This document shows positions 1 to 64,000 of a stretch of 64,000 bases of DNA, in pieces. Made by a program: the position numbers and the translations under genes. Positions within the stretch are counted from its first letter, which is position 1; every line of letters starts with the position of its first letter. The stretch comes from Cystobasidiomycetes sp. EMM_F5. Its lineage: Eukaryota. The notes under the pieces are model-generated. The model was not told the origin of the DNA. It searched no databases and was given only the letters and a program-made list of their open reading frames with translations. Where the stretch lies: NCBI GenBank assembly GCA_051047955.1, contig JBPGPT010000031.1, positions 1 through 64,000 on the forward strand. Reading direction: 5' to 3'.

Positions 1-43
1 GATGGTGCCGATGAGATGCCGTAGTGATGTTGACCCGCAGACT

Positions 44-120
44 ATTTAAGGGAGATGTCGACCCTTCCTTCTCTCTTCTCTTCTTCAACAGACCACATTC
101 CCTCCCACATTCTCCCCAAA
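44..120 (+). promoter_or_regulatory. Putative core promoter (TATTTAA followed by CT-rich tract) of the Cys-rich secreted protein gene
   Basis: TATTTAAG at ~44-50, then a pyrimidine-rich stretch at 62-117, about 200 nt upstream of ATG 241; typical fungal core promoter layout. Confidence 0.4.
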
Positions 121-240
121 TATCATCAGCTTGAAAGACTCTCAGTCCTTCCGGCACCCACACTCTTTTGAACAACCCACACTCATTTATACACATAAAT
201 CTTCGACCTTTACCTCCTCAACTCAACCACTGCAATCACC

Positions 241-1813
241 ATGTTGTCGTCACTCGCCATCGCAGCAGTAGCTACGCTCGGAGCCCAGCTCTTTGGTTCT
301 GCCGAGGCTCTTGGCGTCAATTGTCTATCTTCGGCCCTCGTCTGCCCAGCCCTCAGTCTGGTCAATGGCGTAGTCAGCTCAGCCGGATTGGCCAATACCG
401 GAAATGCTCTCTTTGGAGCCAATGGTCTTACCTGGTAAGTACTCAATTCGTAGGCATAAAATGGACTTTGCAGACTGAGCAATACCCTATTATTTAGTAA
501 CTACGGATCCAATCTCGCCCTCATCCAGTGTAACTACGATGGTAAGGTTTCCATGCATTATGCAAGTCCACTGGCCGATAAACTAATATTTCATTTTGTA
601 CAGCCAACGGTGCTTTGCAAGTCAACGCTTTGACGTCTACCGCGCTCCTTTGCGCACAGAACATCAAGACCTGCACATCGTGCCCGGCTGGTAATGCTCT
701 GCAGGCTGGCGACTGCGTGCCTTGTACTGGAGGCTTGTATGCTCTAGCAGGCAACACTGGAGGTACGTACTTGACCTGGCGCTAGTTGCAGTCGCATTCT
801 GTTAAACCGCGCGCTAATTGCCAATGTGCTGCCATAGTCTGCCGTGCCTGCCCGACTGGCTTTGTCGTCGATGCCCTCGGCTCAACATGCACACCCGTCG
901 CTACCCCACCCGCTTCCAACTGCGCAACCACCAGCCTCACCTGCCCGACCACCAGTCTGCTCGGCGTCGCTGTCACCACCAGCGTCGTCACCGCTGGCGT
1001 TACGACCTGCAACTACGGTGTACAAGCTTGCGTGTACGATGTGACTGGCCTCCTATCCACTCTCAATGGCTTCCTGAACGGCTGTCCCGCCGACTTGAAC
1101 AAAGCCTGCGCTACTTGCCCACTCGCCAATGGACTCGTCAACGGACTCTGCCAAGCATGCGTTGCAGGTACATTTGCCGTCGTCAATGGCATTCTGCCGT
1201 GCCAGGCCTGCCCAGCTGGATTCGTACCTACTGCCGATAGATCGTCGTGCGTCGCCATCGCCCCAACTGGCTGCCTGACTACCACATCTGCCTGCCCCGC
1301 CGTCGACGCTGCTGGAAATGCGTACAACGCTGGTCTCTCCTCCATCTTTGCGGCCAACAACCAGCTCAGCTGCGTGTATGGAGCAGCGGGTCTCAACACC
1401 TGCATCTATGGTCTCAACAGTAAGCTCGTGTAGCTTTGCCTTTGCAGACAGTGTGTCCTGATTAGCTCTTGGTTACCTCCAGGCGGCATTCTTACCGGAA
1501 CGAGCCTCAACAACAATCTCTGCCTCTCTACGGCTGTCACTGTGTGCGCTTCGTGCCCCGCTGGCTTTGCACTCAACAACCTTGCTTGCACTGCTTGCGC
1601 TGCTGGACAGGTCGCTGGTGTTGGTGTCAATGGTGAGCAGGCTTGTATCGCAACGCTCTATTGCTACCATCTGCTTATGCACTCTGTGCCCATCTAGTCT
1701 GCACAACCTGCCCCGCAACCCAGGTTCCCAACGCTGATCGATCAGCATGCGTTCTCCAAGCATCTGGCATCACCACTCGCCAGCGCCGCCAACGTCGTGC
1801 CGGTGCCAAGTGA
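241..1813 (+). CDS. Secreted cysteine-rich protein with three tandem 12-Cys modules (6 exons)
   Basis: Signal peptide MLSSLAIAAVATLGAQLFGSAEA. GT-AG introns at ~435-497, 542-603, 763-837, ~1420-1482 and ~1633-1697 join into one open frame ending ...RQRRQRRAGAK* (TGA 1811-1813). Repeated CxYG..CxY and CxxCP motifs. Confidence 0.85.
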
Positions 1814-2168
1814 GCAGTAACGCTTGACGGAAGACGTATGTCTCCCTCTATGCGTTCCTCTTCAGCCCTTTTCGGCAGTGATTAGTTTGTTCTGTTCCAA
1901 TCCCCATCTCCTCACACACACTCCTCGCCGTAAGTAGTGCTTCAGGCTATTGCCCATTCGCTTTCTTTGGCTTCCGCTGCGTAGTCCACATCTGTTCCCC
2001 ACCTGTTTAGTAAACTTCCTCTAGCCATCTCGCCATCCTGTTGCGATACTTTACAATGCAACTCGTTACAAATGCCCTCTGGATTAATATTGTTTGCATC
2101 TTGCCGGTATAGCTCTCGTACTTTGCATCTTGCGGTCAATCTTTCGCCAACCCAGCCAGGACACAACC

Positions 2169-2874
2169 ATGCAATATCGACTAGCGCTATCAGCGTCGCG
2201 CATCGCTGCACGGCCTAGACTGGCTCTGGCACTGGCAGCGCCGTCGAGGTCAGCATCGTCGCACGGCCACGGTGAGTTGGGATGCAAAGAGGAAAAGCAA
2301 GAGCTGCGGCCTTGGACGAGAATGGCGGCAGTCAAGGCATATTAGTTACATTAAACGAGACGCTGATTATATTATACTGCCTGTCCAATTGGTTACAGGT
2401 CCGCACTGGCACCAACCGAGCGGATATCTCTTTGGGGAAAAGGTGGGCAGCGAGGCAGTGACTGGCCGTACAGCTGGGCAGTGTTGAGCTTTGACGGTGT
2501 GCTGACCATCTTGTAATGGTCTATACCCTGCTCGCAGCCTGGGAATGGGCCCCGAGTGAAAGAAGATTGGGAGGTGAGGAGACTGGTGCTGAGGGATATT
2601 AATGAACTGATGGACTGGACTACTCAACAACCTCCCCGATACTCCCGCAGAACCTATACGTCTACGGCATGTTTGGCGGAATGGCCTTCATCACCGTTCT
2701 CCTCATGTACAAGCCAGATACATCGTATGTCGACGGGGGAACGAATGCGTCGCAGAGAGCAGAGCTGAGCTTGCATTCAATCTCATCCACAGCGTGCAGA
2801 CGTGGGCGACGTCGGAAGCGAAAAAGAAGCTAGAGCAAGCTGGGGGCATACCCAAGTGGGAAAAGACGACGTAG
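2169..2874 (+). CDS. NDUFB11: Mitochondrial NADH:ubiquinone oxidoreductase ESSS subunit (NDUFB11-like), multi-exon
   Basis: Arg/Ala-rich presequence. Spliced product reads HG-PHWHQPSGYLFGEK-PGNGPRVKEDWE-NLYVYGMFGGMAFITVLLMYKPDTS-VQTWATSEAKKKLE, the fungal ESSS pattern (PxGxLFG, EDWE, TM, KPDTSxxTWA). Confidence 0.85.
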
Positions 2875-3045
2875 ACGTGTACCGGTTGGGCGCAGGATAG
2901 ACATTGTATTACTTGGGACAACGACAGTACGAGACGACTTGCAGAACTGTACAAAACTCATCGAATGCTCCTCGACTGATTCTGATGCGATTAAACCAAC
3001 TTTACTGATATCGTGACCATATCTTGAACGCACTTGTTCAATCGG

Positions 3046-4863
3046 CTACTCGTCCAGCGGATAGGCCAAGCAGAATTTACCAGGCCTGCCCTGGACGAGT
3101 ATAGCTTGTCCATCGGGTGACCACGACACGGACGTCGCGCCAAATTCCGTTTCTGGCGAGTCGACTCGCATCAGCTCGGGTGAATGCACCAATGTCCGCG
3201 TGTACCTACTGCTTGGTATGCCCACTCCCTCCGTAACACCCGCATAGCGCGCTGGGTTGTGATATTCTTCGTGACTCGCTTCTCCTTCCCCCTCCTCCCC
3301 ATAGTCTTCGTCCTCTCCTTGCCCTGATACACTTGGTCTGCTCGACCGCCAGATAATAACGCTCTTCTCTCCCGTACAGACTGCCAAAGCGTGTCTACTA
3401 CCGACATCGCCCGTCGGTCTCCAAGCGATACCCTGAACCGGCAGACGACATTCAAGTATGCACGCCACGCGCGGTCGGAGAGGCGTGAATGGTAATGCAG
3501 GTGAACTCTGTGCGAACCGGAGAATGAGGATTCGACTGGCTGATAGGGGAGTAGTGGACGACACAATGGCTAGATGGGATGATGTGGGCGAGAAACTGAG
3601 ATGCGAAATGCCGAGATGGGATGCGCTGGCTGATTTGACTGATGCTTTCGAGGTGGTCGTACTTGAAATGGAAGTGAGGCTGGGTAATATTGCGTCAAAT
3701 TCGATGATTCCGGCTGAAGAGCCTAGCCAATTCGAGGGCTCTTTGTGAAGAGGCTGAATACGATGGATTGTAATCACTAAGGGTTGTATTTCGAACGATG
3801 CAACGATGCAAGCTTACTACGCGCTTCGTGCTACCGATAGCAGACGCAGTGGCCACTTTCTTTCCCCACGTCGACCAAGGCACTCCAATCTCGACGGCAC
3901 AGCTCCATGTCACGTCTTCCAATATGCGTACAGTGTCGTCGTACCCTGCAAGACACAGGAAGCGGCCAGACGGATGCCAGAGAACCGATCGTATGCCAAG
4001 TCCTAGGAGGGTCTGAAGCGGGGCGTTTGGCAGAGAGGACGGAAAGGTTGGCGAGGTCAACGAGTAGGTGGAGAGGTGTTGCCCGGTTGGTGTCATTATG
4101 TGTATAGTGTACTGTAGCGCGGTGTTGTATTAGCTTGTTTGTTGGTCAAAGCGGGGATATATCTCGCAGCCTACATCAAGCGACGACTCCCACACGGCGA
4201 TGTATGACCCGCATGGGGACCACGATATGTCTACTGCGTCTGACGACGGGAGTGCAAAGTGTCTGACCAGGGACGGAGTGTCGAGATTGTACATGCCTAG
4301 ATGATCCCTACCTCGGTGTCTTTCGAGGATGGCGAGGAAGGGCGACTCCAAAGCGCGAGTGACTGCCCAGCCTGTGATACATCAGTCAGTAGTAGCCTAT
4401 CGAAGAGTGTCCACCGTCATCCACCGCTGTTTACGCCCCTTCTGGGCGAGGTTATGGTGAATTGCCTGCCAGTGTATATATCGTAAAGATGGACAGCTCG
4501 CGCACACCTGGCCCACGTAGCGAGGTAGTCTCCGAGCAGCCTCGCCCCCTGCATACCGTCCATCGTGTCATGCGCGTCCACTTGAAGCACTGGACTGTCG
4601 GAATCGCTTTCGACTGCAAACACGGCTGCCGTTTCCGCCTTTGGATCGTAAACGAGGACGTGGGAGGCGGTATCGGAGAAGGAGATGGAGAGGAGGTGAG
4701 AGGATGCAGCGCTCCCATTCCAAGTATCGACCCTCCAAGACCTGATGACCTGAAACGTCGCAGCTTCCCTCAGGACGACGAGGCTGCCGCACACCAACAG
4801 GACACGCTGCCCGTCTGGACTCCACAGCGTCGACGAGGAGCCGTACAGGGGTGTAAAGTCCAT
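3046..4863 (-). CDS. WDR8: WD40 protein WRAP73/WDR8 homolog (spindle pole body/centrosome microtubule anchoring)
   Basis: N-terminus MDFTPLY..WSPDGQ..LVVLREAATFQVIRSW and internal WSPCGSYIAVWES and LGIRSVLWHPSGRFLCLAGYDDTVRIL match WRAP73 family signatures; several exons visible in ORF track. Confidence 0.8.
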
Positions 4864-4991
4864 GTTTGCAGTTGATGTTGCAGTTGATTGGTTTGAAGGA
4901 AAGACGCGATTACTATTGGCATTGGATTGTTTGCTTTGCTCCGACTAATACTAAAACTGACGGGGCATTACAAGTTATTCTGCTAACGAGC

Positions 4992-7900
4992 ATGTCGCTG
5001 CCCACGTCCTCCACGTCCACGTCCTCCGCAGCCAGCTCAAAGCGGAGCCATACCTCGTCAAAGTCCAGAGTAAACAACAGTATCCTCAGGCAACCATTGA
5101 CGGCGACCTCGACAAACGCAGTGGCCCAGCAGAGCAGTGCGGGTATCAGAGATAATACCAATGGCAGCGCATATCCAGGTCTCGCCGCCAAGACTGGCCT
5201 CGTCAAGCCGTCGCTCAAGGTGGTCAATTCGAAATCCATTGCCGGCCAACTACGCCCAGCTTCTGCACATCTGAACAACAGAGACGGTGCAGCACTACCA
5301 TCCAGTCTGCACAACTCCCGCTCAGCGGCTGGATCTTTAGACGGCGGAAAGAGCGACAATCTGTCATCGACGAATGCCCGAGAGAATGCATCTGCAGGAA
5401 GCAGTACGGGCAACATCAAGGTGGTAGTCAGGTGTCGGTGAGTCGGTATTCCCATGCGCCGAGTTCTGCGTCGTCTAATCCCCTTGACACCGCTCTTGTT
5501 ATTCACAGAGCACCCAACGCGACTGAATTGGCACTTTCGCCATCTCTGCCTCTTCAAGTTTCTTCCACCAAAGGCACCGAAGTCTACATATCGCCATCTA
5601 CTCCCACTTCATCCGCCCTGCCTTCCTCCATTCCGTCAACTGCCGCAAATATAGGTCTGTTGGGCAAGGATGGCGATACGCAGACTACGCCCGACAATGG
5701 TGGCAGAGTGTACGCCTTTGATCATGTCTTTGGAGATCAGGCAGACCAGGCTATGCTGTATGGCGATGTGGTCGCACCGATATTGGACGAGGTGCTGCAG
5801 GGATACAATTGTACTATATTTGCGTATGGACAGACAGGTTGGTACCGCAAAGACCATTCGATGCTCGTGATTGACTGACTCTTGTACATTACGCAGGCAC
5901 TGGCAAGACCTATACTATGGAAGGCGATCTCACTCCATCTGCACTAGGCGCTTTCTCACCAGGAGCAGGAATCATTCCCAGAACGCTCCATCGTCTCTTT
6001 CATATTCTCGAAGGCCGAAGTAACTCCACCACCTCGTCCAGTCCCACCACTGCAGCTGACTTTAGCGTCCGAGTCTCGTTTCTCGAACTGTACAATGAGG
6101 AACTGCGAGATCTGAACGTGAGCGACGCGACGTGGAATGCAGCGAATGGTCTGCAACCAGTAGACGGTACCATACCTCTACCGCCGACTCTACGTATCTT
6201 TGAGGACAACTCGAACTCATCGTCCTCCTTACCTATCGCAAACAGTTCTGCTGCCGTCAGTAGTCAGGGTGTAAGCGCGGCAACAAGACGCGGAGGCGGC
6301 GTGGTAGTGCATGGTCTCGAAGAAACACACGTCTTGTCCGCTGCATCTGCAATACAAATTCTCGCTCGTGGTTCAGCTCGGCGTCAATCGGCCAGTACGA
6401 AATGCAATGATGCTTCGTCTCGCTCGCATGCGGTATTTACCATTACTGTTCACGTCAAGGAGATTTCAAATAAAGGAGAAGATTTACTCAAAGTGGGCAA
6501 ATTGCATTTGGTAGACTTGGCGGGTTCAGAGAATGTAGGAAGGAGCGGGGCTGTCTCCGGAAGAGCGAGAGAGGCGGGAATGATAAATCAGTCCTTGCTT
6601 ACCCTGGGAAGAGTCATCAATGCTCTTGTCGAGAAGAGTCCGCATGTTCCGTATCGGTGCGTTTAACCCAGATCCCACATTCCATATTCGCACTCTGATG
6701 AATCAGTGAATAGGGAATCCAAGCTGACACGCCTGTTACAAGACTCGCTGGGAGGCCGCACCAAAACTTGCATCATCGCAACTGTCTCTCCCTCTCGAAC
6801 GAATCTTGAAGAAACCCTGTCGACACTCGATTATGCCGCCCGAGCCAAATCTATTCGAAATCGACCAGAAGCCAATTCTCGCCTCACAAAAGCGGCATTA
6901 TTGTCTGCTTACGCCAGCGAGATCGAAAGGCTGAAGGCGGATGTCCTGGCTGCGCGTGAGAAGAGCGGAGTCTACCTCTCTGACGAAAGCTGGAAGGAGA
7001 TTTCAGATACGCACGAAAGTAGGCGAAAGGATCTGATGGAAGCGAAACGGCAGAGCGATATCTGTCAGAGTCAGCTACGGACGACTCAGGAGCAATTCGA
7101 TCAGGCTTTACGATTGTTGGGCACACGAGATGCTGAACTCCGGCAACTCAATGATGGACTCGAGATGGAGAAGGGCAACTTGAAGGATCTCGACACGGCC
7201 CTACAAGCCGTTCGGACACGTCTCGAAGACGAAGTGCTCCTGCGAAAAGTTAACGACCAGCATAGAAGAAAGTGGAAGCAGGTTGCGAATCAAGCGGTCT
7301 TTGATGCCGACGCTCTACGTCTGAAAATTGCAAGAAAGCAGGCTGTGGAACTCAGCAATGCTGATGCCGTCAATGACGCGCATACAGTTCTCGACGACTC
7401 GGCCAGACGAATGTTACGACTACTTGAGGATCATCTGAGACATCAAGAAGCGTTCATGACAGACAACAAGAGTAGACTAAAAAGCATGGCGGAGCGTCAA
7501 ATCGAAGTAAGATATACTCGTCTGGATTTCGACATGCTCAGATGCGACATGCTGACCCGCACTTATTCAGGCACTGACATCCAATCACGACTTTCTCAGC
7601 GAGCGGCTAGACAGTCTCCGCGCTGCTGCTGGCAATGTGAGCGCAATGCGAGCGGATCACGACGTTCAGACCAAGGCGTTTCTGCATTTAGTAGAGACTA
7701 CAACAGCAAGTTTGCTTGAGCACGCCACTGTGGCACTTGCCTCAGCTCGAGAAACTGCGAAACATGCCAACAAGGCAGTTCTAGAAGGCAGTCAAGCTCT
7801 TTTTGCTGAAGTGAGTTGAGAATCGCACAGGCCAATACTACTGAGACTGATTACACTCGCAGACCAATGCGACACTTGACGAGATGCATCAGTCTGTCCA

Positions 7901-9051
7901 AGATATATGTACCACGGCGGCTGCCTGTATCGCCAAGCAGACGACGTATGTAGACTTACAAAGAAGAGCAGAGCACGATGCTCTGCGAGCCGAGAACGAA
8001 CGCCTTAGAGCCCACAACGCGGCTCTGAGCCAACTAGTCGCTCAACAAGCTACGGCAGCAACACAATGGCAAAGCGAATTCCTGGCGTCCATCTCCGCAT
8101 CCGTCGGAGCGTTCAGTGCTTCGCAAGATCGCCTACTCAAAACTGGCGTGGAGGCCATTCAGAGTACCTTGCGACACGAGCAGGATGACAGAGTGGCAAA
8201 AACGAAAAGCAAACAAGCGAACCTAGCTCTGCTCGAACAGGAGGCGCTTGCGGCAAGCCAGACGCTCAATACGGCAGCAGATACAATTACGAGCTTGGTA
8301 GCTGAAAGGAAGGCAGTGCGTAGCATTATTTTTTGGGAGGTTATAGACATTGAAAGCTGACCTGTGAACTTATCAATGTGTGCAGTCCTGCTCTAAAAGC
8401 TTAGGCAACATGGTAGCCAACATTACAGCACAATCAGCTCTAGTGGACACAAGCTTAGAAGCGCAGTCGTCTTCGCTCGGAAACGGTGCCGAAGCTATGC
8501 ACCAACATACGAGTGCGTTCGAGCAAGCGAGAGAGGCTAGCTTGACAGCCGTGTCAGCAGAGATTGATGGCATAGTATTGGACGCCATCGAGACTTATGA
8601 AGATTTACAAGAAGACATGGCTGAAAGTCGCACCACTCTGGAGGAGCAGTTTGGTCAAGCAGAAGAGAGTACGGACGAGTACGCGCTGGAAGCACAGCGA
8701 TACTTCGCGCAGAGCAGCGAGACTATTGACGAGGTCCTCCAGACATTGGATAGCAAGCTGCTCAAAAACATGCTGAGAGACGTGCCCACCGGTGCGACTC
8801 CTGCGCGCCGGGCATATACTAGCCAGATCCCGGCAGAGGAACTTGACGATGCGGACGATCCGCTCGACGGCGATCGTTCTGCGGTCATACAACATCTGAA
8901 GCGTTTGGAAGCATCGTCACAAGCGGCTCACTCGCAAGACAATGAGCAGGACAGTCCACAGGTACCTCAACCGCGGCCGGCTATCGCGCATACAATAGCA
9001 GTTCGTAAAGCCACAAGGAGAAGTAGCATGATGCCATCAGGTGTTCGATAA
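4992..9051 (+). CDS. bimC: Kinesin-5 (BimC/Cut7/Kip1/Eg5 family) mitotic motor
   Basis: [27 protein letters not shown]-loop across an intron; [36 protein letters not shown]; coiled-coil stalk; C-terminal BimC box PTGATPARR. Confidence 0.95.
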
Positions 9052-9262
9052 TCGGTGTCGTACATTGCCCGTCCAGCGCTGCTCCTTTTAATCTTGTAAA
9101 GTATAGATATCAGATCGGAGTTGCAGTGTGCGTGTTGTCGTACAACAATATAACAAGCGTTCCTGACCTACTGTTGCACTGCAACACTAAAGGCACTAAA
9201 GGGTATTTGACTGAAGTGACCTGCTGAGTATAGACGAAGACTGGCCCGAACCACGAAGCCTT

Positions 9263-10891
9263 TCAGGAAGCTGTCGCCGCCGCAGCGATATCTGCTGGTT
9301 TTGTGGTAGGATTCGCCGAAGTCTGGACAACGACGGTCGCGGTTGGCGAGACTGGAATGACGACTGCCTGCGGCACTGGTTTTACGATTGGCTTGCTGAA
9401 CTCGTATCCTTTTGCGGTTGCAAAGAACTGGTTGCGGGGGCTGGGTGTCGTCTGTGAAAATTCGTCGACGATGGGTATTTGGAGAACGTTCATCCTATTT
9501 GTGACGACGACGCATGTCTGGCAGGGTATCTCGAGCCAGTCTGCTTTCTCGAATGTCAAGGGCTCAGAAGCGATGAGCTTGATGACAATACAGTCAGTAC
9601 GAAAACGTGCAGATGGAGATGGCCCCGTACCACTATATTCTCCCGCTTGTCATTCTTTCGCATTCGATAGTATCCGCCACTCTTGTACTGCTCAAAGGAC
9701 TGTTTGTGAATTCGTGTCAGACTTCAACAGTCAATCCTCGGTCATTGCAACCTACACTGCCAGTTGAAAACCACAGACTGGCCGCTTCGTCCGTTCTGCT
9801 CGATATATAGCGAGTAGCGATAATAGTGTGCCCATCGGTGACACAAAAATTGAGTAGTGACGGCTCGGTCGTTCCCGCTTCTGCTGCCCAGGCATTCAGG
9901 GTCGAGATCGTCTCAAGGACTGCTTGTTGCAATATCCGGAAAGGAAAACATGGCGCGTCTACATCTGCTAGCTAAAACAGCATGTAAGCATACTCAATGT
10001 CATCGGGATCCTTGTACACTCACCTTGGACAGCTTTTGGAGAAATAGCGAAAAACACCACTCCGAGTCTGTACCACCGCCGGGCAAGTTGAAGAAACGGT
10101 CATCCAGTGCAGCCTGCAGTTTCCGCTTAATGGCGTTGAAATTTGCGACTTCTCCGTTGTGCATAAACATAAGCGAGCCAAGTGACCAGGGGTGGCCTAT
10201 TAGACATGATTAGCAATGTTTTAGGGCTAGCTATGACATAAGGGACTGCGGGGACGCTCACAGTTGGGTTCGCTGACTACGCCCATGGTGCTTGCGCGTA
10301 CGTGAGCAAAAACAAGGCGAGATTTGAGCTTTTCAGCCAGTCTGTGCAGATTTCTGTTTGACCATGCTGGAGTGATGGCAGTGAATATGCAAGGTGTATT
10401 TGGGTTGCGCTTGCCGAGAGCGTCTTTGGGAGCGACATTTGACGCAGGACAGGGATCAGGATCAGGGTACGCGTCGTAGAAGCCCAGTCCGAAGCCGTCT
10501 GGGTATATCATTGTCGGTATATAGCGATGAGCAATGACAATGTCGCCATAAGCGAGCTCACCAGCATTCAAGTTTCCGCCGGCCAGACGGAGTCGCGAGT
10601 CTGCTGCTTGTGATATGATGGAGTGGACTGTGTTGCATCACCGTATAAATCAACATTCCCATCAGTGATTTGATCCGATATGGCCAATCAACACTATGTC
10701 GCTAACCTGGACGGGTAATGAGCTGCAAAAGCGATAAAGTCAGCCTAATAAATGTCAGTCTTCAGTATCAGCACCACGACTCGCATCAGCCAGTTCGAGC
10801 GGCTCCTTTGCCTTGACTGCCAGTAGACGACCTGGATATTGATCCGTCAATTGATTATCCAACTTGTCCAACACTGCGGCGACTGACACAT
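9263..10891 (-). CDS. DUG3: Class II (Ntn) glutamine amidotransferase DUG3, glutathione degradation
   Basis: Spliced N-terminus MCRLLAVKAKEPLELADLITRPVHSIISQAADSRLRL..NADGFGLGFY with catalytic Cys2; PAWSNRNL, FAHVRAST, SLLNFCVTDG..IATRYISSRTDEAASLWFSTG, LTFEKADWLEIP. Confidence 0.92.
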
Positions 10892-10914
10892 TAGAATATC
10901 AGCAGTACCGCAGC

Positions 10915-11673
10915 ATGACCAGCCGTATCGAGGTCTTCTGTAGGTGCGGCGTCTGCTCAGGATGTCGTCTGGCAGAGTGCGGAGGACTGACTGGATTTCA
11001 AACAGATACGTCCATCGTCAGCAACCAAAAGATCCGAAAGAATCAGGATTTGGTAGACAGGACGCTCGCAAAGATACCGCACCAGAGATACGATATCGCT
11101 AGCGACCAAGCTGCAAAGGTGCGCTTTCGAATGGTGTGTTTGCTGTTGGATGGCGCTGATTGTGGGGCATCTCTAGGCAATATGGAAGCGCAAGAATGGA
11201 GGTAAACACGAACATCTCGCCTTCCGAGTTCCAACGTCGTATACTAACGCGCATTCGTCGTCTACAGGCAGCACCGAACTACCGCTAATCCTGGTCGACG
11301 GAGCACGGCCTGGTGGAATTGAGCAGCTCGAAGAAGCGTGCGTACGCCATTTGTAATGCACATACACCAGCTAACAAGACTCGCTTTGTTCATCGTTAGC
11401 GTCGAGTACGGCGAAGTGCGGCAATTCCTTCGTTTGGACGAAGCGCCGGCTCCCTCGACTGCGGACAACGACGCCCTTCTATCAGATCTAAGTAAAGAGC
11501 AAGCCGACGCACTTGCGGCAGAGTTGGAACAGGCAGAAGCTGCGAGTAGTGCTACACCGCTACAGCCTACGAGTGAGGGGAATCCGGGCAACGCCCAGGG
11601 AGCGGTACCATCAGCAATGGTCAAGGCGCCTGGAACGGCGGAAGCTGAGGAATTTGAGACGGGCATGTCGTGA
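10915..11673 (+). CDS. SH3BGR-like (thioredoxin/glutaredoxin-fold, no CxxC) protein with acidic tail
   Basis: Spliced (introns from 10940-11005 onward): MTSRIEVFYTSIVSNQKIRKNQDLVDRTLAKIPHQRYDIASDQAAKAIWKRKNGGSTELPLILVDGARPGGIEQLEEAVEYGEVRQFLRLD..., the SH3BGR pattern. Confidence 0.8.
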
Positions 11674-11770
11674 GGATGATGGTTAAATGGCGCTATTGCA
11701 GCCGTCTTTGTCGTTATGTATTGTCATGCGGGGCTCCGCTTCTTGTCTTTAGACCAAGTCGACCCGGGCG

Positions 11771-12223
11771 ATGGGCGGATGCGGGAGCAAGTCCAACAGG
11801 AGCTTGTGAGGGTTATATGCGACGACGAGGAGGAGGAGGATACTCACGTCCCGAGTATTCAACAGCGCTGGCGAAGGCCATTCTCTGAAGCCAAGCCCAG
11901 CAGCCCCAGCCGCAGTGCCCGCCAATCCACCCACCCGCCGTCAAGGCATCAGTACGATATCCTCACCGCCGTCGCAGGCTATTCCGATGGAGTTCATGGT
12001 CGGGCAGTCTTTAGGTGACCCGACAGCGCCAAGTCCGGAAAGAGACGAGATGCGACAGGCAAGACTGGCGGCCATTGAGCGGAGAGAGAGCAAGGTGGGC
12101 CATGCCGTAGTGGGTGGGTGGATGGGCTGGGCTGATGATTGTGACTGGCAGGCTGGGCGACGAGGAAAGGCTGTACAGAGCAAGGTGTTTGCGAGCAGCC
12201 CGCCGCTAGAGAGCAGGGAATGA
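11771..12223 (+). CDS. Small N-acylated SVIP-like protein with SHP box and VIM-like motif (putative Cdc48/p97 adaptor)
   Basis: Exon 11771-11805, intron 11806-11865, exon 11866-12094, probable intron 12095-12151. Product MGGCGSKSNRSFAGEGHSL...DEMRQARLAAIERRESKAGRRG... Confidence 0.7.
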
Positions 12224-13786
12224 GCTACTCTGTCAGACATTCAGTAGCTTTAAGTAGCTTTATGTGTGAGTATGGGACCGGTGAGTTGGCCTCGCAATCC
12301 CTACCTTTCGCGCAAGCTGAAGACGGCATCCCGCAGACCCGCAGTGTTGTTGTAGTATTCCTCGAGACCGCCTACATGTAACGAATGCACATACATATAC
12401 TGATGCCGCGAACAGCGTCGGACTTTACGACTGAAGCTTTCCCCTATTGGCAATACATGGACCTGACTATCTACATCACCGCTTCTATGCGAGATATTGC
12501 ATTTGCTCACGTCACCTCTGTACAACCCTACTAAACTGTTGACCTACCGCGGCCTATGTCGTTACGCTCAACCTACGTCAAAAACACTGCATGCACCCTT
12601 CTCCTCGTAACAGTTACCTATTCGTATACAACCAGTCGACCATGCGGGAAGCATCGTCACACACATGGCGCACAAGGCCGCGCAGGGTATGCAGGTACAA
12701 AACACCGTGCAGGCTTAGTGTCTGTTAAGGCCATGGCTGCACATTGAAAGGGTCTGTGCTGCTACGTCGATTGTCCGCACTACCGACCTCGCCAACGCAG
12801 CAAGTCATCAACGGCCACTTGCAGAACGTGACATACTGGCTACGGTCCGTGCTCTGTGGATGGGTATTCGATCTCGTTTGGCTGGTCGCTCATTCCATGG
12901 TCCGCTGACAACGGTAAGCGGTATCTTCTCCGCAAGTCTGGCGTATATTACATCGCCAGGCGGGCACTCTGTACTGCGGAATGACCGCATCTGCAGCAAT
13001 AGTAATCCGTTGTAGAGCAAAGCAAGAATGTTTTGTTGATGGATTACAAGCCGTTGCCTGCTCGTCTTTTGACCTGTTGACGACTTGCAATTCGAAAACG
13101 ACGACGACGCGGCGCATTGCGCAGGCTCATCAGCGCCATGCTTATGTTGTGTTAAGCTATGCATCGCTGGATCCAGTCAATCCTGATGATGCCTCCGCTG
13201 GCGATTCAAGCCAAACCTCCGTAACGATATCCAGAATGACCAGCATTCACAGCAATCAGCCGGAATCATGGCATACGCAGTGCACGATGGACTACGAGGC
13301 TGACGAGGCTGAAGCTCACAACTGACGGCGCTGGCCTCGTTGCGTGAAACCAATTCTGATGATCTCTGGACGCCCTGCCATTTCCGGAAGCTCATCTGCC
13401 GTTTCCAGCAGCAGCTTAATTCAAGTACGGCCTAGGCGCAGTGCAACAATGGCAGTCAAATTGGACAGCGTAAAGACTCCCTGCTCTGGGTAATCGCACC
13501 TCGTCTCCTGGTGAGAATCTCTGCACTGCGGTACCCGCGCCGAAATTCCGCAAATTACAAACCCACTCGGAAGCAGTAGCGATACTGACGAGTCTCCAAA
13601 CTCTCAGACTCCCTCCTTCCAACTTGTGTCTCCCTTTCCGACCTTGCAACCAGTCTGCATCTGCTTTCCTGCCGCCGCGAGACGGGCAATCTCTAGGCTT
13701 TTGAAAATCCCCACCTTCATTTGGCAATCACAAGCGAATACTCACCTTGTCTGGAAGACGCACTGTCATTTAGAAGTCTCTTTATC

Positions 13787-15201
13787 ATGCACACCTTCTT
13801 TCTCGCCGCTCTCCTGTTGGTTTCGCCAGTCGTTCTCGCCAACCACGGAGGAAGCGGTCCAAAGCACGCCAGGTTTGCTCGAGTCAAGAGAGGCGGCCCC
13901 ACCCTTCACCTTATCGGCGACGAAACTGTAGCAGCTTGGTCGGGAGGCAATGTCGCAGGCGTGCCCAACAATGCTGCTCCTCCGGTCGTCAGCACGAGCT
14001 CGATGAATCTGATCGATTCGATTAATGCAGGTATTGGCGTAAAGACGAGTGCAGCAGCTAAAGTTGCTCGACGAGGAATGTTTACACCGAGCGCCAAGTC
14101 ATCATCAAGTACGTCGCAAGATGTAAGGACAACATCGAGCTCTTCCTCGTCGTCTTCCTCATCGTCTTCCTCGTCCTCGTCATCATCTTCGTCGAGCGTC
14201 AAACCTTCATCATCGTCTTCGTCATCGTCGAAGGAAGCTCCAGCATCCAGCTCGGCAGCACCGCCCTCGTCCTCCAAAGCTACATCCGCTTCTTCCTCGA
14301 CATCGTCGGCACCTCAGATGTTTGCGCCCAAGGCCAACGTAGCGGTCACTAGTGCGTCTTCACTCGCCTCAACTTTCAGCAGCAGCAGCAGCAGCTCGAG
14401 CTCTAGTGCGAGCTCTAGTTCCAGCACTGCGACCGCTACTCCAACTGGTCTGACAACCCCGCAAGGCTGGGGAGCAAGTGAGTAGCATGACCTCGATGTT
14501 TGTGATTTACTCAGCTAATTACTGCGACCTGATTGTAAATAGCCTTCGCTAGCAAGTACACTACAATGCAAGTGGTCAACCACGGCGCAAGGGGTGCTAC
14601 TACCCGCAACGTCTGGCGCAACATGTGGACCGACATCATCAAGCAGGTGAAGTCTGGTGACATTGTCGTCATTGAGCTAGGACACAACGACAATGCGCAG
14701 ATGCCGGGATCGCTTGCGGACAAAGCTACCGGATGCGGAAGTGTGATGGCAGGAGGTGGAGCAGGCTCTACTGTCACTACAGGATGCGATGGCAGCGTTG
14801 AGACGGTCTACACGTACTCTTCCTACCTTACGATGATGTGCGCTGCAGTCAGGGAAGCCGGAGCGACCTGTATCATCTCGAGTATCGTGCCCAAGAATGA
14901 GTGGAAGCGCGGCAATACAGTCACCTACAACAATGCCGACACGACGTTTGCGTCGCAGGTCGCGCAGGGCATGGGAATGCCGTTCGTCCCGCACTATACG
15001 ACTTCCATCAATCAGATGAATGGCGTCGGAGGAACGTCGTCTACCGAGTTTTATCTCTCTGGCGACACGTTCCAGACCAACACGTGGGGTGCAGAGCAGT
15101 TTGCGCAGTCGTTTGCTGCTGCAGCCTACTGCAACGGCGTCTCTGCCATTACTTCGAGCCTGACGCCTGCAGGACAGGCGCTCCAAGGCAAGCTGTGTTA
15201 G
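13787..15201 (+). CDS. Secreted SGNH/GDSL rhamnogalacturonan acetylesterase-like (CE12) protein, catalytically degenerate, with Ser-rich insert
   Basis: Signal peptide, KR site, TLHLIGDET, QGWG, VVNHGARG, GDIVVIELGHND, IISSIVPKNEW, FVPH, DTFQTNTWGAEQFA; one intron 14478-14542. Confidence 0.85.
14131..14430 (+). repeat. Poly-Ser low-complexity coding tracts (TCN/AGC repeats)
   Basis: Runs of tcgtcttcc and agcagcagc encoding poly-Ser within the SGNH gene. Confidence 0.8.
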
Positions 15202-15326
15202 TCTGTTGGCGAGTAGTCTTCTTTCCGGACGAGCCCTTGATGGGCGGTCGATTGAGCGAGTCTTGCAATTCGAGCTTCACCGTTGTCGTCGTTGGTATGT
15301 TGGCAATTCTGCGCCAAACCTGAGCC

Positions 15327-17870
15327 ATGTCGCTGTACGAGACTCTGCGACTGTGCGGGCCATGTCACTATTTGCTACGAGGGTGTCGATGACTGAGGCC
15401 TATCGTCGTCGTCGTCGCCGTCTGCAGATATGCCAGCAAGGACGCCTACACGCTCGTCCCAGAGTCTGGCGGACCACTCAGGAGCAACAGCAATGGTGAT
15501 ATCAATGGCCAGCCAGCGTCCCTCGTCTTCAACCGGCGTTCAAACGATATCGTCGTCAGCTGTGGGTGTGGTCGCAAGATTGGCGGTGAAGGATGTACTG
15601 ATATATGTTGTTGCAAATGGTGCTCACTGACAATGATCCAGCATCGCTGACCCCTCCTACCTCGTACGACTCGGCTACCCTCGTCTACGGCCTCTTTGGT
15701 GTGATATCGCTGACGCACTGTGAGCTGATTTGAAGGACGCTCGGGCAGTCACATCCATCTCCGCTCTGCTGACGGGTCGCGATGGGTGTACACTTAGGCG
15801 ACTACCTCATCTTTATCACGTCGAGAAAGCGAGTCACTCGCGTTCTCGATACCGACATCTATCTCGCTCGAGACTTCAAGGTCTTCCCCATAGACCCGGC
15901 CCTGTCCGCAGCCGCATCGTCAAAGATCTCTGGTCTACAAACTCCAAACGAAAGCTTCCTCCTCTCTCTAATCAAAGGTCATCTCTACTCTGGCCCATTC
16001 TACTATACGTACGGCCAGTATGACATCACGAGCAGGCTGCAGGTCCAGGATCCCAGCGACTCGCGACCCTTGTGGCAGAGGGTGTGTAAACTTGACTATC
16101 ATTACTATCAGTAAGAGTTCTCGTACTGAATCTTGTATACAGGCAGACGACCGCTTCTTCTGGAATAGACACTTGCAGACCCGGCTGATTGACCTCGCAT
16201 CCAACTCTGGCGGGTTTAATGTATCTGCCTTCGTGCTGCCCACCCTCTTTGGCTTTTGCGAATTCAAGACTGCAAGCATCCGTTCCCGTGATTTTGTATT
16301 TGGTGTCATTTCTCGCCGATCCCGACATCGGGCAGGAACGCGATACTTTTCGCGAGGTATAGACGCAAAGGGCAACGTGTCAAACTTTAATGAAACGGAA
16401 CAGCTCCTCCTGCTTGATCCATTGAGCGAGAAAGCTAGCGCGAGCGGGCCTGTTAGAGGCTTGATTCGCGCTTCATACGTTCAGATCAGAGGAAGCGTGC
16501 CCATCTACTGGGCCGAGGTCAACAATTTACGCTACAAGCCCGATCTGGTGGTCATGGACCTGACGACAACTGTAGGTCGCCATTGCAAGCGTAGAAGTCG
16601 AGCATCTCGGCTAAGTGACGACGGTATACGATAGGCCGACTCACTCACGCGTCATTTCGACTCTGTCACATCCGTGTATGGCGATATCTACGTAGTGAAT
16701 CTGGTCAATCAGAAAGGCTACGAGAAGCCAGTCAAGGAGGCATTTGAACGAGCTCTCCAAGAAGTCGGGAATCCCAAAGTTCACTACACGTACTTTGACT
16801 TTCACCACGAGACGAAAGGTTTGAGGTTTGATCGCGTCGCCAAGCTCATTGACAACTTCGAGGACGATCTCAACCAGCAAGGCTTCTTTTACGCTTCCGC
16901 CACGCCCGAAGGTTCTCGAGTACAGCGAACCCAGACCAGCGCCGTCAGATCAAACTGTATGGATTCGCTTGATAGGACAAATGTCGTGCAGAGCACCTTT
17001 GCAAAACGCGCGTTGACTGTACAGCTGCGCCAGGCTGGTGTCCTGGGAGCAAACGAAACCCTAGACAACCACGGCGATTTCATGTTTTTATTCCGCAACA
17101 GTATGTACCGTCTTGCATCGAAGCGGTTTCCGTGCGCTGAGCTGATGCAATTCTTGTACGCAGTCTGGGCTGACAATGCCGATACGGTCTCAAAAGCATA
17201 CTCTGGCACCGGTGCTCTGAAGACCGACTACACTCGGACTGGGAAGCGTACAAATGCTGGTCTCATTCAAGACGGTGTGAACTCCATCATGCGATACGTC
17301 AAGAACAACTTCCTGGATGGGCCTCGTCAGGACGCATACGATCTCGTTACTGGCACGTGGATTCCGCGAAAGGGAGACAGCGCGGCCTTTATAGATCATA
17401 GACCTGTGCTCACTCGTATCGTCCCATACGTCCTCTTTGCTTCGCTGGCCACGATGACAGCAATCTTCAATTTCCCGAGATTGTCCGCTCGTAAGCGCTT
17501 TCGGCTCTCGATCTGAGGTGCTGCATAGCTGAATGTGCTTTATACTTGATCGCTTGCAGATTATCTGAATGCTGGCGTATCAGTCTTTGTATTATCGTTC
17601 TTGACCTTCTCAGGGTCCGCCTACTATGCGCTCATGCATGGCATAGATTACGTCGCTTGGCCTAGACTGCGACCGCTTACAGAGACCATCAACTATTCTG
17701 GCAAAGGGCACTTTTCCGGGCGTAGAGGGCGAGGCTTTGCAGCGAGCGGCGGAGGTCAAATTGGAGGTAAAAATAAGCAGCTTGCTGTGCAGACGCATAG
17801 TGACAAGGTAGAGAAGGACATGGAGACGGGTCATACAGCAGCTCTGCCGGGCAAGAAGCGAGTAGACTGA
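15327..17870 (+). CDS. SAC1: Phosphoinositide phosphatase Sac1
   Basis: Spliced N-terminus MSLYETLRLYASKDAYTL; ADDRFFWN; SRRSRHRAGTRYFSRGID..NFNETEQ; QIRGSVP; RSNCMDSLDRTNVVQ (CX5R); WADNAD..SKAYSGTGALKTDYTRTGKR; C-terminal TM hairpin. Confidence 0.95.
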
Positions 17871-17968
17871 GTCGGATCATGATGCTATGTACTACTGCAT
17901 TCAAATTTAACGATATAGATGATTTTGCTATAAATGACCATGCCTTGATGCCATGACATGCGATTATG

Positions 17969-18931
17969 CTACTTCGAAGGCCCACGACCGTCTAAGATCT
18001 CTACTCTTCGTACCAACTCGTGCAGATATAGGTCCTGTGAGTCGGGCGCCAGCTCCAAGACTGCGCGATGGAGATTGTACAGATATTCTGAATTTCGTCC
18101 GGATGCTGGAGGAGATAAGACGCTTTAATTGCTAGTCCGGGGCTCAAGCCGGTATACATATATACGCACGGCCTGTGCTCCTCTGGATAAGGGCAGCGAG
18201 CTCATCTAGAGGCTGGGCTCCGATGAAGGAGGGATTCGCAGATAATCCGACGTACACCTGTCATATCTAATCAGTCTACAATCATTCTTGCGGGTGAGCT
18301 CGACATTTCACCTCGGCCTGACATGCACAGAGTGAGCTCGTTCGTACTCGACTGCACACCGACAAGTAAGCTCACATTGGGTACGACAATCTGTTCGATT
18401 CCGTCCACTTTACGATACACATCCACTCTTTCGCATGAGTATCCGTCCTTTTCTCGATAATCCAGGTACGCCTTGACTTCCACTGCGTATTCTGGATCTA
18501 TACGGTATACGCAACCCCATACGCAGTCTCCGTCTGGAAGATCATCTGCGTACGGTAAGCTGTGCCATTCTTTTGCGTTGACTAGTGTCACGACCCGACC
18601 GGGCGCCTCTGGGGTGCCTCTATGATCATTTGAGCTTTCTATGACGATGTCCATCAGAAATGTCGAGTGTACGCCTGTCGAGCAAAGCAAGGCGTACGCG
18701 CAAATCTCCGCGAGAAGCCTTTGATATAGCCTGGAATGCGCTCGATGGCATGCGGAGGAGGTTTCCATATGAGAGCTAGAGGAAAACAAGATGAGTACGT
18801 GTTAATCGTTAGAGCGTCAGTGCAAGTCTGTTGCCGTACACCCATATCTTTGCCAGGAGCAGTATTGGCGTCAGCCGCACTGCTTCCTTGGACCATTTCG
18901 GGCACCATGCTCACCCAAATATGTACTCCAT
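17969..18931 (-). CDS. GCG1: ChaC-family glutathione-specific gamma-glutamylcyclotransferase
   Basis: Spliced [70 protein letters not shown]. Confidence 0.93.
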
Positions 18932-19197
18932 AGTAGAAGACTGAAGCTCAAGAGGCTCCTTAGCAGTTTGACGACATTTTGTACCAGAGTCAAGAGGACG
19001 TCTAAGGAGACCTTCGCCACCAATTGCAGGACCGTCGACATAATCTTGCAATGCAGAGGACATCTTCTGATGGCACACAATACCCTTGTAATGACCACAA
19101 CATCTAAGTTTGACAACGACATGACGGACTTAGGTAGGGTAATGAATGCAATACGAAATGCGGAACGCAACAGCACGCCGGCGCGCCTGTAGTTAAT

Positions 19198-20876
19198 TCA
19201 AGTATACCATCGGGCAGCCTCCGTCGGTCGCTTTTCCTTTCGATGTGGAATGACCGATTCAGTAACGTCGTACGCCGCCTTGGCGTCTTCCCACATCTGC
19301 ATATCGAGTTCAATGACGACCTGTCTGGGTTTGAACGACTCGTCTTGCTTTTCCTCCTCCGAAGGTGGCTCGCAGTAGACTGGATGCATCCACTGTCAGC
19401 TTCTCGTGTCAACACATGATCACGTCAGTTGTTGCGTACAGATAACTGGATCGGAATCACTACGGATTTCGATAGCTGCACGCTTTTCTTTGATGAGGAA
19501 ACTCAAAAAGAAGGTATTTTCCACCGTCTGGTTGAAGGAATGAGGATTAATGAGGAACTTGAACAAGTTTATCCCTTCGTCGCCTTGCTCCATTAGGACA
19601 TCGCGGACATGCCGTACCCAGCCGGTCGTGCCTTCATCTGTACCGTCAATGTCGTCTGCTGTAATCTGTATATATGACTTTGTCAGACAGTGGGCTTGTA
19701 GCAGTCGTTTGACCGCTCACCTGCTCCGGCCGTACGACCTCCACTGCAGCCTCCTTTGCTTGACGAGCCTTCTTCTGGACCTTCTTCTTTTGTGGTATCG
19801 CAAGCGGACCGAGCCTATTCGCGCAGTGATGCATCAGCAAGGACACAAGCAGAGTCTCAGGTAGCACTTTTGCTTACATGAAGTCGATGGGCGGGACGCG
19901 AAGGGTGAACCTAGTCGCCAGCTTCCCGATGATATCCCATCCTTTCACAGCCGTGTGAAGGGGAATTTCGACGTCGTCATCATCTTCATCATCGTCTTCC
20001 CTTCTTTGGCTTCCTCGGCCGCGTTGCGACCCGGCATTACGGGGTCTACGTACATCCAGTTGTATACCGCCAGTAATGACCTTCTTTAGCTTAGCGACAA
20101 AGTCGTCCGTGTCGAAATGGTCTACTCCGATTCGCATCTTGCGAGCTTGCTGTATCGCCATGTCTCCCGTCAGCATTAAGAGATTAGAGTCGAGCACTGC
20201 TTCGGCTGGCGTCTTGACGGTAGTAAACAGCTCATTTGCTCTCTGAATGCTGCTTTTGATGGCCGAAGCCGTCATACTTTCGGGATCATTCAATCGCCCA
20301 GCTGTATGACACAAGTATTGGCTGGAATGTTCTTCATAGCAAGCCATTACACTCACCCATCAGATGGCTCGTCAGGTTGCGATATTCCTTCCGGACCTTG
20401 CGCTTCTCGTCAATAGCTGAAGAAACAGAGATGCAGGCTTCGGTAAGTATATGCATTAGACCATGTATTCAGGGATCTTCCGGCCTACGCTGTCGAGGAT
20501 CGTAGACGCTATCTTCTGGTCTATCTTCTATGCCATCTTCAGCTTCTTCCTCCATGTCTGCGTCCTCCTGACCATTAGTAGCAGCCGTAGCGGCAGCAGC
20601 TGTGCTACGTCTTGTGCCATTTGTTCCGTTATTTGCATCGCTCGTGGGTGCCTCAAGTTCCGGCGAGGAGGGCCTTGGACGTGACGCCGGCGCGGAAGCT
20701 GTCGACTTTCGCATGACTTTCTTTCCATTCGTAGCTTTTCCATTAGTCGCTGCTCTCGCAGACGTGGTTGCTTTCGGGCTGCTCTGGTCGACGTCCATCG
20801 CGTCTCCTCCACGGTCTGACCCGTCCTCGCTCTCTTCGCGGACTTCAGCCTGCTTGCTAGCCCTGCGTGAGCTCAT
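19198..20876 (-). CDS. NSE4: Smc5/6 complex kleisin Nse4
   Basis: VKTPAEAVLDS, FDTDDF, GINLFKFLINPHSFNQTVENTFFLSFLIKE, RQVVIELDMQMWE..SVIPHR. Start codon uncertain; in-frame upstream ATG at ~21047. Confidence 0.88.
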
Positions 20877-21357
20877 CGTCTCCCTGGCAGCGCTGCCTGG
20901 CGCGCGAGGCTGCGACTCTGTTGTATTGTTGCTGATATTCAACGATGTCCGCCTAGTCGTAGTCTTGTTTCCAGACGGCGTCGGGGCATACGAGTTTTCC
21001 TTTTCCGAGTTTGCGGTCTGTGATGGAGAGTGTGAGCAGGTCTGCATATTGCCATCTCGTCGTCGTTGGTCTCTGTGTCCAGGCCAGCTCGCCCAAGAAA
21101 ACACGCTCCATCTCTCAACCACTCACCGGACTGCGACGAGACTGCGACATTGGCTATCACTTTATCGTGTCATGCAGGATATTGGGTGGTCTTGGTGTCG
21201 CAGTGTTGTGCTGAAGTTGGCGGGAGACAGAAACATCTCCGGCGACGCGCTCAAACGTGTAAATAGACCATATGTTTTGCGCAAAGTCGCGTAATGTTCA
21301 AACAACAACGCTTTGCAACTATTCCACAATGTCATTTTAATCCCAACGCTCGCCGAG

Positions 21358-22699
21358 CTAGGACGACGCGCCGTGAAATGAAGATGGCCTCACGGGAACG
21401 GCAGGAACGTCTGGGAGGTGTTGCATATTGCCCGCCCTGTTCCAGTCGAGCTCCAGGCTACTTGCTCGCGTCGATACTGCAGCAGTCCTGATCCCGCTCG
21501 TCTCCCATCCCTCAGGTATACGATCCATCACATCCAGCGAGCTGTCTGGTCGAGCAGAGGTGTCATTCTCAGCAGCGTCAACCTCATACCCAGAAGCAGC
21601 ATTGTCGGAAACTTTGTCTGGTATAATGTCCTCAATGGCCAACTGTCGAGCACTCGACGCGACACTATCCTGAGGCGTAGCGTATGCAGCAGAAACAATA
21701 ATACGGCTGCCAGAAGCTTGTGGGGGTGCTTGTACAGTAACGATATTGCGCATGTCGACAACTGGTAGCGCTGTACCCAGCGTACCACTACTGCTCTGAG
21801 TACGCAAGCTCCCTGTCTCCTCTTGCACGCTAGCGAGATGCTGGCCGTCATCAAGCCGTTTACGAATAGGCGAGCTGAACGCGACTGGACCGCCTGTTAT
21901 GTACGCGTACCCCGCTTCCCTAGGAGAGTAGGTAGAAGCAGCGAACCGTCTCGTCGAGGCATCCAGGGTATGGCCAGAAATGCAATTCTCTGCCGCATAT
22001 GCCCGTGTACATCTCGTAGGACTGCGTCTCCTCCGCCGCACGCAGATGAAAGCGACAGAGCTCGCAAATATGAGAAGCACGACAATGACGACGAGCACAC
22101 CGATGGCGGTTGGTAGGGAAATGCGCGGTCCTCCGTCTATAGAGCTATCGGTCGTGTTGAGCGTTTCTGTGGTCGATTGAGCCGCACTCGACAGCGCGCT
22201 ACTGTCTAGTGAAGCTCGGCTACCGGAAGTATCTGATGTGATCGTTTCCGTTAGGATGGACGAAGTTGGCGTTTGCGTGTCTGGAGGCGTAGACGCACTC
22301 CACGACGCGGAAGTGAACAACTACAATGTACATCCGTCAGAACTGCTATTCAATTTGACAAACGCGTACCAAACTCGCTTGACTGACCTGAGAAGCAAGA
22401 CGGTCCGAAGCCGAAGTAGGCTGAGACCATACGGAGGTTGACGATGGGGTGTCGGCGGACGAAGGATTGGGAGGTCTCGATGACAAAGTAGGCAGAGGTG
22501 ACGTGTAAGATAAAGTCTGCTGTATGGCTGTATCGGAGGTTGATAGACTTGTGGTTCGAGAAGCTGTCAGGCGACTGGAAGTTGTGCTAGTCGATACAAA
22601 AGGGTCGGATTGAGGAGGGACCTCGCGCGAGGAGGTGATTGAGGAACGGGAGGTGGGCGAAGAAGACGAGGAGCTGCGACTTGGAGTATTGTGCGACAT
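21358..22699 (-). CDS. Ser/Thr-rich single-pass membrane protein (mucin/Mid2-like topology), unknown function
   Basis: Two ORFs joined by a probable intron (~22324-22369): Ser/Thr-rich N-region, hydrophobic IGVLVVIVVLLIFASSVAFICV followed by RRRRR, then cytoplasmic tail; start uncertain. Confidence 0.6.
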
Positions 22700-23071
22700 A
22701 GCGCTGGCGAAGTCCAACCAATTCAACGCGGGCTTGCAGATTTTTCAGCGATTTCGAGGCATGTGCGTGTCAGTCGTTTGAAGGCAGCATGAAGAGACTA
22801 TTGTAGCCATGATTGCATTGCTCCACATAGTATGCATCGACTCTGCCTGATCCTTCGAATGTCCGGCTGGCATCCGGACTTCTTCCCCTTGCCACTCCGA
22901 GAAGCTGCCAACCGCATCCGGACGAGGCTGCACGAAGACATTGGAGCTTGCACTCATTCTGACCTGAAATTGATGCAGTGTGACCATATGAAGAAGCTCG
23001 TAATGGCTGCTTTTTCGCTCGTCTGGTTGTGAAAACTTTCGCATCTCACGTCCGTCGACCCCGCAACTAAA

Positions 23072-24780
23072 TCACGGCTCGCCCAATCTTCGTTTCCGGA
23101 CAGCATGCTGGTAGCCGTGCGAATGCGCTTGATTCACTGAATCTGCATTCGGGTTGGCGCTTCCGACATGAGCGGCTCCTGCGACTGCTCCATGAGAAGG
23201 CCTGAGCGCTGCACTCGCACTACTGGCATTTGCGGTGTGCTGTCTGAGCGTGTGAGAGGTAAGATGAGCGTGAGCAGCAGCGGCAGCATTCAGCTTTGGA
23301 TCTGAATCATCGTGCGTGACTGTGAACATTACTCGAACGTCAGCGTGTACAATCGTTGATGAACTAGATGTCCATCGTACCTCTTCGTAGGGGATAACTT
23401 CCCGCCACCCATGCATTCCTACAATCCTGCACCTTCGGCTCTTCAGACCACCATGGATGACTTAGCGCTCTTCGTGCCGTAATGCGTGTGTTTGGGTCAT
23501 ATATCAGCAATGCACTTAGCAGGTCGAAACCTGCTGAGTTTGCCCCTCCTGCACCCGAGCCAGCAGGAGCTCGCTCAGAGTACCAATTGAACAGTCTGTT
23601 TGATGGATGGTTTGGCAGAGACGACAGCTGCGGAGCATCTGGAAGTGCATCGATGGAAGGATAGCGTTGTTTAGTGGGCGAACCCATGATTTCAAATATC
23701 TTTGAAAGTTGATCTCGCTGGAAGGGTATCCCACTTGCTTTTCGAGGCTGTACGCCTCCTGTCGCTAGAAGGACAGAAGCTGTACTTATCGTTGCGAGTG
23801 GCTCGGGCTTGGCTTCTTCGCCTTTGAACATGGGTCGATTGGCAATCAACTCGCCGTAGATGCAGCCTACGGACCAGACATCCACTGCAGTCGTGTAGTG
23901 GCGTGCGCCGAGCAAGAGGTCTGGAGGACGATACCATATCGTCACTACGACCTTGTCGCTTGTCCATAGAGATTGAAGTGGCGAGTGGTAGATGCGAGCC
24001 AAGCCCAAATCACCAATCTTGACTGTCCCATCAGAAGTGACGAGAATGTTTGCGGGCTTGAGATCGCGGTGGATGACCCAGTTATCGTGCAGGTAGACGA
24101 GGCCGTTGAGGAGTTGCCAGAGGAGAGACTTGAGTGTCGGCAGGGAGATGGACGTCCTGGTTGTGCTGTGTTGGTGAATGATCTGTAGAAAGTCGTGCTC
24201 GCTGTACTCGAAGACCATGTAGATTGCCCTATCCTCGAGGAGCACCTCTGACAGTGCTGTGAGGTTGACGTGCGATAGCTCGCGGTTGAGCTGTGCAGAC
24301 GTGAAATGAGCAAAGTCGCAGAGAAGAGTGTACTCGGCTGACCATAATCTCTCGAATGGCACTCTGGGATATGCCGGTATACGTGGGTCCAGAGGCTGAC
24401 TCTGAGCCGTCTGCCTTGAACTTTCTGACGATGCGGGGCTTCAATTATAAATTACAGCCTTGGAGGAGTTTCTTGCTCACTTGATGGCGCACAGCTGGAT
24501 ACGAGATTGTTTGGGAAACATCAGCCTTTCTCAGCGTCTTTAGCGTCAGTAATCAGCCATTTGCCTGTCCCACTGGCTTTGACGGATCCGATATTCTGAC
24601 TGAGGCTTTGTAAACGCGGCTGGCACATAATTCAGCCAGCTTTCGTTAGCCTATGTCATTGCCCACCCACCCATACGTCCCCGATGCCAGGAAACCCATT
24701 ATGTTGTACTTTTCCAGGATGCTCTGCCGCTTTGCGTCCTTTGCTGCCCTGTACGACTGCATACCGCTCGTCGGGGCCAT
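23072..24780 (-). CDS. SSN3: Mediator kinase Ssn3/Srb10/CDK8
   Basis: KYNIMGFLASGTYGRVYKA, YTGISQSAIREI, YSEHDFLQIIH, HRDLKPANIL, KIGDLGLAR, DKVVVTIWYR..LLLGARHYT, FKGEEAK, PFQRDQL. Confidence 0.95.
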
Positions 24781-25056
24781 TCTGACAGTTACATGGGTTG
24801 CATCGAGATGGTCGGGAGTCAAGGGTGTCAATAATTGCTGCTCGTCGTTTTAAATGATCGGGTCGGAATAATAAATGGATATATCTCTGCAACGCTCTGT
24901 AGGAGTGTCGAGATAGTTGGGATATAAGTAGCATACTCTCTCATCTACCGTCTAGTCTTTGTCGCATCCCGATATCACTCCATTTGCCCGACTTTTAATC
25001 TCCTCAAATCCAAGTTGTATTCTCCCCTCCTGGCTCTCCCTTTCGCCAACTACAAC

Positions 25057-28000
25057 ATGACCACCAATGATAATAACGACGATGCACCCCCCTACGCCTA
25101 CTCGTTCAGCGGGACATCCCTCGTCCAGACGGTCAGGACAGCGACTCCCGCAGCCGTCGAGCAGCTGTCCTTTAGGGAGCAGTTTGAATCCCCCCCGCGC
25201 TCAGCAGTCTACACGGCCGTCCGCGAGTACCTCTACAACTTTCTGCAGGATCCAGTGTACGCTCCCTACTTTGAGCCGTTTGTGAGGCTCGACGCAGCGG
25301 GAGAGGATACTGACGGCGTAGTCGACGACGACGACGAGACGCCCGAAGCGCACAGGTGGACGCTGAGGACGGCACAGGCAGCGTGCAGCCAGTCGGATGT
25401 GCCCGGAGAGTACTCCCCATCGAGAAAGGGCAAGCTGTGCGGCCACGTCTTTCGAGAGGGAGAGAATGTGTACAGGTGCAAAGAATGCTCGCTCGACGAT
25501 ACCTGCGTCCAGTGCGCAAAGTGCTTCAGGGCGTCAGATCACGATGGACATGAAGTGTCCTTTTCCATGCACTCGGGCGGCTGCGGGTGCTGCGACTGCG
25601 GCGACGTGGAAGCGTGGAGGACCGACGTAAAGTGTGGATTCCACCATCCACACACGCCGTATCCCGAGAGCAGCGACGACTGGAACGACAAGGTTCCCTC
25701 CGTCCCGCCAATCCAAGACGTGCCCGAAGAGGTGTCTCAGTACTTTCGTCTGCGAATACAGGAAGTCTTGCACTTCATCATCGAAGTGCTGTCCAAATTT
25801 CCCAGAGAAAGCAAACCCCCAGCAGACGCCAAAGACATCCTCCACCGGTACCCCGCCTTTCCGGAACGGCCCGACCCCACGAGTCCCGCCAACGCCTACA
25901 ACTACGACTTTGACAAGGACGGCTGGATTGGCTTTACCCCAGGCATAGGTCCCTGGACCGTCATCCTGCACAATGACGAAAAGCACTCTTACGAGCAAGT
26001 CGTTCAGCCGCTAGTGAGCAGTCTGCAATGCTCGCGGCAGCACGCGTACGCAGCAGCTTCACGCGTAGATCACTATGGCCTCGAAGCAGTAGCGACCAGC
26101 ACAAACGTGCAGAGGCTAAACAAGATTGCGAAAGCCATCTCTGCCATCGAGCTGGCAGTGACTATATGTGCTACGCGTGATCTCGTCATGCTCGAGACGG
26201 TCGGGCTCCTCATCGACTGGCTGAGAGACTTTGTATCCGTCAAGATTGGAGGTGATGAAGCATGGGCGGGGAGGTTGTTGGCACAAGTCTTCCTTCATCA
26301 ACAGTACAACATACTGCAAAAGCTCCTCTATCTTGAAGATCGGTTGTGGAAGCGAGCTCGAGGATCACTTCGCCGTATTCTCATGTCGCTCCTCGTCATT
26401 GGCTCGGACGTAAAGCTCCTCCTCGGCAGGCATTATGCCAACGTCTACCCATCCATCATGTCTTCCTATCTCCTTACTGACCGAGAGCCAGACAACACCG
26501 TCACTCAATTTACAGTCCAACTTTTCTCCTCTCCCAGTATCGCAGTCGATCTCGTCGACAGTCAGGGTCCAGATTTTCTCAAAGTGCCTGTCGAGTTTCT
26601 CTACTCCTTCTTTACCCAGCAATTTTACACGGTTGAAGGGGACCGCAAGGTGCAAATGCCACCTTCATACCTCAATCAATCCATCAATCCCGAATCCAGC
26701 AGCTTCAAGCACAAGCGTTACTATCACCTATTTTCAGACCTCGGCCATCTTCTCTCTCATCCAGGTGTGCAGGAGAGAATCGCAAACAATCTATGCGGCT
26801 TTAATCACATTACAGAGTTGCTGGCGTTATTTGACAGGATGAATCCCCTCTTCCGGGCTGCCACCCAGCACGTCGAGTATGAGAACGACTCGTGGGTCGC
26901 AGCTTTCAACCTGACCATCCAGCTCTCGAAACTAGCAAAGCATACGGGCAAAGCATTCCAAAGACTCCCGGTGCCCGAGGTCAAACCAGAGACGGAAGCC
27001 CCTTCCGCCGGACAATCTCGCCAAACATTTTGCGCAGCAATCTCCGAGATATATCGCAAGCTACACCTCTCATACACAAAAGTGAATCAGCTCGACATTG
27101 CTACCGATGACATTCATTTCGCCGGCAAGACGTTCCCAGTCATACGTTATGACGTTTCCTCGCAACCCATCAGTCTGCATCATCCTTTGCATCTTTTACT
27201 GGCGGAGATGCTCAAGAATTTGTATGTCTGGAGTGGATCGCATCTCAGCCAAATAGCAGAAGGAGTGCCCGTGCTGCAGCCTCGTAGGGGTCTACCATGG
27301 CATCTGGATCGGTTCTTGCTGTTGCGTATCCTCGATGAGATTCCACGTAGTGAGTACGCCCATGATCATTGCAATGCGCGCTGATCCTGTTTTTCTACAG
27401 CGCTCGCAATGTTGGCACAAATGCGAGCGGGGCTGTGGGTAAGGAATGGATTCAGCATCCGTGCTCAATACGTACATTATCGCGAACTCAACTTGCGAGA
27501 GTTCACCTACGACCAAGACATTTTCCTATTGCAAGCATCATTCGTCCTGCTCGATCCGGAGCAGCTTCTCGTTACCCTCATCCAACGCTTTGATTTGCGC
27601 TATACCCTCGAAACGGGCAAAGCTGGCAAGTTTGACGAATCACAGACTATCTCAATGATGGAAGAGCTGCTTTATACCTTGATTGTAGTCTTTTCGGAAG
27701 GAGGAGATGTGGAGGGTGCACCCATCGAAGCTGTCGTACGACGGGAGCTCATCCACGCCCTCCTACTCGGTCCACTCTCCTATTCCGAACTACTCAAAGT
27801 CGTGACAGAACGCGTGCACGAAGACGCATGCTTCGATGCTGTCCTCGCTACAGTTGCCACATTCAGGCCACCGAACCCGACTGTTGTGACTAGCGACGTC
27901 GGCGGGGTGTATGTGCTCAAGCGCGAATGTTATCCCGAAGCCGACCCATACTACTATCGATACGGGCGGAACCAGCGGGAAGAAGCTATGGGCATAAAGC

Positions 28001-30790
28001 AGACGGCCGACAAGACTGCGTACCTCCATCCTCCCGTCATCAAGCCTGCAGGAGCTTTTGCGAGCCAAAATACACAAGAAGGGACCAAATTCGGCTTGCT
28101 CGATACTCTGGGCACTACGACGTTTTTGTCTCTGTTGGCGAAAAGTATGCACTTTGCGGCTTCGTCAAACACCGCTCTGCACGAGACCATCATAGACTTG
28201 GTACTGCAACTCACCCTCATCGCTATTGCTCATCGACCCCAACAGTTCTGCATCATGCATGCGGGATGCGCTGAGCTGATTAGAGAGTTTGCAAAGCTCG
28301 AAATTGACGAAAGGGTCAAGGATCAACATGCTCGCATCAGCCACATCCTTGATACTATGAATTCCCTGCTACCATCTTTGGTTGGACAATATCGAAAATC
28401 TCGGGCAGAGAACGGCCGTGCTGGGGACAACATGACGGCTACTGCTAATGCGGCAGGGGTAGACGCGCAACGTGCAGCTGCTAAAGCGCGACAGGCTGCG
28501 ATCATGCAAAAATTTGCAGCTGCGCAGAAATCTTTGATGGCAGACATGGAGTCTTCGGACGAGGACGAAGACGACAAGGAGATCAAGGTCGACGCAGATC
28601 AGTCCGGTGATGCCAGCATGATTGATGCAACAGCCGACACAACTATTACATCTGAAACACGCAAGAAAGTGAAAACGGTCGTCAGCGCGGGTAGCTGCAT
28701 AATGTGTCAGGAGGATCTGAATTCGCTCCAGCCTTTCGGAAGCCTAGTCCTCATACAAACGAGCAGCTTGATCCGACTGAGCGTGGGTGGGAGCTACGTT
28801 GACGAAATTTCACAACTTCCTACAGATCTCGACAGGAGCGCGGATGACATTCGTCCATTTGGCATGGCGGGAATCCCCACAAGCGAGAAGGAAGGTTTGG
28901 GGGGAGTTGCGGCTGGATTTCCCCGTCAGACGAAGCCTGGCTTGTTTGCGTCTTCCTGCGGCCACATGATGCACTCGTCATGCTTTTCTACGTATTGCAA
29001 GTCCATCACTCATCGCCACTCACACCAGTCTACACGCAACCATCCCGAAAATCCTCAGCGTATGGAATTCATCTGCCCTTTGTGCAAGAGCCTAGGTAAT
29101 GTCCTGCTGCCTCTGGCAGGAGGCATCTCTACCATTCCTGATCAGCCAAAGTCTGCAATCGATGTCGGCGATTGGTTGAATCTAAGACGGAACAGCTTCA
29201 GCTCCCAAGTCATACCAGATCCTGATGGCTCTGGGTCAGATGAGATGCCAGGCCAGATGAAAGCTTGGCAAATTTCACCAAATCTATCGTCTGCGATCGA
29301 CAGTTCCGACAAGGACGAAGACGAGGTCCTGCTGTATAACCGCAAGTCGACGGAGCGGAATATGATCCAGCGTTTCCTTAAAGTTGTGGCGCCACTCGAT
29401 GCTGAGCGGCACTTTTTCGACGCGGGCGCCACGTCCTTACCGCGAATGATTCCCCACGAATTGCTTCATTATACTGTCGCAGTTACGGAGATCGGCCTTC
29501 GGGGCAAGGCGACAGGAACGTTAGGACCGAGTAGTCTTCCTGAACCTACGTCAAGACTCATATGCAGCCTATTCGGTATACTCAAGCATCTTCTGATTCT
29601 GAATAACGGATCCGATGCGGTCGGGCACGCTCGAGCACGACTAATGAAGAATATGACTGGCGATGGCGACGGTCTCTTCCTTGAGAAAGATCCGTTAACG
29701 GCTCTTATCGAGATTGTTGCAGTCTCGCCCGAGAACTTCTACTACGCTGCCATCATTACCTTCTACTCGCACCTCCTACGCGTTGCGTATGCCTTGTCCT
29801 GGGCTGAAGAGTGTCTAGACATGGGAACACAAGAGGACACAGCTTTGGCTGAGTTTGCCATGCTCGTCTCGGACTCCCGAGCGACTCGTCTATCACTCTA
29901 CACCGATGATCGCGAACAGGGCGTTTGGCGAGAGCGGACAGTCAGCATCGCCAGACAGATACATGCACATGCCTTGCCGTTCCTCCGTCGCGTGGCGCTC
30001 ATTCACGCCGCCCTCTTTCCTGCCATTCAACCTCCATCCGACACTGCTGAAGATAGCGAATTCATCCGTCTCCTGTCTTTCCTCAAAATACCACACCCTC
30101 GTCAGGTCTGGGGACGAAAACACGGCAAACAACCTGAGGGAGTATCTGGCCTGCAAGGTTTGCTCGAATACATGGACTCGAAGTGGTTGCCTCAAGGACA
30201 GCCATTCTACCAGGACGAAAAGCGAAACCAGGTAAAGCTAGAACACCCTGTCATATACGAACTCCTGGGACTTCCTCGTCGTCTTGATCAGCTAATTGAA
30301 AGTACCTCGACACGGCGGTGCAACAATTGCAAGACCGTGCCGCAAGAGCCAGCGATTTGTCTTATTTGCGGCGAGTTGGTCTGTCAACAGTCCTTCTGCT
30401 GCTCCGACCGCGATGACCCGGACGAATCATACCACGGCGAATGTAATACTCACATGTGGACGTGTGGCTCGTCGATGGGAATATACCTTCTCGTGCGCAA
30501 ATGCGCAATTATCTATCTGTTTGCCGACAAAGGCAGCTTCGCGACAGCCCCATATCTAGATGCTCATGGCGAATCTGATCTTGGGCTGAGGTAAATAAGA
30601 CGACATAAGATGCTGCCCGTATGTGACGTTGCTTATGTATTTATTTGTCCTCAGAAAACGTAGGCCACTGTTCTTGTCTGCCGCTCGCTACGAAGAAATC
30701 AGAAAGCAGTGGCTCAGTCACTCTGTAGCAACTACCGTTGCCCGTCGCTTGGAGTCTAGTCACGACTCTGGGGGATGGGCTACATTTTAA
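25057..30790 (+). CDS. UBR1: N-degron pathway E3 ubiquitin ligase Ubr1
   Basis: UBR box (CGHVFREGENVYRCKECSLDDTCVQC..GGCGCCDCGD.EAW), ClpS-like ILHNDEKHSY, GLWVRNG, RING (CIMC..SSCGHMMHSSC..EFICPLCKSLGN), C-terminal PYLDAHGESD; introns ~27350-27400 and 30591-30654. Confidence 0.96.
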
Positions 30791-31068
30791 TGACTCAGCA
30801 AGGTCAGTTCGTGCGATCAAGTCAAATTGATTGGTCTCAAGCTAACGGTGCGCGAAGGCAGTTGTAGCATCATATGTACGCAGTATGTAGCACCGCAGGG
30901 CAGTGACGCCACGCCAAGCATCTCGTTTTGTTCTCGTCGTTCAATGCAGACTGTCATATCTCAATTGCTCGTTGTAACACTACTAGCACCATGTACGCTT
31001 TCTGACAGATATCCACTACTGCTGCAAATTCCCAATGTTACATGTTGGCTGCATTCCCAGAGGCCATC

Positions 31069-34000
31069 TCAATCCCATCCGTCTGCCGCCGGTGTCGCGA
31101 CAGATGCATACGGTGTTGGTGCAGAAGCTGGCGTTGGAGCAGAGTAGGCATCCCATGTTTCAGGCGCAGGTGTTGGCGCAGCAAAAGCCGCAGCCGGTGT
31201 TGGAGCAGACTCCGGCTGTGCCGAAGCCCACGGATCAGGCGCCGCCGCTGAAATAGATGGACGGCTGCTTGGCTCTTCGCTTTCCCATCCGTAACCTCCA
31301 GCCGCGGGCGTGGGTGCCGATGCGGCGGGCGTTGGCGCAGACAGCGCAGCCGATGGTGCTTGTGGCCGTGCCCAGTTGTTGCTGCTTCTTTGATTGTTGC
31401 TAGTTGCATTCGGCTGATATGCAGGCGATGCTGAGCCCCATGCGTCTGGCTGTGATGGTGCTGCAGGTACGTAAGCCGGCGAAGCGGATGCCCAAGGATC
31501 CGGAGCAGAGCTTGATGTGCCAGCACTGCTCCCAAACGGCGTCGCACCTCCATAATTCGCACCACTGCCACCTGCAGCTCCGCTGAATGGCGTCCGTGAA
31601 GACGCCGAAAAGGCTTGTCCACCGCTGGCCGTAAACGGTGTGGCAGATGAAGCGGCAAATGAGTCGCGTCCGCCATACGCAGGCGTCCGGCCTGACGCAT
31701 ATGGAGTTGCACTGCCAGCTCCGAAGGCCCCGAATGGTGTAGCTCCGCCAGCGCCGAAAGGAGTCGCGCTTCCGTATCCTCCGCCGAAGGGTGTTGCACC
31801 TCCTCCCCGGTATGCTGGTGTCCTGTTATGAAGCCATCGATCAGAAGATGCAGAGGTGTGCAGCAAGGAATGTAGGCATACTTTCCAGACGAATAGCCCA
31901 TCGGCGTCTGACCGGTAGGCGTCTGACCCGGTCGACGGGCGTACAAGGGTGACTGTTCATTAGGATTGTCGCTGCCGTAAGCCCGTGGCCTGCCACGAGA
32001 AGCGCGTTCGGCTTCCCAGGCTGAGAGGGGAATGAGAGCTCCCGATACGGGTCTGCAAAGAGAAGGATTCACTGAATGCACTTGACGGCAGGCACGATCA
32101 GTAGACTCACCCGATCGCACCCAGCTTATTCCGCTCAATTGTGATTGTCTTCATGTTTGTGTGAAGTTCCACGCGAGCCAGTTGGCCATTTAGATCTTTT
32201 ATTATGCCCTTGTACGTCTTGTGAGGCCCCTTGATCACCGTTACGGCCAATCCGAGGGCCAATTCTCTGCCGCCTCTAGCTGGAGTTGCGCCACCCATCA
32301 TACCGCTTTGTAACAGGGCATTCTGTGCTTGCAAGTCAGGGTTCAGCCTTGAGAGATCCGATAAGCCAGAAGCAAGCTTGTTGCCTCGCGGTGCGATAGA
32401 TCCCAGATAGCGAGCGTAGGTCACAAAGACACCGCCATTCTCTACGATGTTTCGATCGTGCAGGAAAGCGTATAAAGAACGATATACGTGCAAGATACGC
32501 CCCTGGCGAGGGTTCTGACCCTACAAATAGTCGTGCGTCAGTAATGAATTTTCACAAGTGTTACACAGCGCATAGCTCACGCCACGTGAAATCTCCTTGA
32601 CTTGATCTCCCACACGAAGCTCGTAGCCTTCGGAATCTGTCGCCACTGCTCGTCGCGTATCGAGCTTATCTGTTATCTGCAGCGGTTTCACCGAACGCAC
32701 AGCACCGTTCTGATCCAAGACTTTGAATGCCGATGGTTCAATCTTGAAAATGACACCGCACGTCTCGGCATCCAGTTGAACTAGATCATGCAATTCGTAC
32801 TGTCCAAAGTTGGTCGAACCTGACCCTACCTCTGCGGCTTCTCGAATGTCCTTGCTGAAGACGGTCACTTCCTGCACACTCAGGTCTGACAGGAAAGTGA
32901 CCAGGTCGCCAGAGACTGTGAGAACTAGACCTGATTCATTCACGTTTTTGCCTCGCATAACCTTGACGTGATCACCCGACTTGAAGCGTTTTCTAACTTG
33001 GTGAGATAGCACTTCAATTTTCGTTCCCGCGAGGTCGGAAGGTTCGGTAGGGCTGAGAACGACGACATCGTTCTGTATAGAGTCAATTGTACCGATGATA
33101 CCTTTCTGAGAACCTTCGTAGATTTCGACGTAATCACCGGGTTGCAGCACTGTTTGGGCTTTCGCAGCATCTGCCACGAGATTGAGATCCAGACGATTAG
33201 CTCCTGAGCCGAGAGCTGCTTCTCCATCTTCCCCGTTTGCGCCAGAGCCGGAGGTGGCAGACTCTCCCATGAACCGGGTGATTTCGTCGATAGTTGGATT
33301 GACTTGCTCTCGGTCGATCGCCGTAAGTCTAAAGTCCTTGATAAGGTAGCCATTCGCATACAGCTCTCGCTCAAAGTGAAAACCCTCCGAGTCCTTCTGC
33401 ACTTTGGCTTTGCCCGCATACGCCTGACGGACTTCTTCGGCATTGAAGAATTTGGGAGGTGGACGGAAGAGAATGGATTCAGAAGCTGCAGGCCGTCGAC
33501 GCTTCTTGTTATCCTTGTCTTTCTCTCGCTCCTTTTCCTGCAGAGGCGAAGTGTCAGCGTGATGAGTTGAGATGAAGCTTTTACACGGCCACTGTGCTCA
33601 CCTCGTCCTTCTCGTCCTTCGGGTTCAGGTTAATGCGCGGGACAATTTTAAGGGTCACAGTATCTGTTCCTTCTGGGACGTCGTCTATCTGGGCGAGGTC
33701 TCCTTTGTATGTACCGCGCTTGATACGCACCCAGCCTCCGACGGTGATTGGCGTTTCTTTCCGCTTGCTCTTGAGAAGATCCGCCATCTCCCCTATGGGA
33801 ATGAGAGCAAAGGGCGTAGACATGTAGATGCCGATGAGGCCGGTCACTGCTTCTCGTACGTGCGCTTCGGATCGCGCTTCCACGTAGAGATGGCCATAGA
33901 AGGAGTCGCGCTGAAAGGCAGATGTGATTTGAAGGTTTTCGACCAGTGACTTGCGGGCAATCGACATGACGAGCTCTCGTTCTCGGCCAATCTGCAGTGA

Positions 34001-35153
34001 AAGACGTAACAAAGACGGAGGAGGGAAGAAGAAAAAGAGGAAGTGGGAAGAGGGAAGGAGATGAATAGAGATAGAGTAGAAGAGAAAAGAGAGAAAGAGA
34101 GGAAGAAAGAAAGAGAGAATGAAAGAAAGAGAGGAGAGAAAAAGAGAAAGAGAGAAAGAGAGAAAGAGAGAAAGAGAGAAAGAGAGAAAGAGAGAAAGAG
34201 AGACGGAGAGAAAGAGAGAAACAGTGAGAAGATCAAAGAGAGAAAGAGTACGGGGTCACACATCGCACACAAAAATACCATCAATCAGAAGCTGAGAGGG
34301 CACCCTATCAATGCCATGACGGCAGCACTCACCTTGCATTTTACTCTCCATATATTTGGATCGTTTACGCCCGGCATGAGTACGCTCTTTGGGGCAAACT
34401 CGGACATTGCCTGTAGACCGCCGATGCCTGTTCCTCTTCTCTGCCTGTGTCTCTCCTTGTACTCCCTCGCAATCCGCATTGCCTCTGCTTCCTCCTTGTC
34501 TCGTGCTCGACGCTCATAGTCGCGATGGTCCCTCTCGTCGCCCGCTCCTACAGCTTCATCCTCTTCGAACGTATCGGGCACAATCATTCCTGACCGCCCA
34601 CCACGTTGCCGTTCGAGGTCGGCAGCTGCCTCTTCGTACCCAGCCTCACCGGCCTCGTCGTCATCCTCCTCCTCTTCATCCTCGTCCACCTCTACTTCAA
34701 TATCTAGGAATTTGTTTGCCTTGATGCGGCGTTTCTGAGTGTATGTAAAGAGGGTAGTCGAGTGTATTCGAGTAGAATAACCGCATAAAGGGTATTTAGT
34801 GATTGAATCGTCAGCCATTTCGGCCAATCAGCCTAATCATGACCCATTCGCACCTTCTTCTTTGGCCTGCCGCCCTGCTCTTCTTCTTCGTCGTCCTCGT
34901 CCTCTTCATCGTCTTCGTCCTCTTCGTCGTCCTCATCCTCCTCGTCGTCCTGCCCGTCCTCGTCGTCGCCGTTGTCCCCTCCAGCCCTGTTTGCATTCGT
35001 AGGATCCCCCGACGTCTCGCCGTCATCCCCGTCGTTGTCCTCGTCCACTGCAGCTCCTCCCCTGCCTGCCTCCAACCCTTGCCCTCCCTCGTCGTCGTCC
35101 TGATGGCTCACTCCCATTCCTCGGGGAACCTGTCCCTCGTCGTCGCTCGACAT
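31069..35153 (-). CDS. SPT5: Transcription elongation factor Spt5
   Basis: Acidic N-terminus, NGN domain ([29 protein letters not shown]), KOW motifs (WVRIKRGTYKGDLAQI, KRFKSGDHVKV, VIKGPHKTYKGIIKD..ARVELH), Gly/Thr-Pro-rich C-terminal repeats. Confidence 0.96.
34011..34248. repeat. ~240-bp polypurine/polypyrimidine tract (GA-rich, ~8-nt AGAGAAAG periodicity) inside an SPT5 intron
   Basis: Almost exclusively A/G on + strand; lies within intron 33992-34332 of SPT5. Confidence 0.9.
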
Positions 35154-35336
35154 TGTGGATGGGAGGGAGTGCAGTGCAGTGTTGAATGATAATGAATTAG
35201 AATGAATTATAATCAATTATAATCAGTGATTATCAGTTGGTTGATTGGCTGGTCGGAGCAGAGGAGAGCTTGAATTGAAATCAGATTATTGTTCAAGTAA
35301 ATACAAAGCTTTCTTTCTTTCTTTCCTTCAACCAAC

Positions 35337-37230
35337 ATGACCATGTACCACGCATGCAGGCAGTCTGCTACGCCGAGCTCACTCTCAACAACGAGAATAC
35401 GCGCAGCCATCCAGTTTATACTCGAGCGGGCGAATGTGGAATGGAAATACAGACAAACACCCTCAAAAGGACGCCATAACCACTCTCGCACTCTTTTCAC
35501 AACCCGCTCTCACTCCCACTCGTCCATACAGACCTTTCCCACTCCAAACGGGCTCATCCGGGTCGCCTTGAACAATCCAGCCCTCGTCGGTGTAGCCCAG
35601 TCGCGCAACGAGCGGCCGTACCAGGAAGACGCGTACGCTGTATGCTCGCTCAGCCTCCCCTCGCACGAAGTAGCCAGAGCTCTCGACAGTTCAGAGGGCG
35701 TCCTCCGGGGAAAAGAAGCGATAGAAGCTATAAAGCCATCGTCCGTCAGCTCGTACGCTTCGACGGGGAGGAACGAAGCTGCAGTCCTGCGCAAGACGAG
35801 GACGAGCAGGGAGAAGCTGAGAAGGCTCACAGAAGACGAAGCGGGGCCGGGAAGGATACCCGGAGACACAAATGCCGATGCCGATGATTCAAACATCAAC
35901 GACGAAATGGACGAAGCGGCGTCGCAGACCCATCTCCCGAAATCACAACCAAAAACACCCTCAGAATCACTCGCCGCGGCTCTGTTGGCAGACTCGCCGG
36001 ATGGACCACTCGAGCAGGTCGTGTATTGCGGAGTCTTTGACGGACACGGGGGCAGTAAAGTCGCACAGTACCTCTCGTCAAATCTACACGCCCACATCCT
36101 GTCGGCCAGGCAGGACAATCTCGAACCGATAATGACCGCCTACAGGGATCTCGGCGGATACCTGCGACGGTACAGAGGGGGCATTCTATCCGATTTCGTA
36201 TCTCAACCGCTCGGTCCAGCTCACATGCGACGACTGGAGGAGATGCGGAGGAGAGGAGAGGATACGAGTAAATGGGACAGAGAGATTATGCCGAATGTCG
36301 AAGAAGGAGAGCTTTGGAGTCTCCATCAACGAATACATGCAGCCTACCTCGAAGCAGATTTGGAGGTACTGAAACAGGAAGAAAAGTAGGTCAGAGACAG
36401 TATAGAACTTATAGCCCGCTGATACTAGCCCGCTGAACTCTGTTTGTCCTACAGAGCCGGAGCAGTAGCGACAGTCTGTCTACTACACTCCCTCCCTCCT
36501 ACGTCGGCACCTCACTCCCAGCCCGTTCCATTCTATGCAGCTGAACGACTTCATCTCCTGACCGCACACCTTGGAGATACTCGTGCACTCCTCTGCACGA
36601 CGCCAGAAGGGACTGCCATCCAATTGACGGAAACCCATCATCCGGATGCGCGAAGCGAGACGGACAGACTCATGAAGATCCGGACGGGAGCAGTGGCAGA
36701 CAGTTTCGGCGAAGTACGTTGCGACTTTATTGCGTTATTCGTCAAGCTCACACGACGCTGATGATGCGTGCGCACAGACCCGCTGGGCAGGAACGCTTGC
36801 AAATACGCGCGGTTTCGGTGACGGGCACTACAAAGCGTTGGGAGTATTTGCAGAACCGGCCATCGTCTCACGCATCATCGAACCTGCATCCTCTGCGGCG
36901 TTTGTCGTCATGTTTAGCGACGGCGTTTCAGAATCGCTGTCGGATCAGGAAGTGGTGGATCTGGTTCGAAGCGAAAAGAGGCCAGATAAAGCTGCAAAGA
37001 AGGTCGTGGAGTTTGCAGAGAGTGTTGGGTCGTGAGCGAGCGATCTCTTTCGATGATACAATGCTTGTGCTAATTATTCCGTCGTGGGCCACAGACAAGA
37101 CAACATCACGTGCCTGGTCATTCCGCTGCCGGGATGGGGGAGCACTACCGGAGACGACACTACGCTAGCTCGTCGTGAGTTTAGGCTGGCCAACTTTGAA
37201 GGAACGAGCAACCGCAGTCGCCGGATGTGA
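35337..37230 (+). CDS. PP2C/PPM-family protein phosphatase, Ptc6-like (probably mitochondrial)
   Basis: RNERPYQED, YCGVFDGHGG, GAVATV, AHLGDTRALLC, LANTRGFGD, FSDGVS, QDNIT motifs; Arg/Ser-rich N-terminus. Confidence 0.88.
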
Positions 37231-37508
37231 GGCAGCGAGGTAACGGCGCGGGATCAAGGCGTGAGAGGATGTGATTGAACTGTTGTTGACATTACTATGA
37301 CCACAACGAGTGAGCGTGATACGTTACTTGGCAATTTGAAACATTTTACGCAGTCAAGGTCCTCTTTGCCACCCATTTCCGACCCACCCCTGGCTGGACT
37401 CCTACCAACTGACGACGAGGACGACGACAATGGCTGATAGCTGATGACTGACTGATTAATAAACACTTAGAGCAGTGATTAGGACACTGACGATACTGGA
37501 TTACCGCA

Positions 37509-40500
37509 ATGTTCTATGTACGTCGTGGATATGGTTGTTGGATGGCTCCGGCGATGCAGAGTGGGGAGGCCGACGATGATGACGAGGATGACCTTGGAAC
37601 AGGACACGAGCTGACTGAGACGCTTACATCCATTGCAGAACGCAGAAGTGCTCACAAACCGCAAAGGAGGTGAGTTTGGTGCATTTCCGAATTGCGCACA
37701 GACCCTCTCCTGACCAAAAATATGTTTTTGCTTTGATGCGTGCAGGTTGGGCAGTCTACTGGCTGGCAGCGACACTCGTACAGTCTGCTGCAAGGGGACT
37801 GGCAAAAGTATCGAAAAAGCAACTCCTCGACTGCGCTATCGTCAAGGCATGCGAGAATCTCATTGAGCCAGAGGAGCCGCTGGTGAGACTGTATGCTAAT
37901 CAATGTCATCACAGTGAACACTCACTGCTTCAACCGTTGTTCTCTCTTCGTGCAGAGCTTGCGGTTGATGAGCAATTTGATGGTATGTCTTGTGCTTCAT
38001 TTCAATAAGGTCAAGGCTGACTAGGCATTCCGTCCGTGTGGCATCGCAGCTGGGCATCGTCCGCGTATTCTCACAGCAGGTCTGTCCTCATCACTGCTCG
38101 ATGGTGTGCACTCCTTCTGCCCTCGCTCATGACCGCATCATGATCCTCACAGACCAGTTTTCTCTTCCAAGACTGTACTACCCTCTCCACGCTCATCAAG
38201 AAGGCATCCACGTCCATTCGAGAAACCGCTTTGTCCAACTTGCACACACTGCCAGGTGGAGGGGCAGGCATCTCTATCGGGGCATCAGCTCGCGTTGACC
38301 TCCCGGACGATACACGAAATGCCAACAACCGTGTAGATTCAGATGACGATGAAGATGGTAATGGAAAGAAGGGCAAGAAGAAGGGCAAGAAGGGGGCAAA
38401 AAATGGAAATGTCGGAAATGCAAGGATTGATAACCTCACGAGGAAGGCAGACCCACAAGAAAAGATAATGGCTGACATGGTTGGCATGGGCTTTGTGCGT
38501 CACGCGACTCTTCCATTGCACAATTGCTGACCTTCCACAACAATGTCCACAGTTGCCGCACGACATGGCGTGGGCTAGAATGCAAGAAGAATTTGGAACA
38601 CCAGGAAGAGGTAGAAGAATTGCGGCAACGCCGGGCTTGTCTGAATACATGGACGATGCTCGCTCAATTGCACCTTTTGACGACAATGGTGCGTGCATTG
38701 TGCCTGCTTCATCATAGTGGCTCACCGAAACTACGCAGACGATTATTACCCGGGTCAAATACGATCTGCAACGGTAAAGACTGGCGACAGGGCAGTAGCC
38801 GGCAGCAAAGTCGCACGAAGATCAAACATTGCAAGAGCTGAGGATATCACTCTCCCTGCCCATCATCTGGAACATGGTTTCGATAACGGGTGTACGTCCT
38901 TTGCCCACAGCATCAAACAGGCTCAAGGACTGATTCAGCGTTATTGTAGACGATGCATATCCCAACGAGTTTGCCATGCCTATCGATGAGGATTTCACAC
39001 TGGGTCTGGATGACCTTGATTTGGCTGAGCCCCCGCCGTCGACATTTGCTCGCGCACGGGCCTCCATGACGCCCTCCCTTACAGGACTTGCTGGTATCGA
39101 ACCGCTAGGTGGAGTAAGCATAGCAGGATCCCACGCTGGAAGAGAAAGTAGAGCACCCAGCTATGGCGGAGACATGGTCCATTATTCGGGAGCTGACATG
39201 GCGCTGGACGCCATGGCGGGCGATGATTATCCTGATGCTGTTCCATTTGATGGCAGCGACTTTGATATGGACGTCGATGCTCGTGACTTTCATGCAAAGG
39301 AGCGATCCGTATCTTTGGCGCCTGAGCGGCAGCGAGAAGTATCACATCTTCCTACACCTCCTGATTCGCCAGAAAGGGATGAGACTGCAAAGGCAGCAGC
39401 AGCTCCAAAGGCGAAACCGAAATCAACGCAAGTCAAGAAGAAGGCGACTGTCAGAGATGCTCAGATTGACATGACAGCTGACGGGTTAGCACAAGCTCGA
39501 GCGAATTATAGCGACACGGCCCAAGCTTTTGCTCGTAGGAAAGAGAATGAGAGACTGGACAACTTGATGCGGGAGGATGCGAGGAAGAGGATGGCAGGAA
39601 AGGGTCTGTTCGGTATCAAAGCACCGGCTCTGGTCGCTTGTAAGAAGCCTCACTTCTGATACGTCGCGCCTCTGATGCTTCAAGCCAGTCTTACAGGCTT
39701 CCAGCAAAGCTACCGACACTTCAGAAACAGCCAAGACGAAGAAACAACCAAAGACTACGACTGCAAAGACGGAGGCAGTCGAGATCATCGGCAAACGCAA
39801 GCGTGATTTCGAACGAGAGGGGACGGCCATCTCTCAGCAATTAGGTCGCGGTACTGAGGATATGGCAGCTGCGGGCCCTCACGGCGACGGATTCGAGCAC
39901 GACTTCGGGGGTAACGACTTTGACAATTTTGATCAGGATATCGATACACGAGGTCAGTCCCAGCTTGGCGTGGGTCATCGAGCAGATAAGGGCTTTTCTT
40001 GACGCCGACTTTGCAGAATTTGGTAGAGCAGCATCAGCAGCTCCGTCGTCAGCGCTCGGCCGCGGCAATGCCAACCAGCATGATCGTAGAATGTCTTACG
40101 ATGACCATTATGCCGAAGTGAGCTCTCAAATGGGCAGACGGGCATCTCGCATGGGCAGCCTGGCTCCAGATTACGGAATAGATGTGCCGGAAGGAACGAA
40201 TCGCCCTCGATACAGTACGCAAACATCCCTACCTTGGAATATCGACCCGGTCGGCGACAATCTCGCAGGTATGAAACCTGCATATGCAGATCTGCCAGGC
40301 CTGCTGAACGCTGCATGCTAATGTATGACCTGCATAACAGATGATGGACTCGCTCTGTCACTCGATGGCAGTCGTCGTGGATCTGTGGGCGTACCTGAAG
40401 CTTTGCGGTCAGTGACAATAGGGATGATTTCTTAAGCACAGGACCTGACATCCGTGTACCTGTCTAGCCGGCGCTCGCGCACACCATCGATCGGCTCCAT

Positions 40501-41097
40501 CCGAAACGGCCTGGGCTCTGACAATCGTGCTGGCTCGCCGTACCCCGCAATGTCCAGGTATGGCTCGCCGGCCGTCAGCGACCTCAACAATGACCGCATT
40601 TCGCGTCGAAGTGCGTCCCTTGGACCGGCCTCACAGGCGCTTGATGCCGATGGAAACGTCCAACCGCGCTTCTCGCAAATCGTAGAAGGCGAGAGGAGAA
40701 GGATGGCGAGGCTGGATGATCAGACACGGTACGTCGCCTTGCATTGTAGATACATCTGGGAGTGATTGTTTACTGTATGATATCGCAGTCGCTTTCTAGG
40801 CTACCTCAAACGACAGGTTGGCGAGGGCGCAAACACTGAATTTCTGTTTAGCGATATTGTACCAGTTCTGCCGAATTCGCCAACAGTGGCCGCTTCAGCC
40901 TTTTACCGTACGTGAGGACCGGACCGGAGTATCGATATAACGTCTAATGTCTTTACGCAGACATACTGACTCTGGCGAGCAAGAGCGAGATTAGGGTCAT
41001 CGAACAAATCGAGCCTTATGGGGAGGTGGGCGGCTTTAATTTATGCAACAGCAGGTATTGACAATACGTTCTGCAGATTCGCCTTGCCCTCTTTTAA
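37509..41097 (+). CDS. REC8: Meiotic cohesin kleisin Rec8 (Rad21/Rec8 family), many exons
   Basis: Spliced N-terminus MFYNAEVLTNRKGGWAVYWLAATL..KKQLLDCAIVKACENLIEPEEPLSLRLMSNLMLGIVRVFSQQ (Rec8-type WLxATL); SLPWN; C-terminal AASAFYHILTLASKSEIRVIEQIEPYGEIRL. Confidence 0.85.
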
Positions 41098-41413
41098 TGC
41101 CAAATCAGTAGTCGCTCCTTGACAAGTCAGCGGCAAGGCACATTCAGACATCGTTCGGTGGATCACCAGCAATGACACTCAAAACTTTGCAAGCCTAGAA
41201 ATAGTAGAATCCCAGCAGGACATTGCCACACCTTCCATACCAAAAGCAACACAACAAGACCGCGGTAGTCGGAATGGCTGCCGTTACCACCGACTGAACC
41301 GCAAAACAAGCTGTCATATGAAGATGACACCAAGAAAACGCAGACCCGAACCCGCAAACTAGTTAGAACCCTTGTGAGAAATAAGATGATAGTCCGTGCC
41401 GATCGCTGAAGAC

Positions 41414-42477
41414 TCAAGCCGGGTGGTAGCCGCCCGTCTGCTGCATGTGTGCCATGAGCTGCTGCTCCTCAGCGGATACTTCCTCTGAGATCCTGTATAC
41501 CAGAGCAGATACATAAATTCAGCCATGTTCTCGCTGTTTGTTGCTTTTTGCGAATTGACTTCACGTACTGGACGAGGGTACAGCCATGGCAGCACCAGGC
41601 CGAGCAGTAGTCTCCGCAGAGATTGCCGCTGATGTTGTAGCGCTGGCGAACGCGGTCGCGCTGGAAGCATACCTGGAAGGAATACGATAATACGTTCAGC
41701 TGGGGAATTGTTAACGCACAGATGCCGTAGGGCTACGCACCAAGCACGTTGCAAATCCGAAGCATTGCCCGATGATGTGCATGAATGTGCCTGCTCCGCT
41801 GCGCATCGAAAGTGGTTAGCTAAACTACGAGGACTTGGATTTGATTGAACCGCATCGACGCTCACCACATGTCTCCGCCCTCAGGGTGGACTGAGCGGTG
41901 AATGGTGAAAGACCATCAAGACTCGTCCGAAAGGACATATCGATTTGCTCTCCTACCTTGTTTGCGGTCGGCGAGTGAGTCCAGACGGCTTTGATCTGTC
42001 GTGGAGAAACTCGTCAGTGTTGCTTATGACAATTGTACGAAACTCAGCAGCTCACTCTGGCCATAAGTGATGCATGGAACGCAGCAAGCGACTAGGAAGT
42101 CAAGCGAACAGATGCTGACATCAAAGCCTCGTCAGTAATGAGCAGAAACGGCGGCAGCGTTGCGCACTTGTCGCACAAGCCAGCCTTGAAGCCGCGCTGT
42201 TTTGTTACAAGCATCAGTATTCCGGAGAGCTGAAGCGAGGCAAAGTCATTGCCAAACATACCGGTGCTCCACCAGTATTTGTCGGCATCTGCATCGGGGG
42301 GCCTTGCATGGACATGGGCGCGGCTACTGGGTACATCTGGGGATGGTTCTGCATTTGTGGTTGCTGCATATTCTGCTGCATTGGCATCTGCATGTTGGGC
42401 GCTGTTTGGCCTGGTGCGACATGATTTTGCACCTGAACCGGTAGCTGAGTAGTCATCCCTTGCTTCTCGGAATCCAT
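41414..42477 (-). CDS. PLAC8-family cysteine-rich membrane protein
   Basis: Q/M/P-rich N-terminus, then spliced FKAGLCD..ACCVPCITYGQNQSRL and RDRVRQRYNISGNLCGDYCSAWCCHGCTLVQISEE. Confidence 0.88.
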
Positions 42478-43562
42478 GTTTGCTGTATCTGGCTTATTGA
42501 GCGGAGAAAGCGTCAGCGGTGAAGGTGCGAAATGGACAAAGCAGAGTCGAGCTGGTCAGACACAAACACGCCGCTGCTTCCGTTTTCTTCACGCGAGACT
42601 CCTGCTGTCCCTGTCCATTGTTGACAACCACTTTTGCCGGGGATCACCCACAACCTGTCAGGGTCGCAGGCATGTAAACATTCCGACAAACAACAAAGCT
42701 CCACGGCTGCTTGATCAGCGGGCATGTCAGAATCAGCCAAGGGTCGTCAACACATCAGCATGTCAGCACAGCTTCAAGTTGAGCTTCGGGCTGTCAGCTC
42801 AATCAGCGTAAAGAACTGTCGATTCTGCCCTTCAGCCATGGCCGCTGACCAAGATGATGAGCTCGTTCATCATAATTCATCTGGCCTGCCATGTACCGCA
42901 GTGTATCATGTCGAGTCGGAATTGACGATGTGTGGTTGCTGCGTCAGATTGATGCACAAGGCATATGACGCTGACCGTAAAGCTGACGATTTTGGCTGGA
43001 GACGTGGCAGAGACTGCCCCTCGCTGCAGGTATCAGTACTTTATATGAGTGCGCTGACGAGTTGATAGAGCCTAGCCTGCGCCGCTGCGCGACGAGCATT
43101 GGCTTTCTGATTTATTTCAAAGCTGAAGCAGTACACCATACATCCCAAGATACATCAGATAAGCAGAAGCTGGCTTTACCCTAACAATCATAATGCTGTC
43201 CAGCGTCTTCATGACTTGGCCAGCCAACAAAACTGCCGCGACTGAATGTTGGACACTAACATTGTACTTGACGGTGCCAACTTGGCGATTGGTCCGAGTG
43301 CCGATTGCGGAGACACAGCGGAAGCGGGGACGACTTAATGCTCGTTGCAGATCTGCGACAGACCTGCGTCACCCTTGTCCAGTTAGGGTCCACGGGATAC
43401 AAAGTAGGCGGTGCAATCCAGCACCGGTGTTACAGCGCGGCAGATGAGCACAGCGAGTGACTCGTCATGGTTCGATGTCAAGGTCTGCTCTCTGTTCTGC
43501 GCAAACCACCTAACCACTTTCGTCCGCAAACCTCTTCCTCTACGACTACACCAAACTTAGAC

Positions 43563-44017
43563 ATGGCTCTCGTTCAGACAAGACCGCCGATGAATTTGTC
43601 CATCCGGCCAAAGCCCCAGCCGACCACTCCCTTTGTACTGCGCAGAGGCACGAGTGAGCAGGACGATAATACGTCATTGACCGTACTGACATTCGATACT
43701 GGGCGATAGACACTAGCAAAGTCACCAAGCCCACGAACCCTAATAACGCTCCAGGTCGATCACGTCTTACAAACACATGCACAGCCTTGATGCGCGTTAA
43801 CCCATCTCAGAGCAGTCTACAAGGCGCATCTACTCAACAGATCCGCAACAGGCCCGATCCCGTTTATGCCGCGAACATCTCCAAGCATGAAGCAGCTGTG
43901 CGGCGCTTAAGACATCGACAGAATGTAGACGACCTCGTCAGGACTCTTGCAGACTGGGGTTCCGAGCACCCGAAAGCTATTGAGTGGCCTCATGCAAATG
44001 CCGAGGCACATCACTAG
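43563..44017 (+). CDS. Hypothetical small basic protein (~130 aa, 2 exons)
   Basis: ATG 43563; canonical intron gtgagc...ctgac...gatag (~43654-43709) joins in frame to the ORF ending 44017; no recognisable domain. Confidence 0.45.
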
Positions 44018-44222
44018 ACTATGTGGCTTCTAGCATCGTAGAATTTTAGCAAGTACCACAACGATTAGTCTAAAATTTGCAAATCTAGCCGATTTGGCAT
44101 ACTATGCTGTTCAGCGCGAGGTTCGGAGGGCTGTGACCCTTATACGTTCAAAGCTGCCCTCCTGGGGGTTGACCAAGGGATCAGCAAGAGTCATCAACTT
44201 GCCGAATTGACAGCTTCTATCC

Positions 44223-45048
44223 ATGATATCTGGCAACAGAGCTGCCGACGACACTGAGGTGAACTGCGTCCTTTGTGGGAATGGGTGGTAAATGCAGGTG
44301 TTCAGATAATATGCTTGGCATAAAACGAGCCTCTAATTTACCATCGATTCGATGGAACTGTCTCGATAGCCTATTCGTTCACCCACCAACAACCCGCATC
44401 GCGAAGTTGTGTATCAGCTGTGCGCCCGGGAAAGAGGCGATACCAACCATCATGCGGTGCAATACAGTAGCAGCTATGCGGAGTTACAGCGCCTTTTCTC
44501 GCGTAAAGGTTAGCTGGCTTCCACCCTTGCGGACTTGTACTGGAGCTGCTGTCCTTGAATCCTGCTTAAGGCTTTGTTGTCGACTCTCTGAAGAAATCGA
44601 ACATGCAATACTCACGGCATCCAGCAGCTAAGCCCAGCATTCGTGTGCCTTCATCTCGCCAACAGTCTTTTGTGAGATCGCCAGGTGCCATCAGTATGTG
44701 TCATTGATATGTGTTATGTATGATACTGACAACCCCGCCACTTCCTTTTAGCCAAACCTACGCTCAGAAGACCATCTGTTAGTGGACAACTCGCTCCAAC
44801 ATTAGGCAAGCCGATTGTTAGCAACGGCCGGATAAACAACCAAGCAGCATCGGTTCGATCGCCATCCGCGTTTGCAACTAGACCAGCCAGCCCAGCGGCT
44901 ACTCGAACGGCTGTCAGCGCGGTCAGTAAGGTGCAACACCGCCTGAATGAGATGCGTGTTACCGAACTTGCGAAGGCCATGCAAAGTAGTCTCAATATTA
45001 CGGAGGGGAAAAAGCCAAAATTCTACGTCGATGCAGCAGGTCAAGTAG
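44223..45048 (+). CDS. Possible hypothetical gene/fragment (CxxC motifs; Pro/Ser/Arg-rich last exon)
   Basis: Exon-like pieces with canonical splice signals (CVLCGNGC..LCISC; ~100-codon open frame 44752-45048), but I could not join them into one frame. Confidence 0.25.
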
Positions 45049-45221
45049 TATTTTCTTGAGGGCGCTGAGCCATACACATATCGTTGTACTGTTGGGTCCG
45101 ACTGCATGCGATCTATTTATTTCAGCAGCTGCGAGATCATAAGCTGTCGTAAAGTTATGTTGTAAAAAATTGTTGGCGTTGCTTTTGGGTGTTTGACTTC
45201 CGATGATCTCGCCGTCGACGT

Positions 45222-46646
45222 TCAATGAAGACCGTCGGCGTAGACTTCCTGGAAGCTACGACAAAGAGCATTTGGGTTTAGCTGTCGAGCCCTTACATGT
45301 TGTGCCAGCAGACATACCTCTTCCTCGAAATCATAGACGACCACCAGGCCTGCAATGTTGTGAACTCATCGGCCTTTGAACCAATCTGAGCTCGTAGCTG
45401 CGTCCATGCGCTGGCGGCATCTGCAATCTGCGTGGCTCCACAGCATGCCAGTATTCTCGCAAACCATGCGCCGGCATGTAGATCTGCTAGTGTAATGAAG
45501 CCACTTCGGTCTTCTTTTGGTAAAAGCTGATTGAGCTTGTGCAGGACGACAGCTAGACTGGCCCATGCCGCTTGGCTTTTCGCAAAGAATGGGGCTGCAG
45601 CTGATGGATTTTTGTAAAAGTGATTTAGCTGTCTGTATAGTCACAATAAAAGTTAGTCGGTTTGGCTGAAAATCCGGATGGAATGGCTGACTGATTGCCC
45701 TGCAATTTCTCGCTTAAAAAGTTGACGAGTCTTTCATTTTCTCCAGCTTTTCGCGCATCTGCCAAATACGTCTCCAGTGCTGGGATACGCCCAGATAGGA
45801 ACTTTCCAACAATCCCCTGCCCTTTCTTGACGAGTTCCTCCTCGTTACGCGCAGATACGAAGAGAAAGTTTCCGTCGGCCTCGTCAGAGTGGACCAAGGC
45901 AATGATGGCGTCCATCTGCGCCTTTCCTTCGATGGAAGCAGCAGCTAGAGAAGGTGCGGGCTGGGTATTTGGAGGGACTTCTGACCGTGGAGACATGCTG
46001 GCAGTGGATGTGGAGGTCCGCTGCGAATCGAGAAACTCGAGAATGGGTATCGAGTCGATTATGGCGGTGTACTTTGTGGAAGTCGAGCTGTCTACGGCCG
46101 AGTCCAGTTGCGGGACGACGACTGCGTTTCAAAGCAGTTACAGTAATATAGGGGTGTTTATGTCAGGCACGGACATGACGATGTGGGAGGTTCACCGTAA
46201 GTGGTCAGTAGTCAGCGGAGCGAGTCTGTGTCAATACGATGAGCCATCCCGCAAGGTTTAATCCACCCACGGGTCGGAACAGTGCCTGCCGTGTTGATTT
46301 TGAGATATTCCGGCGAGTAGTTTGCTCCGGAGACTGTCGACGGCGTCAGTGGGTAGGATAATCAGTTGCATTGATCACTTGACATCTTTAGTATTGCTGT
46401 ATCTGTATCCCAACTCACGCAGATCAACCTCTTTAACCGTGCATTCTCCGGGCGTATAGCCCTATTCAAATTACACAAAGTCAGCCATTGCTCGTCGTCC
46501 ACGTCCAAGATATCGCTAGCAGATGCAGAATACGCCGTTCTTTCCCCAATACTCGCCTTTTCCAAGAGCGCCAGGCGTGGCGCGCTGGCCCATAGTGAGC
46601 CCTGGGCGCTGTAAAGGACTGCGACTGGCAGCGACGAGTCGGGCAT
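45222..46646 (-). CDS. Glutathione S-transferase-like protein
   Basis: Spliced SLWASAPRLALLEKGY..EVDLLSGANYSPEYLKINTAGTVPTL..DSIPILEFLD (GST-N); TLADLHAGAWFARI and WWSSMISRKSFQEVY (GST-C). Confidence 0.85.
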
Positions 46647-46849
46647 GGCGGGACTTGTAATTGTAATCAGATTGCAGCAGTGTTTGCTTTATTGCCGTGT
46701 TTGATTATCGCTGTTGGCTTGAATGAAAGAAAGAAAGACCACAGCTCTCCGTCCTACCGACTGGACGGCAACCAGCAAATGGCAGGCAATTCATGACACG
46801 GCGACTGCGACATGGAGCAGTGTGACTGGAGTATGCTGATGGCGAGGAA

Positions 46850-47767
46850 ATGAGCACAACTACCGAAATCAGCGACATGGATTACCCTGGAGAGCTGGCT
46901 TCGAGGACTGCCTTTCAACCATTTCCGCAGGATATGCACACATCCACTCTTACACCTTCCTTCTCCGCGACGCTGCCTGATGGAGAAGCATCTCGCGGAG
47001 AGCTTCCTCCAAAACCAGACCGGTCACGGCATGACGCAGTCAAAGCAAAGTACCGGGTACTGCAGAAGAAGTACGACGATGTGACAGCGGTGCGTGCTAT
47101 TGCCTGCGAATGCAGTCAAGCATTCTTATGAGGCCCCTCAGGACAAAGCCCGTTTGTTACAAGACTATGCCTTAGTGCAAAACAAGCTGAATAGGCTGCA
47201 GGCAGAGGCAGAGTACGTCTCATACAGACGGCTTGTTCATTGCAACTGAGTTCACTGCTCGCTCCTAGCATGCTCATCGAACAGATGCATCCCCTGGCAC
47301 CACACATATCCCTAGCTCCAGACTATGTAGACGCAGCCTCCGACACATCAGACGCCGAGGCCGGTCCATCAAAATACGCGAGCAAACTTCATTCACACGC
47401 CCGTCATCCTAACGGTCATTCTGGCCCCAAACCAGTACTGCTCAATGCCGAAGAAGCGGCCGCAGAAGAAGCGATCATCGAAGCTGCTCGCGAACAGGAA
47501 GATCGCGAAAAGAGTTACAATCCAGATGGCGTCAAGGTCAGGATAGGCGTCATACCGCAAGGGTTCAGTTTCGGGCCAGATGCTGGTATTCCGACGACAA
47601 GTAGCGTAGAACATATGCACACGCCTGCAATCAAAGAGGAGCAGGGGATAGCGAACAGTACTATAGATGGAGAACAGGACACGGTGGACCAGAAGCCGCA
47701 ACCTCATCGCGCGAAACGGAGAAGATTGGACACGCCAGAAGCAAAATCTCGTACCATTCTGCAATAA
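46850..47767 (+). CDS. Nuclear coiled-coil protein, INO80E/Iec3-like
   Basis: Spliced KAKYRVLQKKYDDVTADKARLLQDYALVQNKLNRLQAEADMLIEQM resembles the INO80 accessory subunit coiled coil; NLS-like RAKRRR near C-terminus. Confidence 0.55.
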
Positions 47768-48192
47768 GTCACGGCTGAAACGCCAATACATAGTACAGTC
47801 CCTCATGAATAACAGCAAAGCCACTTTTTGCATTGGTCAAGTCAAAGGTCTGTTCATCTGTTGTTGTGCCTCGCCAAAACCATCGTTACCGAACGTTGGT
47901 ACAGCTGGAAGAAAGATGAAGTATTGCAATGTAACAGTTACAACTGGTAGCCCAAACGAGCAGTCCGACAGGAGCAAGGGACTGCTCTTCACAAAATTAT
48001 ACTTGCAGATATGCACAATGACTCCAGATGTACAGAATCAATCTTGCTGACAAAGCAACCCTTCGAGGAGGGTGAACTAATTACTGATACGGCAGTCTGG
48101 CCAATACCCGACTATGTACACGAAACACACCGTTGAGCCTCCACTACCCCTTTCGCCTTGAGAAATTTTAAGCGGTGAGAGAACGTCGGAAA

Positions 48193-50844
48193 TCAGAGGT
48201 AGAATCTGTACGCAGCGGCCATCTTTGCAGCCTCCAACTTGTCAACACCCTCTTGATCGGCAGTCTCCTGCAAAAGTTTGTTGTCGGCGACTTGAGTCTC
48301 TCCAGCCAACAGCTTCTCCTCGAGTCTGGCAAGCTGCCTGTTCCTGTAAGCCAGCCAGAAGCGCGTCGCTAGGAGCATAACGATCGTCGCAACGAACATT
48401 GCCAAAACAATGCCAAACCTGAGAAGTTGATATACGATTAGGCTTGTGGAAGAAGACAGCATGACAAACAGCCTTCAACTCACGAGCCTCGGTAGGTAGG
48501 ACCGTAGATGTCACTGACGAAGAAGTATCCACCGGCAAGCTGGCAAACGCCTCGCATCAGCTGTGAATTCCGCTCGTTTAAGCTTGCAGACTCACATTTG
48601 CAGAGTTGGCAAAGGCCGCCAGCCACCCAATAGTGGCAGCTCGACGCTTAGGCTTACCCGGGAAACCTGAGTTGACGAACAATACTGAATCAGCACTCCC
48701 GCCGTCAGATACCGCTAAGGCTTCGCCTACAGTTGGTGACCCAAGTGATCAACACTGGATAAGTACCGTATCCTGCAGTCATGAGCTGTTTGAACTTCAT
48801 GTTAGTATGTCTGTCTCGACACCGGTACAAACGAAACCGACGAAAATGCCGACGAAGCGTGCCGCTTGGTTGGTGGTAGCGAGGAGGATAATGCATCCTA
48901 CGATTGCAACCAAGCAGAAGGCCAGAATGTGGTAAGAGCGGTCACGGGTCTTGTCGGAGTGCCACGCGTTCAGGTTTGCACAAATAACTATAAGAACGGT
49001 AGTTAGCACTGCGCTTTGAACGGCGATGATTCACATCGCTTACGAGCTAGCACGTAAGGTGGTGCATTGAGTACTGTCAAGTTGCACTGTCAGATTGAAA
49101 GCGTTCGTCATGTAACGCATGCAAGGCATACACAATGCGTTTGTTCCGCTGGAAATGCAAAGTCATAATGAGCAAATGTAGCGGAGGACCGGGCTCAAAG
49201 GGACTTACCTGAAGCCCAAACTGGCAATCAAAGTAGGAGAATAAGCATTGAAGGACAAGCCAGCCGTCAAGAGCCACCAGGTTACTCCCTTTGCCGGAAA
49301 TCAGCAAAAAGCACATACAAACTCGCCTTTACAACGCCACTTACAATCAAGTAGGTGGTCGGGTTAGTCAGATTGACCAGAAGGGAAGTTGTCCACTTCT
49401 CCCTGTCGTCCTGATCAACCTGTCCTAGGTCCTCCGTGACCCGGCGTACTGCAAAGAGGCGCTCCTCGGCCGTAAGGAAGTAGGCGTTGTGCGGGAAATT
49501 TGGCAGAATCAAGGCGATCACGACTGCTGCACCAACGGTGATGGCGCCCTCCACGAAGAATAGGTATCGCCATCCAGCGGTTCCGTTAACACCGTTTAGA
49601 CCGCCAATTACACCAGCTGCGAACAGACTGCCAAAGCCGGTTGCGACTAATGAAGCAGAGTAGAACCAGGCGGCACGCTTTCCAATTTCGGATCGAGTGT
49701 AGAACTGAGCGCAATTTAAATCAGCACAAGCGGCACTGGTAGCGAGACGAAGCCATTTTACCTTGGACAGAGTGAACAGGGCACCCGGCTATTGTATAAG
49801 TCAGCATCTGGGTCAGATTTAGTGGGAGAGGTTGGAAAAACGTGGTTACTGACGTAGAAGACCGCCTCGGCAACACCTAGAAGCAACCGCACGGCCAGAA
49901 TCTGCGAGTAGTTGTGTACGAATCCGGTGCAGAGCGAGATGATACCCCATCTAGGAGAGTGTACATACGTCAGATTGTTTAGCCGACTTTAGTACAGGCG
50001 TGGCCCTCTCAGACTCACACAACCATGCATCCGCAGATGAAGTATGTCGGTTTGGTAACGTAAGCCAAAAGGTCTGTGCACGAGACGAGATTAGCTGCAA
50101 TTTTCGCAACCCAGCGACAGCATAGACTGACTGGTCGCAAACGGTTCTAAGAGTCGCAATGAGAACGTTAGCTGAAAAATACGCAGCCTCTTAGCTGAAA
50201 TGCGACATACGGAGACCAACGTAGGTAACGAAGAAGAGTGACAGGGCATTACTGTACTCGATTGAGCTCAGATTTAAATCTGTCTGCAGTCCCTTGAGAC
50301 GCGCAGCGGCCATATTGTCTGGAGCAACATAGGTTTAGCTGATTGCGGGGCCAAACGGCGTTCGTGAATTCCCGTACTTCTATCGACATAGTTTGCAACT
50401 AACGAGACGTGTCCAGTCTCAGCACTGACACTGATGGTGTGAAGATAGTCAAATACTCACGATACATGACTGCGATTCACAGCGTATTCGAGATGAGCAT
50501 CCAGAATGTGGCGTGGGAGCAAATTCGACAAGACTGTCAGCGGGCGAGCTCTACGGCGTGTAGCATCACTCAGCGAGCTGTACGACGTACAGATACTGTC
50601 GGAGGAAGGCTACGTCAGTTTCCTGCCGCTACGATGCAATAGATCACTCGACGAAATATGCAAAAGTCTCTGCTCGAACTCACAGGCAGGGCATGATGGC
50701 ATAGTCGAGCTTCCTTCTGACTCTGTTGTTCATCTCGACGTCCTCGACGCACAGCATCTGGCCCTTGCCGTGAGCGTACGCTGCGGGGTGGTTCCCATTC
50801 CCGTTCATGTCATCCATGCTGGCTTTCGTATCGTTGTGCGACAT
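48193..50844 (-). CDS. MFS transporter, anion:cation symporter (allantoate/nicotinate permease, Dal5/Tna1-like)
   Basis: Spliced RRKLDYAIMPCLIFMYLANYVDRNNMAAARLKGLQTDL; RLLLGVAEAVFYPG; FYTRSEIGKR; GWRYLFFVEGAIT; LPNFP..FLTAEER; C-terminal YRFYL. Confidence 0.93.
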
Positions 50845-51002
50845 GGCGGCTTCAAGACTTCTGGTCGTCAAAGCAAAGGCAAGACGCGGAGCAGACGACG
50901 ATATGCGTAATCACTTAACGCACTTCTCTTATATCGGTACGGCAATGCTCATGCTTCCGGCCTCTCCACGGGGGATCTTCCCGACAGAATGCGCTCATTG
51001 GT

Positions 51003-51103
51003 CATTAGGATCCGGTTGTAATGCCATTCTAATCCAAATACTAATCATTACTAATGGGGTCTAATCAGGCATTAGCCCGCTTGTTAATCCCTGCTAACTA
51101 ATC
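51003..51103 (-). promoter_or_regulatory. Cluster of GATTAG/CATTAG motifs upstream of the MFS transporter
   Basis: CTAATC at 51029, 51041, 51061, 51098; CTAATG 51051; CATTAG 51003, 51070; TTAATC 51084; TATA-like element at ~50928-50934 (minus strand). Confidence 0.55.
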
Positions 51104-51428
51104 AAGCCTTAAATTGTAAGATGCGGCGGTTCGGTCGAAGAACATGTCCAATTCATCGGTTCGGCGCAGTCTGCGATAAAGCACATCCCAGACAGCGATA
51201 GACGGAGACGCGCTCGACATCTGCAGCTCCAAGATATCCAGCCGCGAACCGGGAAAGGTGTCGATAACGCAAGGCCCGCAACGTCCTACAGCGACACTTA
51301 GTCACATAGACACAGTTCAATGATTATGCTGAAACAGGCCTAGATTACTTCATACGTGAAAGACATACTTGACGTGACGCACACCGCCTTCCTCCTGCCT
51401 CTATATCTACAGCAAGCTCACTCGCACA

Positions 51429-54235
<2,807 letters not shown>

Positions 54236-54779
54236 TCCTGCGGCTGCTTTTGTTTGATGCTCAGCTGGTCATGAATGATATCCAGTGTTTGCACTCGTCG
54301 TCGCAGCTGGCTTTCAATATGTCGCCTCGAGAAAGAAAGAAAGAAGCAGCTTCAAAACACGCCGGATGCAAAGTAAAACAGCAAAGACGCGCGAAAAGCA
54401 AAGCGGAAGCTGGGCATTTGGTGCGACATCACAACACCCTACTAGCTAGCTGTACACCGAGTACCGCTGGGAAATACCGAGTATTGTCTGATTTCAACAA
54501 ACCCATCAAGACGCCTCGTCCGAGTTGTACGGAGATGCCAGAATAGAGCGTACTGGCCTTGACGGATATCGCTGGCCATGGACCATGCTTAGATGCAAGC
54601 ACAGCCAACGTCTCTGTGCATGCTCATTGCCAAATTGTGAAAGGCCATCCAATCCGCAGTTTTGTATTCCCCGCGTTATCAGGACTGATCGACAGATAAG
54701 ACGGGCCGCGCCAGTGTAGTAGATTGATGGAATGGAAGAATTTTCAAGGCAAGCGGGGAAGACTACTGACCACTACTAG

Positions 54780-57700
54780 TTACTCGTCGTCCAGGATGTT
54801 GCCAACCATGGCAGCCCGGCCATCGCACAGCGTCTCGCCCAGAGCGACCCTGGCAGCATGAGCTTGTCGCCAGACCGTCTCGAGCAACGGGCGCCCAGGA
54901 CGGCCTCGCGACACGAGCATGGCGCTGTTGATCTCTTCTGCCAATTCGTTCCGAGCTGACTGTGAGCACATCCGACCCATCTGCCCGCCAAGCGACGCTG
55001 GATCCGGGTAAGCAATGAGCGAAAAGACACTCTTGATGATCGCCTGCACTTCCGGACTTGATGTAGGACCTGAGTACAGCCCCGAAAGCTCCAAGCCATA
55101 CATGAGTACAGTATCCATGTCTACGCTTGGCCTTGTGCGATCGGGCAAAGGGTCTTGCACAGCAAGCCTGCCAAGTGTCGGTGATCCGTTTCTGGACGTT
55201 GATCCTGGTATCAGCGCGCTCGCGACGACATCGTCTTCTCCATCGATTTCGTCATCCTCTTCCATTGCGGTATCCTCAGAGGGAGGTCCGTCGCCATCTT
55301 CGCTACTTGAGAGCGATGCATCGAGAATGAGTTCAATGAATTTGCGACAGCGAAGCTTGAAGAGCAGATCGACGGACGCATCTGTCCGTACGCTTCCGTT
55401 TGCATTTCCGTTCACCCTCCTACCTGCCGTATTGTCAGAAGATTCGGCCGTTCTTGAGAGTACCGAAGGATAGTTATTCTCCAGCTCTGACAAGGCTGTA
55501 TCGACATCTCCAGTTCTAATGGCTGTACTGACGCGTCGCCTTCGAAGCGTGTCTAGAAGATCATTGTTCTCCCTCTCCAACTCTGCTGCCATCGCGTCAG
55601 AGTATGATTTTACTGGTTTGACGTCCGTAACCATCAGATCATCTCTCATTTGGCCGGCGCCTGACACAGTGCCCGGTGTTCGCAGGCCCGGTGTCGCATT
55701 TGCCGTACTCCTCTCGCTCATCTCCGCCGAATTGTGATGCGATGACTCGGGTGCCTCGCCAGATCCAGACATCACTGCATCTTCACCAGGCGTCTCTGGT
55801 GTGAGCGGTGTCGAATCCTGCTTCATCTCCTCCTTGCTGAGGGTCGTTCTGAGAGCACTTTTGAGCAGCTTGGCACCGCCGCCCGAAAGCGATGATGAGC
55901 CTTTACTAGCCTTCTTCTTGACCTTGCCCGTCGTGCTGCTCTTCGTTGGCGTTGCAGCCCCTCTACTGGCATCCATTGTATCATTGCCAGGTGTAGTCCC
56001 GGATTTTACCAAGAGACTGTTCCACGCCTCTTGCTGATTTTGTCGATCTCGACGAAACGCTTGGGCGGTGTCTGAGTATCCATGATGCGTGAGATAGGAA
56101 GAAACCAATTGTTGCATGGCTGATTGAAGCAGGAAATGGGACGACGAGAAGGACATTTCCGGATCGGGATCTTTGTCGTTTGTGGGTCGTGACCCGCTGC
56201 CTTCGGAGGTCGTGCCCGATGATAGCAAAACAGATGACTGAGCAGCAGCTGGTGCCAACATTGTCAAGACCGGCCGCGGTATCGGCCATGCCAACACGCT
56301 ATCTGTCATTTCCTGTTTCCTCCGCTGTGAAAGGGGGAATCAATGTAAGCTTTTGACCTACTTCTCTCGAGCTTCGATTGGTGAGAATGCATACCTTGAC
56401 AAAGCTCAGTATATCAAACTTGAAAGGATCTTGACCAAAGTTGAAGCGTACTCTCTCGCCGACAGTCTGTAAGCCAACGGTGGGGTAAAACTCGACTGGA
56501 CTGTCGAGCTCTGCTGCCCTGTCTCTCCTTCTTTGACTTTCAGATCGCCTCGCTTGACCATCCCCACTGGCATTCGGATGTGCAAGTACAGAAGACAGAT
56601 CAAAGACGTATCCCAACCAGTTGCCATTCTTGACGAAGAAGGCTTTCCGAGAAACAAAGTCGATACCGCAGCCGATGATATCACCAGAGCCAAACTTTGG
56701 ACCATACGGTTGCCCTTCGCCGCTGCAAGTGAAGGCCTTGCCGTCGTCGCCATGATAGCCGTACGAGTATTTAGGTTCCCAGCCTGAGCGCAATCTTCAG
56801 TACTATAGCCTGGCAGGTGGCGCAGAGCTGACTGGCAGGTGGCGCAGAGCTGACTGTCCTCACCGGGTAATCTCTCGACGTTTACATTTCGAGTACTGAA
56901 GCCGATGCCTATGTATCCCATCTGCCCGCGACTGACGACTTCCACTTCATAGTAGTACACACCTGCTTGTGGCGGTATAGGGTAGTCTGCTCGAACGGCT
57001 GCAGCGTTCTGTGGTGGCAGAGCAACAGTATGCAAGTCAGATGATGATGTATCGTCAAGTGCAGGGATAGTCATCTTCACCTTGTCTGGATCATGGCGAT
57101 TGAGCTCTGCAGAGATATACCTCTCAGTTATTGTCACATAATGAACGGGCCATAGCGTCTCACTTTCTCGCCCAAGTTCATCACGCTCTGGCATAAACTG
57201 CAGACCGTACCCGTCTTGCGCAATCAGAAGTCGCTTGCAGCATTGCTGCACATCGAGCCTGCTCGGCAGATGTACGCGCATCCGGGGCGCCCTCCCGGAG
57301 ACGGTGGTCGGCGCATTCGAATGCAGACCGTCGTCGCGGCCTTTGCCTTTATCGAGGCCGTTTGAGCCTGACGGTCTGGGCAAATGGTCAGCATGAGCAC
57401 CAGCCGCGACTGAACTCGATGGGTTAGTTTCGCGAGGACGGGACGGCGTCAGAGTACGAGTCTGGGAGGAAGGGAGGGATGATCCAACTACGAAGCAGTC
57501 TGCAAAGGCCGAGTGCTCGAGATATTGCGGGATGCTGAACCTGACGGGCTCCTGGATAACGGGGCCAGGAGCTGAGCTCGTCGAAGAACTGGCGGCAGGG
57601 TCGAGCAAGCCAGAGGACTTTGACGCCGAGTACGAGCCAACAGCTGGAGTCGCAGCTCGTGGACTTCTGCGCATGATCCAGCGACCGGCAGTCAGATTGA

Positions 57701-57842
57701 CGGCGGGGGATGTCGATATCGACGACGGCGACGAAGCTGACTCGCTGACATTGACGCGAGCTGACGGCGGGAGCAGGCTGCTGTGCGGTCCAGCTGATCC
57801 CGCAGGGCGACGTCCAGGCGAAGCTGACGGCCTGAATGCCAT
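54780..57842 (-). CDS. RanBPM/RANBP9-10/Gid1-like SPRY-LisH-CTLH-CRA protein (GID/CTLH E3 complex)
   Basis: SPRY (VYYYEVEV..GYIGIGF..LPGWE..SYGYHGDDG..YGPKFGSGDIIGCG..FYPTVGL..NFGQDPFKFDI), LisH (QQLVSSYLTHHGYSDTAQAF), CTLH, CRA (SLIAYPDP). Confidence 0.92.
56811..56854. repeat. Perfect 22-bp tandem duplication (tggcaggtggcgcagagctgac x2) in a RanBPM intron
   Basis: Read directly from sequence. Confidence 0.9.
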
Positions 57843-58005
57843 GTTCTGTGCTCGTGAAGCAAAAGTAAAAGAACCGGAAAAGCATGGCTTGATTGTGCTG
57901 AAACGCAGCGGACTCGAGGTGGAGCACATTCACAGTGACCACCGGTGCGGTTTCGTCTTTGCTGACGTCTGAAATGACAACGGTGCAGCTATCTCCCTGG
58001 ACCCC

Positions 58006-58965
58006 TCAACGCGCCAGGCAGAACATACTCATAAGCCCCGCGATGACCTGATTCAGATCTCGCTTTTCACGGCGTGCACTCGTCAGATGCTCGCCGTGTG
58101 GTCCGTAATGCCTCCTGGCTGCCGCGACCAGAGCATCCTGCAGGGCTGCTACTGCGAACGGCTGGATGGGTCTGCCGCGGCAACGCCTAAGTCGACTGAC
58201 TAATGCAGTCTCAGGGTGCCGTGGTGGTTCCACAAAGACTTGAGGTGGAGCTTGCTCTCCGCCCGGCGGTTGAATCTCTGGTGCAGCCTGGCCATTTCCA
58301 CCACCACCACCATTGCCACCAGCACTAGCACGACTGTGGTGGCTTGCGCTACGTCGATTTCTCGAATGGCTTGGCTGTTGAGCCTGACCTGCACCGTCGG
58401 TCTCGTCAAAGCGCACTTGCGAGCCTGGGCGGTTACGGGTACGACCTCTGGAAACACTCCGACTACCCGCTTGTTCTGCATAGATTCGCTGGTCCGCCGC
58501 CAGCCTCTGTCCGATCCAGCTTCTGGCGCCCGAATACTGTCTTCGCAAATCGTCAAGTATCATATCTGCACTTCTGCGCAAATCTATGAGATCCCCTTCG
58601 TACATGCGTGGAAGCAGGCCCCGAGCTGTCGATGCACAAAGCAAATTGAGGCGCATGTCGGTCGTCTGTACCGATTGCGCATCTCGGGTCCTTCGCAACT
58701 CTCTATCATACCACGCTGCCAATGACAGGTTGTTATACACGACGCGGGGACGGTCGACAATCTGTCGAAAATTCGCTGCCTCGTGGGAACCCCAGGAACG
58801 CGCTAGTACAGCCGGATTACCAAGAAGATATAGTGCATCTTGGATGAAGCCATGCCAATCAATAAGCATTCGTCGATCATCGTAAGCGAGGGGTTCGAGT
58901 ACCAAAACAAGTAACTGTCAATGCAACACCATATTCAGTATACCTTTTTAGTTTACCAACAACAT
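58006..58965 (-). CDS. Hypothetical protein (~300+ aa), no recognisable domain; 5' end uncertain
   Basis: 299-codon ORF preceded by a splice acceptor (ttgacag) and an intron from gtaaac ~58956; upstream frame stays open to ~59168. Confidence 0.55.
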
Positions 58966-59568
58966 CGACGGACGGATGCTGCCGTCGTATCTACATGTGT
59001 GGCGTTCCCCTGCCGTACGTACAAGGGAAGCTGCATCCGCCGAGCCCACTCGCCGGTGCTGAGGACGTCTGTGCGGATACCTGCTGACATTTATTTCGGG
59101 TTGCTGGCGCGAGTGATTATCGCACTGGCACAGCGACCAAGGTGGTATGCGAGAGCTGGTGCAATCTCAGTTCGCCCAACCAGATAATACCGAGCTTTGG
59201 CAGATTCAACCGTAAAGTTCTGCCACGCAGAGCTTCACAGTCCACTCGCATTACATCGCTTCTCATTGTTTCACAGCCTCTTCAACATCTGATCACCGCC
59301 ATAACTTTCCAGAATCGGAGCTCGACCGCGGCTGCTAGAACCTCATTCCAGGCACCGCCGAATCCGCACGCAGTCCTTTATGTGTTAATTGATGACATGA
59401 GCAACGGGACATGGACCATGAGCAGTGTACTGCGTGCTGACGAATACAGATGCCGTCATGATGACAGACGTTGCAAAGTTGACACCCAAGAAACAAATAA
59501 CATGGACAAGTTACCTTAGAGTGAAATACGTTGCTCATTCGCACGTACCGAGCGAATTGGAAGTAAGC

Positions 59569-60535
59569 TTATACGCCAGCAAGATGCTTCTGGAACCAGG
59601 CGAGTGCTTGCTTTTCCGCCTCTTCAGCCTGTCTGGTTTCCTTACTGTCTGGTTCTGCCTTGCTGGCCCTAATGGAGAAGCCGTGACCAGCCCCCTCGTA
59701 AATGACTACCTCTCCTCCTGGACTGTTCCTGCTTTCCAGTACCTGCTTTGCGATCGTGACCTGCTTGAGAGGCATCACAAAGTCGGCGTCTCCGATAGCT
59801 ACCGAAAGGGGCTTTGTTGCGGCCTCGAAATCGCCAGGTGCAGTGACGTTTGAAGGGTGAGCAGTGAAGGCGACGTCCACAAGCGACTTTCCGGATGCAG
59901 TCTTAGTATCCGCCTTGTCATGCGTGAGGTAAATGGCATGCAGACCTCCCCAGCAGAACCCAGCCACACCAACGGGAAGGGTTGCTCCTGGTCCTTCTTG
60001 GCGAAGTGATGTAAAGAATTGTACGACGCGTGGCCAGGCTACGCCGTATCTATTTCGTATCATGAATGGGATGAATTCCGCCGCTGCCTTGACACCGAGG
60101 AAGCTGGAGCGGATACTGGGCCGTCAATTATCCTGTGTCGGACGATACCGCTTGAAAGACCTTACATCGATGATGTCCAGGAAGCCTTCTTGTCAGTTGC
60201 GAGAGCCATATTCTTCATGCACTGAACGCTTGCAGCAGTGCCTGGTTTTCTCAAGTCAGACGGTTTGCATATGAAAGGGAATGATTCTTAAGCTTACCAT
60301 CCATGAAGTCGGGCAAGTACACCAGGTAGTCGCCACCGGTAGCATAGTGGTCCGCAAGGATTTGATTGTTGACAAAGTCAATACCAAACGCATCTGGGAT
60401 AATGACAATGATGCCTTTGGCCTTCTTTCCTGCTGGCGGTTCCGCAACGTACGTCCTCCGACCAAAGACTGTCTCAACCCTTCCCGTCGGCGATCCAGGA
60501 TTCACATGGCCAGCAAAGCACTGCGGGCAGGACAT
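59569..60535 (-). CDS. Dienelactone hydrolase family alpha/beta hydrolase (Aim2-like)
   Basis: MSCPQCFAG..PTGRVE, PDAFG, ADHYA..YLPDF, nucleophile GFCWGG, AHPS, GDAD, GAGHGFSIR; two introns. Confidence 0.93.
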
Positions 60536-61208
60536 TATGAAGTGTTCGTTTGGACGAAGGCAGACGGTTCGGACAGATCAAAGGCATCGCAACGCGTCCC
60601 TCCACGGATGCCGGCCTCCGATTATTTTGGATTGCGGGGCTCAACGCCATGTGCTGCTGCGGAGATATCGATAACGATAGACCTAGAATTTCGGGGGGCT
60701 CAATACTTAGCGAGATAGTTTCACTTCTTAAGAACCAGATACACCTCTCTGCTAAGCGAACTGGCGGACCGTTGCGATTTCGCCGTCTGAGAACCTCGTT
60801 GGCGCGAGCGGGGCATCGGCCCGCTCCGCCGCTTTGTTGTTCCTCAATGTATGGGTTGCAGAGAAGCGAGCAAGTCCACTTGCGCGAAGCTCTGATGCGA
60901 AGGCAGGAGATTGCGAAATTAGGGAAATAACGGGACAACGACGTTTGAAGCAAAAATATACGTGAACCGACAGGAAATAAAGGCAGTAAGGGTAGACGCG
61001 CTTATGTCCTGGCATGCACATAGGTATCCAGTCTTCAGGAGCCTGGAACGACAGAAAAGCTCGAGCTCATGCTACCAGGCCGGGAAGTCAGTAAACATGT
61101 ACACTGGGTGGCCGCGAATTAACGAAATCGGAAAAAAGGGTGCACACAAGCCACGTCTTTATTGTCGCTCTGACTGAACAGCTCTCCTCATATACTGATG
61201 TAGGTGGT

Positions 61209-63499
61209 TTAGACGACACTTGTGGCTAGATTGATCACGAACTCTGCTGACGCATTACGGAAATTGTCGGTGATAACGACAGCTGATGTTGATGAACGTC
61301 AGTATCATCATGTGTATGTTCCTGTCGCAGGAAGAGGACTTACTGTTGTTGTCCTGCAACTGCAAGGCTTGGCTATTGGAGCCGTACGACGGCCACATTG
61401 TCGCGTTTGTGCCAGACCCGTTATTAGGGTTTCCGGTGTTGACAAAGTTGATAATGTAGCTTTGGTACTGGCTGGTGAGGGTAATGTCCGCAGGACGCTG
61501 ACTCATCGGGTTGCGGACAGTCTGATTCATGATCCCAAAGGCCTGGACAGAGTTCATGAGCTCAGATATCCGGAACAGTGGTAAAGGCTCACGAATGGAA
61601 TCTCGTAGAAGTGTGAAACACCGAGCTCAGCCGTGCCATTCTGCGGAACTTGCGTGAAATGGTATCGGTAGGTAGGGAGACCGAGCGCGGCCCTCTGGCG
61701 GGCGAAGTACCTTGTCCCGGCATTGATGCCCTCGCTATGCATGTCCATTAGCTTGTGCTGTATTCATGCACTTTGGCGTATATGTCCATGCTTACGTATA
61801 AAGCCAGTTTATGCGCTTGTCTTGTGCTCCGGTCGGAAGGGTCAAATTACCGGTGTCGAAGGGACAGCCTTGACTGATATTGTTAGGGAACACAGCTTGA
61901 AGTTGCGTCAGGCTGCTGCTTGTAAGCGTAATAGCAGAGAAAGCTCCTTGTGCAGCGGCTACGAATTGAGTGTCGTTCTGAATGCCAACGGGCGTGCCAA
62001 TGCCTGTGTGATGTGTAAGTCTCGGATGAAGAAAAGCTGATGTGGATAATTATACCTGATGTTCCCTCGTCTTTGTTTGATCCAATGATCATAGGAAGTT
62101 TGACAAACTTGTTTTGCTTCATCAAAGAAATGTAGTCGCTTTGGATGAAATCTCCATCGGGAACGAGAGCCGGTGGTGTGCCATTTGCAGCCGTATAAAT
62201 AGTATTGAAGTCCAATCGCCTCAGGCAGGCGAGGTCATCGGTACAGTTTGTATTACTGAGGACTGCGGTGCAACTTGGTCAAATCAGATCGATGAGCGAC
62301 AAATGCATGATGACCCACAAGTGTTCCATGAAGCTTGTCGGTTAGCCAGCGTCGTATTCACTTGCGTAAGGAAGACTCCAGAATCGACGATGCTCGAGCG
62401 AAAGAGTCCATCGTCGCGGCCACCAACTGTGCGGTTCATAAAGCAGCACGCAGACGTCAAATTTCAGTCGGGGAAACGGAAGACAGACACCCACAGGCTA
62501 GGTTTTGAAGAACGACAGACTGTTTTAAATGTCATTTGCAATGTGGAAATCGGAAATTTAGCCAAGCATACAATTTGTTACAAAACACTGTCAAAGACAA
62601 CGCACCTGTCCACCAGCACTCTGACCCCAGATCGATACAGCCTTAGCGTCACCTCCAAAGGCCGCAATGTTCTCTTGAACCCAGCCCAAGGCAAGACGCT
62701 GGTCCCGCAATCCAAGATTCAGATTCCCAGAACTATTTGCAGCTTGACCAGCAGGGAAGCCGAAAGCAGACACACGATAGCTGTGTAGAATTGCGCTGTG
62801 TTTAGCTTGGCACACCTCTCTGCGAAAGATATCGAACTGACTTTATGTTAACGAAAATGATTGGCGTTCCCATTTGGACGGACTTCTGAACGATGTATGA
62901 TCCGTTGTAACGTGGGTCGGCGCCCGTCCCCTGAGTGAAAGCACCGCCAAATCTACGTGGATGCGCGTCAGACCCTGTTTTCCAGTTCATTTGCTATCCG
63001 GAATATGGACCTACATCCAAAAAAGCACGGGCAGCGAAGCATTTGCACTGACATTAGCCGGACGCCAGACTGAGGTAAGCAACGCAGCCCTTTAGCAGTG
63101 AACAGTGTATCTCTGCGCTGATTCGTGCTGACCATTGATGTTTAGGCAATCTTCCGAAATATTGTAAAATTGATTATATGCCGGATTTGCGTACGAAGAG
63201 ATGCCATAGCCAGGGCAGACATTTCCCGGCACAGTGGCATCGAAAACGCCCGTAAAAGATGTATTTAATGAACGAGGTCTGGCGAATCGGCCTTGTCCGC
63301 CAGTAGTTTGCGCATAAGGCAGTCCCAGAAATTGGTGGACGTTGAGTCCGGGCAAAAGAGAGCCTCTCGCAGTACCATTGCGAACAGTTACAGTGATATT
63401 GGAAGCCGATGGACCTTGTTGCCGAGAAGCGAGAGGAGACGACGCCACTGGGTTAGCAGAGGCTGCCAACAAGAATGCTGCTGCTGCGACGAGATGCAT
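61209..63499 (-). CDS. Secreted type-B carboxylesterase/lipase
   Basis: Signal peptide; FLGLPYA; SEDCLNIN; WIFGGAF; NLGLRDQRLALGWVQENIAAFGGD; WGQSAG (Ser); GSNKDEGT (Glu); GVSHFYEIPFV (His). Confidence 0.94.
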
Positions 63500-64000
63500 G
63501 ATAGACGATGGGTATCAGATGTGCGACAAGGCATTCAAATGTCAGAAAAGAAAGAAAAGAACGGAATTGCATGCGTGACCCCGCGAGATCCGAAGAAGCC
63601 GAGCGGGAGCTCCGCCATGACCAATGAAGAAAAAGATCTTCCTAATACGCAATGCTGCTGTAAACGTTTACACGACAGTCGATGCTTTGCGGACAGTATT
63701 CGGGAAAGCTTACAGCTCTTTAGGGGTGGGTGGTGCGTACTTCTAATAATATCGGCTTTCTTGAGGAAACACGGCCCGCTATGCCGCCAGATTTATTCCC
63801 CGCCTTCTCGATGGCCCCTTTCGCCGATATAGTCTTTTCCCCCTTTTCGTTACGGAGAGGCCAGCAAGTTCACTTGCGCGAAGGTACGATGCGAAGGCAG
63901 GGGATTGCGAGTATGGTACAACAACGAGGGAAACAAGAGAATGAAACAACGATGTTCAGAGCCAAAGTATAAGTGCATCAACAGGAAATGGGACATTAAG

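What the first reader, a model, noticed from the sequence alone, without database searches (positions are those of the whole stretch)
13916..15075. Secreted SGNH/CE12 pseudo-enzyme: catalytic Ser->Glu and His->Gln
The fold motifs of rhamnogalacturonan acetylesterase are clearly present (GWG, VVN..G, GDxVVIExGHND, SSxxP.N.W). However, block I reads GDET instead of GDST (GAA at 13922-13924) and block V reads DTFQ instead of DxxH (CAG at 15073-15075). The frame is intact, with a signal peptide and a KR processing site. Inference: a maintained non-catalytic protein, such as a pectin or acetylated-glycan-binding lectin or decoy, or an enzyme with new chemistry using Glu/Asp.
Basis: partly seen in the sequence, partly recalled or inferred. 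Interest (0 to 1): 0.75.

Follow-up and report, generated by a model that had tools for sequence, protein, structure and literature searches.

The report
Conserved catalytically dead esterase homologue
A fungal-type gene encodes a secreted look-alike of a pectin-deacetylating enzyme in which two key catalytic residues are replaced by glutamate and glutamine, in this gene and in its relatives, so it has probably been kept for a job other than ester hydrolysis.

Summary
GAA 13922-13924 and CAG 15073-15075 lie in one two-exon gene (13787-14477, 14543-15201; 449 aa). Its body matches Aspergillus rhamnogalacturonan acetylesterase (PDB 1DEO, E 5.8e-18). Glu46 takes the place of the nucleophile Ser and Gln408 the place of His195.

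This is neither an error nor decay. All 11 non-window relatives that cover block V have Gln. All 3 confidently aligned N-termini read GDET. The relatives form one clade (SH-aLRT 100) on a long stem beside canonical fungal enzymes. The oxyanion Asn is also lost in 6 of 7 family members.

An AlphaFold model of the full-length relative P0132 rebuilds the whole fold. The GDET strand has pLDDT 96 and the model aligns to 1DEO with Z 29.3 over 228 of 233 residues, across a disordered insert. In the window that insert is 43% Ser.

Best reading: a maintained, secreted, non-esterase CE12-fold protein, probably a glycan binder. Binding, new chemistry, a decoy role and dN/dS are all untested. I found no paper on a CE12 pseudoenzyme. 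I rate it a new variant of a known kind, of moderate interest.

The parts
13787..14477 (+). Exon 1 (230 codons plus 1 base): signal peptide, propeptide, strand beta1 with GDET, Ser-rich insert, GWG
   Evidence: Open frame from ATG 13787. N-terminal 58-90 residues are 72% and 47% identical to P0285 and P0132.
13787..13840 (+). Predicted signal peptide, residues 1-18 (MHTFFLAALLLVSPVVLA)
   Evidence: Read by eye; no predictor available. Equivalent hydrophobic N-termini occur in P0132 and P0285. Helix 5-16 in the P0132 model.
13880..13891 (+). RVKR dibasic (Kex2-type) site ending the conserved propeptide, residues 32-35
   Evidence: CGA GTC AAG AGA. RVKRG is conserved in 3 of 3 N-termini: window, P0132, P0285. 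Cleavage is inferred, not shown.
13916..13927 (+). Block I, G44-D45-E46-T47: Glu (GAA 13922-13924) at the nucleophile Ser position
   Evidence: Aligned under (G/S)DST of 13 of 13 canonical rows with an N-terminus. In the P0132 model this strand has pLDDT 96 and model residue 39 aligns to 1DEO residue 1.
14003..14038 (+). Conserved short motif MNLIDSINAGIG (residues 73-84) at the start of the insert
   Evidence: DSINAGLG or KINAGLG is present in P0132, P0285 and P0241. Helix 74-84 of the P0132 model, pLDDT 60-70.
14084..14452 (+). Low-complexity Ser/Ala/Thr-rich insert between beta1 and GWG, probably an O-glycosylated disordered loop
   Evidence: Residues 61-225 are 43% Ser, 14% Ala, 10% Thr. 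TCN-type tandem arrays at 14140-14229 and (CAG)6 at 14377-14395. The equivalent region of P0132 (95-385) has pLDDT below 50. Glycosylation is inferred.
14465..14473 (+). GWG motif (residues 227-229), where the SGNH body resumes
   Evidence: Aligned with GWG of canonical enzymes.
14478..14542 (+). Intron, 65 nt, GTGAGT...TAG
   Evidence: Removal restores a junction matching the intron-less relatives P0132 and P0241. P0285's frame stops just after GWG, like the window's. No RNA evidence.
14543..15201 (+). Exon 2: SGNH/CE12 body, residues 231-449, stop TAG 15199-15201
   Evidence: PDB 1DEO E 5.8e-18. Pfam Lipase_GDSL_2 32.1 bits against a cut-off of 32.9.
14593..14595 (+). Block II Gly248, equivalent to Gly42 of 1DEO; the next residue is Ala instead of Arg
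   Evidence: alignment. Gly in 7 of 7 family and 42 of 42 canonical rows. The next residue is Ala in 6 of 7 family rows against Arg in 28 of 42 canonical rows.
14680..14691 (+). Block III GHND (Asn279 equivalent to Asn74), kept in the window only
   Evidence: Family: Asn 1, Tyr 5, Ser 1 of 7. Canonical: Asn 42 of 42.
15061..15078 (+). Block V G-D405-T-F-Q408-T: Gln (CAG 15073-15075) at the His195 position
   Evidence: alignment. Gln in all 11 non-window relatives covering it, His in 41 of 42 canonical rows.

Best explanation
The gene encodes a secreted CE12-fold (SGNH) protein descended from fungal rhamnogalacturonan acetylesterases. It no longer works as a Ser-His-Asp esterase and is maintained by selection as a non-catalytic protein.

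Shown here:
- The nucleophile Ser is Glu46 and the base His is Gln408.
- Both replacements are fixed across a clade of relatives.
- That clade has also lost the oxyanion Asn (mostly replaced by Tyr) and the block II Arg.
- The clade has gained four conserved Cys.
- The fold is kept intact across a long disordered insert.

Inferred mechanism: after signal-peptide removal and Kex2-type cleavage at RVKR, the protein is exported. The Ser-rich loop becomes heavily O-glycosylated. The former active-site cleft, now lined by Glu, Gln and (in most members) Tyr, binds a polysaccharide ligand without hydrolysing it. The ligand could be plant pectin or a fungal wall glycan. In this reading the protein acts as a lectin- or CBM-like binder or adhesin.
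For: - Homology and residue mapping: (1DEO E 5.8e-18; window D under D192, Q under H195; G17 and N48 of exon 2 under G42 and N74).
- Block I: GDET sits under GDST of 13 of 13 canonical rows, and is present in 3 of 3 confidently aligned family N-termini.
- Block V: Gln in 11 of 11 non-window relatives covering it.
- Rarity: Ser in 437 of 441 and His in 431 of 452 filled rows among 504 domain hits.
- Clade: 8 of 8 family rows lie on one side of a branch with SH-aLRT 100. The stem is 1.26 changes per column. End branches are 0.13-0.87, against a median of 0.61 for the whole tree. The clade groups (support 88) with canonical Rhizoctonia, Tuber and Nowakowskiella rows.
- Family-specific conserved residues: Cys295, Cys312, Cys330, Cys340, Ala249, Phe417.
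- Constraint pattern: the body is 47-60% identical and the N-terminal 58-90 residues 47-72% identical to relatives, while the insert is unalignable.
- Fold: the P0132 model has beta1 at pLDDT 96, the body above 90 and the insert below 50. It aligns to 1DEO with Z 29.3, rmsd 2.4 A, 228 of 233 residues, model range 39..622.
This fits a binding-module role for dead CE12 domains.
- Literature precedents, seen as abstracts or tables only: the non-enzymatic XLP1 paralogue of XEG1 (PMC12003678, abstract); beetle pectinase pseudoenzymes (PMC6549527, abstract); the RNA-binding OSK family within SGNH (PMC9487903, Table 1 passage).
Against: - No binding, expression or activity data exist.
- The window's own protein still has 3 of the 5 canonical catalytic-site residues (Gly248, Asn279, Asp405), and a carboxylate could in principle take part in catalysis.
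- dN/dS could not be computed because no orthologue DNA was obtained.
- All relatives are unnamed, and most are fragments cut at introns.
- The placing of beta1 depended on the alignment. With alignment A4, where the N-termini were misaligned, the GDET strand stayed at pLDDT about 40 and another strand (261-268) reached 74.
- One divergent relative (P0241) may read TNQT instead of GDET. This rests on MAFFT only, with no BLASTP support.
- The block II Arg, thought to help bind pectin carboxylates, is lost. That weakens the case for pectin specifically as the ligand.
Confidence: 0.55

Rival explanations
1. It is an active enzyme with new chemistry. The invariant Glu46 (nucleophile or general base) and Gln408, with Tyr in most relatives, would form a new catalytic centre in the old cleft. 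The substrate would be an ester, glycoside or other bond in a wall polysaccharide.
For: Glu and Gln are fixed, not merely tolerated: 3 of 3 and 11 of 11. The long stem followed by conservation fits neofunctionalisation. The window keeps Gly248, Asn279 and Asp405. A review abstract notes that some 'pseudoenzymes' have migrated catalytic residues (PMC10211241, abstract only).
Against: The other pocket residues drift within the clade: block III is N, Y or S and block V is D, N or G. That is unusual for a catalytic centre. I found no described SGNH enzyme with a Glu nucleophile (searches; the SGNH review PMC9487903 was read in passages only).
Confidence: 0.15
2. It is a decoy. The dead homologue would mimic the organism's own active CE12 esterase and soak up a host inhibitor or immune receptor, as XLP1 does for XEG1 in Phytophthora.
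For: It is secreted, has the same fold as an active wall-degrading enzyme, is catalytically disabled, and is conserved. The precedent is in the abstract of PMC12003678.
Against: No active CE12 paralogue lies in the 64-kb window (tblastn), and no genome is held to look further. The organism and its lifestyle are unknown. I know of no plant inhibitor of RGAE (recalled, not searched). The clade has diverged strongly from canonical enzymes (34% identity to the best one), with remodelled surface Cys and a large insert, which makes it a poor mimic. The neighbouring genes are housekeeping genes, not an effector cluster.
Confidence: 0.12
3. It is a wall or mucin-like structural glycoprotein. In this reading the Ser-rich loop is the functional part and the CE12 fold is only a stable scaffold with no ligand.
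For: The insert is 43% Ser. Inserts occur in every relative that covers the region, but with different lengths and sequences.
Against: This reading does not explain why Glu46 and Gln408 in particular are invariant while the insert itself is unconstrained. There is no C-terminal hydrophobic GPI-type signal; the protein ends ...QGKLC.
Confidence: 0.1
4. It is a decaying pseudogene, or the two codons are sequencing or assembly errors in an ordinary esterase gene.
For: Pfam scores fall just below the gathering cut-off (32.1 against 32.9). No RNA run was found, which is no evidence either way.
Against: The 449-codon frame is open. The same replacements occur in relatives at 39-61% identity. Ser to GAA needs at least 2 base changes. 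A second data set keeps CAG. Cys, Gly and core residues are conserved.
Confidence: 0.03

Closest known systems
Aspergillus aculeatus rhamnogalacturonan acetylesterase Rha1 (CE12; PDB 1DEO, 1K7C, 1PP4, 3C1U)
   Same: Homologous over the whole body (E 5.8e-18). Same fold in the model of relative P0132 (Z 29.3-29.9, rmsd 2.0-2.4 A, 224-228 residues). Shares GWG, the block II Gly, GHND, the block V Asp and the C-terminal Cys pair. Both are secreted.
   Different: The nucleophile Ser is Glu and His195 is Gln. The block II Arg is Ala. There are four extra conserved Cys. An insert of about 165 residues (about 340 in P0132) lies between beta1 and GWG. A conserved propeptide ends in RVKR.
Canonical fungal CE12 enzymes (e.g. 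Rhizoctonia solani P0149, Tuber P0265, Nowakowskiella P0172)
   Same: These are the nearest canonical sequences (34% identity over 179 residues). They fall in the same part of the tree, with support 88.
   Different: They keep GDST, GHND and DxxH and have no insert. The E/Q clade is separated from them by a stem of 1.26 changes per column.
Degenerate second domains of bacterial tandem CE12 proteins (P0194, P0166, P0144, P0164, P0154, P0222)
   Same: They are CE12-type domains with a non-Ser residue or a lost His: GDES/GHHD and GDEA/GHYE, which include Ser to Glu and Asn to Tyr or His.
   Different: They are bacterial and fused behind an N-terminal CE12 domain that keeps the block I Ser and the block V His but itself lacks the block III Asn (SHHE in P0194, NENE in P0166, SHGE in P0164 and P0154, SENE in P0222; only P0144 keeps GHND). 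Block V is not recognisable, with no conserved Gln. Only about 25-30% identical. Probably an independent loss.
Phytophthora XLP1, non-enzymatic GH12 paralogue of XEG1
   Same: A secreted, catalytically disabled copy of a plant-wall-degrading enzyme that is kept by selection (PMC12003678, abstract).
   Different: Different fold and family. The decoy partner and the host inhibitor are known there and unknown here.
Non-catalytic uses of esterase/SGNH folds: the CE2 esterase cleft that also binds cellulose, and the OSK RNA-binding domain
   Same: They show that an esterase-type cleft or SGNH fold can serve for binding. OSK is listed as RNA-binding in Table 1 of PMC9487903. The CE2 paper was seen only as a title in that review's reference list.
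   Different: They are unrelated families. CE2 keeps its catalytic Ser-His.

Membership tests
CE12 / SGNH rhamnogalacturonan acetylesterase | Significant sequence homology to a characterised member | tested here: met
   Exon 2 against 1DEO: E 5.8e-18, 68.4 bits, residues 3-207 to 28-224.
CE12 / SGNH rhamnogalacturonan acetylesterase | SGNH alpha/beta/alpha fold including central strand beta1 | tested here: met
   Tested on the full-length relative P0132, which is 47% identical, not on the window's spliced protein. Z 29.3, rmsd 2.4 A, 228 of 233 residues of 1DEO; beta1 pLDDT 96. In a first run with a misaligned MSA, beta1 was not placed.
CE12 / SGNH rhamnogalacturonan acetylesterase | Block I nucleophile Ser (GDS) | tested here: not met
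   Glu46 (GAA 13922-13924). GDET sits under GDST of 13 of 13 canonical rows.
CE12 / SGNH rhamnogalacturonan acetylesterase | Block II oxyanion Gly | tested here: met
   Gly248 lies under Gly42. Gly in 7 of 7 family rows.
CE12 / SGNH rhamnogalacturonan acetylesterase | Block III oxyanion Asn (GxND) | tested here: met
   The window has GHND (Asn279 under Asn74). In the clade, however, Asn occurs in only 1 of 7 members; 5 have Tyr and 1 has Ser.
CE12 / SGNH rhamnogalacturonan acetylesterase | Block V Asp-x-x-His | tested here: not met
   D405-T-F-Q408: the Asp is kept and the His is replaced by Gln. Gln in 11 of 11 non-window relatives.
CE12 / SGNH rhamnogalacturonan acetylesterase | Pfam Lipase_GDSL_2 gathering score | tested here: not met
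   32.1 bits against a cut-off of 32.9 for exon 2 alone. P0132 scores 27.0. The result is borderline, and the window's block I exon was not part of the scored piece.
CE12 / SGNH rhamnogalacturonan acetylesterase | Acetylesterase activity | not testable with these tools
   Needs an enzyme assay.
Pseudoenzyme decoy of the XLP1 type | An active paralogue in the same genome, and a host inhibitor or receptor bound by both | not testable with these tools
   No genome is held. No paralogue lies in the window. The host is unknown.
Carbohydrate-binding (lectin/CBM-like) pseudoenzyme | Demonstrated glycan binding through the former active-site cleft | not testable with these tools
   Inferred only from the conserved Glu, Gln and Tyr at pocket positions.

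The most novel reading that the evidence does not exclude
The E/Q clade would be a new functional class built on the CE12 fold. The invariant Glu46/Gln408 pair (with Tyr at the old oxyanion position in most members) would form a new active centre or a highly specific sugar-recognition site. The Kex2-type sites in the insert would cut the protein into two chains held together by the central beta1 strand. That would be a secreted 'split' SGNH protein with chemistry or specificity not known for this superfamily.
Probability: 0.12. Interest if true: 0.8.

Novelty: new variant of a known kind. Interest (0 to 1): 0.5.

Why it matters
Dead copies of wall-degrading enzymes are emerging as binders, decoys and regulators in plant-microbe and herbivore systems. 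None appears to have been described for carbohydrate esterase family 12.

This case offers a clean example. It is a whole clade in which the nucleophile and the base are replaced by the same two residues. The fold is preserved across a mucin-like loop inserted between its first strand and the rest. Pfam scores just miss the cut-off, so routine annotation would call these proteins hypothetical.

If the cleft binds a glycan, the family is a ready-made probe for that glycan. If Glu and Gln are catalytic, it extends the chemistry of the SGNH superfamily.

Tried and rejected
- Whole genome: none is held, so I could not search for an active CE12 paralogue. Within the window there is none (tblastn).
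- Full-length relatives: the 'longer' word-index search gave only bacterial tandem CE12 proteins at about 32% identity. The full-length relative P0132 came from the exhaustive HMMER search.
- Expression: no RNA holder was listed.
- Read laying: only a 257-bp contig (X1) and a 185-bp contig (X2) lie on the gene body. The GAA codon is not covered. All the pieces listed on 14133-14195 (14 of the 16 shown; 10 more were not shown) are low-complexity matches with 6-11 differences.
- Taxon: the atlas search with the SAC1 neighbour gave only 'Eukaryota'. The atlas search with exon 2 gave a GDSL cluster in which Basidiomycota is commonest.
- Earlier findings of this scan: nothing.
- First AlphaFold run: with alignment A4 the canonical N-termini were misaligned to P0132 residue about 383, and beta1 stayed at low confidence. 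I repeated the run with A6.
- Literature: searches returned no paper on a CE12 or RGAE pseudoenzyme. Only the listings and one review's passages were read.
- Rejected explanations: sequencing error and pseudogene decay (see the rival explanations).
Full report
**Gene model.** The finding lies in a two-exon gene on the + strand. Exon 1 runs from ATG 13787 to 14477. A 65-nt intron (GTGAGT...TAG, 14478-14542) follows. Exon 2 runs from 14543 to the TAG stop at 15199-15201. The spliced product has 449 residues.

The splice is supported by the junction it creates. GWGA-T-FASKYTT matches the uninterrupted GWGAAFADRYT of relative P0132 and GWGAAFGNRYTT of P0241. The exon-1-like relative P0285 stops just after GWG, as the window's frame does. 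No RNA data could be found.

**The observation.** GGC GAC GAA ACT (13916-13927) reads G44-D45-E46-T47. GGC GAC ACG TTC CAG ACC (15061-15078) reads G-D405-T-F-Q408-T. Exon 2 matches Aspergillus aculeatus rhamnogalacturonan acetylesterase (PDB 1DEO) with E 5.8e-18.

In that alignment:
- Gly248 lies under Gly42.
- Asn279 lies under Asn74.
- Asp405 lies under Asp192, the residue changed in entry 3C1U ('D192N mutant').
- Gln408 lies under His195.

For block I, a MAFFT alignment puts GDET of the window, P0132 and P0285 under (G/S)DST of 13 of 13 canonical rows that have an N-terminus; 2 further canonical rows lack it. That this Ser is 'Ser9' of the enzyme is recalled from the literature. It agrees with the structural alignment, where model residue 39 of P0132 aligns to chain residue 1, which puts Glu47 of P0132 at position 9 if the strand has no gap.

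- The block I column is Ser in 437 of 441 filled rows. The exceptions are E twice, G once and R once, all in bacterial second domains.
- The block V column is His in 431 of 452 filled rows.
- Fourteen rows have Gln. Three are copies of the window's own protein. The other 11 are its relatives: P0132, P0281 and P0124 (one 90% cluster), P0141, P0196, P0211, P0220, P0238, P0244, P0272 and P0277.

The family N-termini were not captured by that HMM run, so block I of the clade rests.

**Not an error, not decay.** A Ser codon needs at least 2 base changes to become GAA. A 257-bp contig from run X1 (depth about 2) covers 14969-15225 with one difference, at 15082, and keeps CAG. A 185-bp contig from X2 covers 14757-14941 with 3 differences. 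The two listed (14799, 14847) fall on third codon positions and are synonymous by my reading. These runs may not be independent of the window's source, and the GAA codon is not covered.

The stronger evidence is comparative.
- Gln is present in 11 of 11 non-window relatives that reach block V.
- GDET is present in 3 of 3 confidently aligned N-termini.
- A fourth, more divergent relative (P0241) is aligned by MAFFT as TNQT. BLASTP gives no significant match there, so this is tentative.

Identities to the window:

| Region | Relative | Identity | Length |
|---|---|---|---|
| Exon 2 body | P0281 | 60% | 211 |
| Exon 2 body | P0132 | 47% | 218 |
| Exon 2 body | P0241 | 40% | 91 |
| Exon 2 body | P0149 (best canonical, Rhizoctonia) | 34% | 179 |
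| Exon 1 N-terminus | P0285 | 72% | 58 |
| Exon 1 N-terminus | P0132 | 47% | 90 |

The Ser-rich middle does not align at all. So the fold-forming parts are constrained and the insert is not.

**Phylogeny.** I built an IQ-TREE quick tree (LG+C20, 44 rows, 268 columns). It held 8 family rows and 36 single-domain canonical hits of 200-340 aa. I left out short or duplicate family rows (P0124, P0189, P0241), family fragments recognised only later (P0211, P0238, P0244, P0272, P0277), and multi-domain proteins.

The tree puts all 8 family rows on one side of a branch with SH-aLRT 100. The stem is 1.26 changes per column. End branches are 0.13-0.87, against a median of 0.61 for the whole tree. The clade sits (support 88) with canonical rows from Rhizoctonia, Tuber and Nowakowskiella. 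The tree is unrooted and the method was 'quick'. The pattern of a long stem followed by ordinary rates fits a single change of function followed by maintenance.

**What else changed.** Within the clade the block III Asn is kept only in the window. The seven members covering it have Asn once, Tyr five times and Ser once, while canonical rows have Asn in 42 of 42. The block V Asp varies among D, N and G. The residue after the block II Gly is Ala in 6 of 7 family rows, against Arg in 28 of 42 canonical rows.

Four Cys are conserved in the family and rare in canonical sequences: 295, 312, 330 and 340. Other family-specific positions include Phe417, where canonical rows have Asn in 27 of 42. The C-terminal Cys pair (427, 449) is shared with many canonical fungal enzymes. 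So the catalytic apparatus has been dismantled as a whole while the scaffold has been reinforced.

**Structure.** The window's spliced protein cannot be handed to the predictor, so I modelled the full-length, intron-less relative P0132 (622 aa).

With alignment A4 the canonical N-termini were misaligned to P0132 residue about 383. The body (395-622) was confident, but the GDET strand was not placed; its pLDDT was about 40. Foldseek still gave 1DEO as best match (E 7.1e-18, target-normalised TM-score 0.82).

With alignment A6, which aligns block I correctly, strand 41-45 has pLDDT 96 and residues 95-385 stay below 50. The VIA alignment gives:
- 3C1U: Z 29.9, rmsd 2.0 A, 224 residues.
- 1DEO: Z 29.3, rmsd 2.4 A, 228 of 233 residues, over model range 39..622.
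- YxiM: Z 24.4.
- All others: 15.2 or lower.

The whole RGAE fold is therefore rebuilt across the insert, with Glu at the nucleophile position. This result depends on the alignment and concerns a relative. Model coordinates cannot be read here, so I could not check whether another Ser or His reaches the pocket.

**Anatomy outside the fold.**
- Residues 1-18 look like a signal peptide. This was read by eye.
- Residues 19-35 form a conserved propeptide ending in RVKR (13880-13891). RVKRG is present in 3 of 3 N-termini.
- After beta1 comes a conserved short motif (MNLIDSINAGIG, 14003-14038). It is also found in P0132, P0285 and P0241.
- A low-complexity stretch follows. Residues 61-225 are 43% Ser, 14% Ala and 10% Thr, encoded partly by TCN-type tandem arrays.
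- There are no N-glycosylation sequons and no C-terminal GPI-type tail.
- The window's insert holds one further dibasic site (RR 95-96). By my reading of the sequences, the inserts of P0132, P0241 and P0285 also hold KR or RR sites. Whether any is cleaved is unknown.

**Context.** The neighbours are housekeeping genes: a kinesin motor (5875-9051), a SacI-homology phosphatase (15972-17516), ChaC (18271-18801, minus strand), Nse4 (19874-20359, minus strand) and a protein kinase (23364-24440, minus strand). There is no CAZyme or effector cluster.

The nearest canonical hits are fungal, and the nearest atlas cluster has Basidiomycota as its commonest phylum. None of the 9 family clusters looked up (the 9 of the 10 proteins asked about in that call that belong to the family) carries a name or an NCBI or UniRef record, although annotated fungal proteomes are in the same database. 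So the family seems confined to poorly annotated lineages.

**Interpretation.** Shown: this is a conserved clade of secreted CE12-fold proteins that lack the Ser and His of the triad and, as a clade, the oxyanion Asn.

Inferred: they are not Ser-esterases and are kept for another role. I favour glycan binding through the remodelled cleft (confidence 0.55), for these reasons:
- Glu, Gln and Tyr are typical sugar-contacting residues.
- The fold's cleft is built for a polysaccharide.
These include Ser to Glu with Asn to Tyr or His (P0166 GDEA/GHYE, P0194 GDES/GHHD). That is the arrangement expected of a binding module. In five of the six proteins that N-terminal domain itself lacks the block III Asn, so whether it is active is unknown.

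Loss of the block II Arg argues against an acidic pectin ligand in particular.

The rivals are new Glu-based chemistry (0.15), an XLP1-like decoy (0.12), a mere scaffold for a mucin-like loop (0.10), and decay or error (0.03).

**Novelty.** Searches for SGNH, RGAE or CE12 together with pseudoenzyme terms found no description of such a family (only listings were read, plus passages of the review PMC9487903). Pseudoenzymes among wall-degrading enzyme families are known (abstracts of PMC12003678 and PMC6549527). I therefore rate this a new variant of a known kind, of moderate interest.

Noticed in passing
Proteins P0194 (298-510), P0166 (819-1064), P0144 (363-582), P0164 (286-522), P0154 (185-419), P0222 (356-525): Bacterial tandem CE12 proteins carry a degenerate second domain (GDES/GHHD, GDEA/GHYE, GDGT/GYDE, GDSA/GHAD, GDRA/GHLD; no block V His) behind a first domain that keeps the block I Ser and the block V His. 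Two of them show the same Ser to Glu change as the window's gene, apparently independently.
   Followed up: partly
P0132 residues about 140-330: The insert of this relative holds two copies of a Cys-containing unit of about 100 residues (GTG-W-SEG-TK-W-TTA...GKCG-AKNTRTVC) that is absent from the window. With a misaligned MSA, AlphaFold gave strand 261-268 a pLDDT of 74. With the corrected MSA the region was disordered. No Pfam match.
   Followed up: partly
window 14069-14074 (RR 95-96), and the inserts of P0132, P0241, P0285: Each insert holds one or more dibasic KR or RR sites besides the conserved RVKR. If they are cut, the protein would become two chains held together by the central beta1 strand.
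   Followed up: no
Family fragments P0141, P0196, P0211, P0238, P0244, P0272, P0277: Many relatives' called proteins diverge right after '...FAGE' or '...FVGE' near the C-terminus. This suggests an extra intron at that spot in those organisms. The window has none there (SFAAAAYCNG).
   Followed up: no
window 14140-14229 and 14377-14419: TCN-type and CAG tandem arrays encode the Ser-rich loop. Unrelated contigs of runs X1 and X2 match only this low-complexity stretch. The array length is likely to vary between strains.
   Followed up: partly
window 21358-22320 (-): A 320-residue open frame rich in Ser and Thr, with one hydrophobic stretch followed by RRRRR. It looks like a single-pass membrane glycoprotein. 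Only sub-threshold Pfam hits (DAG1, DAP10).
   Followed up: no
window 5875-9051 (+): A kinesin motor gene is split over several open frames (5875-6666, 6667-7719, 7851-8360, 8368-9051). This is consistent with short introns. Pfam Kinesin E 1e-55 for the first piece.
   Followed up: partly
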